DNA of 64,000 nucleotides from Trichosphaerium sp. ATCC 40318 (Eukaryota; Protista; Tubulinea): assembly GCA_038496445.1 (NCBI GenBank), contig JALMLS010000050.1:1-64000 (forward strand), in the 5' to 3' direction. The notes under the pieces are model-generated. The model ran no database searches and had not been told where the DNA came from. It saw only the letters and a program-made list of their open reading frames with translations. How positions within the stretch are numbered: the first letter of the stretch is position 1; every line of letters starts with the position of its first letter. The position numbers were made by a program, and so were the translations under genes. Of the stretch, positions 1-64,000 are shown piece after piece.

Positions 1-328
1 GCGCTTCTTTACAAAAAGTGTTGTAATGTTCATTGACTAGTGTACGCATCTATGCTGTTTGTCGTAAGATTATTCATGACTTTTTTAATTAAATGTAGTA
101 GTTGCCGTATCCCTTTTTCTCCGAGAACAACTACTACGCTTTGATTAGGTTCACATTTGCACCACAACGTGTTTGAGGTGATACGTTAAAAATAAAACTC
201 TGAGAAAAATAACCAACAGTCGCTGAATGCAGTTATCATTTGCATTTCTCAACTTTCCTGGACAAGAAACTACACGAGTTTCAAAAAGACACAAATCATC
301 TACTCAAACCGATTAAACACCTCATCCA

Positions 329-793
329 ATGTTCGACACAATCAGACAACGCTTCAACACATTCTGCAACGTATTCAAGAAGAACAGAAAGCAATCGAAA
401 CCGAAGCACACCACCGACACTGACAATATTCTCGGAGAAGACACCAATGGCACTGTCTACGCTCACACGAACAGTCACAGCCAAGAGACTACGAAGATAA
501 AAGTAGTTCACGATGACCTGCCCAAAACAGAAATCAAACGACACAAGAAGATCCTCCGACGTGCAGCGAAGATCCAGAGCAAGACACATTGTGAAAACAC
601 AGTGCAACCTTCAAAGGAGCTTAAAACCACACCAAAGGGACCAACCGTCACACTACCAATGGCCACAAGCAATACAACCACTTTGGCAACAGACCAGCAA
701 CTCTTGGTGCCTAATCCTTCCGAAGCTGCCGATAATCTGTTTTGTGAAGTGTTTGAAGAATGGGCTCTTGAACAAGGGATAAACTTGTCCTAG
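329..793 (+). CDS. Intronless 154-aa hypothetical protein (Lys/Thr-rich), member of a dispersed repeat family
   Basis: Open ATG-TAG frame. A second, frameshifted copy lies on the minus strand at about 18290-18828. No recognisable domain. Confidence 0.5.
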   Translation: MFDTIRQRFNTFCNVFKKNRKQSKPKHTTDTDNILGEDTNGTVYAHTNSHSQETTKIKVVHDDLPKTEIKRHKKILRRAAKIQSKTHCENTVQPSKELKTTPKGPTVTLPMATSNTTTLATDQQLLVPNPSEAADNLFCEVFEEWALEQGINLS

Positions 794-1242
794 ACTAACT
801 CAAAACAATGAAATAAAAAACTTGTACTTTAATTAATAGACTTTGTTTTCGGTGTGATCGACGCCAGAAACCTTGAATAATTTTTTTTGTAAACTCTCAA
901 GTCATTTTTGCAACAGCGAAGTCATAAAATTGTGCCATTTTCAGTTTTAGCATCTCTTTAGAAAATAAAGGTATTCATTAAAAGTGTTGTACTTTGATAC
1001 AGCCAAGAATCCTTACGCCATAACAGTACATATTATTTTAGGGCGTATAGTATTAGAATGATACTTGGAAGGAGAGGAGGGCGTGGGACGCAAGGAGATG
1101 AAGCATCAAGACAATTTCAAAAATCAATAATACATTTATTTAAGTTCTACAAAAGCTGATTTATGCAATGTGTAATACAAGGCAATCAATCCTTTTTTTT
1201 TGACCTAAGTTTAAACACTCTTTCTTTCTTATGGTTTTTCCT

Positions 1243-4200
1243 CTAAGACTTGTTCGTATGTGATGCGCCGACACGCATATTTGCAGATCCTATAACAAAC
1301 AATTTATTTATTGGTTTCTTGGGAAAAAAAAAAATAAAGCAAGACGTACCTTTGAGTGTTTTTGCTTTGGCCTTGATAACGTCTAACTGTTGTAAACGTT
1401 CGAAAGCACGTTTAGCGAGAAGATGGAAGAATCTAGTTCGTATTTAGAAATGTTGTGGGAGACGTTCAAATGAGAGAGGAGATTGTGAAAGTTGGATAAA
1501 GCAAAAGCTCACCTTCCAGTAATTTCGTCAGAGTACGCAAAAAGAATCTCGAGATAGTATCCATAGAGTGTACTTATTCTTGTATTCTCCGTATCTACGA
1601 TTGCTGAAGCTATAGCAGTTCCTGTAAGGAATGCATCTTCACCGAAAATGCTTCCTTCTCTCAGTACACCAAGTTCAAGAATAGCTACAAAAACAACATT
1701 AACTACAAGATACTCCACGTGCTCATATCGAAAATAAAATATTTTTTACCAAGCAAAAAACTACTATAAAAGAAATGGTGAAACAATAAAGAACGTAGTT
1801 CTTTGCTGTAGAGAGAACTAATCCTTTCACTGCTTGACAATCAATTTTCATTCAAATAATTTGCCTTGAAAAAAAAGAAGAAAAAATCCATACCTCCGTC
1901 TTCTTCGTCATATCTCTCGACCCTAACACTTCCTTCTTGTACTCTATGTATTTATTAATACTGTGTATGAGTTGAGTGTTTTATTCTAATTACCTGAAAA
2001 GCTTTGTGAACTTTTGTTGCTTAGATCCTTGTTCCAATACTACTGAATCTTTAGGTAGGACTTGGTCTGTTGCTCCATCAAGTAAACGCTTCCAGTCTTC
2101 CTTCTTCAAAGATCTCTCAAAACTTACACCAGGTGTTTGTTTAAGTGTCTAAAGCGAAGAAATGTGAGAAAAAAGAACAATGAGAGCTAAGAACTGGGTT
2201 TTTCAATTAGTGTTAGTCACACGTGACAACCACAACGAGTTTCAAAAGGCAAAAAAGGAGTCCAAAAAGAGTGACGAGGAAGGTAAATTCTATCAGAGCT
2301 ACCAATCGATGACGTACACTAGTGCCCATGTATGAACGAATGTCGAAAGAAAAGTTATCCTTGAAATTTATTTTAAAAGAAACAGCGCCCTTAAACCCTT
2401 AAAAAACTCATTAGCGCTGCTAGTATATTTTCATTAACTATGTACGTACCAACAACAGGGAAATAAGGAGTTAATTCGCTACTCATTCCACGTGTTGTTT
2501 CCTTTTCACGGAATTCGTTCAAATTTCTAACTCGTTTTGATGCTCCTCTAGGCAACCGGTTCCAACTATGTACAACCTCTCCATCAAGAGTAGCAAATAT
2601 CTTGCCTGTTGAACGACGCATACCTATACCAACACGACGTCCTTTAGCATACCAAGAATTCTTTGAGTTGTGATTGCTGTTATTGAAAGCGCCTTCTGAA
2701 GAAAACCCATAAGTATCCGGAGCGATGCCTGGCATGTCGTGCTAGGAAGACAGTATAAGCTTACGTTCATTTAAAAATACTCGTATGGGGTCTATTTGTA
2801 CTTACTAGTTCTCTTGGCGATGTGTTTTCGCTAGGTGGTCTTGAGTCTAAGCCAATAATCACAAGACCATCAGTATCAACACTTGTGAGTTCAAGCTCGC
2901 AATAGAAAACATCAGAAACGCCATTATCAGCAAAATTAGGCTGCCTATGTTAAAGAAATCATTAGTGATATATAATCTAAGTTTTAAGTAAAACAGTGTA
3001 CCATGCTCGTGTTGAGTAAACCAAGAAGTAATCGTGACTTCTGTCTTTTTTAAGGTTCGTTGATTTTTCTGATTTTGACAACCCATTCTCTGGTTTAGAT
3101 CTCGTCCTTGATTTCGATGTTTCTGATTTTTCCTCCTTACTAGACTTGCTCGTCTCCTCTTTTGTTGATTTATCTTCCTTTTCTCTAAAAGCAGTACGTT
3201 CTTTGCTTGATCTGCTTGCTTGAAGGTCTTCTTTGCTTGCAATTTTTCTCAATCTGGCCGCGCTCTTCTTGAGGTCACTTATTGTCTTATCTTCGCCTGT
3301 AGACTTATCATCGAGTCCTTTACTAGACCTTGAAACTTTCTCGGATGTATTTTCATCTGATCCTGACTTGCTTGACCGTATTTCTTTACTAGACTTCGAT
3401 TCACTCAATTTATTGCCAAAAGAAAGCGATAGCTTGCTTGAAGAGATTTTGATGATATCAAGCTCAACGCCTGAAGTTGAAAGTATAGCACTCTTTGCAA
3501 GTTGTAGTTTCTTATCAACATTGGAGTTTGCAGAAGATCTTGAGTGTTCCCAAAATGAGTGGATGAAAGGGAAAGCAGGATCAGCGTCTTCGAATTTATG
3601 GAAAATGTACTAAATAGATAAAACAATTAGGAAAGTACTGCTTTTGACATTTTGCATTAATTACCGATTTGTTCTTGTGTAACTGGACACTGATGGCATT
3701 TTTATTAAGCTTCCTTATGCCAACAATATCTTTCCAAGCAATAACTTCCTACACAAATACAATAAACACTCAAACACGTGTATCAAACCAACAAAAACAG
3801 AAAAAAACAAAGCAATCAAGCACGTTACCTTGGACTGAAATAATTTAGAGTTGCTGAAGCACAAGTGATTCTGAGATAAGTACAGGCAACCTGTGGCTCC
3901 AATTGTACCCTTAAGAGCGCACTGGAACGCTATAAAATGTATCAGTATCCAGATTTTAAACCCGAAAAATAATAAAAAAACAAGGATAGTTCTAGTATTG
4001 TCTTTGTCGTACATCGAATGACAACATCCTCAGTAAGGTGAAACCTTTGATTAAATCTCGCATCGAGATTGGTTCTACGCATACCTCTACCGGATACTCT
4101 CTTATCCTCTTGGGACACTGAAAAGTGATAAGAAAAAAATCAAAGTAAATTTTTAACAACTTACTGGCTGGAGCTTGATTGTTTTCTTCAAGTGCTGCTA

Positions 4201-7200
4201 GACTGCGACCAATCGAAAATGCAACATGACCATATAACTTACGGGCAAGGTACTCTTTTTCTCTTACCAACTGAAGAACAAACGGAGTATCCAACTACCA
4301 ACAGTAAGCGCATTTAATCAACAAAAAAAAACAATTAATTACCTCCCACAATTCAACGTTCTTATCAGCAACAATACTTATGCCGCTGTATTGGTTAGGC
4401 GCAGCCATATCTAACAAGCTGTGACAATTACACACTGATCCACGTCCAAGAGATTCCACCCGTATAAGCTTATCCTTCACAAACGACATTTGTCTCACCG
4501 CGCCTGGATACAGAAAACCAAATTAAAAAACAAGTACAACAAAGAAAGTCACTTTAGTACCCGATTTTATGCGATACACTTTTGGGTTGCGTTGAAATTG
4601 CTTAACAATGGTAGCATTCAGTTTGTATGATTTAACGTTAGAGCCTAGAAAAAAGTTATTAGCGACAAGTTTTTGTATAAAATAAAGGTTTTTACCAGCA
4701 GTCAAGATTGCCCAGTCACGCTCGCTTAAGTTATATGAAATAGATCCTGACATAATATCTGGTGTTGCACGTTTATTTGCATCACTAGAAGCAGCAGATG
4801 AGCGCGTTCTAGCACGTTTGTGGAATTTTAACTGCAAAGGAAATTAGCACCAGACGTTTTTCGAAAAATCAGGTTCTCGTACCACACGTGGACTCTTCTC
4901 AGAAAATGCCCTAGATACACTACCACCGCGCTGTAAATTGGCAAAATCCATGCTCTGGCTGCTAGCTTTTGAAGATTTTGGTAGATTAGCTTGTTCCTGC
5001 AATGCAGCATTGTTTTCCTCACCTAACAACGTTAGTATGTTCAATGTAAAGAAAAAGATGTCGTTGTATTCCATCAATAACCAACACGTACGAAGTTTTG
5101 CAATAGCATAAAGAACACCCTCTTCGCGCCATTTTGGTGCTTTAGTGATGTAATCTTGAATCTCCTAATCACAAAAAAAGTTAAACAAAGTTTGATTGAT
5201 GTCTTTTGTCTTCCTTTTTTCATCAATACTTACCGGTACTGCTTTGAAACTATACCTAGCTGTAAACCGCTTGACATCCCATATACGTTTAGCAACTTGC
5301 TCGAGCTTAAACCAATTAATTCGTCCATCCTCAAGCTTTGTTTTAGTAACTTCTTGCAATGGAGCCAATTCCAGACAAATTACAGCTTCACATTTTTTGT
5401 TAGTAAAGAATCTTCATTGTGAATGGTGACGTACACAGTAAGGGTATTGTAGGTAAGTTATTATTTATCTTTGCTAGTTGTGCTCTGTATGTAGCAAACT
5501 TTCCTTCAGCGTTACATAATTTTGTAACACCGTCGAACATATCTTTTATTTTCTTGTCTGTGTTTACAATCTAAAACGAAAACGGATGAGAAATAAAGGT
5601 AGCCAACATAACTTAAATTTATCTAGACTAGACTTATTGGAGTTTTACGTACTTCCCAGACCGATTTGAGTTTACTAATAGCACTCAAGTGAAGCGCGCT
5701 AGCAACAGCCATACATCCATTGAAGTTTCTTAATGTCATCAAGTGCTACGAATTAGATTAGATTCAAAGTTTGACTCTATCTTTTTATACTCACATCTGC
5801 GACAACTATAAAATGAGCAATAATCATAGCAGCTGTTTCTATTTGAAACTGCTTTAAAATTTCTGTAGATACCTAAACAATGTCATGAATTCCAAAACCA
5901 AGAACTTAAAAAAAATTGTTTTGACTTAATTGCGTTGTTGACGACATGTCATGACGTACCCATCTTGAAAAACTGTTTGTAAGGGAAATCAAACCGGATA
6001 AATTAGGTGATCGTTCTGGATAATTAAAAGCACCGTCGTGAAACTCCTAACGCGGTAATTAGTCAGCGAGACGTTTTTTTAACGAAAAAACCGCACTTTG
6101 CTTGAGATTTTACCAAAGTAAGCCTCGCTCATAAGTGTCATTTGTCTCGCAATTTCAACTGGATCCAATTCGGTTACTGTAAACCCAGGTAACGGAACAA
6201 CACTAGTAATAAATAAATAAAGCAAAAAAGTAAACTAAGCATGAGAGAAAAAAAAAATCACGTGATACATACGGAGAAGGGCAATTCCAAAGACCTTTAT
6301 CATCAGGAGGATTTTTTAAATTAGCCAGTTGCTTCTTTGCTTGCATACGTAATTGAGAAGCTGCTTCAGTGTCATCAGCACCAACCATGTCACAGAATGC
6401 GTAAAATTGCCTAAGCAGCGGTTGGTTTTAAAAGAAAAAGAGAACGAAGGTGAATTTAAAAAAAAAGGCATAACGCGGGTATGTAACCAAAGAAAAAGTG
6501 TATTAATGGTCGTACTGCAACAAGGATTCATCCAAAAAGTCGGCACCATCATCAAGGAAGAGCCATTTGCTTACTAAGCTTACAGCAGGATCTTTACCAC
6601 CTAGTTTATTATACCGATCGTGTGTCTTTGTCATAAGGTCCGATGGCGTAATGATATGACGGTACGTTAGGAAAAAATCCCGTACAAAAGTCTTTAGGTC
6701 CCAAGCATCGTTTAAAGTAGCTAGAATAGACGTAAGCGACGAGAGCATATAAAGACAAAAATTAAGGTACAATTAGTAGGCAATGCAGAGAGTGTAATGA
6801 GATCCATGTCAGTAGCTTTTTCAAGAGCCAATAGACCTAAGAATATTAAGGACTTTAGAGCTACAGCGCTTTTTTGTTTGTATCACAACGAACCTTTCTT
6901 AGGCCCTGGTATAAACACGCCCTCAAAGTGTCCTAATGCATTATCATGCAGCCAAGCTAGGTTAAAGCACTTAGATGATTTTACAAGCATTATTAGTCGA
7001 TCAAAAAAAAAAAAAAAGCGAAACATACCTGCTACTTCTTCCTTCGACCATCCTGGAATAGCACCAGATTTCTTTGTTCTAGATTTTGATCGATCCAAAA
7101 CACTTTTCCTATCTCTCTTTTTCTCTTTAGAGCTTCGTCGTTTCTGTTTTCTGGCCTTAGGTGCGTCTAAAGTGTTATTTGAGTTCTGTTTCCGGTGAGA

Positions 7201-7770
7201 TTTAACTTTTTCGGGCTACAAAAAGCACGTTAATCAAGCAGAAGCATATAAACACTAAGTTTGCGCTATCGGTAGCGCATTTTCACACGTAAATATTTTT
7301 TTTGATTAAAATTCGATGTTCTAGCGCAAAGAAGTTAATGGCGTTTATATGTTACCTTTTTATCGTTATGGTTCTTTTTACGACTCTTATCGGAGGTGTC
7401 ATACTGCCCATTTAGCCTACGCGTCAACTCTTTTACTTTCTCTTTTTCTAATTGCAGCTGTATCTCTAAACATGGTATTAGAAAAGTAAATTTAGAAGCG
7501 CAAACAATTGATTAAAATAAAAAACAAAAACAAGCAATATTTAGGCCGTTGATTGCTTTATACTACTTACCAAGCACGGAAACGCGGTTCTTTTGAATCT
7601 CTATAAGGAAAGACTGATGCTCAACCAACTGTATTGATTTTACAAGTTTGCTCTGTAATTTCTCGTAGCGAGCCATCGGCACGCTGGCCTATAATCACGT
7701 GATTAATATAAGACGTATTAAAACTTGCTCCCTTTTTTAAATAGAGGCATACCTGCGGGTCATTAGACAT
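1243..7770 (-). CDS. GbpD-like Ras/Rap GEF: coiled coil, REM, CDC25 RasGEF, cNMP-binding, GRAM, SPRY, cNMP-binding (multi-exon)
   Basis: Spliced translation gives RasGEF motifs (LDPVEIARQMTL, LRNFNGCMAVASALHLSAISKLKSVW, GRINWFKL), CNB-A (LSERDWAILT...VYRIKSG), GRAM (GCLYLSQNHLCF), SPRY (VFYCELEL...MPGIAPDTYGFSSEG...VGIG...YFPVVG) and CNB-B (LGVLREGSIFGEDAFL). ATG at 7770, stop at 1243. Confidence 0.85.
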
Positions 7771-8002
7771 AGAGGCGCGATGGCAAAGTGCCTAATAATT
7801 AAAAAAAAATGTGAAAGAGTCAAAGCAACACAGGCTCTTGGATGAAAGCAATCAAAAAATGAATTTGGTTGATTTTTTTTCAAAGCGATCACAATTCTGG
7901 ATGTAGCGGTAACCAGTAACCACTACCAAGCAATACAGCGCTACTATATAAAAACTCGCATGACACTTAACAAGACGAATTAATTCGGTACTTTAGGTAA
8001 TA

Positions 8003-9328
8003 TTATGTTACAATGAGAGTCCTGCATTCTTGAGCGCACAGAACGCAGATAGAGGATCGTGCGTTACGATGCTCGTATTGAAGATGTGAACTGTTGAGCA
8101 AAAACGGTTTATAATAAGCATACGTACAAACAAACTCAGTCTAGCGCCGCTCAAGGATACTAGTTTTTTGTTCCAGCACACTGATTAACAGTCAAAAAAC
8201 GTTGCAACTTTTTGCCAGCTTTGGCGTCGAAGGTAGTTATAGAAGTCACTAAATCATTTGTTGTGTTAGACTGCTCGGTGGCAGCCTTTAGGAGTTGATC
8301 TACGCCCTTTGTGCGAGGCAATATATGAAGACACACAATGGTTTTGCCGTTACATTGAGCTACTGAAAAGAAAGATGCAACGGTGGCTCCACTCTACAAA
8401 ACATGAATAAGGAGCAACTAAGTTGAAAAGCATGATGGTACCTTCCATTGTAGCATAGCGTTCGCAGGAGAGAATCGGCCAGAGTGTAGCGCTACAGTCC
8501 TCTGTTCTAAGCAATCAAATGGCATCCCGCCGTCTTTCAAGTCCAAGTGTACAGCCTTTAACTATTAATCTACAGCTCCAATACGTTACTTCTATACCTG
8601 GACGCCTTGGAGTGGTTAAAATAAATTAATGCGTTGACCTTTGTACCATCTGCCTGAAATATGCCCATATCGACTGTTCTACTTGTCTAGTAACGAATCA
8701 GTCATATGATCTTGGTACGCCATGGTATTGCGTACGTCTGTGGACAAAGAAAAATCTTCTAGGTCTTTGTATACCCAAGCATGATACATCATATTGAATT
8801 CATCAGTGTTAGAGCCTAAAACAATTACAAACTTATCACGCCTGGCTGTCAACACGCACAAATAAACTTTTGGCACGGTTGCGGCTTCAGGTAACCGTGA
8901 ATCAAAGCGTAGCATTCATATGAGTCGGGCGCTGCATCAGTAGAAAGCTGAAGTGCTTTTACGAGATTTGGTGGCAGTTGTTTGGTTACACAACTGTAGC
9001 TCGTTAACGACAAAATAGATGTTGCTGTCGTACGATAATCCAACGTTTAGGATAGCGTAAAGACACGCAGGGTAATAATCTTCGCCATCTGGCCCATGTC
9101 ACGTTAAGATAAAGTGTTATTTACGTACATACACCTACATGACAGTAAAACGATCAATAAAAAATATCTTGGTGTCCGTACCAACGTGAGGAACGCAAAA
9201 AAGTTAAAAAATGGAAAGAACGTCATGTCAATGGGATCGCTTCCTTTGTGAGACCATTGAAACATTTTATCACCCGAAAAGCCTTGGCCTACCAACGTTT
9301 TGTTTTTTTCTCTCTTTACTTCTGTCAT
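8003..9328 (-). CDS. Hypothetical multi-exon protein (exon structure unresolved)
   Basis: Alternating short GT...AG introns and coding-like segments (e.g. SGATVASFFSVAQCNGKTIVCLHILPR). No family recognised. Confidence 0.4.
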
Positions 9329-9462
9329 TGGCCTACACGCTCCTTTGATTACTTGGGTACAATTTTAAGCTGGTTGACTTTTTTACAGCCTTTTAAATTG
9401 TAGCAGTCAAATCAACCAATAACTCACTCCTTCACAGCGTAAAACTTGCGTTTGTCAATGTC

Positions 9463-11080
9463 ATGGAAGAATCTGCTAGCAAGGTAAAAAATGTTGTTGT
9501 AATAGACAACGGTAGCTATTCGCTGTTTGCTGGATTCGCGGGTAAGCGTATTAGTGTTGCGTTTTTTTAAACGTTTGTTTTTACTTTGAACCAAAGGAGC
9601 TGGTTTACCGAGCCTTGGAATACGAAACGTATGTGGTACGCACAAAGATAAAAACCGACAAGGATTAGGGTGAGCGAAGCAAACTAGCATTAAAACTAAC
9701 AATTACAGCTCTTATGTTGGTCATTCGGAAGAGCTATACAAATCAGACCTCCTTGTCGACTATCCTGTAGAGCATGGCATTATAAAAAACTGGGCCACAA
9801 TGGAGGCACGCAATACGTATTAATACATACTTTAACAACTTCTAGGACTCGTGGCGTCATGCTATTAAGAAAATGCGTGTCAAACCTAAAGAAACGTCTT
9901 TAATTCTCACTGAATCTCCTCTGGTGTCACCAAAGGATAGAGAACGCATAGCAGAGGTACCTAAAAAGTCGCTCATGCCTCAGTAAGCACTAAAACAACA
10001 AAGATAATGTTCGAAAAGTTTGAATTTGCTAGTCTGTATTTAGCAAACCAATCTACAATGGCACTATACGCTCATGGACGCGCTAGCGGTACAGTAATAG
10101 ATGTTGGAGATACATGTACAACAGTAACACCTATAATCGAAGGTACAACTGTTTTGGTTTTTTCCTGTGACTAATATGCCTGAAGGATGGCCTAGTCCAC
10201 CTCAAATTGAGCAATCTCATTTTGGAGGTCGCGATTTGACATCAACGTTTGCAACTATGCTCAACGCTGAGCAAAATCGTAAGTTTACTCTAGACTATGG
10301 TGATTTGGATATTGTCCGCACAATAAAGGAGAAGTCGTGTGCGTTAATACACGCGGTGGATTACAAATTGATTATATTTGTTCAGGTCGAGTTTCATTAA
10401 ATTTATTTGAAGACATGGAATCTGATGCTATTAATCAAAAGACAACTGTACAGATTTCCGAGAGTACGAGTTTGGTTTTTGCCTTTTCAGAGCCTGTACA
10501 ACTCACAATACTTTTCTAGGCGAATCTCTAACGTTCTCTAATGCGCTTACAATAAAGCTTGGCGAATTGATATTTAGACAAAGTATGTTTAATAGTTATT
10601 GAAATTTCATTAATACAAGTTTAGGCGAAGGATACCTTGGATTATCTGCTATGGTTGCTAAAACTCTTGCATCTCCAGAGATAGATAAAAAGAAACTCGT
10701 ACCAGGGATTTTAACTACTTTCGTGGTTGTAGGGGTAAAACGCCTTTAAGACGCAAAGTTTCTTAGCTTTTCTTTTTTAGGGAGGCTCTAATGTAACCGG
10801 CCTTTATGAACGCCTGGAATCTGATCTGGCGAGAACAGCTGTTGATACAAACGCCTGGGGAACCCACACGCCCAGTGTCCTTGCACACCCAACACGAAGG
10901 CAACTTAGGTGCGGAAATAATCCATTGATTTTTTTTTAATTGTTTTACTAACTTGTGCTTAGCTCTTGGATTGGTGGTTCTATTGTAGGCCAGCTGCCTA
11001 GTTTTGAAGACAACATAGTAATGACAAAAGCAAGGTGGGAAGAAAAAGGGCCTTCAGTCGTGCATGCCCTTTGTGTGTAA
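9463..11080 (+). CDS. Divergent actin-related protein (multi-exon)
   Basis: VVIDNGSYSLFAGFAG, YPVEHGIIKNW, LILTESPL, IMFEKFEF, GTVIDVGD, GGRDLT, IKEKSC, SWIGGSIVGQL and WEEKGPSVVH align to actin. One GC-AG intron at 9806-9845. Confidence 0.9.
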
Positions 11081-11278
11081 AAAAAAATATCATTGATGCT
11101 AAACATCAAAAATCTGTATTTGTAAGAATATTCTACAAAGAATCGAGTGGTATAAATGACTCAATCGTGAACATTTTTCTAAAAACTGTGGTAACGGTGT
11201 TCATGTTTTCAGTTAAGGCCACCCCCAAGTATGCTACGTATTTTACAACGCTCGCATAAGGTATCACAAGTGAGGGGC

Positions 11279-12099
11279 ATGTCAACCAAGCAGGATTCAG
11301 AGGTGTTTGATATATTTAGCCCAGAAAACGTTAAAGTAGGCACAGCATTGCGTGGGGTACGCGTAAAACTGTTAATAGCGCTATAATACATTTATTCAAG
11401 CAATTAGGATGTTCATAAGCAAGGATTGCTACACAGGGCAGTACATACAATCTTGGTGAATAACAAAGGTGAGATACTGTTGCAAAAACGCGCAAAATGG
11501 AAAAAAATTTGTCCAGACTTGTGGGACTTATCAGTATGTGCATTGAAACCACTAGCTAGCAGTGATATTGTTTTTGTTAAACCTGTTGCATTAGACAGCT
11601 GAGCATTTACAACCAAATGAAAGTTTTGTATCAGCATCTGCACGTGGCTTAGATGAAGAGCTCAACATCAAGGGCGTCAAAGAAGACTCCCTCAAGCTTA
11701 TCAGAGACACTAGATTATTTTCATCAGTATACCCAGAAGCTGGAATAAAAGACAACGAATTTCTACAGGTTAGACAAACGATTTTTTTTTTGCATCAAAT
11801 CTTCGACATTAAAACGCATATTGATTGCGCTCTCGATTGATATTTTTTTGTATCTTTTAGTTGGAATGGATTGATTTGTGTTTCGTGTAAAGTGTAGAGG
11901 ACTTATCCACTTGCTTTAGACTTTTCGCTTGGACTGGTCAGGGAACGTTAAAGTTGATAATGACGAAGTTTCAGAAGCGAGGTGGATTTCCCTCACCGAT
12001 CTCATAGAAGAAATCAAAAAGAGCCCAAATAAGTTTACGCCGTGGTTTCTTGATGAAGTGCATCACTTTGAAAAAGTAGAGTTTGAGCCTCTTCGTTGA
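11279..12099 (+). CDS. Nudix hydrolase, IPP-isomerase-like fold but lacking the IDI catalytic Cys
   Basis: VHKQGLLHRAVH...ILLQKRAKWKKICPDLWDLSTAEHLQPNES...ARGLDEEL...EVSEARW...FTPWF; three introns. Confidence 0.8.
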
Positions 12100-12208
12100 T
12101 GCCTCTATCTTCGCTTAGTAACATTAAGTCAGTGTTGTTTTATAAACTTTATAAACAAAAAAAACTATTTTACGTACAAGACCACGGAGGTTTAAAAATT
12201 ATCTGGAA

Positions 12209-14464
12209 ATGACCGAAGGGCGAAGACGATACAGGTTAGAAGATGTCAGTGTCCGCCCTGTACTGGGTCGTCGCGCGTGCAAAGGTACTGTTTCGTTAAA
12301 CATGTCAAATTATAGCTGCCAAAGCGCCTTGGATGTATTGTGAACGTATAAAGACCGTTTTATAAGATTCCCAGCAGCAATTACGTATTTTTCTCTTAAT
12401 TGCACACGGCTGCTTTCATAAAGGCGTAAAAAAATGCATTTACTCATCAAGCAATCACCTATGTGTTTTAAAGGCATTTATGAATAGGTAGCCTCGCCGC
12501 GGGTCACAAACACGGCGTACCAGTCCTTCGATTCACATCTGAATTTGGGAAGGTAGATATTAACATGAACGACGTTAAACATATCGTATACCAATCAAAC
12601 GAACCAAAAATCGATAATAAGAAGCGACCTGTATACGGTGGGATGGCGTTACTCCATTTCCATTTGAATACAAAGGCTAAAATTGGTACAACCTCTTATC
12701 CGCGAAAAACAAATTAGAAATATTCAGTTTTACTATAAAAAGTATATTTGCAAGCATCACTTTGTGCTACGGTGCTTGATTCTTTCATAATTTATTTTTT
12801 TTTCAATTGTTGCAACAAAGAGGTACAAAGATGCTAATGTCGCCATTAGGTAAGCGTGAGAGTATAGACGTTCAGTTTGTGTCGCGCGCACAGAGGCAGA
12901 AAGAGCGTAGACGTATGTACAGAAGATTTCAAAAGTTTTTAAGCTATTTGACCAAGTACGTAAAATTTTGTAAAGGCACTATCACAGTTTTTTTGAACAA
13001 CTGATTATTGTTCGGCTGTGCATAAAACTCAATTTTTTCGCTTTTTTCAGCACTAAAATATTTACAAAAACATCCAAAGCACCTCCAATCGCCTTTTTTA
13101 CCTATTTTATTACACTTGACGCGCTTTGGTATAGAACCATCCAATACCGAAGGAGGTTTGATTTTTTTTTTGTAAAGTGTAGATTACGCGCATTAATTGT
13201 AGTCTCATTATGCTCATTCATACTAGTATGTGCCCAAAATTGGTTTCTACGATGCTTGAAACAACTTCTTATGATTCTTTTGATTGCGCCGTAAATGGCC
13301 GAAATAGTTGCTCTATGACGTTAACAAACACATGTTTCATTTCAGTTGTAGTAAGTAGACGATGATTTTTTTTTTTTTTGGCGTTCTAGCTCTGTTCGCA
13401 ACCGCTTGAACCAACCAAATGTTTTCTGCACGCTGCGCATAAAACTTCCACACCTCTTTTTGACAAAAGCGTTTTTACTGATCTTGACTTAGAGGCAACC
13501 TTTCTTCGTTTTGTCTCTCGACAATGTGGACACTATTTATTTAGAAAGAGCAAAGCTTAAAATTAAAACATGCGATATGGTATGCATACCAACAGATTGG
13601 GTAGATAAACCTCCTATAAGAATAGATAATGTTCCTAAAAAAGCTCTTGATTTTATAATGCCTTGGCTTGATGAAAATGAAGTGGAGTACTATCTAGGTT
13701 TATCAAATCTTGATTGGAATAAGATATTAAAAGCTGCCCGAGAAGATCCTGAAGGGTTTGAAGAAGAGGTTAGACCTTTTTTTTTTCTTTTTTTCTTCCT
13801 TTTTGTGTTTTTTTTTCATTTCTAATTTGCGCTTGGTTTTTCCTTACTTGCTTTTTTAGGGAGCTTGGGAGTTTCTTGAAATCGTAGATAATGATCAACC
13901 AGAAAGTGATGGCGAAGGCGACGGTGGCGAAAAGAAAAAGGAAGGCGGTGATGCAGAAGATAGTGATGAGGGTACGAGTTTGGTTTATTTTTAGTTTCTT
14001 TGCTTTTATTTTTCTTACTTTGTTTTTTAGAGTCAGACTTTGCACCTCCTGGTGAGGACGATGATGAAGATGGGAGTGATTTCGAAGTTGCATTGGATGA
14101 TGAAGATGATGACCTCAGTGGTTCAGAAGCGAGTTCAAAGGCATCAGGATCTAACGAATCGAAAGAATCTAAGGAATCATCAAAAGATGCAAAACCAAAA
14201 TCATCACTTCATCTACTGCTGGCTGAAGGAGAAATATCTGACGATTCTGATTTTGAACCTGATGACGGAGATGATGTTGATGAGTCTATAGACTCTGAAG
14301 AAGATAATTCAAGGGAAGCAAACTATGCAGACTCAGACGATGAATCAGGTACTGATTCCTCAGCCAAAACAGGAAGCAAGCGTAAACGGCAAGAAAATCA
14401 CTTTTCGGCAGAAAATGCGCCACCTGGAAAGAAACGAAGGATAAAACGAGAATTTGCAAGTTAG
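12209..14464 (+). CDS. Truncated Spt16 (FACT) paralog: middle double-PH domain, acidic tail and basic C-terminus only
   Basis: LEDVSVRP, LLHFHL...GKRESIDVQF, PFFVLSLDNVDTIYLER...DMVCIP...WLDENEVEYYLG..NLDWNKILK...DPEGFEEEGAWEFL match the Spt16 middle domain. It is followed by a D/E/S-rich tail and PPGKKRRIK. Confidence 0.8.
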
Positions 14465-15074
14465 ATGGTATACATAGGGTGTTAGGCTACACATAGAGGG
14501 GTAAACAATTTGTATATTTCGCCCTTTGAAGTCACAACATTTGAAACGCCTGTAACACATTTATAAAACTCATAAAACTCTACAAACTTTTTTGTTTTGT
14601 CCAATGAAAAAAAACGCCTAAACTACAAAAAGCAGTTTCGCTACTTCGCTGTCTATGCTCTGAAACTAATTTCTTTGATTAAAACTTGTGAACACTGTGT
14701 AAGTTTTTGAGATTAATTTACGCAGTTTAGTTATTTATTGTTTTAACGCTATAAGTTTTCAAGAAGTATCTTGTTGACGTGTATAACTTTTTTTTTCGAA
14801 GACACAATGACTTAATTTTAGATATTTTTCTCAAAAACACCACGTGATTGTTTTTGACGCTCAATTTGAACCATTCAAACAAATTAGTGATCTTTTTTAT
14901 TTGTTTGAGTTTTTTTAGTCTCTAGAGGCAGGAAATGCTCTTCGATGCTGTTAGATAACATCTCCGCGAGGGACTTGGGGAGATATAATGTCGCATTTAG
15001 GACAACACTTACACCACAATTCACAACACTGTGTCACGCTCATTTTTTTAGTATCTGCTACACATCAAAGAACA

Positions 15075-18000
15075 ATGAAGCTCGTCCTGCTTTTAGCTAT
15101 CCTATTAGCAGTTGTAACCGCACAGACGTCATTATTTGACGACTTTGTAGACTTCAGCTCCATAGACGCCAACTCAAACGAGCCTTTGGCAACAGCAGTC
15201 GTAAATGGCGCCAATATCATTGGGACAAGACGTAATCTTACACTCACCGTCGGAGACGATAGCAACCCTGCCCTCGAAGGTTCTTGTACCATTGTAGCTG
15301 GTTTCTTTGCTCTCAGTACTGATGTATCAGTCACTGGAGCATGTGAAGCAGACTACAGCGGTCCAGACGGCAATGGTTTCACAACTCCCGTCAATTACAA
15401 CGCACTAGGATGCGGTAAGTGCCTTAGACAATTTCTATCACAACTTTTTTTTTTGTTGTATCTCGGTCATAAGATTCGAAAAAGATAAGGAGCAAAAGTT
15501 GAAATCTTCATTATATCATCTGTAGTGGTCAACTAAGAACTCCGAAAAAAATTAAAAGACAAAATAAAATTTTGGCTTCCTTGCTTTTTTTTTTTGTTAC
15601 ACGTGCGCGTACTGATCTTTTTTTTTTGTTTAGATTGCTGGAATATGAGAATACTTGAATCCGATAATAACGTTGGCTTCGCAATCACAGCAAATAGTCA
15701 AACTTTCGGACCTCAAACGTCCGAGTTCATGCTAGCAGTTGATATTCCTTCCGCTCTTGATCTCTGTATTCCTTTTTTCGGAGACCGCGAAGCATACAAT
15801 GATATTGTCGGTGTTAACTTCAGAGTCGAAGCATTAGTCGCAAACGTCGATGTGAATTTACAATCTGTATGTTGTCAGCCTTCTGTAACTTGCGTGTAAG
15901 TACTTATTTTACTATTTTCCGAAGGTTCTTTTTTTTTTGATTTTCTTTGTTTTTTAGCCACACTATCACTGCTTTGAACGGTGCTGATGTCGATAACTTG
16001 GTTGTTGGCGATGATATCAAATTGTCAATAATGTGCAGAAACTACGAATCTCAACCTGCTGATCTTCAAGAACTCACAGTATCTTTCCCATTTGACAGTG
16101 CTTTTGGTACTTTGGATGCTGGTTCCATCATGTGCGATGGTGATGTTGCTGTACGTATTTTGTATTTTCTTCTTGTTTTTACGTTTCACCGTTTCTCATC
16201 ATTTTATTTTTCAGCCAACTGCTCCAGGAGCAAGTGTTGTCAACAACGCTCTTGAGTTCCAAGCTTCTCTCATTGACGGTGAATCCATCAACTGTATGGT
16301 CGATGTCGCTTTGATCGCAGGTGGATCAGTCGATAATATCGCTGCAAATATCTTCACCAGCCAAGGAGATCCAAGATTTCCATTCCAATCCAATACTGAT
16401 ATTGACAGGCACGCCTCCTTGAAACCAAATTATTTACACATTCATTAACATTTTGTTTAGACAAGGAAGTCTCGAGTTTTGTGAACTTCCAGTACCTGCC
16501 AGTCTCGTAATTGTTGATCCTCCAACCACATTGCCTCCAACAACAGAGCCTCCAACGACAGAGCCTCCAACCACTGAGGTGAGTACCCTATACCAAACTA
16601 CTTTTTTACGTGTATCTTTTTCTCTAAATGATTGTAGCCTCCAACTACCGAGCCTCCTACCACAGAACCACCTACCACTGAACCTCCAACAACCGAGCCT
16701 CCAACTACAGCACCACCTACCACTGAACCTCCAACGACTGAGCCTCCTACTACTGAGCCACCTACCACTGAACCACCAACAACAGAGGTACTAGATTTTT
16801 TTGTTTGTTCTGTTGTGGTTTATTCGTTGTAGCCTCCTACAACGGAACCTCCAACGACGGAGCCTCCAACGACGGAACCTCCAACTACGGAACCTCCAAC
16901 TACGGAGCCTCCAACGACGGAACCTCCAACGACGGAGCCTCCAACGACGGAACCTCCTACGACGGAACCTCCAACAACAGAACCTCCAACTACAGAGCCT
17001 CCTACAACGGAGCCTCCAACTACTGAACCTCCAACAACGGAGGTATCTTTATTTTTGTTTTTTTCTCATCCTCTTACTAAATACTTTTTTAGCCTCCAAC
17101 CACAGAACCTCCAACGACTGAGCCTCCAACAACAGAACCACCTACAACAGAGCCTCCAACAACACAGGTATGATTATCTTTTCTTGATAAATCACTTAAA
17201 AAGCATCTTCACCTTATGTTTTTGTAGCCTCCAACAACACTCCCACCAATCACTACGCCTCCTACCACGGAACCACCAACGACAGAACCACCAACGACGG
17301 AACCACCAACAACAGAGGTACTTACTAAAATTACAATAATTATCTTTTTTTTTCGTGGTGGTTTATTCCTTGTAGCCACCTACAACGGAGCCACCAACAA
17401 CGGAGCCACCAACAACAGAGCCTCCTACTACTGAGCCTCCTACTACTGAACCACCCACCACGGAACCTCCAACAACGGAGGTAATTTTTTTTACAGTTTC
17501 TTTTAAACTATTTTTATGGTCTTTCCTTATCTTATCTTTGTAGCCTCCAACGACTGAACCTCCAACAACTGAGCCTCCAACAACCGAGCCTCCAACAACT
17601 GAGCCTCCTACCACTGAACCACCAACAACGGAGGTATGAACAAAACAAACAACTATTTCTTAATGTTCCTTTTAACTTATTCTCTTGTAGCCTCCAACAA
17701 CTGAGCCACCAACCACTGAACCTCCAACAACTGAGCCTCCAACCACAGAACCACCAACAACTGAGCCTCCAACAACTGAGCCTCCAACAACTGAGCCTCC
17801 AACCACAGAGCCACCAACGACTCAGCCTCCTACTACTTTGCCTCCAACTACACAACCACCAACCACTCTTCCTCCAACAACTGTACCACCAACACCAGTG
17901 CGCTTCGTGTGTGTTTCTCCTCGTATCATTAATGGAGAGTGCGAGTACGTTAACAACTACAACACTTGAATATTTTTATTTCAAATACTGACTTTTATTG

Positions 18001-18164
18001 TTTTCTTTAGTTGTCAAACATTCCCTTGTTTCGAAGCAGATGATGGCAGCAATTCTTTCAGATGTGAGACTGATGAATGGTACTGTTGGTTTGTCGCCAG
18101 AATACCAGCTTCAGGTCGTTTCCAAGTCGGATACCGTGGACAAATGTGCTACTGTGAGATTTAA
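15075..18164 (+). CDS. Secreted mucin-like protein: signal peptide, Cys-containing beta-rich domains, long PPTTE stalk, Cys-rich C-terminal module
   Basis: Signal peptide MKLVLLLAILLAVVTA. Spliced PPTTE repeats. Ends ...CETDEWYCWF...QMCYCEI*. GC-AG intron at 16409-16460. Confidence 0.85.
16519..17895 (+). repeat. 15-nt coding tandem repeat (CCT CCA ACN ACN GAR; PPTTE) interrupted by seven introns
   Basis: Directly visible tandem array of gagcctccaacaact-type units. Confidence 0.95.
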
Positions 18165-18289
18165 ACAAAGAAGCATAGACCCAATATCACTATGTAACTC
18201 ACAAATACTCGCACAAGCGACAACGCTTCTAATTTTTCAAAATAAAAGAACATTTCGCGTGGCGAAAAAAGACTGTTTTTCCTATTTAC

Positions 18290-18828
18290 AGAACGACTTG
18301 AGGTTTTACAAAAAAATTGTCCAAGTTTTCTGGGCAACGATCATGATAGCGAAAACAAAGTCTATTAATTAAAGTACAAGTATTTTTTTATTTACATTTG
18401 TTGTTTGTGAGTTAGTCTAGGACAAGTTTATCCTTGTTCAAGAGCCCATTCCTCAAACACTTCACAAAACAGATTATCGGCAGCTTCTTCAGAAAGATTC
18501 ACCACCAAGAGTTGCTGGTCTGTTGCCAAAGTGGTTGTATTGCTTGTGGCCATTGGTAATGTGACGGTTGGCACTTTTGGTGTGGTTTTAAGAACCTTTG
18601 AAGGTTGCACTGTGTTTTCACACTGTGTCTTGCTCTTGATCTTCACTTAGCGTCAGAGGATCTTTTTGTGTCGTTTGATTCTGTTTTGTGCAGGTCATCG
18701 TGAATTACTTTCATCTTCGTAGTCTCTTGGCTGTGACTGTTCGTGTGAGCGTAGACAGTGCCATTGGTGCCTTCTCCATGAGTATTGTCAGTGTCGATGG
18801 TGTGCTTCGGTTTCGATTGAACGCTGTT
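18290..18828 (-). pseudogene. 5'-truncated, frameshifted copy of the 329-793 ORF including about 120 nt of its 3' flank
   Basis: Reverse complement aligns to about 383-912. It has 1-nt deletions (cagaatcaaacg vs cagaaatcaaacg; caaggata vs caagggata), which split the ORF into 18428-18646 and 18643-18873. Confidence 0.8.
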
Positions 18829-19169
18829 GTATGTGCGCATACGTTTGCTCTCTACTATTTTTCTTACTTGCAAACATCTAATATGAGTACATAGTTTTCG
18901 ATAGTAGCCACATACATAGGTGTCTCACAACAACATGGTTTTTGACAGGATTATCGATAAAATTGCTTGTAGATAATCCCATTTTTGGTTGGTCATTACT
19001 CATAACCCAGACCATCTCCGTGCCTCATATTTTGTATAGCGTTTACTGGCAGATGGTTAAAACATTTTGGCTTATCGGCAATGCATTATCGAAGACTCTG
19101 ACTGTTTTTTTTGAACAGAATTTCATATCACTCTTTTTATTTCTGACGTTTTATCGTTCACAGAATTGA

Positions 19170-19697
<528 letters not shown>

Positions 19698-20075
19698 GAG
19701 CAAACATTCCCTATACCTGTAGATTAGCTTCAATCAAAAACAATAAACTGCCCAATGTCATACCACCCTTTTGTACTCTATCTCTTTCGTACCATCACAA
19801 TTCTTGATTGTTTTATTTGGATATTCTTGTACCAATACTTGCCAGCCCTTTATGATGTTTTGAAGTTCACCATTGACAATGTAAATCATTACAGTACCGA
19901 TCTTTGTAGACGAAATACTGTTATATATTTACGAAACCAAAAGGTGAACTACTTTGCCAGTGAAAAAAATAGGATTCGAACGACTATAGCTGTGTTGAGT
20001 TTGGTATGTTATTTCTTGTGTTAACAACTTAGAGCCAAATTGTTGTCTATTCTCTGACAGGGTTTTTTATTACTA

Positions 20076-22932
20076 CTAAACTGGATACACTTTGAAATCA
20101 TCAAAATAAGCATAATGAAATCCAGAACCTAATCCGACAGCTCCAGCTGTATACTTACTATCAGTGAACGCAGTAACAACTGCCTTATCATTAATCGATA
20201 CATCAATAGTACTCTTTGAAACAGAGATAAGAATATCGTGCCATGAGCCAGCAGGGAATGTAGTTGACCCTAAATAAAATTAGTATGCTACTTTTTTGTC
20301 CGTTTTGTGTTTACCTTTTTTAAGAACTGTGCGTGGTTCTCCTGATGCAAGAAAGTATGTACCGTTTGTAAATATTTGTATAGAGTAACCACGTGGCCAA
20401 TCATCTTCTCTTGTACCTGAGTAAACAGGCATACGAGTGGTAACATACACGTAACCTACCATGTTTTAATACATTGTTTATGGTATAAGGTTTTACCGTC
20501 AGTGCCTTCAGGTATGAACGCGTCTACCTTCACTGCATAGTCTGTCCATGATGCATCTCCGATTACAGTAAATGGTACATTATTCACTCTATCATAGTGC
20601 CAAGGTATAGGCGCAAGTGGAACCTAGTTGTTCAGTTGAAAAGAAAAGTGTATTTTTTCTTATGTAACGTGATACCTCCTGCTTCAAGGCCATATCCGAG
20701 GATCCCCGAAGAGGTGCTGGTTGAGCACTGAAAGATCCTGCTTGGTCGGTAAAGTACTTAACGGTAGCATCAGATACATAGCGTTCGAAACTATATGAAA
20801 CAACAAGTGGTTAGGTAAGTTCATTTCAACTATAATCATCGTACTCTTCAGCGTATGGTAGAGGAAATGGCTTGGAAGGAGCGATGGTGTGAGTTTCAAT
20901 CCATCCAGGAGTCTTTAGTGTTGTTATAGAATAAATGGCTGCAGGTTCAAGCTAGAGGTATGGAGTTAGTAGAACACTTGAAGATTAACACGTGAACAAC
21001 AAAACCGTACAGAAAGAGATATGCTGGAACTTGAGACAGTGACATCTTGTTGTTTTTTAAAGTACTCATTCTCTGTTGTACGCCATACGTGCATCTCTGT
21101 TGCTTTGATGGATTGAGGTAGTTCAAATGTAACATGAGTACTGGACTTTGTTTGAGATGTCTCAATAATAAACGATGCATCTGATCCTGAAGGTGAAACT
21201 AAAAGAACAGCGCTTCCAATATCTAGTTTAAAACAAGTATTAGATAGCTATGTATAAATTACAAACATATTTTTGACAGTACCCATAAGATGATCTTTTA
21301 AGTTGAAGTATTGCCATCCTTTTGTATTCAGTTATTGTTGGGGCAAGTGGCGTGTTATGAAAGTGCGTGGTACCTGGCATGACGAATTGTGTAGTATGTG
21401 CTATGGCGGGTAGTGTAGCAGGTACATCATAGTGACCGCTCCAAGGTTCATTACAATTTAATAATCCGTGTCTGACAAAAGACGTTAATAAAGCAAGTAT
21501 ACGAAAAAAACAAGAAATTTTGCTTAACTGTGGAAAACGTAAGTAATCGAACCATGAGAAAGTCAAACACCAAATAACAGCACCAGTAACGTTTCCTTAA
21601 TGAAAAGACTGTGTTAATACCTTATAAAAGCTACTCATTTAGCATACCTTTTATATACTGCCCATTCAGCATGCTTGCCAAGCCAAGACCGCCTTCCCAA
21701 GTAGCAGCTTCAAAGTTAGAACATTCACTGGCCCAAATCTTTTTGTTTAGCGCCTTAATAAAAAATGTCACGTGTGACAGTAAGAGTGTTAGTTGTCACC
21801 TGTATTTGTGATGGCGCGAATGTATCGTGAGTGAAGGCGTAATGAGCTCCAAAAGCGTATACAGAATCAAGCAATTCAGTGTCTATCAGAACGTTTAAAA
21901 TGCTTTGACATGAAACACATTACTCACCGTGTGTAGCATTTAAAGCGAAATGATAAGCTTGATTCCAGTTATAATCAGGCGCTACGATTTTCACATTACG
22001 CAGACCTTAATAATGGTAAGTATCAGATCCACGACAGAAAACGAATCTTACCAGATGAATCCAAGTTTTTTCTTAGCAATTTGACCCAAGGTATGGCTTC
22101 TTCATAACCACCATCTCTCTCATTCCTAGAGATTATATAAGTCCATAATTAGAACATATAACCGCTACCAAACACCCAAAAAATCAACATCTATATTATG
22201 AACGCGTTTGGCACCCTACGAAGATAGGTTCAAAAATTGTTCTGTTTCTATATTCTTCTCTTTTTTCGTACTTTGACCCACTTTATCAAGTAGTCAATAC
22301 AATCTTGTGAGAAGTATGTTCCATTACCAATCCAACCTAAATCAACTTTAATCTTGTTCTTAGCAATGAGGTAAATACCTGGTGCAGCCCAAGCTAGTGC
22401 GTATATCAAAATATCTGGGTTCCTCTTTTTGGCTTCAGCAAGCATCCACCACTCATACCCTCTATTATAGTTTTCTTCATCTCTTGTATGCATATGACTA
22501 GCTTCTGAAGCTTCTGTACTCTATGGCAAAAATCACCGACAAAGAAAGAGAAAAATCCATCAACTTTTCGTAAGACATGTTTTTGAACTCAACAGAAAAA
22601 AAAACCACCCAATCGTACTTGAGAATCGCCTCCTATCTCGACTTTAAGTAAATGTAGGGATCCACCCTTGTTAGGAATAAACAGCATGTCAAGTATTTGA
22701 CTTCTTATAGGCTCTTCGTAGTCATACAGTAGACGAGAAGTGCCACCACCGCCTGAGAAGAGTTTTTTTAGTGTTTATTGTTACATCACGTGATAAAATA
22801 TCGTTACTCACCTGATATGGCACCAATGGCGTCAAACTCTCTTCCCATACTATCTATTGATACGAGTCTTGCCGCAATAATACTCAAAAAGAATAAACTG
22901 AATACGATATAACAAGACAATAGACTACGCAT
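20076..22932 (-). CDS. GALC: Galactocerebrosidase (glycoside hydrolase family 59)
   Basis: Signal peptide; [32 protein letters not shown]...[34 protein letters not shown]. Confidence 0.92.
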
Positions 22933-23422
22933 TGTAGCTGGTAACAAAGTATAACTTTCAGTTATTGCCTTTTTTGCCGACTTTGTGTGACCATTTTTTG
23001 ACTTTCTTGAACGTGGTTTCCTCGTTATTAATGCCTACAAGAGTTTAGTGTTAAAATAAGAAATGAATACTATGGTAGCTAAGAAACCTTAGATTGAGAC
23101 TTCCGTGGATGTGCATTAAGAACACAAAGTCTAACAAGTCCACTCAGCAAGAATATCCACGAACTCTTTTCACTCCAAAACAACTGTACTGTTGTCTCCG
23201 TCAGACTTTTTGGAGTTCAAATGTTATCGTTGCGTACACTACCACATGTAAACGAAGGTCTATGGATACTGTTATTGATTGGGAAAATAGTCACTATTTC
23301 TTGTAACGGTCGCGAAATCTCACCAACTTTTCAAATTTGTCAATTTTCAATTACTTTTTTTAGGATAGCACGACGTAAGTAGCTCTTACGCATTTGTAGA
23401 ATAGTCCAGTTAACACACAACC

Positions 23423-24524
23423 ATGATTAGTACAAAGGGAGCAGTATGGCGGTTTGAAATAGCGAAAAGTAGCCGGTACCGTTAGCGCTCTATGTTTTAA
23501 TTACTGAAACAGTCTGCATCAGTTCTACGTGCTGTTGTTGTCTCGAGTATATCGAGAAGGGAACGATTCGATACGGTAATACGGTAATTCGTTAAAACTT
23601 TATAACTATACGAATTGACGCTTAATATTGAATACAGAGCACTCAATCCAGTACTTGGTACCATCTTGGGTGTTTTCAGGATACTAGAGTTCGTTTACCA
23701 TTGTATCACTACTACAACAACGACATTAAAACAGTGCGTTGATCGTGAGCCCGCATAAGCTGTTTTAGCTTTTTTTGAACTAACAAGGAAACAAAAGGGA
23801 TGGGATTTGCTTTCGGATAGAGATGTAGACTTAATGTCTAAGGCTTCGCATGCAGCAGCTTTGGAATATGCACAAGGACGTAATTCTTCTGTAAGGCAAG
23901 GAATATTGAATAATATGAGAGCAGAAGAGGGTAGCTTAAAGTCGCTAAAGGTGAGAATATTTTGAGTTTGGATTTTCTTTGAACTTTTTTTGAAGATACG
24001 CAAATAGTCTGTTATGAAGAACCTTAAAGTTTATGCCATCTATTGTAATATACTTCCTTTCCATACACAATTTTTTATTTCAAAATGCTGTCATGTATCA
24101 CGGTTCTTATTTTTGAAAAAGGTTCTTTGTGCGGAATTTGTCATTAAGACTAAAATACCTTGGCAAGATCAACCTCTACCACAAAGTGTTATAGATCTTT
24201 TTAAAGAGTTGTCCTACTTCCAATATGAGATAGCACTAATACTAAAACAATATACAACAAAAGGACTTAAGACAATTCTGCAGCAATCAAGTAAGTGACA
24301 GGTTTTTTGTTTGATGCTAACTACCTTAAGAAATAAAAAGAAGTGGTAAACGTGTTGAGCTTGAAGACAGAGTAATAATGGGTCAAATAGAAGGAAAGAT
24401 TACGAGAGATTATAAACCAGTACTAGTGCAAGAAGAGAAATCAAAAAAGAGAAACCGTAAAGTAGAAAAACAAAAACCAAATAAAAAACGAAAGAAAACA
24501 CGTGCAAAAAAGGAGGCGACGTAG
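23423..24524 (+). CDS. Small nuclear protein: PARP-type zinc finger, SAP-like motif and basic tail
   Basis: Spliced EIAKSSRSTCCCCLEYIEKGTIRYG...WYHLGCF...GWDLLSDRD matches zf-PARP. YTTKGLKTILQQSKIKRSGKRVELEDRV is SAP-like. K/R-rich end. Confidence 0.7.
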
Positions 24525-24562
24525 ATCTTCTTAAATAAAACACTGCTTCCTATATTTACCAT

Positions 24563-25842
24563 TTAATACCCTACACCATGTATAATATATGGTGTCGAGA
24601 TAATGATCTCGAAACAAATTAGCGGATATTGGTAACAAGTAGATCTGTAAATCTGTGCTGTTGAAAAAACTATGTTGTGAGTTTTTTTAAAACAATACCA
24701 ATGTGCCAATTTTAATCTCCACCAAATTAAAGCATCATGTTGCTTCCCCCACCACAATATCACGTGAGTGAAGTAGATCTTATATGCTCCACTTGAGTTA
24801 ATCTACGTTCGGTTTTTACAACGTGTTTAACTACACTTTTCGAACCATGTGAAGGCACAAAAACAAATCAAATCACAATAACTGCCTCATAGTAAGTTGA
24901 CGTTTAACTCACAACATGAGTCTGGAAAATAAGATTTTGTAAGAAACAACTTGTTTTAGCTTGCCTCTAGCTTTATTGAAACAGTCATTGCGTTCATAGT
25001 AGCGTGTATCAATGGAAAAAAGTATAGAAGATTTATATCTGTGTGTGGGTTTATAAACCCACTCTTACGCTAACCAAGCTTGAATATTTTTTTAAAATGT
25101 TAGCCTCCAGCAAAAAAAACCTGCTTATTCTTTCCATGAACTTATTTGTGTAAGATTTTGGGTTGGGTGCACATCATATACTATTTATCCTTCCACCAAT
25201 CAATCGTTATCTCACGTGGTTACAAAGTGACTGTAGACTGTAAAAATCTTTGTTCATCTTTTTTTTCGACAAAAGCACATTGTTTACTACAAGCTGCAAA
25301 CAATAGTAGCGTTCCTGTTGATAACTCACACTGGTACAACAACCTAACGGTATTTGCAGAATGTGATACAGTGAGTGCTAGCGTAAAACTTTTCCATACA
25401 CCACACATTCCTACAAAAATGACAACCGTTCACTTCCAATCGTTGCTGTCACACTGGAGATGTAAGAGAAGAACGCCAAATGCAGACGGTGGAGTACCGT
25501 TTAAATACAGCTTCAAGCTAAGGAACAAGCGAAAAGATTGCGAAAACAGGGTACTACGTAAGCGTGCTACAAAGAGATTATTTGTTGATGCAAACATACC
25601 GTTTAAACCTTTCTTGCTTGCAGTTCCCTTCACACCTTCAAAACATTGCGACGCAGCTAGAAGGGCACGTATGGAAATCATAAATACGTACCAAACCAAA
25701 ACAGCCATAACGCCATCACCCAAAATGTCAATAGACTTCATTGTAAACTAGCTAGAAGCAAACAACAAAAAGTACTGTCTATGGTGAGATTTTTCAGGTA
25801 TTCTGTGCCTTCCTCTTTTCTTTATTGTCTAATGCACCCATA
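24563..25842 (-). CDS. Hypothetical multi-exon protein, possibly type II membrane-anchored
   Basis: Repeated short GT-AG introns on the minus strand and a hydrophobic segment (LLTFWVMALWLFWFA). The frame could not be fully resolved. Confidence 0.3.
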
Positions 25843-26598
25843 GATGGATTTAACACAATGTAAACAAACATGTAACGAATCGGAGAAACTCTATTGTAAT
25901 AAAAAAATAAAAAAAAACTAACTTTCTCACTAGTCCGTTCGACAAATTGATATATCTTGGGTTGCTACATCACGTGGTGTAGTAGGTTTAACAAAATTTC
26001 CGTTAAGTTCACATTGAGGCCGAAAACCCCGAACTACTTCAGTTTGTAGCTACAGTGCACTCTTGCCTGCCGGAAATGTAAGAAAACTACAGCAGGAATG
26101 CTTTTCTAGCGAAAGATCAAACAAAAACTGGCTTCGTGCCTGGATTATTACGGTTATTGTTCCACTAATTTGACAACCGTGTACTATGGTGATCTGCATA
26201 ATGTAATCGCAACACGAAGAGTGCAGTCCTTGAATAAAAATAAAGTCATCAGGTCAGATTTTAACCTTTACTAAACGTTACAATCCAAAGTGTTTAATAC
26301 CTTTTTGTCAGATAGGGACACATCTGTTTGGGCGTTCCCAAATAAGATCAGCTTTGTACCATTTCCTGAAAACAACCGTTATTTATTACGGGACATAACG
26401 TATTTGACAAATGAGCAGAGAAATAAAGTAAAGTTTAACCAAAAAAGCGTCAACTCCATTTTTCTGCAGTTTTTGAACACGTGCTTTTTTTCAGACGTTA
26501 AAAAACGCCTGCTGAGCTTTGATTGAACATTGCTCAATATTTATAAGAAGGATAAGTAACAATTAAACAATAATTTATCGGCTATTTTTTTAGCCTTC

Positions 26599-29004
<2,406 letters not shown>

Positions 29005-29499
29005 CTTTAACGTTTTAGTAGCTGGGAACTAATCGAGAAATAGTTAAGTTTCGTTTTAAGCCAGGCTGGCAGTCAGGTGATTACTCCACGTGATGAAGCA
29101 GTGGGACCTGTAAACCTTTTGCCAATACCCTGAATAAAGGCGAGCAAAGTGCTCCAGACACGATTGACTACGAAAGACTTGACATGCATTGATTGTGTAA
29201 TTATTACTCGTGGGCCGAATTCTTTAAAAATACAAATACCCACAACTGTAACGTTTATATACACCAAGACAGGTCATCACCACACCAAAAGGTACGCGTT
29301 ACTCTGAGCATGAAGTATTTTAGAAACATACACCGATAAAAACACATAATTGTTGCGCTTTGAGTTGCTTCCACGCATTGAGGCAAAATTTGGTGGTATT
29401 TTCAACGATTTGTGCTTTCAGAGAGAAATTCGTTCCATAAGCCATACTAATACGCAAAACATAGGGTATGGGCCGTAAGAAAACTAAAGCACTACTATT

Positions 29500-32400
29500 A
29501 TGACCTCATGGAAAGGAAGAATCAACGAGCTTTGTATGAAACGCAGATGGGATTTGCCAAAGTACGTTGTTCTGGCTACTCGCACTTTCTTTTAGGCAGC
29601 TTTTTCAGAGCAGTTTCACAAAAAAATTGTGCCTCCGCCAGGTGTCGCGCTGTTCACACCCATCGCGTAAATACGGTGTTCTAATCGTCGTACAAGGTAT
29701 TCAACCACAGCCGAAGGCCCACCTCACATGCCAAAATATTTTGCTTCTGTAGAGATAGATGGAATGGTATACAAGACGCTGCAACACGCTCGCACTAAAA
29801 AGGTATTCAAAGAACTTTTCGAAAAAATTAGATTTGTTTTTTTCAAGCACAGCGTTTTTCTAATTGTGCAAAATTTGCTCTAAGAGGAAACTCTTCTAAA
29901 ACAACTACACACCGCCGATCATTCAGATCAATTTCAATTTAAGCACGTGTCACGTTTAAGTAAGCTGTCTTTTTTTTTGCATTTTTTCTCTGAGAGGTCT
30001 ACAAAAATTTTGGTGCCCAGCACCTAGCGTTGGGGTTCCTAAACAGGCCTATGGATCGTTTAGATGACTTGAGCTCCCCACCTTACGGCCTGTGGGTTTT
30101 ACACGATCCTATGGAACTTATAGACTCTCAAACTAACGCTGGTAAGTTAGCACAACAACAAGCAGCTAAGGTGGCTTACCTCACAATTACCCAAGTACCG
30201 CAACCCACTGTACAGACACCAAGTAGCTATGGGAGCTACGGTAGCACAGGTAAAAGTGCCAAGTCACTTTTGAACGAACACTGTCAGCGTCACAGGCTCC
30301 CCATGCCTCAAATTGATATCATTAAGATGCGTACGTTGTTTTTTTGTTCTCTGTAAACAAAACGGGATTTTCACCTACGTGCTCTTCCCAATTTACTAGT
30401 CACCTCTCTTATTAAAACTAAAAAGGTTTTACGCCTCAGTTTTTGTAGAGTAGCGTATTAACTTATTATTTTTTAATTTAAAGTCGGGTTCTTAATTTTC
30501 TCCCTTTTAGCTGTTTCGCCAAATAGTATACATGTAAATTACCAAGCTATAACGACATTTGAGGGTAGAAACTTTAGGTCTGATCCAAAAGCAAGAGTAA
30601 AAGAGGCAGACCAGGTAAGAAAAATAAAAAATTATTCAAGTTGGAAGACGAACCTGACATTTTCTGAGACTTTTGTGTTAGGATATAGCGTCTAAGATAC
30701 TCACGTGGTTGATGAGACCGACGAGAGTAGATAATCGCGATGTAGACCAAAAACCAACGCCGCGTCGTGAGTCACATCCTCTTGATCGAGAAATATCTCC
30801 TGGTGGGCTTAGAGGTGGTGGGTTACCTCGTCGTGGACGTACAGATACTACTCATGTCGAAAGTAAAAAACCTAGAATGGAGGTACGAAGAAAATCGATT
30901 TTTTTGTAGTACTGGATCTAAAGGCGAGCTTAGGATCCCTATGGTGATGATTATGGTAGGGGCTATGGCGAGGTATTGTGTTTTTGATTTGATTTTGTGT
31001 TGCTAACAGGTTTTGTGTAGAATTATAATGCGAGCAGGGCTACTGATTCGCGTAGAACACGAGAACGCAGGGTTGATTTTGTACGATAAGACTACTCAGC
31101 TGAGGGAGAAATTATTTACATTTTGATATTTAGGATGATTATGAAGAAAATACAATAGAGGCACGCAATGAACTCAAAGACCATAGACAGGTGAGGTTTT
31201 TGAGTATCTCTTTTTTAATTACTAACAGTTTCTTTTACAGCCTGATCTACAGTTTACTACTCAAGCCAGGGCATCTCCATCGCCGGCGAATAGATCTCCT
31301 GGAAATAAGGACTTGCATGTAAAGATGCATGCAAGTCCTTCAGAACGTGCTGCTCCAAAAAAATTAGGCGAACTGGAACTCCTTTCAGAAAATGTTGTAA
31401 CTCCAAACCCGCGAAACTTTGTATCTCCTAAATTTTCTGACGACGAAGAAGATGTTCCTACGCGCCTCAATCGCCCACCACCAGCAGACTTTGTATCTTC
31501 CCCATACATGGAACCACCTCCACCTAATTTTGCGACTCCAAAAGGGCGCAACCCACCTGCTCCATTTTACGAAGACGATGAAGAAGCTCCTACGTTTCGT
31601 AATCGCCCACCGCCAATTAATAGACTAAGCCCAGAGAAACCTCAATACCAAACTCGCCTTGACGATCTAACAAATCAAGAGACATCTGAACCTCGTTTAC
31701 GACCTTCCTATGCAAAGCGACCAAACCAAGAGACTCCTGAATACAGTTACAGATCTCCTGACGCTTCTCCTTCTAAACGACCAACTCAACAACCTCCTCA
31801 ATACCGCTATCCTCCTGACGATGCGCCTACGCGGCGACAACACCCTGGTTTCGCGGATACAGCACCACCAATACCAGCTGCATCACAGCGTAAACCGTCT
31901 CAGTCTGCAATATCCGAATTGAATGAGATGTGCCAAGAATGGCGATTGACTCCTGTTATATACAAACAAGAAGGTAGAGAAGGTCCAGATCACGCTCCTT
32001 GGTTTCTATTTTCTGTGACTATCTCTGGACGCAAGTTTATGGGAAAATGGCAGCAAACTAAGAAGAAGGCAAAGCATCAATGCGCAAGTAAGGCATTGGC
32101 TTCTTTGAGAGTAGCTGGTAAAGAAAAAGTTGAACAGATGGCGAGGTAACATATTTTTCCGATTTTCTCTCAGAGACAATTTTTGAACTCAATGACTGAC
32201 TCTTTTTTTGAAGTGAATCGATTTTCAACCCACCACCTACACCGTCTTATCAAGAACGTCGTAGACCACCAGTACATTCACAACACCCTGAAGATCGTTA
32301 CGAACGGCCAGAACGTTATGAACAGCGTGGTTCGCAGTATGAGGAGTACCGTAGACCAGAGTATAGATATAAAGAAGAACAGGATAGGAGAGGAGACTAT

Positions 32401-32871
32401 GATAGGTATGCTAGAAGACCAGATGAAGATAACTACCCACGACAAGATCGGAGATACGAACAGGGAGATTACGAGTACTATCCTCAACGTAGGGCACCTC
32501 CACCACAGCGGTATGATGAGTATGGCTACAGTGATTCTCATCAGACACCATATACACAGCAGCGGCCTACTAGGCGGCGCTCTCCTCCGAGAGCACCAAG
32601 ACCTGAATGGGATGATACGCCGCGCGATTCTCACACTCAGCAACGCAGAGCTACTAGATCACCTGCTACGCACTCCCCACCTCACTCACCCCATCCAAGC
32701 GGCCAAGCAGAGTTTCACAGCCCACAATCAGCTAAGCAATCTCCTAAAGCAGCATCTCCAAAATATGTTGATGTTAGTACAGCTGATCTTAATGCTGTCT
32801 TAAGCGCACTTGGAGATGACTTGTCACAAGCTCAGATTGAAAACCTTACTAGGCAGTTAGACAACATGTAA
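29500..32871 (+). CDS. Double-stranded RNA-binding protein with three dsRBDs and Pro/Arg/Tyr-rich disordered regions (DRB-like)
   Basis: dsRBD1 WKGRINELCMKRRWDLPKY..EGPPHMPKYFASVEIDG...TKKLAQQQAA; dsRBD2 AKSLLNEHCQRHRLPMP...VKEADQDIA; dsRBD3 ISELNEMCQEWRL..EGPDHAPWFLFSVTISG..TKKKAKHQCA. No RNase III or deaminase domain seen. Confidence 0.88.
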
Positions 32872-32906
32872 CTTATCCTCCTAACCAGTTAGGAAGATGT
32901 TGTAAA

Positions 32907-33053
32907 TCTTATCACCTCCTAACTAAGGCGGTGGTGGTTGGATCCTTGAGCGTAGTGCCCTATGTCATGATGTGCAAAGTTAATATCATGACCGTAGGTC
33001 ACTACGCCCATTTGTTCGCAATCACCACCGCCATAGTTAGTAGTGTGATAAGA
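32907..33053 (+). ncRNA. Long imperfect RNA hairpin (pri-miRNA-like or 3'-UTR dsRNA element)
   Basis: Nested pairings: TCTTATCAC/GTGATAAGA, CTAACTA/TAGTTAG, GGCGGTGGTGGTTG/CAATCACCACCGCC, GCGTAGTG/CACTACGC, CCTAT/GTAGG, GTCATGAT/ATCATGAC. Wobbles are G-U on the + strand. Confidence 0.7.
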
Positions 33054-33170
33054 CGTATTGTTTAGCTGTCTGGGACTAAAATGAGCAAGACAAAACAATA
33101 ATAATAAAGTATAATCATGTATAACGTAGTCTTTCGTGTTGCTATACTTTCCACAATCCGTGATCAATAC

Positions 33171-35933
33171 ATGGCAGTCTCTGTTATTAAACGACGTCAC
33201 AATGTTGAGTACAACATTGAAGCTGTTTACCTTTTACGATTAAAACTTGCTTTTTTTGGCGTAAGGCAGCAACGGTCAGCGAAAGTAATTGTAGAAAGCA
33301 GAAGTGACATTGTTGTAGCTTGTTGTATATGGCAGCGCGTTACTACGCGACATTCAGTACCGATCAAGGTTCTAAAAGTACTATTTTGCGTAATTCTAAA
33401 CGCGCTAGGTTTTAACCGCGGTAAAGTCGGCCAGGAATCATCACTTGGCTTTACCATAGGCGGAAGGTAGGCTTATATCGTTTTGGAAGGCACTAACCGG
33501 AACAGAAAACCAGGTGACAACATTGTAGCGAAAAAGCTACAATTACAAATAACAGGGCCTGATAAGGTTAAAGTAAAATTATCTATTGCCAGTAATTGGG
33601 TAACAGCAAAGTACACACCACAAAAGGTATGTTGAGTTACATTGTACACTATACAATGCTAATCAACCATAGCCAGGCAATTATGCTGTTTCGGTACAAT
33701 ATGAAAATACAAAATGCTCTCACGACCCTATAAACATAATAATACTCAAGGATTGTGCGTGTACAAGGGTTCATAGCGCATAAATTAACTTTTGTAGCAA
33801 ATACTCCTTCCAGTTCCCCACCTGGTTCAATATCGCCCAGAACATCACCAAGGGGTCAGACTAAGCAACCCAAGCAACCTAAGCAACCAAAGCCGAAAAA
33901 AGAAAAAATCAAAAAAGCAAAAGAAAAACAAGAAGGAAGAAGCAAATTATGGCTAAGCGTAAAAGGAGTATTCTCAACAGGACCTAGTGATGGCGAAAAG
34001 TCACCTAGACAAAAGTCAGCGAAATCTCCAAAAAAACAGAAAAAAGCCGAAAAAGCAGCCTTCAAGAAGAGCCAAAGAGAGGCAAAGAAGAAGAAAAAGA
34101 AAGGAAAAACAACAAAGAAAGCAATGATACAACGAGCTTCATCTGATAAGCATCTGAGAAACAGAAATCCAGAATTCAATAATTTTCCTAAACGTGAAAA
34201 CTTAGAATTTGATCTTGAATTTCCAAGCCGTAAAAACTCTAGACCTAACTGGCTTCAACAAAATGCAACTCCTCCAGTAAGTGTTAGACTTAGAGGAGAA
34301 CAACAAGGTATTTTAAATGTACCACGTGTTTCCAGTATCTGACTTTTTTCAGAAGTTGCACCTCTACCTATTAAAACAAATGAAGCTGCGCCTCCACCTA
34401 TAAAAACAAATGAAGTTGCACCTCTACCTATAAAAACTAATGAAGCTCCTCCACCACCTATAAAAACAGCTCCTAGACCACCAGGTCCACTTATTAGGCA
34501 ACCACCTCCTGAGACATATAAAAGGCCAGCTTGGAATGCTACACCCAAAGCTACACCTACAATACCGACGACAAAACAAGAAAATAAACCCACTTGGCAA
34601 CAACGACAACAGCAACAACGACAACAACAACAAAGACAACAACAACTACAACAGCAACAAAAAGCTAAACCACAGGTAACATACCCATGAAATGATGACG
34701 TTGTTTATCTAACTTTTAAGCAGGTCAACAAACCTACGTATACTGTAGTAACACAACCTAATTCAACTGCAAAACCACAAAGAGCAGTACGTTTCAAAAA
34801 CCGATACGAGCTATTACGGTTTGACTCACATGTTTTTTAGCCAGCTCCTAAAAAGAAAGTAGCTCCTACAACAGCCACTCAAAGCCCAGCAACTAGTCTT
34901 GTATGCTTTCATATAAAGAGTTTATTATAAAGCGCTAACGAACGTATAGGCACCAACAAAGCCTGCAAAAAGACAATTCCGACGTTCAATGTAAGTGACA
35001 TTTTGACACATTCCATTCAGAGAAAACGAAGACTCCACTTTTTTTTCTCTTCTTTCTTCTTGCGTTTCAGCCGCTAACTTCGTGTTTAGGTCTGTTCCTG
35101 CTCTTAATGTTACACAAGGAGATAAATGGCTAAGTCTTATGAACAAGAACAGGTACACCTTTAACAAAATGACAAGGTGCTAATACTTTTCTTTTTTTTT
35201 TCCAGACAAAACGAGCATAACGCTATAAATGCTGAATCAGATGCCCGAACAGCAAAGGGTGTTCAATGGGTTATTAGAGAAATGAAAAAATTAATTAAGG
35301 TCATCATTCAAAATGGAAAAAAAGGTACCAAGACCATGCAGGCAGCCGCTTCGTTTGGTGTTTTTTTTGCCTATTAATTTTTTTCTTCGAAGGGTCTGAC
35401 GGAAAGTATCACATATCTTATGGTGAACTGTTCGAAAAGACTATGGACGCATTTGAAGCTCTATCTGGCACATTACGTGCAGCAAAAAAACAGAAAGTAG
35501 TTTCATACCAAGGAGAGATGTTACTACGTGGAGCGTCAAATAATGTTGACATTACGCTTCTACAAGAAACATTTGACGAGAGTCAAGCCATAAAACAAAT
35601 ACACAACACAAAGGTACTAAGAATCTACCTTGATATTTACTTATATTAACACGTGTTTCACAGGTCACAAGAGGTGCAAAGAAGCCACTAAAGATACAAA
35701 AAGAGGAGAGCGTTTTCCAAAAAGCGACATGTTCGAAATGTCAGAAAACTGTTTATCCAAATGAACGGCTTGCAGCAAATGGACATATAAGACATAAGAC
35801 GTGTTTTACATGTCATGTATGTAATAGCAAGCTACGTATTACAGATTATGCATTTGCGAATGATCGTTTTTATTGCTTGCCTCATTACAAGCGTATAGTA
35901 CAAGAAACTGGAGGTAACTATTCAGGTTTGTAA
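33171..35933 (+). CDS. Actin-cytoskeleton protein: filamin repeat, basic/Pro/Gln-rich linker, Costars domain, LIM domain
   Basis: Filamin repeat GKVGQES..FTI...ITGPD...YTPQKPGNYAVSVQY; Costars GELFEKTMDAFEALSGTLRAAKKQKVVSYQGEMLLRG; LIM CSKCQKTVYPNE...HKTCFTCHVC...YCLPHY. The 5' exons are approximate. Confidence 0.85.
34355..34470 (+). repeat. 30-nt coding tandem repeat, about 4 copies (xAPxPIKTNE)
   Basis: gttgcacctctacctattaaaacaaatgaa-type units repeated in tandem. Confidence 0.85.
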
Positions 35934-36129
35934 AAAAGATAAGTAAGTTGTGTTATGTATGTAAGAAGATCAAAAAAAAACCTTCAGTTAAAATAAACTA
36001 CTTGAAGTATTGTGTATCGAAAAAATTGATGTATTATTGTGTCAGTATTCATTATTTACAGGCACCTTCCTATGTAGAAATAAATCCAATAAATCTGGTA
36101 TCAAATACAAATGTATCTTTTAGTCACGT

Positions 36130-36400
36130 GCTCAGCAACGACCTGCATAGGTTGTTTTAGCAACAGTATACACTTGCCGTAATACATGCAATAATACAAC
36201 CCACAATAACAAGACGAGTAGCAAACCGTCACATGGGAACATGAAAGAAAAACGCAGAAGGAAAGCGAAAAAACGTACGAACAATAGCAACGGGTATTTC
36301 CCATGCAAGTTGATCCAGCTATTCAACTACTTTTAAGGGTCGTTATCCAAAAAATGCAAGGTACCCTTCGCCTGTAAATCAATCAAGTAGCCACGTACAT
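36130..36400 (-). pseudogene. Degenerate third paralog of the small Cys-rich membrane protein family
   Basis: WEIPVAIV followed by a homologous intron and Cys-rich TM tail. The intron acceptor is changed (gtttgttAG to gtttgctAC) and the 5' part is not recognisable. Confidence 0.55.
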
Positions 36401-37069
36401 TATTGAAAGGAGGTTTCTATGTCTGATCAAACCAAATCCTCTAATTCGTCATTAACGTCCTTGGTAGTACCTTAATTTATTAATACAAATAGAACGATAC
36501 TTGTGAACAGTTACAATGGGTTTTCTTTTCTCGCTTTCTTTATACTGCTGACTCCTTTTAGTTCTATTTTTTGGTGGTAGTATAACAATACAAAAATGCA
36601 GTACATTTGTTGGTATAAAAGGAGACCTCAAGTCACGTGCTCAAAAACGGAAAACATTTTAAGTTCATTCAAGTTTGTAAAAACCTGTTATTGGCCTATG
36701 GGAGTCAAGTTAGCTATTGCGGGTTGGCTGCCGCATGGCTCACTACAACACAAATAAAATTCTGATGCAGACAATAAACTTCGTGTACACCAGATAACAG
36801 GATTTACCGTTGTAACTCCTGTTAAATTTTTTGCCAGTTCAGTTTTCTACCTAAACCATTTATCCGCGTATTTGTCCATACAAGCTTAAAGCCACGCGTT
36901 CCATACCCTGTAGACATAAACTAACCCACTCAGAAAAGGCTTTTTTACCGTTTATCTTTTTTGCTAGTGAGTGTGTTTCAGGAAGTGCACGAAATAGTTT
37001 TGTTTTTATTGAACCATTACATGAGAAAGAATTGTTTGTTATATGTATGAGACCTTCCTGTACGCAAAA

Positions 37070-37525
37070 TTAAGCATAGGTAGGTTGTTTCTTCTTGCGA
37101 GCAACAAGTACGCATCCAACAATGCATCCAATACAACAGCCCAAAAGAGCAATACCACCTAACAAATAGTCACGTGAGAACAGGAAACAAAAACAACAAT
37201 GGGGAAGGGAAAGAAAAAACGTACCAATGATAGCAACGGGTAGTACCCATTTCTTCAGACACGCTGAGCCAACGACTTGATCCGTACAACATTCTGCCAT
37301 TATACCAGCATCTTTATTCATAATAGTGCCACTGCATGTACAGCAAAAATCCCAACCATTGTACTCAATAAACAACTCATTTGCTGGACAACTTGTATCT
37401 AGAGTTACTTCACAGCTTATGCCATCAGTATCTGGCCCTGACGACATTAGTTTCGTCTCTGCAAGGAACGTAGAGGCGCATAGGTATGCGAAAGATAGTA
37501 TTAGGACGAGAGTAGTTGCTGTCAT
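37070..37525 (-). CDS. Small Cys-rich single-pass membrane protein (tandem paralog A), one intron
   Basis: Signal peptide, Cys-rich ectodomain (DFCCTCSG), TM segment split by a short intron, tail RKKKQPTYA. Confidence 0.8.
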   Translation of the reverse strand: MTATTLVLILSFAYLCASTFLAETKLMSSGPDTDGISCEVTLDTSCPANELFIEYNGWDFCCTCSGTIMNKDAGIMAECCTDQVVGSACLKKWVLPVAIIGTFFLSLPHCCFCFLFSRDYLLGGIALLGCCIGCIVGCVLVARKKKQPTYA

Positions 37526-38525
37526 TGTGGTGGAAGATAAATATGGGTGTAACTCACAACTTTTACTTCACGGAACAGGAGAAAAAAACGGTCCACCAAG
37601 CAAAAAAGCATACTATTGTTTATTGTCCATGTCATACAAGTTAGAAGATTTTTTGCCAGTTCATATTTCTCCGGAAAACTTGCAAGTTGCAAATTTTATC
37701 AAACCTTGCACGACTTTGCGAGATTGTTTATGAGTGTAGCACTGCACTAGAGTACACACGCTAACCTGTTGAAGTATCCTTATAGAGTACAGTGTGATGT
37801 AGGTCCAGAAAGTCACGTGCTCATTACTGATTGTGAGTTACTTCTTGAAATAGCGTTATTTCAGGGCAACTTCAATGGATAGATTTGAAGTTTTCTGGAA
37901 TGTAGACTTGAAGAATGAAGAAATAATTTTTGACAGTCTAAAATCTGGTCGAATTACAAAGTTGTCCTATGATGGAGTCGGTTAGTTTTTGCTTATTATT
38001 TTGCCTCCGATGCTTACTACAATACGAGCAAAGTGCTTTAGAGTAATTTCACATGTCAGGTTTCATGTAAAACAAGGACATCTTTTGTTGTACTTCTTGA
38101 AATGGTACGGTAATTGGCTGTTTTACAGGACTTTGCGTTACCAATCGCCCCTAAGAAAACTCATAATTTTATGCTCCTACAAACTTTTCTTTTTAGCCAT
38201 CATTTGCTTTGTAGTTATCTGTGGGCGTAAGGTATTCATTACAAAAGTTCTTAGCCAAATAAAAATATCCCAGGTTTAAATGAAAGTCGACATGTAATAA
38301 AGTTAATAAAACCATAATTCTCCTTACCTCGTACCTGTAGCAACTCATCTTATAACCGTAGCTAAGTTAGTCGACATAGTCGAACGGATGAAAACTAATT
38401 GAAAAAACAAAATGTATGCGCTTTCTTTGTTAAAATAGTTTATTATGAAACACGTGCAAAAGAGTTTCTCCATTGTATTGTTCGCACGTAACAAGTCAAT
38501 CATCGAGACCTTGCTGTGCGTAAAA

Positions 38526-38978
38526 TTAAGCATAGGTAGGTTGTCTCTTCTTGCGAGCACAAAGTACACATCCAACAATACATCCAATACAACAGCCCAA
38601 AAGAGCGATACCGGCTAACAAACAGTCACGTGGGAACATGAAACAAAAAAGAAAGGAAAAGGGAAAAAACGTACCAACGATAGCAACGGGTAGTACCCAT
38701 TTCTTCAGACATGCTGAGCCAACGGCTTGACCCATACAACATCCTGCCATTATACCAGCGTCTTTATTTATCCAACTACCACTGCATGTACAGCAAAAAT
38801 CAAAACCACCGTACGACATAAACACTTCTTTTGGATCAGGACAACTTGTGGCTTGAGTTTTTTCACAGTTTATGCCATAAGTATCTGGTCCTGACGACAT
38901 TAGTTTTGTCTCTGCAAGGAATGTAGAGGCACATAGGCATGCGAAAGATAGTATTAGGACGAGAGTAGTTGCTGTCAT
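38526..38978 (-). CDS. Small Cys-rich single-pass membrane protein (tandem paralog B), one intron
   Basis: Near-identical signal peptide, TM and tail to 37070-37525, with a shared 5' flank and a divergent ectodomain. Confidence 0.8.
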   Translation of the reverse strand: MTATTLVLILSFACLCASTFLAETKLMSSGPDTYGINCEKTQATSCPDPKEVFMSYGGFDFCCTCSGSWINKDAGIMAGCCMGQAVGSACLKKWVLPVAIVGTFFPFSFLFCFMFPRDCLLAGIALLGCCIGCIVGCVLCARKKRQPTYA

Positions 38979-39699
38979 TGTGTTGGAAGATGATAAATAT
39001 GGGTGTAACTCACAACTTTTACTTCACAGAAATCCCAGATTTTAACGACCGAGGAAGCGATTCTCGCGAAAATTCAAGCTAGCGCGTGCCTACTAACTAT
39101 CGGATATCCGTTTACATTGTTAAAAGGTGCTGATTGTACGCTAGATCTTTTTTTTTAACTTCAAGGGTTTCGAGAATCCTACTAACTGTATACCACCAAA
39201 ACCTGTTGGTAACACGTGACAAATGGTTTTCTTCAGTGGTATTAGATCGTGCACCACTAGCTTATGAAGAAGTGACTTCTCGCCATTTGTCGTGACAATT
39301 GTTTCTTGTTACGCTCATATTGCTGTGAAATATCTATTGCGTTCTAGCGTGCAGTTTCGCAGGTATTCGTGCAGCGAAACGCTAGGGATCATAAAAATAA
39401 CATACTACGGTGTAGAGGAGTTACGTTTGTTTGAAACGATGAGTATTGCGACACAGAATGAGAAACAATCAGAAGAGTATGATCAATTAAAAAAGTGATT
39501 TATCTGAACATTTATTCGAAACCTCATCAACACCGTTATGTATCTATCAAAATAACGCAATATTAAGAAGGTCACATACTCTACATACTATAACCTTGCT
39601 ATTGTAGTTCTATAACAGCTGTCGGGACAAAGGCACCTTCCGGTTAAATACCATCTGCTTGTGAATAGGAGAAATAACAGACGTCACTAAAGATAAGGG

Positions 39700-40212
39700 A
39701 GATTATAGTTTCTCAAAGTTGGTGATCTGTTACCATCAACACTACAAGACGTTCAAACATTTGTTATGCTTTTCAAGCAATGAAAGAATGTATGAAAGCC
39801 GAAAATAATTCAATTTCTTAGCTGAAGACGTTGTATTTACAATTGTTGGTGCTATTTGTTGATGGATTTAGTGTTGTGGGAGGTAGCGTGTTGTTGTAGG
39901 ATGAAGCGTTGTAGGAGAAGCTGTACTTGGTGGAGCCGTGAATGAAAACTCTGTTTGGTATAAGTTGATTTCCGAGAGCTTGTGGGCATACAAAACTAGA
40001 AAACAAAATGAGCAATGTAGGTATGAATAAGTGCGTACTGACGTGAATGATGTAATATTGAAACCAATACTAGTAGGTGATACAATGTAATTTGTGACGG
40101 AAGAGAAAATCCTACAAGGAGATAGGAAAAGAGGCAGTGTTGTTGCAGAAAAAACAACAATCAACAAAAAGTTTGTGGAATGATCATGCATGGTGTTGAT
40201 TCTCGAAGTCAA
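39700..40212 (-). pseudogene. Possible decayed Pro/Thr-stalk secreted gene
   Basis: Intron-like GT...AG segments and a PT-rich tract broken by a frameshift (PPSTASPTTLHPTT / TLPPTTLNP). Confidence 0.3.
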
Positions 40213-40540
40213 TTATAGAAGCCACCGATTGATTCAAAGTATTTATAGAATGTATTCCTGTAGTACGCGAATATGCACAGGTATCGCCTTACCCTGGATG
40301 GGTAGTAATGACCATCTAAAACGTGGAATATCGCCAGTCTTTTTTGATAATATTGGTCAAGCCTCAATGCCGTTACTTCAAGGCCATTCAGGACAACAAT
40401 ACTAGAAAATGAAAAGTGAGTGTAACCGTGCGCAAGAAATTAATGGCTATGTAATGAAAAAGTGTTAATTTGCGGCAAGTAACAGCAGGAATTGGTTTTT
40501 TTATCTCATGATTTTTTTATTTTATTTTACTAGTACAAAT

Positions 40541-42964
40541 TTAATCTTCTTGGTCTATAGCAGCTGATAGTCGTGGATCTTGTCCACTTTCCATCATTTT
40601 TACAAGCTTTTTTTGAGAATCACTATGAAGCTTCTTCTTTACTACAACACCAACAATGATAGCAACGATAACGATAATTATTACGACAGCAACAATGATT
40701 GCAGCATACCATGTTTGAAAACCAGATGAGCTAGAAGTATCACATGTGTTCTCAAATGAAATAAAAACAACAAAACTCTTCTCTCTATATTGTTGTCGTG
40801 CCGTTGCCTTTTCACAACTTACTCCATCGTGCCTTAAAATCAAGGTGTTAGAAAACCAAAAAAAGAAAAAAAGTTTGACACGATTAATTGATTTCAAACT
40901 CAAATACACGAGTCACGTGGTAAAAAATTTTGTGAAAGTTAGTTCTTGTAACCGTAAAACAAAATAGAATTGTTCTTTTGTTTTGATGTCGTACACATTG
41001 AGTGTAAGGTCATCGAATTCCGAGTTATCGTAACATTCATAATGAGCTATTTCTATTACTGTATCATTTCTTTGTATCTTTAAAACCAGTTCTCCGTCAA
41101 ATGAAGCACATCCTTTAAGAAACGTATTAATTAACAACTACAGGTATTGCTTATCTATTTTTTATTCGCACCTCTAATATGTAATGTCCCACCTCCATCT
41201 ATTGTGAGTGTATTGTTTGTAACAAAGTCACCTACATTTGGTTAAAAAAAGTAAGAAAATAACAAGAAACAAAAGCTAAAACTCAGGTGTACTAACCATT
41301 CACTATTATGTCGTGTAGAACAGTGAAAGGTTCTTCTATGACCACTGAATTTTGAAAAACCCAAACACCACCAACACAATCACTATTAGGTACAGGCGGT
41401 TCTGGACAAGGTATAGACGTTGGTTCAGCAGTTGGAGCTTCTGTGGGTTCTGCTGTTGGACTTGAAGTCGTTGGTGCTTCAGTGACCGGTGGATCTGTAA
41501 CCGGTGGTGCTGTGGTTGGCGGTAACGTAGTAGGTGGTGCTGTAGGCGGTACTGGAGGGAGCTAAGCAAATAAGTATGGCGGGCACTTTGAGGGTTTTTT
41601 ATCTTTTCTTACGTTAGTTGGTGTCCATACAACAAGCGGTCCTAGATCGAGAGATTGATCGAATTCTTGTGCATTTGTTAAGTCTTTCTCAATTGAATAA
41701 ATACCAAAGCCTTCATCCCAGAAATATATTAATGGACTAATGTGATCAACTGAGATGCTTTTTGGGCTATCAAATCCGGAAGTTGATATTATTGATCCAT
41801 CAGCTACATTGTATCGCATTATTGTACCATTATTGGGTAGCGCAAGATACAACAGCTTCGATGTTGAGTCTAAAGAAATACTAGCGCTGCTTGCATCTGA
41901 TTGTTTGGTTAAGGTTTTGAAGTCAGACTTTTTTTGGCGCTTACCTGTGAATATTGTTTCTCTTGATGATATACCTACTGTTACATCAAGTCTAAAGACA
42001 TCCGAGCTGTCAGAAGTCACAAAATACAACCAATCACTAAATTTATCCTTTGACATGGCTATAAAACGTTGGTAAGCATCAATACAAACGAAAGAATAGA
42101 GGAAGAAAAGTTTAGTTTTGGTATGAAAAGGGCGGAAAAATTCCAATCACTTTTCTTCCGTTGTAATGCCACTCCGTTGTCTAAGAAGCTTACCCCTTCG
42201 ACTTTCAAAAAAAAAAACTATCTTAAAGGAGTGACGTGTTTGTGAATTGTTTTTAAAGAATACTTACAGATAACATTAGGTATGAGAGCAATCGTTGTGC
42301 TTGTTCCTTCGCAGTCACTGAAGCCTATCCTGTATATCCTTGTAGAAGACGCATAATATAATAGCTTATCCTCATCATCGGCATCCACTGCGTTTAAGAT
42401 ACTTATGTCCCTGGAAGCGAAAGTATAAGGATTATTCTCTTGTCCATCGTAATCAATACTAACAAAATTCTGTAAGCAAAAAAACAAATTTATCACGTGA
42501 TAAAAAAGAAGCAAAAGCTCGAACAGCCTTATTTGGGCGAACAATTATAAATGGACCTGAAACAACAATACCGTACTACGGAGTAGAAAATTCTCCTTAA
42601 CCACCCTTGTTTTGCTTTACGTACCAGTACAGCACATCAGAACTCGAACCAGGTTTGCTCAACGCTAAAAAAAGTCTGTAATTATATCTGTTAACCGACA
42701 CATCAGCAATAGAGTCCCCTGCGTTCTCATTTAGATCTAGCCAATCATACGTGTATGCCTTTGGATCTATGGGAACCATTGATCGCATGTCCGAAATACC
42801 TTCTGCTCGCGTGTACGAAATGGATTGTTGTGCCTGCCTCAGATAAAACTTTATTTAGCATGTTTTCAAAAAGAATTACAAGTAAAAAAAAAAATTAACT
42901 AAAATCGCACCCATGTTGCGGTAACGGAAAGTAATAAAAATGCGAATAGACTGGCTGTATACAT
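40541..42964 (-). CDS. Type I membrane protein: beta-propeller-like ectodomain (YWTD/LDLR-B-like), Pro/Thr stalk, TM, short tail
   Basis: Signal peptide; repeats such as PKSISVDHISPLIYFWD and ISLDSTSKLLYLA; TAPPVT stalk; TM AAIIVAVVIIIVIVAIIVGVVV-KKK. Confidence 0.75.
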
Positions 42965-43863
42965 GAACTACCAAAAAGTCAATTCAAGGAGACTTTACTG
43001 CAAACGTGTTGTGTTCACAAGCGTAAATAGAAGCAAACAAAATGTAAGTTCCAAACAAGCCAGAATCGGATTGACTTTGTACAATAAAGGGACGATACAA
43101 ACTGTGAGTTTTACTTTTAGTGGGCCTAATACCCATATGACTGATCTCATACTTAAAATCAAAGTACTATCTCGAAGAATTATGAATTTTTTGTGAATTT
43201 CAGACAGTCCGAAGATCTACAAACCCTACGAGGGTTGAAATAAGTTATAGCGTGCGGTTGATCGAGAGACTGCTATATTCTGTTTTTACTTATTTTGTAC
43301 ACTTTCCTTATTTCCTATGAAGCCAACAACATCCTCGAAGGCCCTCTAGGTTGTCGCCAATCGTTTTATTAACAAATCAAGCTTCCGAAAGCAAATCTAG
43401 CTATGTCACGCGTATAATTATCCGCCCGTAAAGGTATGAGGTTGTTTTAACAACTCGCAAACTCTTCACGAGTTCTGAACAGTTATTTGGTCAATTTCAT
43501 GCCAGATGATGGCGGTTTTATCAAGGCGAGGTAACTCAGTGCCAAAGCACCGCCCGCGCTCGCATAGAGTATTACCACACGCGGATTGATAAAATAACCA
43601 ATGATCTTCAATGAAACCACGCATGGCGTTCAGCACAGCCTAAACAGGTTTCTCGTCCTAAAATCACGTGACCGTACTTATTTTAACCTAAGTAAAACAA
43701 AGTAGCAATAATTGGTGTACTTACGTTTATGTAACGAAGGATTTGCCTTTAACCACGTTTGCGGGTCAAAAATGGATTGATACAGTTCACATGTGCTTTT
43801 TACTTTTTTTTTTCATTTCTACTGCATTTTTCATGCGTGTGACACTTGAAGAACGCCAAAACA

Positions 43864-46800
43864 ATGGAAGTAAATAAGTTTACGCTACTTGGTGGTCCTC
43901 TAACCGGTAAATCGTATGCGTAATTTACCCTTTTTACTTCATCTCAAGTACTAATTTTCTGTTTTCTAAAAAGAGCTTTGGTTGAAAGGGTAAGAATATA
44001 AAGGGAAAAAGAAAACGTTTCACTCTTTCTGTCACGTTTTGTATTTTGTGACTTTGTTTATATCTTTAGTTGGTCAATAATACGTATACAGATCAATGGA
44101 CTCAAACATTTGAAGGCGCGTTAATGTATATATAAGTATTTTAAAACTTTTTCTAGATCATTTTCGTCATCCACTTGTTATTGGTGGTATAATTAATGTC
44201 ATTGATATCACAGGTAACTTCTCTGTTCTTTTTTATTATTTCGTCCCGTACAATTGTAATAATTTATTACAGATGTTAGTGGTGATGCTGACGCACGTGC
44301 GCACATGGAAGGTGTTATAAGGCACGTGAAAATGGACCTCGACGCCAAAACCAAAAAAAAAAACTACCAAACATTCCGAATATATTTTCTTTTGCACTGC
44401 TTTCTCTCATTGTTTGTCTTTAGGGATAACTGGGCTTTCTTGTTAGTTTTCTCAGTTAAGGATAGAGACGGGTATGAATTGGTAAGTACACAATTTGAGT
44501 TGCCGTACTTGGTGTATCTAACCAAACAAACATTAAGATGATTCCATATCATGACAAGTTGAAGGCTATCAAAGGTGACTTTCTTGAGGCGTCACTTTTC
44601 AATAAGGATTAAAATGAGATCTTTTTAGGACCTGCTGGGTTTAAAGTAGTTCTTGTTGGGACTATGAGTGATAGTAAAGATAGATGTATTACAACAGCTG
44701 AAGGAGAGAAAATTGCAGGGTTTGTGTGCTTTCAAATAACGCGTATTTTTGGTGATCTTTCTTAGATATATGAAGTGTGATTATATTGAGACGTCTGCTA
44801 AGGGTGATGTTAATGTATCTACACCTTTTATAAATCTTGCAAAGCAACTTGAAGGATGGGAAATACCAAAAAGAAAAAACGCCCAAAAAAAAAGAAAAAA
44901 AGTAAAACATACTGTAAAAAACTTTACCGTACGTGATATGAGCCCACGTGATTATAATTTTTGATTTTGATTTTTTGTAAGTATTAATTTTTGTTCACGT
45001 GATATTTTAGAAACCTGTTCATCGTAAACGAAAGCAACCTAAAAGAGCGAAACCATTGGCAAGAAAAGGTGTAAAACAAAGAAAGAAAAAAGGCTTTTTG
45101 AAAATATCTTTCTCAAAAAGAAAGCGCCGAAAAGATAATCCAATAACAAGAGCAGAGTTAATGCTACCAAAACGTAGACAAGGACGTCATATAGCTTCTC
45201 AAGGTAAGTAAGAAACAATAGATACAGATACAGCTCAAAGATTTTCATCTCAAAAGAGATGAAAATAAAAAGAAATAGGGTTAACTTTCTTCTATGATTT
45301 TGGCACTTACACTTATTTAGGTATTGCATTGATACTACTTGGTATGGGCTTAAATCCTTTGGGAATGGGTTCAGGTGAAAACAAGCAACCAGAAAGAAAT
45401 TACAACACGTGAGGGTTCCTCCTTCTTTTAAACGAATTTTATCATTACTTCTTACAATAATATAGAGCTCCTACGCCGCGCAAGCCACGGAAGTCTGTCA
45501 AAGAGACGTTCCCTTCTCCTAAGCTAAGAAAATTATCAAGGACAAACACACAGCCAGCAATGCCAACCGTAAGTAAAGATAAGCCACTCTGGCTTTAACT
45601 AAAGTACTCTATTATTAGATGCTCAACTCAAGTTACCGAAATACACGAATTGCCAGTATAAAAAGAAGAAAACATAGTAGCGCCAGAGGACATCGAAGAA
45701 ATATGACCGAAGGTGTCTCATCGCAAGCAATAAAGAGGAATAGTCCTGTAGGCGTTGGTGGAGGCGATTTCTTGTCGGTGGGAACAAGACCACGAGCAAG
45801 TACGTGTCATGTTGTTTGTGCAGCCATTTTTCGATTGTAACACGTGTTAGCGAGTAAATCTAGGTTTGTGCCTCCACCGGACAGAAGAGCACTTATTGCT
45901 GCTATCACTGCAGAATTAATGTCTCCTCTCGTTGATTCATACTCAGAAGAGTCTTATACAGACGATGAGTACTCATACTCTGATGAAGAATACACTGACG
46001 AGTCCGAAGGTAACTGAAAATTATTTGCCATCCTGTTTTCCATTTGCCACTATTTCGATTAGTTTGCCCCTAATCAATGTTACTAGATATAAGTGCAGAA
46101 AACTCTTCTTTAAGTATGGAAAACGCGTCACAATCTTTGAAATCAGCCCCTTCAAGAATAGTTTCTCCAACACCTCGTGCATCTTCTCCCTTGGCTTCTT
46201 CTTTCTCTGCGCCAAGAATTGCAATCAAACATTCCTCACCACTATCAGCTACACAACCACGTGTTGAGATCCGTAGACCTTCTGCAACAAGTGGAGACTT
46301 ACCACCGCGCTTGCCAACGAGACCAAGTTTTGGAACACCACCTCCATCTCCTAAAACAGCTCATAGATTTATAAACCCTCAACCTGCTGTCTTATCGCCA
46401 ACTCCAAAAAGACCATCTCCTTATGGTAGGCCGTCTCTTAGGATGCCTACAAGTCGTTCTCCATCACCACCTGGAACCAGCCCAACGCCGAGCAGATCTC
46501 CTTCACCAACAGCAACCTTAACCACTTTGAGTACTTCACCTTATGGAAGTAGATCACCTTCGCCTCCGACAAGTCCTCTAGCAGTACCAATGAATGGGAG
46601 TAGGTCGCCCTCACCACCATCTCCTGTGTTACCTCGGGTTAATGGACATGAGCAACCAGTATCCCATAAATACTCTGTGAATGGAGGAAGGAAACCAAGT
46701 ACTGTCATCACGCCGGCGTATGATTCCTTTAATTTATATTAAAAAACTGTATTTAACACTTCTTAGTCCGCCATCTCGAAAAAGCCAACAGCCCTCACTT

Positions 46801-48382
46801 ACACCAAATCAAGGAATGTTGGCACGAGAAAAAGGAGAAAAAGGTAAATCTCGAACCCACAGCATGATATCACGTGCTATGACGCAAACAATGTATAAAC
46901 CCTTTATTTTTAGAACGGCTAAAACGGATGTCTACAGTTTTAAAGAACAGAAATAGTGCATTACCTTACAAAGAGCTTGAAGCTCTTGTAGAAGTTCGTG
47001 AAGAGTCTACAGGAGAGATAATAAAGAAAGGAAGATGTACGAGTTTTAATAATTCTGGTATTGTTCAACAAGGATCTTACACTTGCGTAGGGCGTGGTAT
47101 ACTAGTAGTGGGCAAGATTTTGACTTCCTTTTTTTTCACGGTTGCTCACTTTTACTTTGCAGTTAAGCGGTTCGCTGGATTTCTTGATGGCGTTTCTCCG
47201 AGGCAAGAAAAGAATAGTTTGACACAGTTCAAAAGAGAATCAGCATTTTTAAAATCCTTGAAAGGCCACACGAACTTACACATGGTACATAGTTTCATGA
47301 GTTAACCAAATTTTTCTAATGTTTTTTTGAAAGTTTGTTGGCGCATGCATGCCTCCTGATCCGTTGTGTATCGTTATGGAGTTTTGCAATACAACACTAG
47401 TAGGTCACATGACAAAAAGAAGCACATTTTCTCCAGGTCATATTATTGGAATTCTCAAAGGGATTTGCGCTGGTACAAATTGTTCTCATGTGGCATTTTT
47501 TATTTATTTTTTTTAGGAATGCTTCATTTGTCCTATGAGGACCTTATTCATGTCAACCTTGGTAAAGTTCAAGAAGCTTTACCTTGTTTTCTTATTGTTA
47601 ATAGCTGCACGAAATATTCTTATTGATGGCGGTGGTGTACCTAAAATAACTGGGTTTTGTACGAGGAATCAAAGCAAAAAAACAGTTCTAAGTTTTCTTT
47701 ACCACTAGCATTCCTTCGTAGAAAAAACGAAGATTTTTCAAATACACAAGCAAGGAAACCTATATTATTAAAGTGGTTACCACCAGAAGCACTAAGCAAA
47801 AAAAACTATTCTCTCAAAACAGGTATGCAAATCAAGAATCTTCTTTGTTTTTTTCAACAAGTTCAAAAACTTCAAGACTTGTTCAGTACCACTCACTTCG
47901 TAAGATTAATGCTGTTTTAGATATTTGGTCTTTTGGTGTTGTACGTTTTTGCTTGTTTGTTACTTGGCTCAAAAAACTTTGAGAGCTTCCCACACAAGAA
48001 CTAAACTATGTAATGTAGGTACTTTATGAAATTTTTTGTGGCAGCGAGCCTTACCCTGCACTCAGCTCATCAAGGGCACGTGATAAAGTTTCCTTAACTT
48101 TTAAAAATCTGACACTTTACAGGCTGCAGAACTGGTTGAAAGTAATAGTTTGAGACCATACATACCACCCATCTCTGGAGTAAGCAAAAACCTCTTTTTC
48201 AACTCGTTTATGTATACTTTGTTTTTGTTGACTTTTTTGTCTTAAAGGTTTCAGATATAATGAGAAGTTGTTTGGATTATGATCCACTCAAAAGACCTTC
48301 ATTTGGAAATATACAAAACCAACTTGATAACTTGATACCAGAAAATATACCAAAGCGTGTGGTCAGAGATCCAACATCATAA
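43864..48382 (+). CDS. Ras-like GTPase fused via a basic and Ser/Pro-rich linker to a TKL-type pseudokinase
   Basis: GTPase motifs GGPLTGKS, TQTFED, DVSG, VGTMSD, ETSAK. In-frame splicing continues through RSPSP repeats to kinase motifs VVKRF, LIHVNLAARNILI, KITGFS, LKWLPPEAL, DIWSFGV, CLDYDPLKRPSF. Confidence 0.8.
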
Positions 48383-48642
48383 TAAAAATTTGTATCATAA
48401 AAAAATTAAATGCGTTGATGGAGAATGTCTGTACCTCAAAATACAAACATGCGGTTCCAAAAAGTGATCCATTACTATTTTGGAATCACTGGATTACTAT
48501 TTGGGATCGCCCCTGATTTCACACTTTAATTGTACGACTGAGCGCGAAAAGCGTGCTCTTGCTTAATTCGACGTATTAAGTCCGCTATTACTGTTGCACT
48601 TTGCGTAAACTCACAGGAATAAGTTGCAACACAGCTGCAACT

Positions 48643-50399
48643 ATGATAAGGTCCCTACTAGCTTTATTATGTATCTTTTCAGTAGCGATTGCAACAGACG
48701 TACCCTCAAGTATTGATTCAGAGACTGTGCGTGTACTCTTAGCGTATAAACGATATAAACTAACAGTTTTGATGTATGTAGTGGACAGAACAAAATAGCC
48801 CGTACAATGTGTATGGTACTACTGTTACACAGCGATTGATTATAAAACCAGGAGTTAAGGTTATTTGTCAGTATTACAAGGTAAACATTTGTTTATTTTG
48901 CGCAATGTCCAATGTTAGATTGAACCAAAACGTTGCTGGCGTGCTATTCACCCACTTATCACAGTTTTTTGATCATCTACTTTTTTGTTATGTTTATTGA
49001 CAATGGTACCACTATAAAATTAAAAAACAAGCCTGGCGGTAACTCCTCTGAACAAATTGTAAAGGAGTAATTCCAAAAAAAAACCAACAATATTTCCTGT
49101 TTTCTTCTTCTTTTTTGAGCCGCACATTTTTTTGTAACAACGTTTATACCACATAAAGAGATAAGTCTTTATCTTTTCATACACTTGTTTCTAAGTATAA
49201 AGTAGTGTCTAGATATACAAGATGGTGGGCTCGTAGAATTTCAAGGCACAGCAGAAAAACCAATAACTTTCCAGGTATGTGCACTTAAAAACTTATTCAT
49301 TGTTTTGGAATCTACCTAAATTACAGATAATGGGTAAAAGCTATTCAAAAATTGATGCAACGGAGGCTAGTGTTCAACTTATAGCTAATCATACTCGTTT
49401 TTTTGGGATTCAAATCAAGGGAAAGTACGAAAAAACACATTCCACAAGTTTCTTGTTAACTTTTTGGTTTTTGTCAGTTACTATAACAGCCAATTTAAAG
49501 ATTGCTTGTTTCGGGATAGTAAAGCTGCTTTGTCTTCAGGAGCTGTATATAACTCATTGTTTATCAATAATGACGTTGCAGGAGAAAAGATACAGGCCCA
49601 TTCATCTTTTTTCATTGCCAACAAAGTTGGAGTAAGCAATTCAGCGATATTCAACTCCTACTTTGCAAACAATACTGCAGCAGTTACAGACTCAACTATG
49701 TACAACTCTGTGCTAGAACACAATAAGGTACCTTGATATACTTGTTGATAATAAATCCTTTCTGACACAATTAGGTTGCTTTAAAAAGCGGCGATACTGA
49801 AAAGCAGATTACTCATAATACTTTTCGAAACAATATCAAAAGTGCTGTATTAAGTCAGGATTCGTTTCGAGAAAATACAATCATTGGAGAGGATGGTTTT
49901 GGTGGCATTTATATGGCACCTAATAATGGTTATTCTATTGATATTGTAAACAACTACTTTGGCGGTATACCCGTATGGAAAGTATTCAAAGAGTGCGTTT
50001 TCTACTTTTCACTGAAAAAATGCAATTTGTCTTTTAACGTTCCTTCGTCTTAGCTTGATACACGACTCCAGAAATGATCCTGATGCTACAACACAATTCC
50101 TAGTAATGCCAATTTTGGATACAGTAGAGCCAACAACTCCACCAGTCTTAACATCAAAGTATTTGATGGATATTGTTGATGGTTTCACTACAGGCAATTA
50201 CAAAAGTAAAAAAACTGATCTTCAAAAAGCAACTGGAGATTTACATACACTAGCCATTGTTGCTATTGCATGTACTACAATCATAGGTAATATTTTTCTT
50301 TGCATAGTTGCTACTGTTATTTTCAGAATATACAACAAAAGAGCAAGTAAAAAGCACACAGAATACAGCCGTGTTGATACTTTCCCTCCTGAGCACTAA
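48643..50399 (+). CDS. Type I membrane protein with a right-handed beta-helix-like ectodomain
   Basis: Signal peptide; WTEQNSPY...LIIKPGVKV...GTAEKPITF motif; repeated NS-F-NN units; C-terminal TM followed by a YSRV tail. Confidence 0.75.
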
Positions 50400-50638
50400 A
50401 TAATAAAAACAAAGTTCCACCAAAAACCAAAGCATTTGTTAGTTTTCTCAGTTTACCACGATAATCAAATCAACATTATCGGTAGGAAGATTCCTACTTT
50501 CAGTGGAAGACAAACCTCTTGCAACTAATACATTCTGGTTGTCAACAATGTAGTAAGTGTCATACGACATGCACCTTAGGAGGGCGTTTTTCTTTCTTAC
50601 AACTTTCGCATTTCTTTCTGAACAGCAAGTACTTTTAT

Positions 50639-51540
50639 TTATTGTTTTTCAAAAACCAACATGAAATTATTCGCTGGCATTTCCAACTTGTCTACGAACT
50701 CCAATCCGTTCTTTTTTGCTTCAGATTGAACTTCTTCTAGATCGCGTATACCCCACTCTGAATTTCTATAACAAAAATCAATTACTATGACATTGACGTA
50801 TTGAGGAGAGGATAGTTATTTTTTTCTCTTTCTTTTTTTTTTTTGACATACCTTGATTTTAATGATTGATCAAAGCGCTCGTTACTCTCTGTAGTGCACT
50901 TCCCACCAATTTTAAATGGACCATAGATAAGTAAGTTACCTTTAGAGTTCAATGCAGCGCCAACACCACGCATAAGACCCTAAAGAAGCTGAGAAAAACG
51001 CAAACAATCGAGAGTAACTTTTTTGTAATCTTTAAAACTATCGTTTGACGTACTGGTAGCGTTGCCTTTGGCGCGATATGCAGCATGTTAATATTTATAG
51101 CGAGATCGAATGTGTTGTTTGGTAATTTCCAGTCTAGGTCTAGTACATTCAAAAGAGTGGGCGGAAGTACGTTTTTAAGGCTGTATTTGTCAATGTTCGC
51201 TTGTATACTAAACTTTCGTTAATTGTGTTTTTTGTTTACGCCACTAACCTCTTTACTAATCTGTCTTCAATTTCCGTCGGTTGAAACGTGCAGTTAGTAA
51301 ACGTCGTTGCAAACTCTCTTTTAAACTTATTAGATTGCCATTAATGAGTTCCACACGCACTTAGTATGATATCCAGTGCCACTAGAGACCTCTAAACATT
51401 TCTTCGGCTTATCTGACCTAAAAACGTTTGTAAACGCATTCAATTGGCTCTGGACTCTTCACTTACTTGTTTATAAATGTACCAAGTACTTTAATAACAT
51501 GTGGACAGTTCTTTATCGATGCTGCGTACGTTGGAATCAT
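50639..51540 (-). CDS. METTL26: DUF938 / methyltransferase-like 26
   Basis: LEVSSGTG, FQPTE, ININMLHIAP, LLIYGPFKIGGKCTTESNERFDQSLK, WGIRDL, MPANNFMLVF. Confidence 0.9.
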
Positions 51541-52513
51541 TTTGTGTTTGAGTGTTAACCGAAAAAGAGATTTGCCACGCAAAAACTTCCGCCAGTTAGT
51601 GCGCCTCAAGTCGCTACGCCGAAGATATTTACTGAGGGTATTGTTGAGGTTCCTTACAACTGATTATCCGAATTTACAATACGTGTGATAGTCCAGTGCG
51701 AAGAAATTGAGCGTAAGCTTTTGTGACAATCAGCTATTGACCTCCTTAAACAGCCGCTGTCAGGACGCAAGCTATCTATTGCAACAAGGCTTTGAGAAAC
51801 CGCAAGGTAGCTCTTTGCCCCATGTGACATTTCCTTCCGGTGATATATACCCCTACTATCTTGAGCCCTATGTTATGAAATTCGCCAAGTTTTTTTGTGA
51901 CAAATCAGTGATGATAAAGACAATCAGAATTCTTGTAATTGGCGTATTATTTCTTGATGACTGACGCAGCCTTCTCGAAACAATAAATCCTGCAAGTATC
52001 TTTACATACGCCGTACCGCCAATAAAATACAAAAGCGTTCTACAGAGTAAAGATGAAAAAAATGAGAATTGTTTACACCATAAACATACAACAAAGCAAC
52101 ATTTAGCACGTAGTACATAAAATACTAGAGTCGTGAAGGCACAGTCTCCGATAGAAAAGGTTCAAAGCTGATAATCGCAAAATATGCTGCTTTGCTTACT
52201 CCACATTTACTTACTTACGGAGTGTATTGTGGGTAAAACTTTACTATGTACAATTAGTTGTCAGTAATTAAGCGTAACAAGTGCGCCTTTTAAGTATAAA
52301 TGAGCACTAAAGGGTATTCGTAGCGAACCATTATGTGTTTTCAAAGATAGAAAAGCGTCTCGCTTAGTTTTTCTTTACAGGTTGAATTTTGACTCTTGAA
52401 GTCCTTTTTTTTTTGTAGTTGTGATTTAAAATATCTGACCTTCAGATAGCCATATATAACCACTACACATATTAGGTTATTCAAAAACGCACGTGATACA
52501 AATAAAAAGTCAC

Positions 52514-55057
52514 ATGGCTAAGTTAAGAGGTAAAATCGCCTTTCTATCGTATCTATAATACATCTCTCGCGAAATAACAAGTCTGTATAGCGTTTTATTT
52601 AGTTGTGGCAATTATTTTGCTCACGAGATGTTATGCTGCTCAAGACACTTGTAACAGAGAATGCGAAGGTGACTTATGTAATTTAAAGGCTACAGATTGT
52701 CCTTGCAGTGTATGCGTTGACACATGTACTGATGACGGCACTACAGCTGTCTGTGCCTGTGCTTGCCCAGATACTGGAAAAGTACGCAATCTCTTACAAC
52801 AAACAACTCCGACGGTCTATATGTCTCATTTTATGCAAAGATTCTGATTGGAGACTTTGTTTTTCGCGATATAGAAGAATCAAATGGGGATCCAGATGGG
52901 ATACAGAGTAAGATATAAAACTAATACCCGGACAGAACAAACGGAGCGAACATTGGCTTTTTTTTTTCTTTTTTTCAGAAAGATCTAGAAGTTTTTTGAT
53001 GTTTTTTTGACGACCACGTGTAGATTTCGAACCTGGTATTCCTGGAGCTCGTCTTTACTTATACAATAGCGCTAATGTTAGTATTGATTCTAATGTAACT
53101 AATTTTGATGGTGAATACTACTTTGAAGTTGATCCAAATACACAATACATGGTAATGATAAAAAGCTTTTCAAAATGAGCGAAAAAGATAATAATCACAA
53201 ATTGAAATTCTCATTTTTTTTACACATAGATATGCGTCAGTGTCAATTCAGTATCTTCGCCGAATATAATGGTACGGATATAATTATATGAGTTATTGTA
53301 TTCTAATATTACAAACGTAGATACCAACTTTACCAAACGTTGGTAGCGATGGCACGTGTCAAATGAGAGAAATAAAACCAGAAAAAAAAAAAAGACCAAT
53401 ATTAATGTAAAATAGATACTATAGATTCTGATGGTATTCCAGAACAACGTGATTTAGGAAATGGCATTGAAGTACGTTTAATAGAAAAATATTATAATCA
53501 ATAGAGAACTGACTTAGCTTGTTTAATTAGAATGCTACTTGTGCTATATTTGTTACACCAGACGCTTCCGTTGTAGTAGGTGGGACAGTTTTTTACGTTG
53601 TGTTTATTACTGATACTGTAAAGATTGGTCAATAGATTTCGGCTTCATACTTGCTCCTGCCGGGTGTGGAGACCGTGTGTGGTTAGATATGGACGAAGAT
53701 GGATTACAAGGACCAAGCGAAGTCGGAATTCCAGGCGTACAATAGTTGTTTTTTGAAATGTTGTAAAATTGAATCTATTTCTAGCTTCTAGTATTGCTGA
53801 TAGATCTCAATACTGGTATAGAGCTCCAAAGAACTGTTACAGATGAAGATGGATTATACTTGTTTAAGCTTGACGCAAGATCAGAAGTAGCAATATGCGT
53901 CGATTTCAAGTACAATCTTTTTTATCAAAGAACTTTCTTCTTTTCTTCCTATTGACTGTTCGTTAGTGATGCGATGTCCCTCCGTCCGACAATAAATGTG
54001 GATGGATTTCCTGAATTAAATTCTGATGGCGCTCTGACGCCATACAATGGAGATGTACGGAACTTTGTCGTCAATACTCACCAAAATGACACAAGCTGAC
54101 TCTTTTTTTTTTAAAGATACTTTCTTGCAATACGAGTAAAGCTGCACCAACATATGGCGTGTATAATCTTGACATCGATTTCGGTTTTGTATTTGATGAT
54201 GGCAGTCCTACGTCTTCACCTACGCAAGGACCTCCAACCAACCCACCAACAACTATACCAACACCGCCACCTACAAGCCAACCAACATCAACGGTGGCTC
54301 CCCCAACGGCACAACCAACAGCAACCCCAACCGCTGTACCGACTCCAAACCCAACTTCAATCCCTTCCCAACCACCAACTGCCATACCAACAGCAACACC
54401 AACTGCTATACCAACAGCAACGCCAACTGCCGTAACGACTTCAAATCCAACTTCAATCCCTTCCCAACCGCCAACTGCCATACCAACAGCAACGCCAACT
54501 GCTACGCCGACAGCAACGCCACCAGCAGACCAACCTGTAGCTCCACCAACTAATGTGCCAACACCGAATCCAACCGTGCAACCTACAGCTGTAACATTGC
54601 CTCCACCGACTAGTCAACCAACAGCAGCTACAACAGCACCAACTCCACAACCTGTGTCGACTCCAACAGCTTCTCAAACAGCTTCACCTACAGCTGGTAC
54701 TACAACGCCAGTAGCCACAAATGCCCCTGTTCCTGTTGTCACAGACGCACCCCAAACTGCGCAACCTGTGGCTCCTTTTCCATCTAGTAGTTTTGTAACA
54801 CTTGCGTGTCTTAACTTGGATGCATCTAGCACATGCCAGTACGCCTAAACCCTTTTTTCTTTCACTGAAAAGAAGTTTTGTAAACCAAACACCTTCGCTG
54901 AGTTTGTGTTAGGTGTACTAGAGTTGCATGTGATTGCGACGGAAGATTTGGTCCATGTCAATGCACAAGGCCTCCTGGAAATTTCTTGACGTGTATTACA
55001 GCTTATTTTGACCAAGATGTATACTTAGGAAGCATTTTTTGTTGTGCTGGTGCATAA
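52514..55057 (+). CDS. Secreted protein: Cys-rich N-terminus, two SdrD B-type domains, Pro/Thr stalk, Cys-rich C-terminus
   Basis: IGDFVFRD...DGIQ..EPGIPG...TNFDGEYYF...GSDDTIDSDG...IDFGF and CGDRVWLDMDEDGLQGPSEVGIPG...TDEDGLYLF; PTATPTA repeats at 54200-54780. Confidence 0.82.
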
Positions 55058-55388
55058 GTTTTTTTTTTGAATGCACAAACAAATTGTATTCCAACAAACA
55101 AACCAAGAAAAATTTAATAACAATAAAAAACACGTGTTTTAGTAGTTCACTCACTCCACAATCAATCCACGTTTTTTTTTTTGTGTCACTGAAACTGACA
55201 AAAGTCATATTGTTGAATCGTACTACCATTGATGTACGATTCTATATAAACACGTGCGAGTTGGTAATAGAAAATATGGTTTAGACTGCTACAACTTGCA
55301 TACAAATTTACGTGTTCGTAATATGTGTGCTTATTAGTTAAAGGTTAGGCTACGCTACCCCTTTTTATTTATTTTGATGCTGACGTTC

Positions 55389-56529
55389 TCATTCTTGTGG
55401 TTTCTCAACAACAACGCAGAAGTCACGGTTGTAGTATATGTTTTGACCACCTACCTTTGATTCTTTTACAATCTTCAATCCCGCACGGCTTATTAGCGTA
55501 CGTACAATATCAGGGCTAACAAAATAGAAACCACCTACAGTGTACTTGCTTTGTTTCTCAAATCTTGCCCATCCTTGAGGAGCTGTCAAGTTTGCTGTAT
55601 GTATGAATGCTTTACATCCTAAAAAATGTGTTAACAAGCTTCAAGTGTGAACGTAAATCGCGTGTATTTGTGTGGTTATTTACGAGTTGACTCGTAAAGC
55701 ATGTAATGATAAGAGGTACCTGGTTTGAGGACACGTTTTATTTCTTGAACGTATTTCCAAATTGTGTGTAAATCCACGTGTGGTAGTACATCAAAGCTGT
55801 AAATAAAGTCTAAAGAATTGGACATGCTATCAGGTAAACTGCTACTTTTTAGTAAATGAAACTCAGCATCTAAACAACAATCAGAAAGCAAAATTCAGTG
55901 AACGCAAAAAAAAGCATCATTGAAGTGAAAGAGAAAATAAAAAGGTCTTGTAAGAGCAAGTGTTCGGAGTCCCCTCTCCTAACACTTTCGAAAGTAATAC
56001 TGATAAGACCTTTACCATGTCTGTTGTACTTACTTTCATTCTCTTTGAGGGCTTCTTTGGCTTTTTTGAGCATGCCAGGTGATATGTCAAAACAATGCAA
56101 TTTTGAAACTTTTTTAACGGTTCTTGACGCTACTCGGCCACCACCACTTCCAATTTCAGCAACAACGCTCTCAGGTGTAATATACTCAAACAAGAACGTA
56201 TCAAGCACTTCTTCAAGAGATTTCAAGTCGGACCATTCATCACCAACGTGCTGGAGCTCTCGCTTGCCTGAATACGTTAAATATATACGTTTACGCCTAT
56301 TGCGCGTACCATTTGGTAAATTGTTGTTCATCTTTTCAACAAAATCGGCTTCAGGCTTCCAATCTGCAGCATACGAATCCCTATACGTTTATTTTAGCAA
56401 CAAGTAACAATCCAAGCGATTAGTTCACCATAGCTTTCTGTTTGTATCAAAATTGCTTGATTCTGTGTATACTATAGCTTCAGAAAGTGTTTGTACTAAT
56501 GAGAGTATTGGATTGTTCTTTTCAGCCAT
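55389..56529 (-). CDS. Class I SAM-dependent methyltransferase
   Basis: VAEIGSGGGRV, CFDISPGML, LDFIYSFDVLPHVD, EIKRVLKPG. Confidence 0.9.
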
Positions 56530-56984
56530 GGTTGTAAATGTTTGTGAAATACAGCTTTGACTCGGATTGAAAATGGAAAAAGCAGATTTAGTTCATCTTT
56601 TTTATCGATAATCCGATTCAACTCGTTCGTGAAATAACTTCATTGCAAAGAAGCTCTAGGTAGCTTTGATAAGGATCATGTCTAAAACTTTAGTTTGCAA
56701 ACTTTTGGAATAATGCTTCCCCCGTGTAACCCTATGCAAGTAGATTGCTTAAAGAAACTCACTTACAAGAGTTGGACTCACTATTGTTAGGGCCTTGAAT
56801 TTCGCTACTATGAGTGTTTACCGAAGAATTTACCTAGGATGCTGGCACTAAATCGAAAGACATCCTAACTTATCATTGTGTGCTGCAAGAAAGGCAGTGA
56901 TCCGCTACCACACGACAGGTATCATTTCAACCTCAACGAGTTATTTAAACTTCGTAGTTCAGTTTTGGCTCTGTGTTTAGTTTC

Positions 56985-59900
56985 ATGTCTTTATCAAAAA
57001 AGTCAATTGTTTTACGCACTGCTTACACGTTTTGTGCACAATGGCGCTTTGGTATCTCACCGTAGTTGTTATGGTTATACAACTCTCATTATTTGTTTCT
57101 TGTTCAACTGAAATACTTGGACAAAATTTAAGATTAGAGCCTCCTCTTTACATAGGTACGAGGTGGTTAAACTGAAAATACCTACGTCAAAAATTGAAGG
57201 TCTTGTTCGAAATACAAAAAAGTTTTCTGCGCACGTGTTTTAACTGGTGTCACTAGGAGGCGCTATTGTATACGTTGCGGACGAATTTAAACTACTTGTT
57301 AAATTGGAAAAAGCTTCACGGAGCGATGTTATCGTTATTATTGATGGCAATCACGTGTTTGAAGCGACCAATGGTAGTGCCACTTTTTTTTAACACCCTT
57401 TGTTTTAAAAAAGCCGTTTAGATGATTGTAAGTATACAGAGAATGAAAAAGAATGTCTATTGGATATGAGCAGTATGTTGTCATTGGGTATACACATCAT
57501 CGCAGTGTACACAAGAGAAAACGATGTAAAAAAGCAAGTTTTCTTTAAGGTTTTTTTACATTTTTAGGCCTACACGCTACAACATCCCTCTCCTATTACA
57601 GTCAACTATACCACACCATCTCAGAACATCATGTAAGAAATTTTTGTGTGCCTCATGTAGCACTTACATTGCTTTAGGGAACGAACTCACATTGGCTTGA
57701 ATCATCAAGTCGGTATCTACTATACAACTTTAAATCAGCCTTCCGCATACGTGACACAAATGGTAACAGAGAAACTACACGTTCTTCAATTGACATGAAT
57801 AAAAGGTATCTAAATATCTGGGTCACCCTGCATACACTGTTGAAGATGTACTACGGTCAGAAGGAAAGCTTAATATGGCTGATGTACTAGAAAAATGGAG
57901 TACCAAAATAGACTTTGGATGGCCTCTGAAGGAACTCAACTGGTATCAAGACCGACCAGACTTGGTACATGGAATATTTACTACACACGTTCTAATTCTA
58001 TAAATTTACTTAGGGATACTATTGTTTGTACAGAAAACGTCCTGGAGAGAAGGTAGTACAAGCCCATTTTTTTCTTTTCAATTTCTTATTTTTCGTAGGG
58101 CATAATTCCGGATTGCGAGAACATTACAGAGACTCTTGAGGTTATCTTTTTAGTGCACCTTAAAGTCTTATCTTGATTATAGAAACATGCATCTGAACTG
58201 ACATCTGCTGGCGTGGATTATATTGTCTTCGATGCAACCAATGTATGAGATAGTACTTAACACAAACATCTAATAATCCTAGTCTGATCAATGGCCAAGT
58301 GACGAGTCAGACGTAAGGTACAGCGTTTTACTTTATTTAAGACCCCTTTACTCACGATACAAGAACGCTCCGACCTATAGAGGTAGTATTTGAGGAGTGG
58401 AAGAAGCTCAGAGATCGTGGAATCAAAACGCCACAGGTACAATACATATTTGTTTCTTGTCTAATGTAAGATAGTTGGCTGTGTGGAACCAAGTATTCAG
58501 TATGTACACTAGCTTCGGTTAATTTCCTTCTGTTAAAAAGAGGTATAGATGGAGGAACGCTGTGGAAGCAGTTTTTGAGCCGCATTTACAACAATCCTGA
58601 TTATGAAGATATGATTTGGAAGGATCCTAAAACAGGTTAAAGAAAACTATTCTGAACGACTGCTAACACACCAAAAAGGCAAGAAAGTGTTCGTGCTTGT
58701 GTGGAGAGAGTTGAATAATATTAATTACACTGCTGTCGACGAGATTGCTAAGAATGGAGGTATGTGAAACAGACATTAACAAAATCCTTAGAATTTATCA
58801 CGTGTAGGTAAAAATGATATTGTAATACTAAAAGCATGGCAAACACCAACTTATGACACGAAATGGTTTGAATCCGGACTGTGGACGTACCTTAGCCCTT
58901 GTGTTGCTAAAGTACCTTTTGAGCTCTTAACTTTATAACTCAAATATATACTAATGTACTCAATAGAATGGAGAGTTTCTTAACTTTACTACAAGCGTAC
59001 ATCCTGATGTACCTTGCAACCACTTAAAAACAGTAAACAGGTTAGTACATATTTAACAATCCTGATCTAAGGTTGTTCTGTTTTCGCAGCCCTCTTGGTT
59101 CAAGTTGGACAGTCAGTATGCAATTGGCTATTTGTAATATACCTTTTGCAAGCCCTGGTAAATTAAACGGCTTGTGGTTTAAAAAACAAATGGAAGATGT
59201 TTTCAAAAGCCCAGGTACAATTTTTAGTGCAATCTTGTTTTGCGTTACACTTATTTGTTTTTTCTCTCAAGCGGACCAGTTGTTCATGCCTTCTTGGAAT
59301 GAGTTCGAAATACGTACCACTAGAAGATATAATACTAGTTCTTATATTGTTGCTTTACATAGGACCTATGACGATGAAACAATGGCTGTTAAATAACACT
59401 TATTTCCATGGCATGGTACGTTAAGCAGCTGAGATAAAGTACACTCCTAAGGGCTTGCCTTGAAATACTCGAAACTTGTGGCTATGTTTACCTAATTGCT
59501 GTTTAATAGGGTGCAGATGGAGATGCTAATGGTTACTCGTTCTTTTTGGACGGTTATGGAAGCGAACGCTCAAGAACTGTAGAGCCAACCGTCACAGTAA
59601 ACTCAACAAAAACAACATAGTCAATTGCTCAATTCTTTGTTTTTCAGGACAATGGCAAGTATTATGAATTAATGGCAAGTTGCCTTCGTGTTGCTAGATT
59701 AGGAGTGAAAACGTGTAATGTTAAAGGCGGTAAGGATGGTTTTATCTTCAAACTACTTACTTTTTTTTTTTCAGAACCTTGTTGCGAAATTGGTCCAGGT
59801 GCCACTCAAAGGATTGTGATTGACACTTAACATCCTTAGATAATCATTTTGCATCCATATCCAGCCTTGAGCGCATTGATAGGACTGATACTCTATTAAC

Positions 59901-60527
59901 AAACAACGAACAAGAAAAAAATAGGATTCTTTCAAACACGTACAAATAGTGATCCACTTTAAAGTTTAATGTTCCTCACAAGGGACTGGATAGAGAGATG
60001 TAATCCTTTCAGTGGCCCTACAGACTTTTGTGCTAATCAAAGCATGCCGTGGTATGTAAAGCTCACAATTTTAGTTTTTCTCATAATTTTCTTTAACATA
60101 AATTAACAATAACCAAGGCATCCTTGGGACAATTATAACGTTGTTCGTGGACCGTTCATGATTTATGCAAATACTACGACATCAATGGAACATACTTTAC
60201 CACTTTACAGGTCCACAAGAAATTACTTAAGCCAGTGAAGACTTAGAACTGTTTTAGGTGTTTAAGGAGTTCAGGAAAGCATCTTTTTTCTCTTCGTTCT
60301 GATTGTGAAGGATACGGTTCTGTAGAGTACACTCTTGGATATATATCAGAAGTCAAATCTTCACTGTTTCCGCGAACATTGGAAAGATGTTACAAGTACG
60401 TCGTCTTATCATGTTCAAGTACTCTAAAACAAAGTACAGTGCAAAAAGAGATGAGTTTTATCATGCTGGAGATGAAGCTTGCAGACAGGGCGACGAACTT
60501 GATGGAAGTGTTGGGTTTGTAATGTGA
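56985..60527 (+). CDS. Secreted or membrane-anchored glycoside-hydrolase-like protein (GH71/99-like barrel) with a C-terminal accessory domain, many introns
   Basis: Hydrophobic N-terminus; QVGIYYTT, LGYYCLY, KHASELTSAGVDYIVFDATN, LFMPSWNEF, DGYGSERSRTVEPT, LYRCL...LGYI. Confidence 0.65.
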
Positions 60528-60821
60528 CCTAGAAACTGATCAAATACATTTCCTCATCGTTTCGCACCCGGTTGTTTTAAAGATTTTTCGATGGTTTTTT
60601 TGTGGTTGTAGGTTATCACGTGATTCTTGGACGCTTTGATAATTGAAGCTATCAAAGCAGTTATAGACAATTGATTTAGGTACATAAAAGTAAGATAAAG
60701 GGAAATAGAGGTGGCACATGAACGGATTACACTCACGTGGTTAAAACACCAAGTATTAATTTGTTGCAGAGTATAACAGACCTGGTTTGTTATGTATTGG
60801 TACAGTTTTTGTCCACTTTTA

Positions 60822-61870
60822 TTACAACCTTTTGGGTGTGTCTTTCTTAAACATGTAACCAGAGAATTGTTTCTCACCTCGTTCATTCCAAGAACTAATC
60901 TGACTACGTAATCCATTCTTTATTTTGTAACTTTTCTTCATTTGGCCATTACTGTACCACTCAGTATACATCTTATCTATAATACCTCTGTTATAAAAAC
61001 AACATATCTTGGGTTTCCCAGATGCATACCACTCCCTGTACTCTCCATTAAGTTTACCATTCGAAAAATTTTGTTTTTTAATCAAGGTTCCTTCAATGGA
61101 CCATTCCTTTGCTTCTCCTTCTAGTTTACCCTTATTATTGTAATTCTCCTCAAATCGAATGTCATTATGGCGACAACCTTTCCAAGATCCTTGCTTCTTA
61201 CCATGATGGTAGTAACCCTGACAAACTATACTTTTTCTGAATCCGTACTCTGTATAAAACCCATGCTTAACACCATTTACACAAGTCACTTCTTCATTAC
61301 CAATTGTACATAACCCTTCTAACAAACCATTTTTATAAAACAGCTTCTTTTTAAGACATTTCCATTTATCCCACTCTTTGTACAGTCCTTGTAATACATC
61401 ATTGTTATAGTTGCAAACTATTTTTTGTTTTGTGTCTTCAAACCATTCAGAGTACTTTCCATTGAGTTTGTCGTTGTTGTAATGGCATACCTTTCTACAG
61501 TTTCCGTTTTTATACCATTCTTTTATTTCACCATGGCGTGTACCACCGCTGTAAATGATTTGACTTTTTAGGTTTGAAGAAGGGCCACTACCACGCTCAG
61601 CTGGGTACCAATACGACCAACGTCCTACCTTGCACAAGTCCGCGTTGTAGTGCGTGAGTTTAGCTGCTGTTTTGGACAGTACGTGGTACTTACAAAATAT
61701 TATTTTGTCAAGTTCGCAAATATCCTGCTGAAGCTCTGGAGGTAAGTCTAAAAGCGCAGTAGGCAAATCACCTAATAGTTATTACATAGTGGACGCTTTT
61801 ATAGTGTAACTATACCGTGTAGGTGTTCGTAGGCTCTTGATTTGCTTTTGCGGTGGACAGAACGACTCAT
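60822..61870 (-). CDS. F-box-like plus MORN-variant repeat protein; one 44-nt 5' intron (61772-61815), then one ~950-nt exon
   Basis: LLDLPPELQQDI is F-box-like. Repeats of the form G..HGE.KEWY.NG follow. The ATG at 61870 splices in frame to the supplied TTG-started ORF. Confidence 0.85.
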
Positions 61871-62023
61871 TAGGCTAGGGGCTTGGTGAAATTGTATGAT
61901 CCTGTGTAAACTAGCGCCCACGTATTGCCACAACTATCTTGTGTTGCTACGAGCAATTTGTAAAAGTGTACTAACGAACAGAAAACAGAACTTAACCGAG
62001 AATTCATTGCGTTTCTCAGGACA

Positions 62024-64000
62024 ATGAGCAACACACCAGAAGGTAGTGACGGCGAACAAGAGGAGGAAAAACCAGTCAATTTGCCGTTTGGTATTGATAA
62101 ATCACAATTACAAGACAATTCGTTAGATGTGCGTTTAAAAATGAAGAAACTATTCTCACTGTACGCAAGGGGATCAATGTAGAGCGATTAAAACAACAGA
62201 ACTTGAAAAAAAAGAAAAACCCATTCCAAGCCCACAAACAAGCCAAACAGCGCAAAAAACTGGTATGTTTACGCGTTAATTGCTATTGTTTAGCCTTTAT
62301 TAGGAGGAAGAAGCTCAAGCAAAGGCAGTGTTAGAAGAATCTCTCAAGTACTTCACCGATGATACACCAGCAGGTTTATGGCGATAATTTTTATAAATGC
62401 TTCATAAAATCAACTGAAAACCACCTAAACGCGCCCAGGTCAAACATTTGTGCGTGGTGGAACCATAGTACAAACGGACACGAAACAAATTGAGGTGACA
62501 CCGGAACAAAAAACAAAAAACGCTCTAAACCGTTACCACAGGTGAAAGGAAACGCGTCAGAGTACAAACTGGACGCTACAGGGTCACAAAAGAAATCTAA
62601 ACCAAAATCAGCAGGACTACGCGAAAACGCGTTTAGTACTATGGTAGCCAACTCTATAAAGACACCCAAAAGGAAGAAGGAAGCTAAGAAAACAAGAGTC
62701 ATAGATACACTCGTAGATGAGCTCAAACGGTACGATAAAAATGAGAAATCCTTCACCCCGAACATTTTGACACTTAGAACCTTGAGTGGTTTTTTCTCCT
62801 AAAATGAGTGTAACTGTTACTAATGAATTAAAAACAGTACTCAAGAACTAAGAGAGAAACAAAAAGAACTATACAAGGTAGATAGACGCCAGATTTAAAA
62901 AAGTGACATTTTATTCCAAATTCGTAACTGTTTTAATCACTCTCCTTAAAGAAAATTGGACGTGCTGCAATGGATTCAGAAGGATCAAATTATGATGATC
63001 CTGCAAGCTGTAACCTTTATCTATCAAACCTATCCCAAGAAGTTACAGATGAAATGTTGTATAAAGTGTTTAGAAGGTACTGTTTTTAAACTAGCGCCAA
63101 CTTTAGTTGATTTACTATGAAATTTAGATATGGACAAATAGCCAGTATTAAGATAATGTGGCCGAGAAACGATGATCCTGATAGACCTAGAAGAACCAAA
63201 AATACTGGGTTTATCAATTTTACTACACGCCATGATGCTGAAGGCGCTAAAAGAGCTATTGATGGCACTATATTATGTGGTAGTGACATACGTATAGGTA
63301 CATACTTTTATATTAATTACCGATGCTGTTTTCTTACATGGTACAAAGGTTGGGGCCGTTCAATACCTGCTCGTGGTCGTATATATGTACCGCCATCGTT
63401 ACAAGGCCAACACGGTCATACTTCACATCACACACCAATCCGCCAAGCAAGGCAACCAGCACCTCAAGCTGCTGTACGTTTATGAGCTTGTTTTAGTTTA
63501 AAATATTTACTTTGGTTATAGAGCGCACCAGTCTCGTTACCTCCAAATATACCTCAAATTAGAGTTCAAGTTCCTTCGTTGGGAAGTAAAGAAATTATAG
63601 ATGCACTGGCGCAGCAGATTATACAACACGGTTTCAGATTCGAGGTAAAGCTATTATCATGTGCTCTTTTATTAAGGTTCTTTGCTAGCAATATTTGTGC
63701 GAAAAGGTAGCACAGCAACAACCAGAGCTCAGCTTTTTGTTTCAATATGGCTCTCCTGATAATATGTATTATCGCTGGAGAGTATATTCTCTCTATCAGG
63801 TAAACTCTTTCATTATTACTGTAAACGCTCACAAATTAAGGGTGACACGTTGACAAAGTGGAGAACATCTCCCTTTCAAATGTTTAGTGGCGGCGCATTT
63901 TGGATACCACCTCCACCGCCTTTAGACTCTTCTACTTCAAGCCAAGCAGCAAATAGCGTAACAACAGCTACTGATTACGAACTACAAGGTAAGTAATATA
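62024..64000 (+). CDS. U2SURP: U2 snRNP-associated SURP motif-containing protein (SR140), 3'-partial
   Basis: RRM (NLYLSNLS...YGQIASIKIMWPR...GFINF...IGWG) and SURP (IIDALA..IIQHGFRFE...FLF...MYYRWRVYSL..GD...W...PFQMF.GGAFWIPP). Confidence 0.92.

Follow-up and report, generated by a model that had tools for sequence, protein, structure and literature searches.

The locus described here lies within a 64-kb window, the whole stretch of DNA that was analysed (64,000 nucleotides from Trichosphaerium sp. ATCC 40318, positions 1 to 64,000 of contig JALMLS010000050.1). A spliced gene on the + strand (29500-32871) is divided into 10 exons and encodes a product of 791 aa with three dsRNA-binding domains (dsRBDs); every intron is bounded by GT..AG, and the reading frame stays open throughout. 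The coordinates of the gene, its domains and the structured elements of its transcript are collected in Table 1.

Table 1. Features of the three-dsRBD locus, in window coordinates
Feature	Position	Strand	Remarks
uORF, 11 codons	29468-29503	+	read from sequence; TGA overlaps main ATG as ATGA
Exons 1-5	29500-29561, 29697-29802, 30147-30330, 30511-30614, 30682-30882	+	open frame, GT..AG introns
Exons 6-10	30934-30972, 31021-31080, 31134-31190, 31241-32145, 32214-32871	+	open frame, GT..AG introns
Stop TAA	32869-32871	+	
dsRBD1, residues 5-69	29512-30185	+	dsRBD HMM 1.6e-29 on spliced protein; canonical; interrupted by introns 1 and 2
dsRBD2, residues 95-158	30261-30699	+	HMM 1.2e-6, 14.9 bits, full model length; degenerate; interrupted by introns 3 and 4
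dsRBD3, residues 494-560 (496-560 by HMM)	31907-32107	+	Pfam PF00035; canonical; single exon
Intron 1, 135 nt	29562-29696	+	GC 0.47; splice visible through loose end of X2 record 6
Intron 2, 344 nt	29803-30146	+	GC 0.39; branch-point-like ACTAAC at 30131-30136
Exon-9 hairpin, perfect, 13 bp (14 bp with one G.U)	31307-31340	+	-24.2 kcal/mol, z -5.55
3'-UTR hairpin, imperfect, 147 nt	32907-33053	+	59 bp, -85.6 kcal/mol, z -13.6
AATAAA, probable poly(A) signal	33103-33108	+	from sequence; putative function; 50 nt past hairpin

The gene and its product

Transcript-like contigs from public runs show that the gene is expressed, and the splices of introns 1, 3, 4 and 9 are visible in them. The contigs used below are X1, which contains a splice, X2, which comes from the RNA of a relative, X3, which carries a SMART cDNA adapter, and X6, which comes from the same sample as X3. 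The assignment of the X1, X3 and X6 runs to RNA or DNA is a guess, and the contigs carry neither RNA ends nor strand. Exons 6-8 were placed from their GT..AG sites and the open frame alone. The exon 2-exon 3 junction is present in none of the contigs, and the predicted splice of intron 2 is supported by the intact dsRBD1 that results from it.

A divergent gene on the - strand starts at about 29005, so that transcription of the three-dsRBD gene probably begins somewhere in 29005-29500. The initial annotation had proposed a uORF overlapping the start of the gene, and the sequence agrees; contig coverage of the locus begins at 29693, downstream of this candidate. At the other end, the next + strand ORF, that of a tandem downstream gene, starts at about 33117-33173, some 245-300 nt past the stop. 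Sampled words of X6 reach ~33110, which fits transcripts extending beyond the 3'-UTR hairpin.

The annotation had also described a gene with three dsRBDs, the first interrupted by introns 1 and 2. The gene model supports both points, with the qualification that only two of the domains are canonical and dsRBD2 is degenerate. A dsRBD HMM, built in this analysis, was run on the spliced protein and on the six-frame translation of the window, and all significant matches in the translation came from this gene, which makes it the sole dsRBD gene there. The first domain found phmmer matches to 144 of 150 retrieved dsRBD proteins, and its exon fragments taken alone fall below the Pfam threshold. The second matched just 19 of the 150, with per-domain E-values near 1e-3. 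The third was recognised by Pfam PF00035 (dsrm) at 2.5e-12 (47.6 bits, cut-off 23) and by the dsRBD HMM at 2e-20.

The RNA-contact motifs of dsRBDs are a GPxH loop and a KKxAK sequence that opens helix 2. In the translation, such motifs occur in dsRBD1 (GPPH, TKKLAQ) and in dsRBD3 (GPDH, KKKAKH), and dsRBD2 has neither the GPxH loop nor the KKxAK helix start. The first and third domains are thus predicted to be competent for RNA binding, with a degenerate domain between them. About 335 disordered residues precede dsRBD3, and the protein contains a proline-rich disordered region. Neither Pfam nor the dsRBD HMM revealed a catalytic domain, and Pfam searches with exons 2, 3, 4, 5, 9 and 10 returned dsrm alone.

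To which family does the protein belong? Among 1.84 billion representative proteins, HMMER found no orthologue, and the protein itself is absent from that collection; the matches were at the level of the dsRBD, the best at 36% identity. Word searches gave 0 matches for either exon 9 or the last 100 residues, and a protein search of metagenome contigs did not find a related protein. In the ESM Atlas, exon 9 had generic dsRBD neighbours (Staufen among many, with a score of 0.77) and the C-terminal exon had none. By sequence, then, the protein is placeable neither among the Dicer/Drosha partners nor with Staufen, all of its matches being to the generic dsRBD, and the gene would best be read as specific to this amoeba lineage.

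Hairpins and introns in the transcript

The 3'-UTR hairpin begins 35 nt past the stop and sits between it and the AATAAA. As the initial annotation had claimed, it is the longest hairpin of the 64 kb: the same interval is the top inverted repeat and the top fold of the window, and the sole long single hairpin there. A region at 16.8 kb with a folding energy of -87 kcal/mol was considered as a rival and rejected, since it is a 15-nt tandem repeat. The MFE fold contains 3 G.U pairs, a 9-nt apical loop and several bulges of 1-5 nt, and none of 200 shuffled sequences was equally stable. Dividing the free energy per nt by GC gives ~1.26; for plant pre-miRNAs a value of 0.85 is commonly applied, and the hairpin exceeds it. 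The - strand folds almost equally well (-80.1 kcal/mol, z -12.2). Complementarity between the two arms is ~88%, interrupted by indels and by every kind of mismatch. Their differences comprise 3 G.U against 1 A.C and ~12 non-pairing mismatches, with no significant excess of G.U; they are not proof of selection on the RNA, and neutral decay fits them equally well.

The hairpin is found inside transcript-like contigs from two studies. The X1 contig is identical to the window over 32868-33041, with 0 differences, and X6 contains 91% of the words sampled from 32872-33110. An assembly artefact was rejected on two grounds: the imperfection of the arms and the recovery of 32868-33041, without a difference, in an independent run from 2015. 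The window holds no second copy of the hairpin, even at 3 mismatches or a blastn word size of 7, and the two-arm DNA pattern had 0 matches in metagenome contigs. Searches of the window by blastn-short, by tblastx and by Pfam on the ORFs that run through the hairpin disclosed no coding origin for the arms. Rfam gave 0 families at the gathering score over the whole window or at an E-value of 1 over 29400-33300, and a tRNA scan gave 0 tRNAs. With regard to the published criteria for miRNA precursors (PMC11014262), a defined hairpin fold is present, and an origin as another structured ncRNA is unsupported by Rfam or the tRNA scan. The same criteria call for 5p and 3p small RNAs that map to the precursor with precise ends and no other small RNAs beside them.

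A second hairpin, an addition to the earlier description of the locus, lies in exon 9, where it codes for ..NKDLHVKMHAS.. in the disordered linker. No perfect short-loop inverted repeat in the window is longer, and among composition-corrected 60-nt folds the exon-9 hairpin ranks second in strength, behind the apex of the 3'-UTR hairpin. The X1 and X3 contigs both span it with 0 differences. A single transcription unit of 3.6 kb thus contains the top two composition-corrected structures of the 64 kb; elsewhere in the gene, 60-nt windows show average folding.

Introns 1 and 2 had been described as unusually long, GC-richer and structured. Their length and composition stand: introns 3-9 have a GC of 0.28-0.37, introns 4-9 measure 48-68 nt and intron 3 is 180 nt. 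The structure does not. Intron 1 folds no better than chance (z -1.30, with 24 of 200 shuffles folding as well), and the same is true of intron 2, both whole (z -0.57) and over its last 150 nt (z -1.73). Because these whole- and sub-intron folds are not significant, structured introns and a "splicing switch" structure in intron 2 were rejected as unsupported.

Two records from the relative's RNA (X2 records 6 and 7) extend from exon 2 into intron 2 as far as 29956 with intron 1 already spliced. This retention, seen in two short contigs from one relative, occurs at a depth like that of the exons, and the other introns were never seen unspliced. In a retained intron 2, the reading frame meets a stop after 25 intron codons (ORF 29728-29883). 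The covered half of the intron differs from the relative by 5 changes in 137 nt, against ~3 in 645 nt of exon, a rate ~7 times as high, which indicates that this half is not constrained.

Comparison with known systems

Proteins of the DGCR8/Pasha type have a WW/heme-binding (Rhed) region and, after it, a pair of neighbouring dsRBDs close to the C-terminus. The 791-aa protein differs from them in giving no WW/Rhed match in Pfam and in the placement of its dsRBDs (5-69, 95-158 and 496-560 of 791). In the cross-regulation of Drosha and DGCR8 (Pasha), Microprocessor cuts stem-loops in the Dgcr8 mRNA (PMC3814725). Here, too, the mRNA of a dsRBD protein carries pri-miRNA-like stem-loops, two per mRNA; at the present locus one of the two is in coding sequence. 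The known hairpins, however, belong to the mRNA's 5' end, while the long one of the present locus, a candidate for cleavage, is in the 3'-UTR.

Among amoebozoans, Dictyostelium has in RbdB a dsRBD protein that partners DrnB, a helicase-less Dicer (PMC4894637, PMC5056781). By description, RbdB and the present protein share an amoebozoan origin, a similar length (733 versus 791 aa), a dsRBD at the very N-terminus (9-75 versus 5-69) and a proline-rich disordered region. RbdB is described with the N-terminal dsRBD only (PMC5056781), whereas the 791-aa protein has three, and no hairpin in the rbdB mRNA is reported in PMC4894637 or PMC5056781. The ten best named matches of the 791-aa protein included no amoebozoan one that stood out.

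The best neighbours by sequence and by language model are the plant DRB1/HYL1-type and animal TRBP/PACT/Loquacious proteins, which likewise have several dsRBDs, one of them degenerate. TRBP, PACT, Loqs and the plant DRB proteins are compact arrays of two or three dsRBDs, the last of the protein-binding type. In the 791-aa protein, by contrast, it is the second domain that is degenerate and ~335 disordered residues come before the third; the similarity is confined to the dsRBD, at 36% identity at best. Staufen has four to five dsRBDs and a Staufen C-terminal domain (PF16482), and the present protein differs in having three dsRBDs and no Pfam match to PF16482.

Self-targeting is known among RNase III-family and other dsRNA-directed factors: the E. 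coli rnc leader, the yeast RNT1 mRNA, self-editing by ADAR2 and the miR838 hairpin in an intron of DCL1. As in those cases, the transcript of a dsRNA-recognising factor holds a duplex on which the factor could act, but in those cases the protein is itself the enzyme, while the 791-aa protein lacks a catalytic domain. Finally, the hairpin resembles amoebozoan miRNA precursors in being long, imperfect and apparently young and lineage-specific (PMC11014262). It differs from the D. discoideum miRNA loci, which are mostly intergenic (PMC11014262), in its location in a 3'-UTR, and it is known from sequence and contigs only.

What the hairpin may do

How might the cell treat such a transcript? The reading that we favour, tentatively, is that the 3'-UTR hairpin is an inverted duplication of recent origin, by now partly decayed, and forms a substrate for RNase III, either miRNA-like or of the hpRNA kind. 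An inverted duplication in the 3'-UTR would produce an RNA with a 59-bp imperfect duplex, shaped like a long miRNA-like or hairpin-RNA precursor, which RNase III enzymes of the amoeba and their dsRBD helpers would recognise. We infer that cleavage of the duplex would release small RNAs and separate the poly(A) tail from the host mRNA, whose level would thereby fall; should the encoded protein aid that cut, the result would be negative feedback of the Drosha-DGCR8 type. A gene with hairpins in its own transcript would fit a self-regulating loop, and it is possible, though only possible, that the protein acts on these hairpins.

The RNase III-substrate reading is favoured by the exceptional stability and length of the hairpin, unmatched by shuffled sequences and by any other single hairpin of the window, by its position between the stop and the AATAAA and its presence in contigs of two studies, and by its energy ratio of ~1.26 together with the occurrence of the second strongest structure of the window in the same mRNA. 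A further argument is that miRNAs made by a helicase-less Dicer with a dsRBD protein are established in Amoebozoa, most of them young and lineage-specific (PMC4894637, PMC11014262). On the other side, the contigs run through the hairpin, so that some of the RNA, if not all, is uncut, and the reading is weakened by the fact that neutral decay explains the differences between the arms equally well and that both strands fold.

These last observations also bear on a neutral origin, in which both hairpins are recent inverted duplications (for example, from replication template switches) in a duplication-prone genome, tolerated in a 3'-UTR and a disordered linker and without a regulatory role. The indels and mixed mismatches of the arms, with no significant excess of G.U over A.C, the folding of both strands and the absence of a conserved counterpart in metagenome contigs, whether sought by protein or by the two-arm DNA pattern, are all as expected of such a by-product. 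It is harder to see why the two strongest structures of 64 kb should share the 3.6-kb unit that encodes the sole dsRBD protein of the window (the gene having been picked by its first hairpin, the chance of a second there is ~0.06), and a cell with Dicers would probably not leave an expressed mRNA with a 59-bp duplex untouched. We consider a purely neutral origin somewhat unlikely. A small mobile element of the foldback or MITE type, inserted into the 3'-UTR, would share the inverted repeat shape with its short central spacer, but no target-site duplication was seen at the ends of the hairpin, no second copy occurs in the window or the metagenome contigs, and the hairpin ORFs match no Pfam family; such an insertion is highly unlikely.

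Could the dsRBD protein instead run a full circuit, binding its own pre-mRNA and mRNA and setting its level through the splicing of introns 1 and 2 and the processing of the hairpin, with the uORF as an extra control? The long hairpin in the gene's own 3'-UTR and the additional exonic one are consistent with such a circuit, as is the X2 contig that keeps intron 2 at exon-like depth with intron 1 spliced. Retention adds an early stop, and Drosha cutting the Dgcr8 stem-loops provides a precedent (PMC3814725). Nevertheless, the introns are unstructured beyond chance, the covered half of intron 2 is changing too fast to be constrained, the protein matches the generic dsRBD with no family or partner placement, the uORF lies upstream of contig coverage and the retention amounts to two short contigs. 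Taken as a whole, the circuit is rather improbable. A role for the hairpin as a cis element for other factors, as a Staufen-type localisation or decay site or as a barrier against transcription into the tandem downstream gene, would suit the short distance from the stop to the next + strand ORF. Staufen-type proteins do use long 3'-UTR duplexes as sites. However, the hairpin is upstream of the AATAAA rather than after it, X6 words continue to ~33110, and nothing at the locus points to such a factor, so that this role is very unlikely.

The RNase III-substrate reading has a broader version, which we regard as decidedly improbable: Amoebozoa would have evolved, by convergence, a Microprocessor-style homeostasis, in which the 791-aa protein would be the helper of a helicase-less Dicer or Drosha-type RNase III, its own 3'-UTR hairpin (perhaps also that of exon 9) would be cut, and retention of intron 2 would act as a second brake.

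If the hairpin is not processed and the protein plays no part, the locus would amount to a dsRBD gene of the ordinary kind, with an inverted duplication decaying in its 3'-UTR. The published survey of amoebozoan miRNAs examined Acanthamoeba, Physarum and dictyostelids (PMC11014262). Should processing of the hairpin occur, this would be a locus of the miRNA-like or hpRNA type in an amoeba of the Tubulinea, a branch outside the published amoebozoan miRNA work, and if the encoded protein also takes part, the locus would represent a convergent Drosha-DGCR8 feedback loop outside animals.

A gene with three dsRNA-binding domains

The locus is an expressed orphan gene with three dsRNA-binding domains (dsRBDs), and within its transcript lie the window's two strongest local RNA structures; this much is solid. 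Ten exons joined at GT..AG sites give an open frame of 791 codons, in a window of about 38% G+C with numerous short GT..AG introns and CTAAC-like branch sites; the published Trichosphaerium draft genome has 37.7% GC, with introns averaging 75 bp and 8.7 introns per gene (PMC10521059). Support for the gene model comes from contigs of public sequencing runs placed on 29200-33600. Contigs of X2, which comes from a relative or strain with 95-99% similarity, skip introns 3 and 4, and its record 6 opens with the tail of exon 1 running straight into exon 2, confirming intron 1; a contig of run X1 skips intron 9. None of the contigs on 29200-33600 shows the small exons 6-8 or the join of exon 2 to exon 3, but this join is supported because that splice alone restores an intact dsRBD1. 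Record 15 of run X3 terminates at 32131, within exon 9 and 14 nt short of its 3' end, in SMART template-switch/cDNA primer sequence, which marks this run as cDNA; X3 also carries 23 nt of intron 8.

Coordinates of features of the dsRBD gene and elsewhere in the window
Feature	Position	Strand	Details
Tandem-repeat arrays	16519-17894		15-nt unit, consensus CCTCCAACGACGGAA; + strand reads Pro-Pro-Thr-Thr-Glu
Divergent neighbour gene	28480-29005	-	very acidic N-terminus rich in Asp/Glu/Ser
uORF	ATG 29468	+	11 codons; TGA overlaps main ATG
dsRBD gene	29500-32871	+	ATG 29500; TAA 32869-32871
Intron 1	29562-29696	+	135 nt, GC 0.47
Intron 2		+	344 nt, GC 0.39
ORF into intron 2	29728-29883	+	ends 25 codons inside intron
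Open stretch, intron 2 3' end	30030-30146	+	39 codons, ATG at 30043
Intron 3	30331-30510	+	180 nt, GC 0.32
Intron 4	30615-30681	+	
Intron 8 part in X3	31218-31240	+	
Exon-9 hairpin	31307-31340	+	
Intron 9	32146-32213	+	
3'UTR hairpin	32907-33053	+	
AATAAA	33103-33108	+	
Downstream ORF	33117-33470	+	117 codons
AT-rich perfect hairpin	45241-45266		11 bp, 4-nt loop
Bulged hairpin	48451-48510	+	~20 bp, one bulge, 18-nt loop; -26.8 kcal/mol, z -4.1
dsRBD1	residues 5-69		HMM 1.6e-29
dsRBD2	residues 95-158		HMM 1.2e-6, 14.9 bits
dsRBD3	residues 496-560		HMM 2e-20

The Pfam dsrm hit in exon 9 scores 2.5e-12, and exons 2 and 3 yield fragments of the domain below threshold. An HMM built from retrieved dsRBD homologues and run on the spliced 791-aa protein locates three domains, and when the whole window is translated in six frames all significant matches come from this gene, in agreement with the initial annotation, which had described three dsRBDs in the window's sole dsRNA-binding-protein gene. 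dsRBD1 and dsRBD3 retain both the GPxH loop and the KK-x-A motif that opens helix 2; dsRBD2 has lost them and may therefore have a role in contacts with proteins, a use that degenerate dsRBDs have elsewhere.

The remainder of the protein, proline-rich or rich in Arg/Tyr/Glu/Asp, has no match by Pfam, homologue comparison or ESM Atlas, and word searches with exon 9 and with the last 100 residues found none. HMMER against 1.84 billion representatives returned 247 proteins, aligned over the dsRBD alone at a best identity of 36%; the best 10 of these are mostly plant DRB1/HYL1-type, with whitefly TARBP2, a fish multi-dsRBD protein and a chytrid protein among them, and the ESM Atlas neighbours are likewise generic dsRBD. 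Since the matches are confined to the generic domain, we take the protein to be a lineage-specific multi-dsRBD protein, one that by its sequence could be either a Dicer/Drosha partner or a Staufen-like factor. The known amoebozoan Dicer partner, RbdB of Dictyostelium, shares with it, by published description, size, a proline-rich region and the N-terminal position of a dsRBD; that dsRBD is the only one described for RbdB, whereas this protein has three (PMC5056781, PMC4894637).

Two hairpins in one transcript

The 3'UTR hairpin is a single fold of 59 pairs (3 G.U) with a few bulges, at -85.6 kcal/mol (z -13.6), or -89.1 kcal/mol (z -11.8) with its flanks. The reverse strand is almost as stable (-80.1 kcal/mol), and the fold therefore says little on strand. 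In 180-nt windows on both strands across the whole window, the sole region matching it in energy lies at 16.8 kb on the minus strand, a rival ruled out because it is a 15-nt tandem repeat whose units pair with one another. The claim that the longest hairpin of the 64 kb lies here therefore holds, and its position 35 nt downstream of the dsRBD gene's stop is borne out. The repeat arrays themselves show a strong skew of C over G, their minus-strand RNA reaches -105 kcal/mol (z -7.8) by self-pairing of the repeats, and they probably encode a Pro/Thr-rich repeat protein.

The hairpin ends 50 nt upstream of AATAAA. An X1 contig (32868-33041) has no differences from the window across most of it, 91% of sampled words of 32872-33110 are present in run X6, and X6 shares its sample with X3, whose contig bears the SMART cDNA adapter. 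On this evidence the hairpin very probably lies within the 3'UTR of the mRNA, and some RNA at least passes through it uncut; whether X1, X3 and X6 are RNA or DNA runs is not on record. The imperfect match of the arms and the recovery of the hairpin in an independent run rule out an assembly artefact.

The second hairpin, absent from the initial annotation, is an inverted repeat in exon 9, a perfect 13 bp (14 bp counting a G.U pair; -24.2 kcal/mol, z -5.55) and the window's longest perfect short-loop hairpin. When the energies of all 60-nt windows, on both strands of the whole window, were regressed on base composition, the largest outliers were the apex of the 3'UTR hairpin (-6.4 sd) and the exon-9 hairpin (-5.8 sd). 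The dsRBD transcription unit makes up 5.6% of the window, and the chance of a second hairpin falling there is about 0.06, a rough, post hoc figure that counts the second hairpin alone because the first was why the gene was picked. Third in this ranking is the bulged hairpin at 48 kb.

Introns, uORF and flanking genes

Introns 1 and 2 had been described as long, GC-richer and structured. Their length and composition stand, the other introns having GC 0.28-0.37 and introns 4-9 measuring 48-68 nt; the structure does not, with z-scores (-1.30 and -0.57, respectively) no better than chance. For the final 150 nt of intron 2, which take in a proposed stem over the branch point, z is -1.73, and the gene's 60-nt windows outside the two hairpins fold averagely. 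The rise in GC towards the 3' end of intron 2 falls on a stretch open in the exon 3 frame, not unusual at 39 codons, which may provide an alternative first exon for a protein without most of dsRBD1.

Spliced contigs are also present in X2, where record 6 continues from exon 2 into 30 nt of intron 2 and record 7 extends to 29956 and further. Intron 2 is thus retained, with intron 1 spliced, in RNA contigs over 29693-29956, which fits the earlier proposal of control through splicing, on two short, shallow contigs; no other unspliced introns were seen in X2 contigs of this gene. Retention would end the frame inside the intron. Where these contigs cover intron 2, they depart from the window by 5 changes in 137 nt, a much higher rate than in the exons (~3 in 645 nt, ~0.5%), and this part of the intron so shows no visible constraint.

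The uORF said to overlap the main start is present as a reading frame, and no contig covers it. With a divergent upstream gene that begins close to 29005 (-), it could lie either inside or outside the 5'UTR of the dsRBD mRNA. The two genes have a promoter region of about 495 nt in common. On the other side, the downstream ORF starts 64 nt past the 3'UTR hairpin, just downstream of AATAAA, and is not matched by Pfam; a downstream tandem gene may have its first exon here, in which case the two genes would be very tightly packed.

Possible origins and roles of the 3'UTR hairpin

The arms of the hairpin differ by 3 G.U, 1 A.C, about 12 non-pairing mismatches and several indels. These differences look like those of a decaying inverted duplication, and would be compatible with selection on the RNA or with none. 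Our tentative reading is of a young inverted duplication that provides a miRNA-like or hairpin-RNA type of substrate for RNase III: once in the 3'UTR, the duplication would be recognised as such a substrate, and its cleavage would lower the level of the host mRNA. In Amoebozoa, miRNAs are made by a helicase-less Dicer with a dsRBD helper, and most are young (PMC4894637, PMC11014262). A neutral duplication without function is nearly as likely as the RNase III substrate. No second copy of the hairpin was found within the 64-kb window, no target-site duplication is visible at its ends, no Pfam-matching ORF runs through it, and neither Rfam nor the metagenome contigs gave a match; that it is a mobile element is highly improbable, and that it is a site for other factors very unlikely.

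Feedback by the gene's own protein, the circuit put forward in the initial annotation, is a further step beyond processing of the hairpin, and an unlikely one. It would resemble the cutting of Dgcr8 mRNA by Drosha (PMC3814725). Other mRNAs of dsRNA-pathway proteins are already known to carry hairpins, and RNA-binding proteins to regulate themselves. What would be new here, if true, is such a hairpin in an unexplored amoeba lineage, placed in the 3'UTR.

Follow-up and report, generated by a model that had tools for sequence, protein, structure and literature searches.

The window analysed here, a 64,000-nt stretch of a Trichosphaerium sp. contig, carries on its + strand a gene for a protein with three dsRBDs, followed by an inverted repeat of 147 nt (32907-33053) and, further downstream, by a second gene in the same orientation. 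The model of the dsRBD gene was read from the sequence. It has ten exons, at 29500-29561, 29697-29802, 30147-30330, 30511-30614, 30682-30882, 30934-30972, 31021-31080, 31134-31190, 31241-32145 and 32214-32871, which together encode 791 codons (792 including the stop); all splice phases fit, including that between the last coding exon and the one before it. Domain and homology searches were run exon by exon and not on the joined protein. Exons 1-5 (29500-30882) gave partial dsrm matches in Pfam and encode an N-terminal dsRBD1 together with a degenerate dsRBD2, and exon 9 encodes a P-rich linker and dsRBD3 (PF00035, E 2.5e-12). The dsRNA-contact motifs are kept in dsRBD1 (GPPH and KK...A) and, in canonical form, in dsRBD3 (GPDHAP and KKKAK), and they are missing from dsRBD2. 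Exon 10 specifies a low-complexity R/P/Y/E-rich tail with no Pfam domain, ending ...LTRQLDNM before the stop codon TAA at 32869-32871. The short introns (48-53 nt) at 30973-31020 and 31191-31240 have yeast-like branch motifs, TACTAAC and GCTAAC, 10-20 nt before the acceptor, and three of the ten donor sites in the gene are GTACG.

The closest solved structures are the dsRBDs of Arabidopsis DRB4, of ADARs, of DRB3 and of Loquacious. A word-indexed search with exon 31241-32143 gave no match and no close homologue, and an exhaustive HMMER search against 1.84 billion representatives returned distant dsRBD proteins only. As the best match in that library reached 36% identity over one dsRBD, no orthology of the protein to DGCR8, HYL1 or RbdB was found. 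A look-up of the exact product found nothing, the ESM Atlas gave generic dsRBD clusters only, all below 0.9, and scans of metagenome contigs with the end of the coding sequence and with a 23-mer of the hairpin matched neither query. Proteins of this kind are few in the genome, in which only five dsrm matches occur. The genome also holds RNase III domains at no fewer than seven loci, as well as Piwi domains, and machinery for processing dsRNA is therefore present.

The hairpin begins 36 nt beyond the stop codon of the dsRBD gene. The AATAAA listed in the preliminary description lies at 33103-33108 on the + strand, 50 nt beyond the hairpin, and is the only one on this strand between 30623 and 34583 (~4 kb). 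The motif is over-represented in the 64-kb window, with 149 occurrences observed against 112 expected. The downstream gene has its own AATAAA at 35992, ~60 nt past its stop codon. We take 33103-33108 to be the probable poly(A) signal of the upstream dsRBD gene; an mRNA using it would have a 3′ UTR of ~255 nt, 147 nt of which would be the hairpin. Because the hairpin sits between the dsRBD stop codon and the first AATAAA, it most likely lies within the 3′ UTR of the dsRBD mRNA. The downstream + strand gene (33755-35933, with a provisional 5′ end) comprises a lysine-rich exon, a proline repeat of the APPPIKTNE type and a Costars domain (E 1.7e-12), and its last exon is rich in cysteine. Between the two genes lies a GC-richer segment without an open reading frame (33255-33560), which has no Rfam match and folds no better than chance would allow (z -1.2); we regard it as probable promoter or 5′ UTR sequence belonging to the Costars gene.

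Directly after the stop codon, at 32872-32898 on the + strand, the 266-nt fold contains a separate small stem, a mini-hairpin. In its 5′ half the sequence of the large hairpin's 5′ terminus recurs (CTTATC--CTCCTAAC versus CTTATCACCTCCTAAC): the local alignment agrees at 14 of 16 positions with one 2-nt gap, and only two of 2000 shuffles score as well. The mini-hairpin may be what is left of a sister copy that collapsed, or else a footprint, and the repeat points to local duplication with deletion, affecting either a hairpin unit or a palindrome still being formed.

Structure and strand sense of the hairpin

In RNAfold, 32907-33053 (+) forms one hairpin without branches, in which 59 base pairs are capped by a 9-nt loop at 32974-32982, in agreement with the ~55-60 bp and 9-nt loop of the preliminary description. 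All six stem segments given there recur in the RNAfold pair list, the one discrepancy being which C is bulged (32992 or 32993). The lower stem has 36 bp (32907-32942 with 33016-33053; two mismatches and two bulges) and is followed by a 4 × 5 internal loop (32943-46/33011-15), and an upper stem of ~25 bp with two mismatches and one bulge extends from there to the 9-nt loop. Altogether the arms differ by three G-U pairs, one A-C mismatch, three transversion mismatches, three single-base bulges and the 4 × 5 loop; they are ~85-90% alike and differ at ~15% of positions. The GC content of the hairpin is 0.46 versus 0.33-0.38 in the flanking non-coding DNA, which bears out the earlier remark that it is GC-rich for its surroundings.

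The stability of this fold is far outside what composition would give. On the + strand, the minimum free energy (MFE) is -85.6 kcal/mol, compared with a mean of -35.0 (sd 3.7) for dinucleotide shuffles (z -13.6), and none of the 200 shuffles folds as well. The minus strand is nearly as stable (-80.1 kcal/mol, z -12.2), as it must be for any inverted repeat in DNA. As a background, we folded 5,231-5,238 windows of 150 nt from a 264-kb sample, made up of the 64-kb window and, from the twenty largest contigs, twenty segments of 10 kb, which gave a mean of -26.8 and an sd of 6.8. No other fold in this sample is as strong as the hairpin, which reaches -80.4 even when it falls out of register with the folding window, and the runner-up window reaches -60.3; in register, its MFE is 8.6 sd below the background mean. 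Since only one such fold occurs in the sample, hairpins this strong occur less often than about once in 200 kb. The region 32907-33053 is thus an imperfect hairpin with stability beyond chance, as a microRNA precursor should be. An E-value scan of 28000-38000 with Rfam 15 placed no family at the hairpin, and ARAGORN found no tRNA-like tip in it.

The preliminary description called the hairpin pri-miRNA-like. In the animal sense the term does not fit, as an animal pri-miRNA has a stem of ~35 bp, which the 59 bp found here far exceed; the hairpin has more in common with plant or amoebozoan precursors, or with hpRNAs, than with an animal pri-miRNA.

Transcription through the hairpin is expected in the + sense, because both the dsRBD gene upstream and the Costars gene downstream lie on the + strand; no minus-strand gene was found near the hairpin. 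The wobble pairs had also been taken as a sign of strand, on the argument that three of them read G-U only on the + strand and hence imply selection at the level of the sense RNA. The three pairs are real (32937/33022, 32963/32994 and 32972/32984), but the A-C mismatch at 32949/33008, which had been overlooked, is a G-U pair on the minus strand. With three such pairs on one strand against a single one on the other, the asymmetry does not reach significance (binomial p = 0.31) and lends no support to the claim of RNA-level selection.

Copy number and competing explanations

The hairpin is single-copy in the 70.3-Mb assembly. A BLAST search of the whole assembly with 201 nt at E ≤ 10 returned its own locus only and no paralogue, and the same was true genome-wide of a 22-nt terminus pattern and of two stem patterns, each with three mismatches allowed, and of an exact TIR-gap-TIR pattern with degenerate positions. 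Neither possible boundary of the hairpin carries a TSD, the flanks being ...TGTAAA on the 5′ side and CGTATT, or alternatively ACGTAT, on the 3′ side. As a positive control, the same search with the hairpin at G000:C7:106850-106960 (L010:6850-6960) gave at least 76 matches of 74-97% identity, so a family of hairpins like ours would have been detected. This control hairpin folds at -57 kcal/mol per 150 nt, and copies of its repeat are often in tandem, ~105 nt apart, on several contigs (C49:306158-306595 and C95:226271-228964, for example). Many dispersed copies with TSDs, which the preliminary description had named as the mark of a MITE, are hence lacking on both counts in searches of the whole genome, and we rejected a MITE as the leading explanation.

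We consider it very unlikely that the hairpin is nevertheless what remains of a foldback transposon or MITE. Its structure by itself entails terminal inverted repeats, hairpin-forming repeat families do exist in this genome, and the mini-hairpin at 32872-32898 could have been left behind by an excision or be the remnant of a second copy after deletion. Against this, BLAST and the terminus, stem and TIR-gap-TIR patterns found no second copy in 70 Mb, no TSD flanks either boundary, and, with arms that are still ~85-90% alike, the element would be young enough for its sister copies to be recognised. Equally hard to credit, and to us slightly more improbable, is a role tied to splicing or to the end of transcription. 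The motifs GTAAAT...TTTAG bracket the hairpin closely (32902-33065 on the + strand, 164 nt) and resemble the splice sites of the dsRBD gene, which makes them a speculative candidate for a 3′-UTR intron of tailed-mirtron type; yet motifs this short are expected by chance in ~10-20% of cases by our own estimate, and no branch site of the CTAAC type lies near the 3′ end. The hairpin might also act, as DNA or in the nascent RNA, as a terminator or insulator, as would suit two genes in tandem, but the coding exons of the next gene begin ~700 nt further on, and a tight terminator is not needed.

The main rival to the reading preferred below, quite plausible though on balance more likely wrong than right, is that a fairly young, local inverted duplication came to lie in the 3′ UTR without serving any function under selection; it could have arisen by fold-back repair or template switching, and any processing by Dicer would be incidental. 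Several observations agree with such a neutral palindrome. The arms differ without an excess of pair-preserving changes (p 0.31), and their divergence of ~15% also fits an inverted duplication of moderate age. The repetition of the hairpin terminus in the mini-hairpin suggests local dynamics of duplication and deletion. No near-perfect target in trans (≤3 mismatches) for the stem segments 32919-40 and 32950-72 was found in the whole genome, and the searches that were run gave no record of expression. Other single-copy hairpins occur in the genome too: in our sample, G000:C2:102440-102600 (L005:2440-2600) is a second strong one (-60 kcal/mol, with a perfect run of 16 bp), so single-copy hairpins are not unique to the dsRBD locus.

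A neutral palindrome accounts for everything seen except the neighbourhood. Counting against it, the hairpin is the sole fold of such strength in 264 kb, neither the window nor the genome yielded a source sequence for the arm that would have been duplicated, and chance is unlikely to have placed the hairpin beside one of so few dsRBD genes. Taking at most ~15 such hairpins per Mb (none in a 200-kb random sample) and ~5-10 dsRBD genes, we estimate post hoc a chance of at most ~0.04 that a hairpin falls within 250 nt of one of ~10 dsRBD gene ends. The four other dsRBD domains of the genome have no similar hairpin within 1.5 kb, and the association is therefore not a feature of the class.

Candidate role as a 3′-UTR dsRNA element

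The reading we tentatively prefer, with a confidence somewhat short of even, is that the hairpin is a dsRNA element of the 3′ UTR that is fed to an enzyme of the Dicer or Drosha type, possibly with feedback on the dsRBD gene. In its favour stand the extreme fold, the single copy without a TSD, the place between stop codon and AATAAA, the raised GC content, the RNase III and Piwi domains of the genome and the proximity to a dsRBD gene. Against it speak the non-significant wobble asymmetry, the missing near-perfect target in trans, the other dsRBD domains without a similar hairpin nearby, and an arm divergence that a neutral duplication would show too. The hairpin would be transcribed on the + strand within the 3′ UTR of the triple-dsRBD mRNA and act there in cis. 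An A-form helix of 59 bp suffices in length for binding by dsRBD proteins, the gene's own product included, and for cutting by one of the RNase III enzymes of the genome (Dicer/Drosha-type). Such a cut would part the coding region from the poly(A) tail and lower expression in cis, and it would release duplexes of ~21 nt, either as a by-product or as a young miRNA or hpRNA.

Precedents for parts of this scheme exist in animals, where Drosha cleaves hairpins in the DGCR8 mRNA and in other mRNAs (PMC3814725, PMC10954719). By analogy, here too the mRNA of a dsRBD protein would carry a long stem-loop, a possible substrate of the RNase III complex that the protein may serve; its cleavage would give negative feedback. 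The DGCR8 hairpins are of pri-miRNA size and lie in the 5′ UTR and at the start of the coding region, whereas the present hairpin has 59 bp and lies in the predicted 3′ UTR. The proteins differ as well: ours has three dsRBDs in the arrangement A-B-linker-A, and its partnership with a Microprocessor or Dicer is putative. A different comparison is offered by Staufen, in that a long duplex predicted in a 3′ UTR might serve as a platform for proteins with several dsRBDs; the exons scanned with Pfam, however, contain neither Staufen_C nor any other Staufen-specific domain.

Closer to the organism, the Dicer-like enzyme DrnB of Dictyostelium works in miRNA processing with the dsRBD protein RbdB, which has a single N-terminal dsRBD and a P-rich region in 733 aa (PMC4894637); the protein described here differs in having three dsRBDs in 791 aa. 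Amoebozoan pre-miRNAs are mostly 75-125 nt long, the few above 200 nt being read as young, and their loci are mostly single-copy and less AT-rich than intergenic DNA (PMC11014262). The present hairpin loosely matches this picture: it is single-copy, its 147 nt are near that range, its GC content stands above that of its AT-rich non-coding surroundings, and the genome is of the amoeba type with helicase-less RNase III genes. It departs from the reported loci, most of which stand alone between genes or lie in introns, in its place 3′ of a dsRBD gene. As a long, nearly perfect and single-copy inverted repeat, it also resembles the hpRNA loci that yield endo-siRNAs and young plant MIR genes. These usually retain extended complementarity to a parent or target gene, whereas no second locus in the genome matches the present hairpin.

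A more specific version would make the protein a multi-dsRBD cofactor of a Dicer- or Drosha-like enzyme that is regulated through a pri-miRNA-like hairpin in its own 3′ UTR, that is, a loop in the style of the Microprocessor outside animals. We regard this as unlikely; if such a loop resembling that of Drosha and DGCR8 exists, it could have arisen independently or come from a common ancestor. Should the hairpin be cut by RNase III at all, it would provide a compact and testable case of self-regulation in a dsRNA pathway and bear on whether Microprocessor-type feedback predates animals. The lineage is one whose miRNA biogenesis is barely charted: until a study of 2024, by that study's own account, Dictyostelium discoideum was the sole amoebozoan with convincingly identified miRNAs (PMC11014262). 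If the hairpin is just a young palindrome, it would capture at one moment the kind of sequence that is believed to give rise to new miRNA genes.
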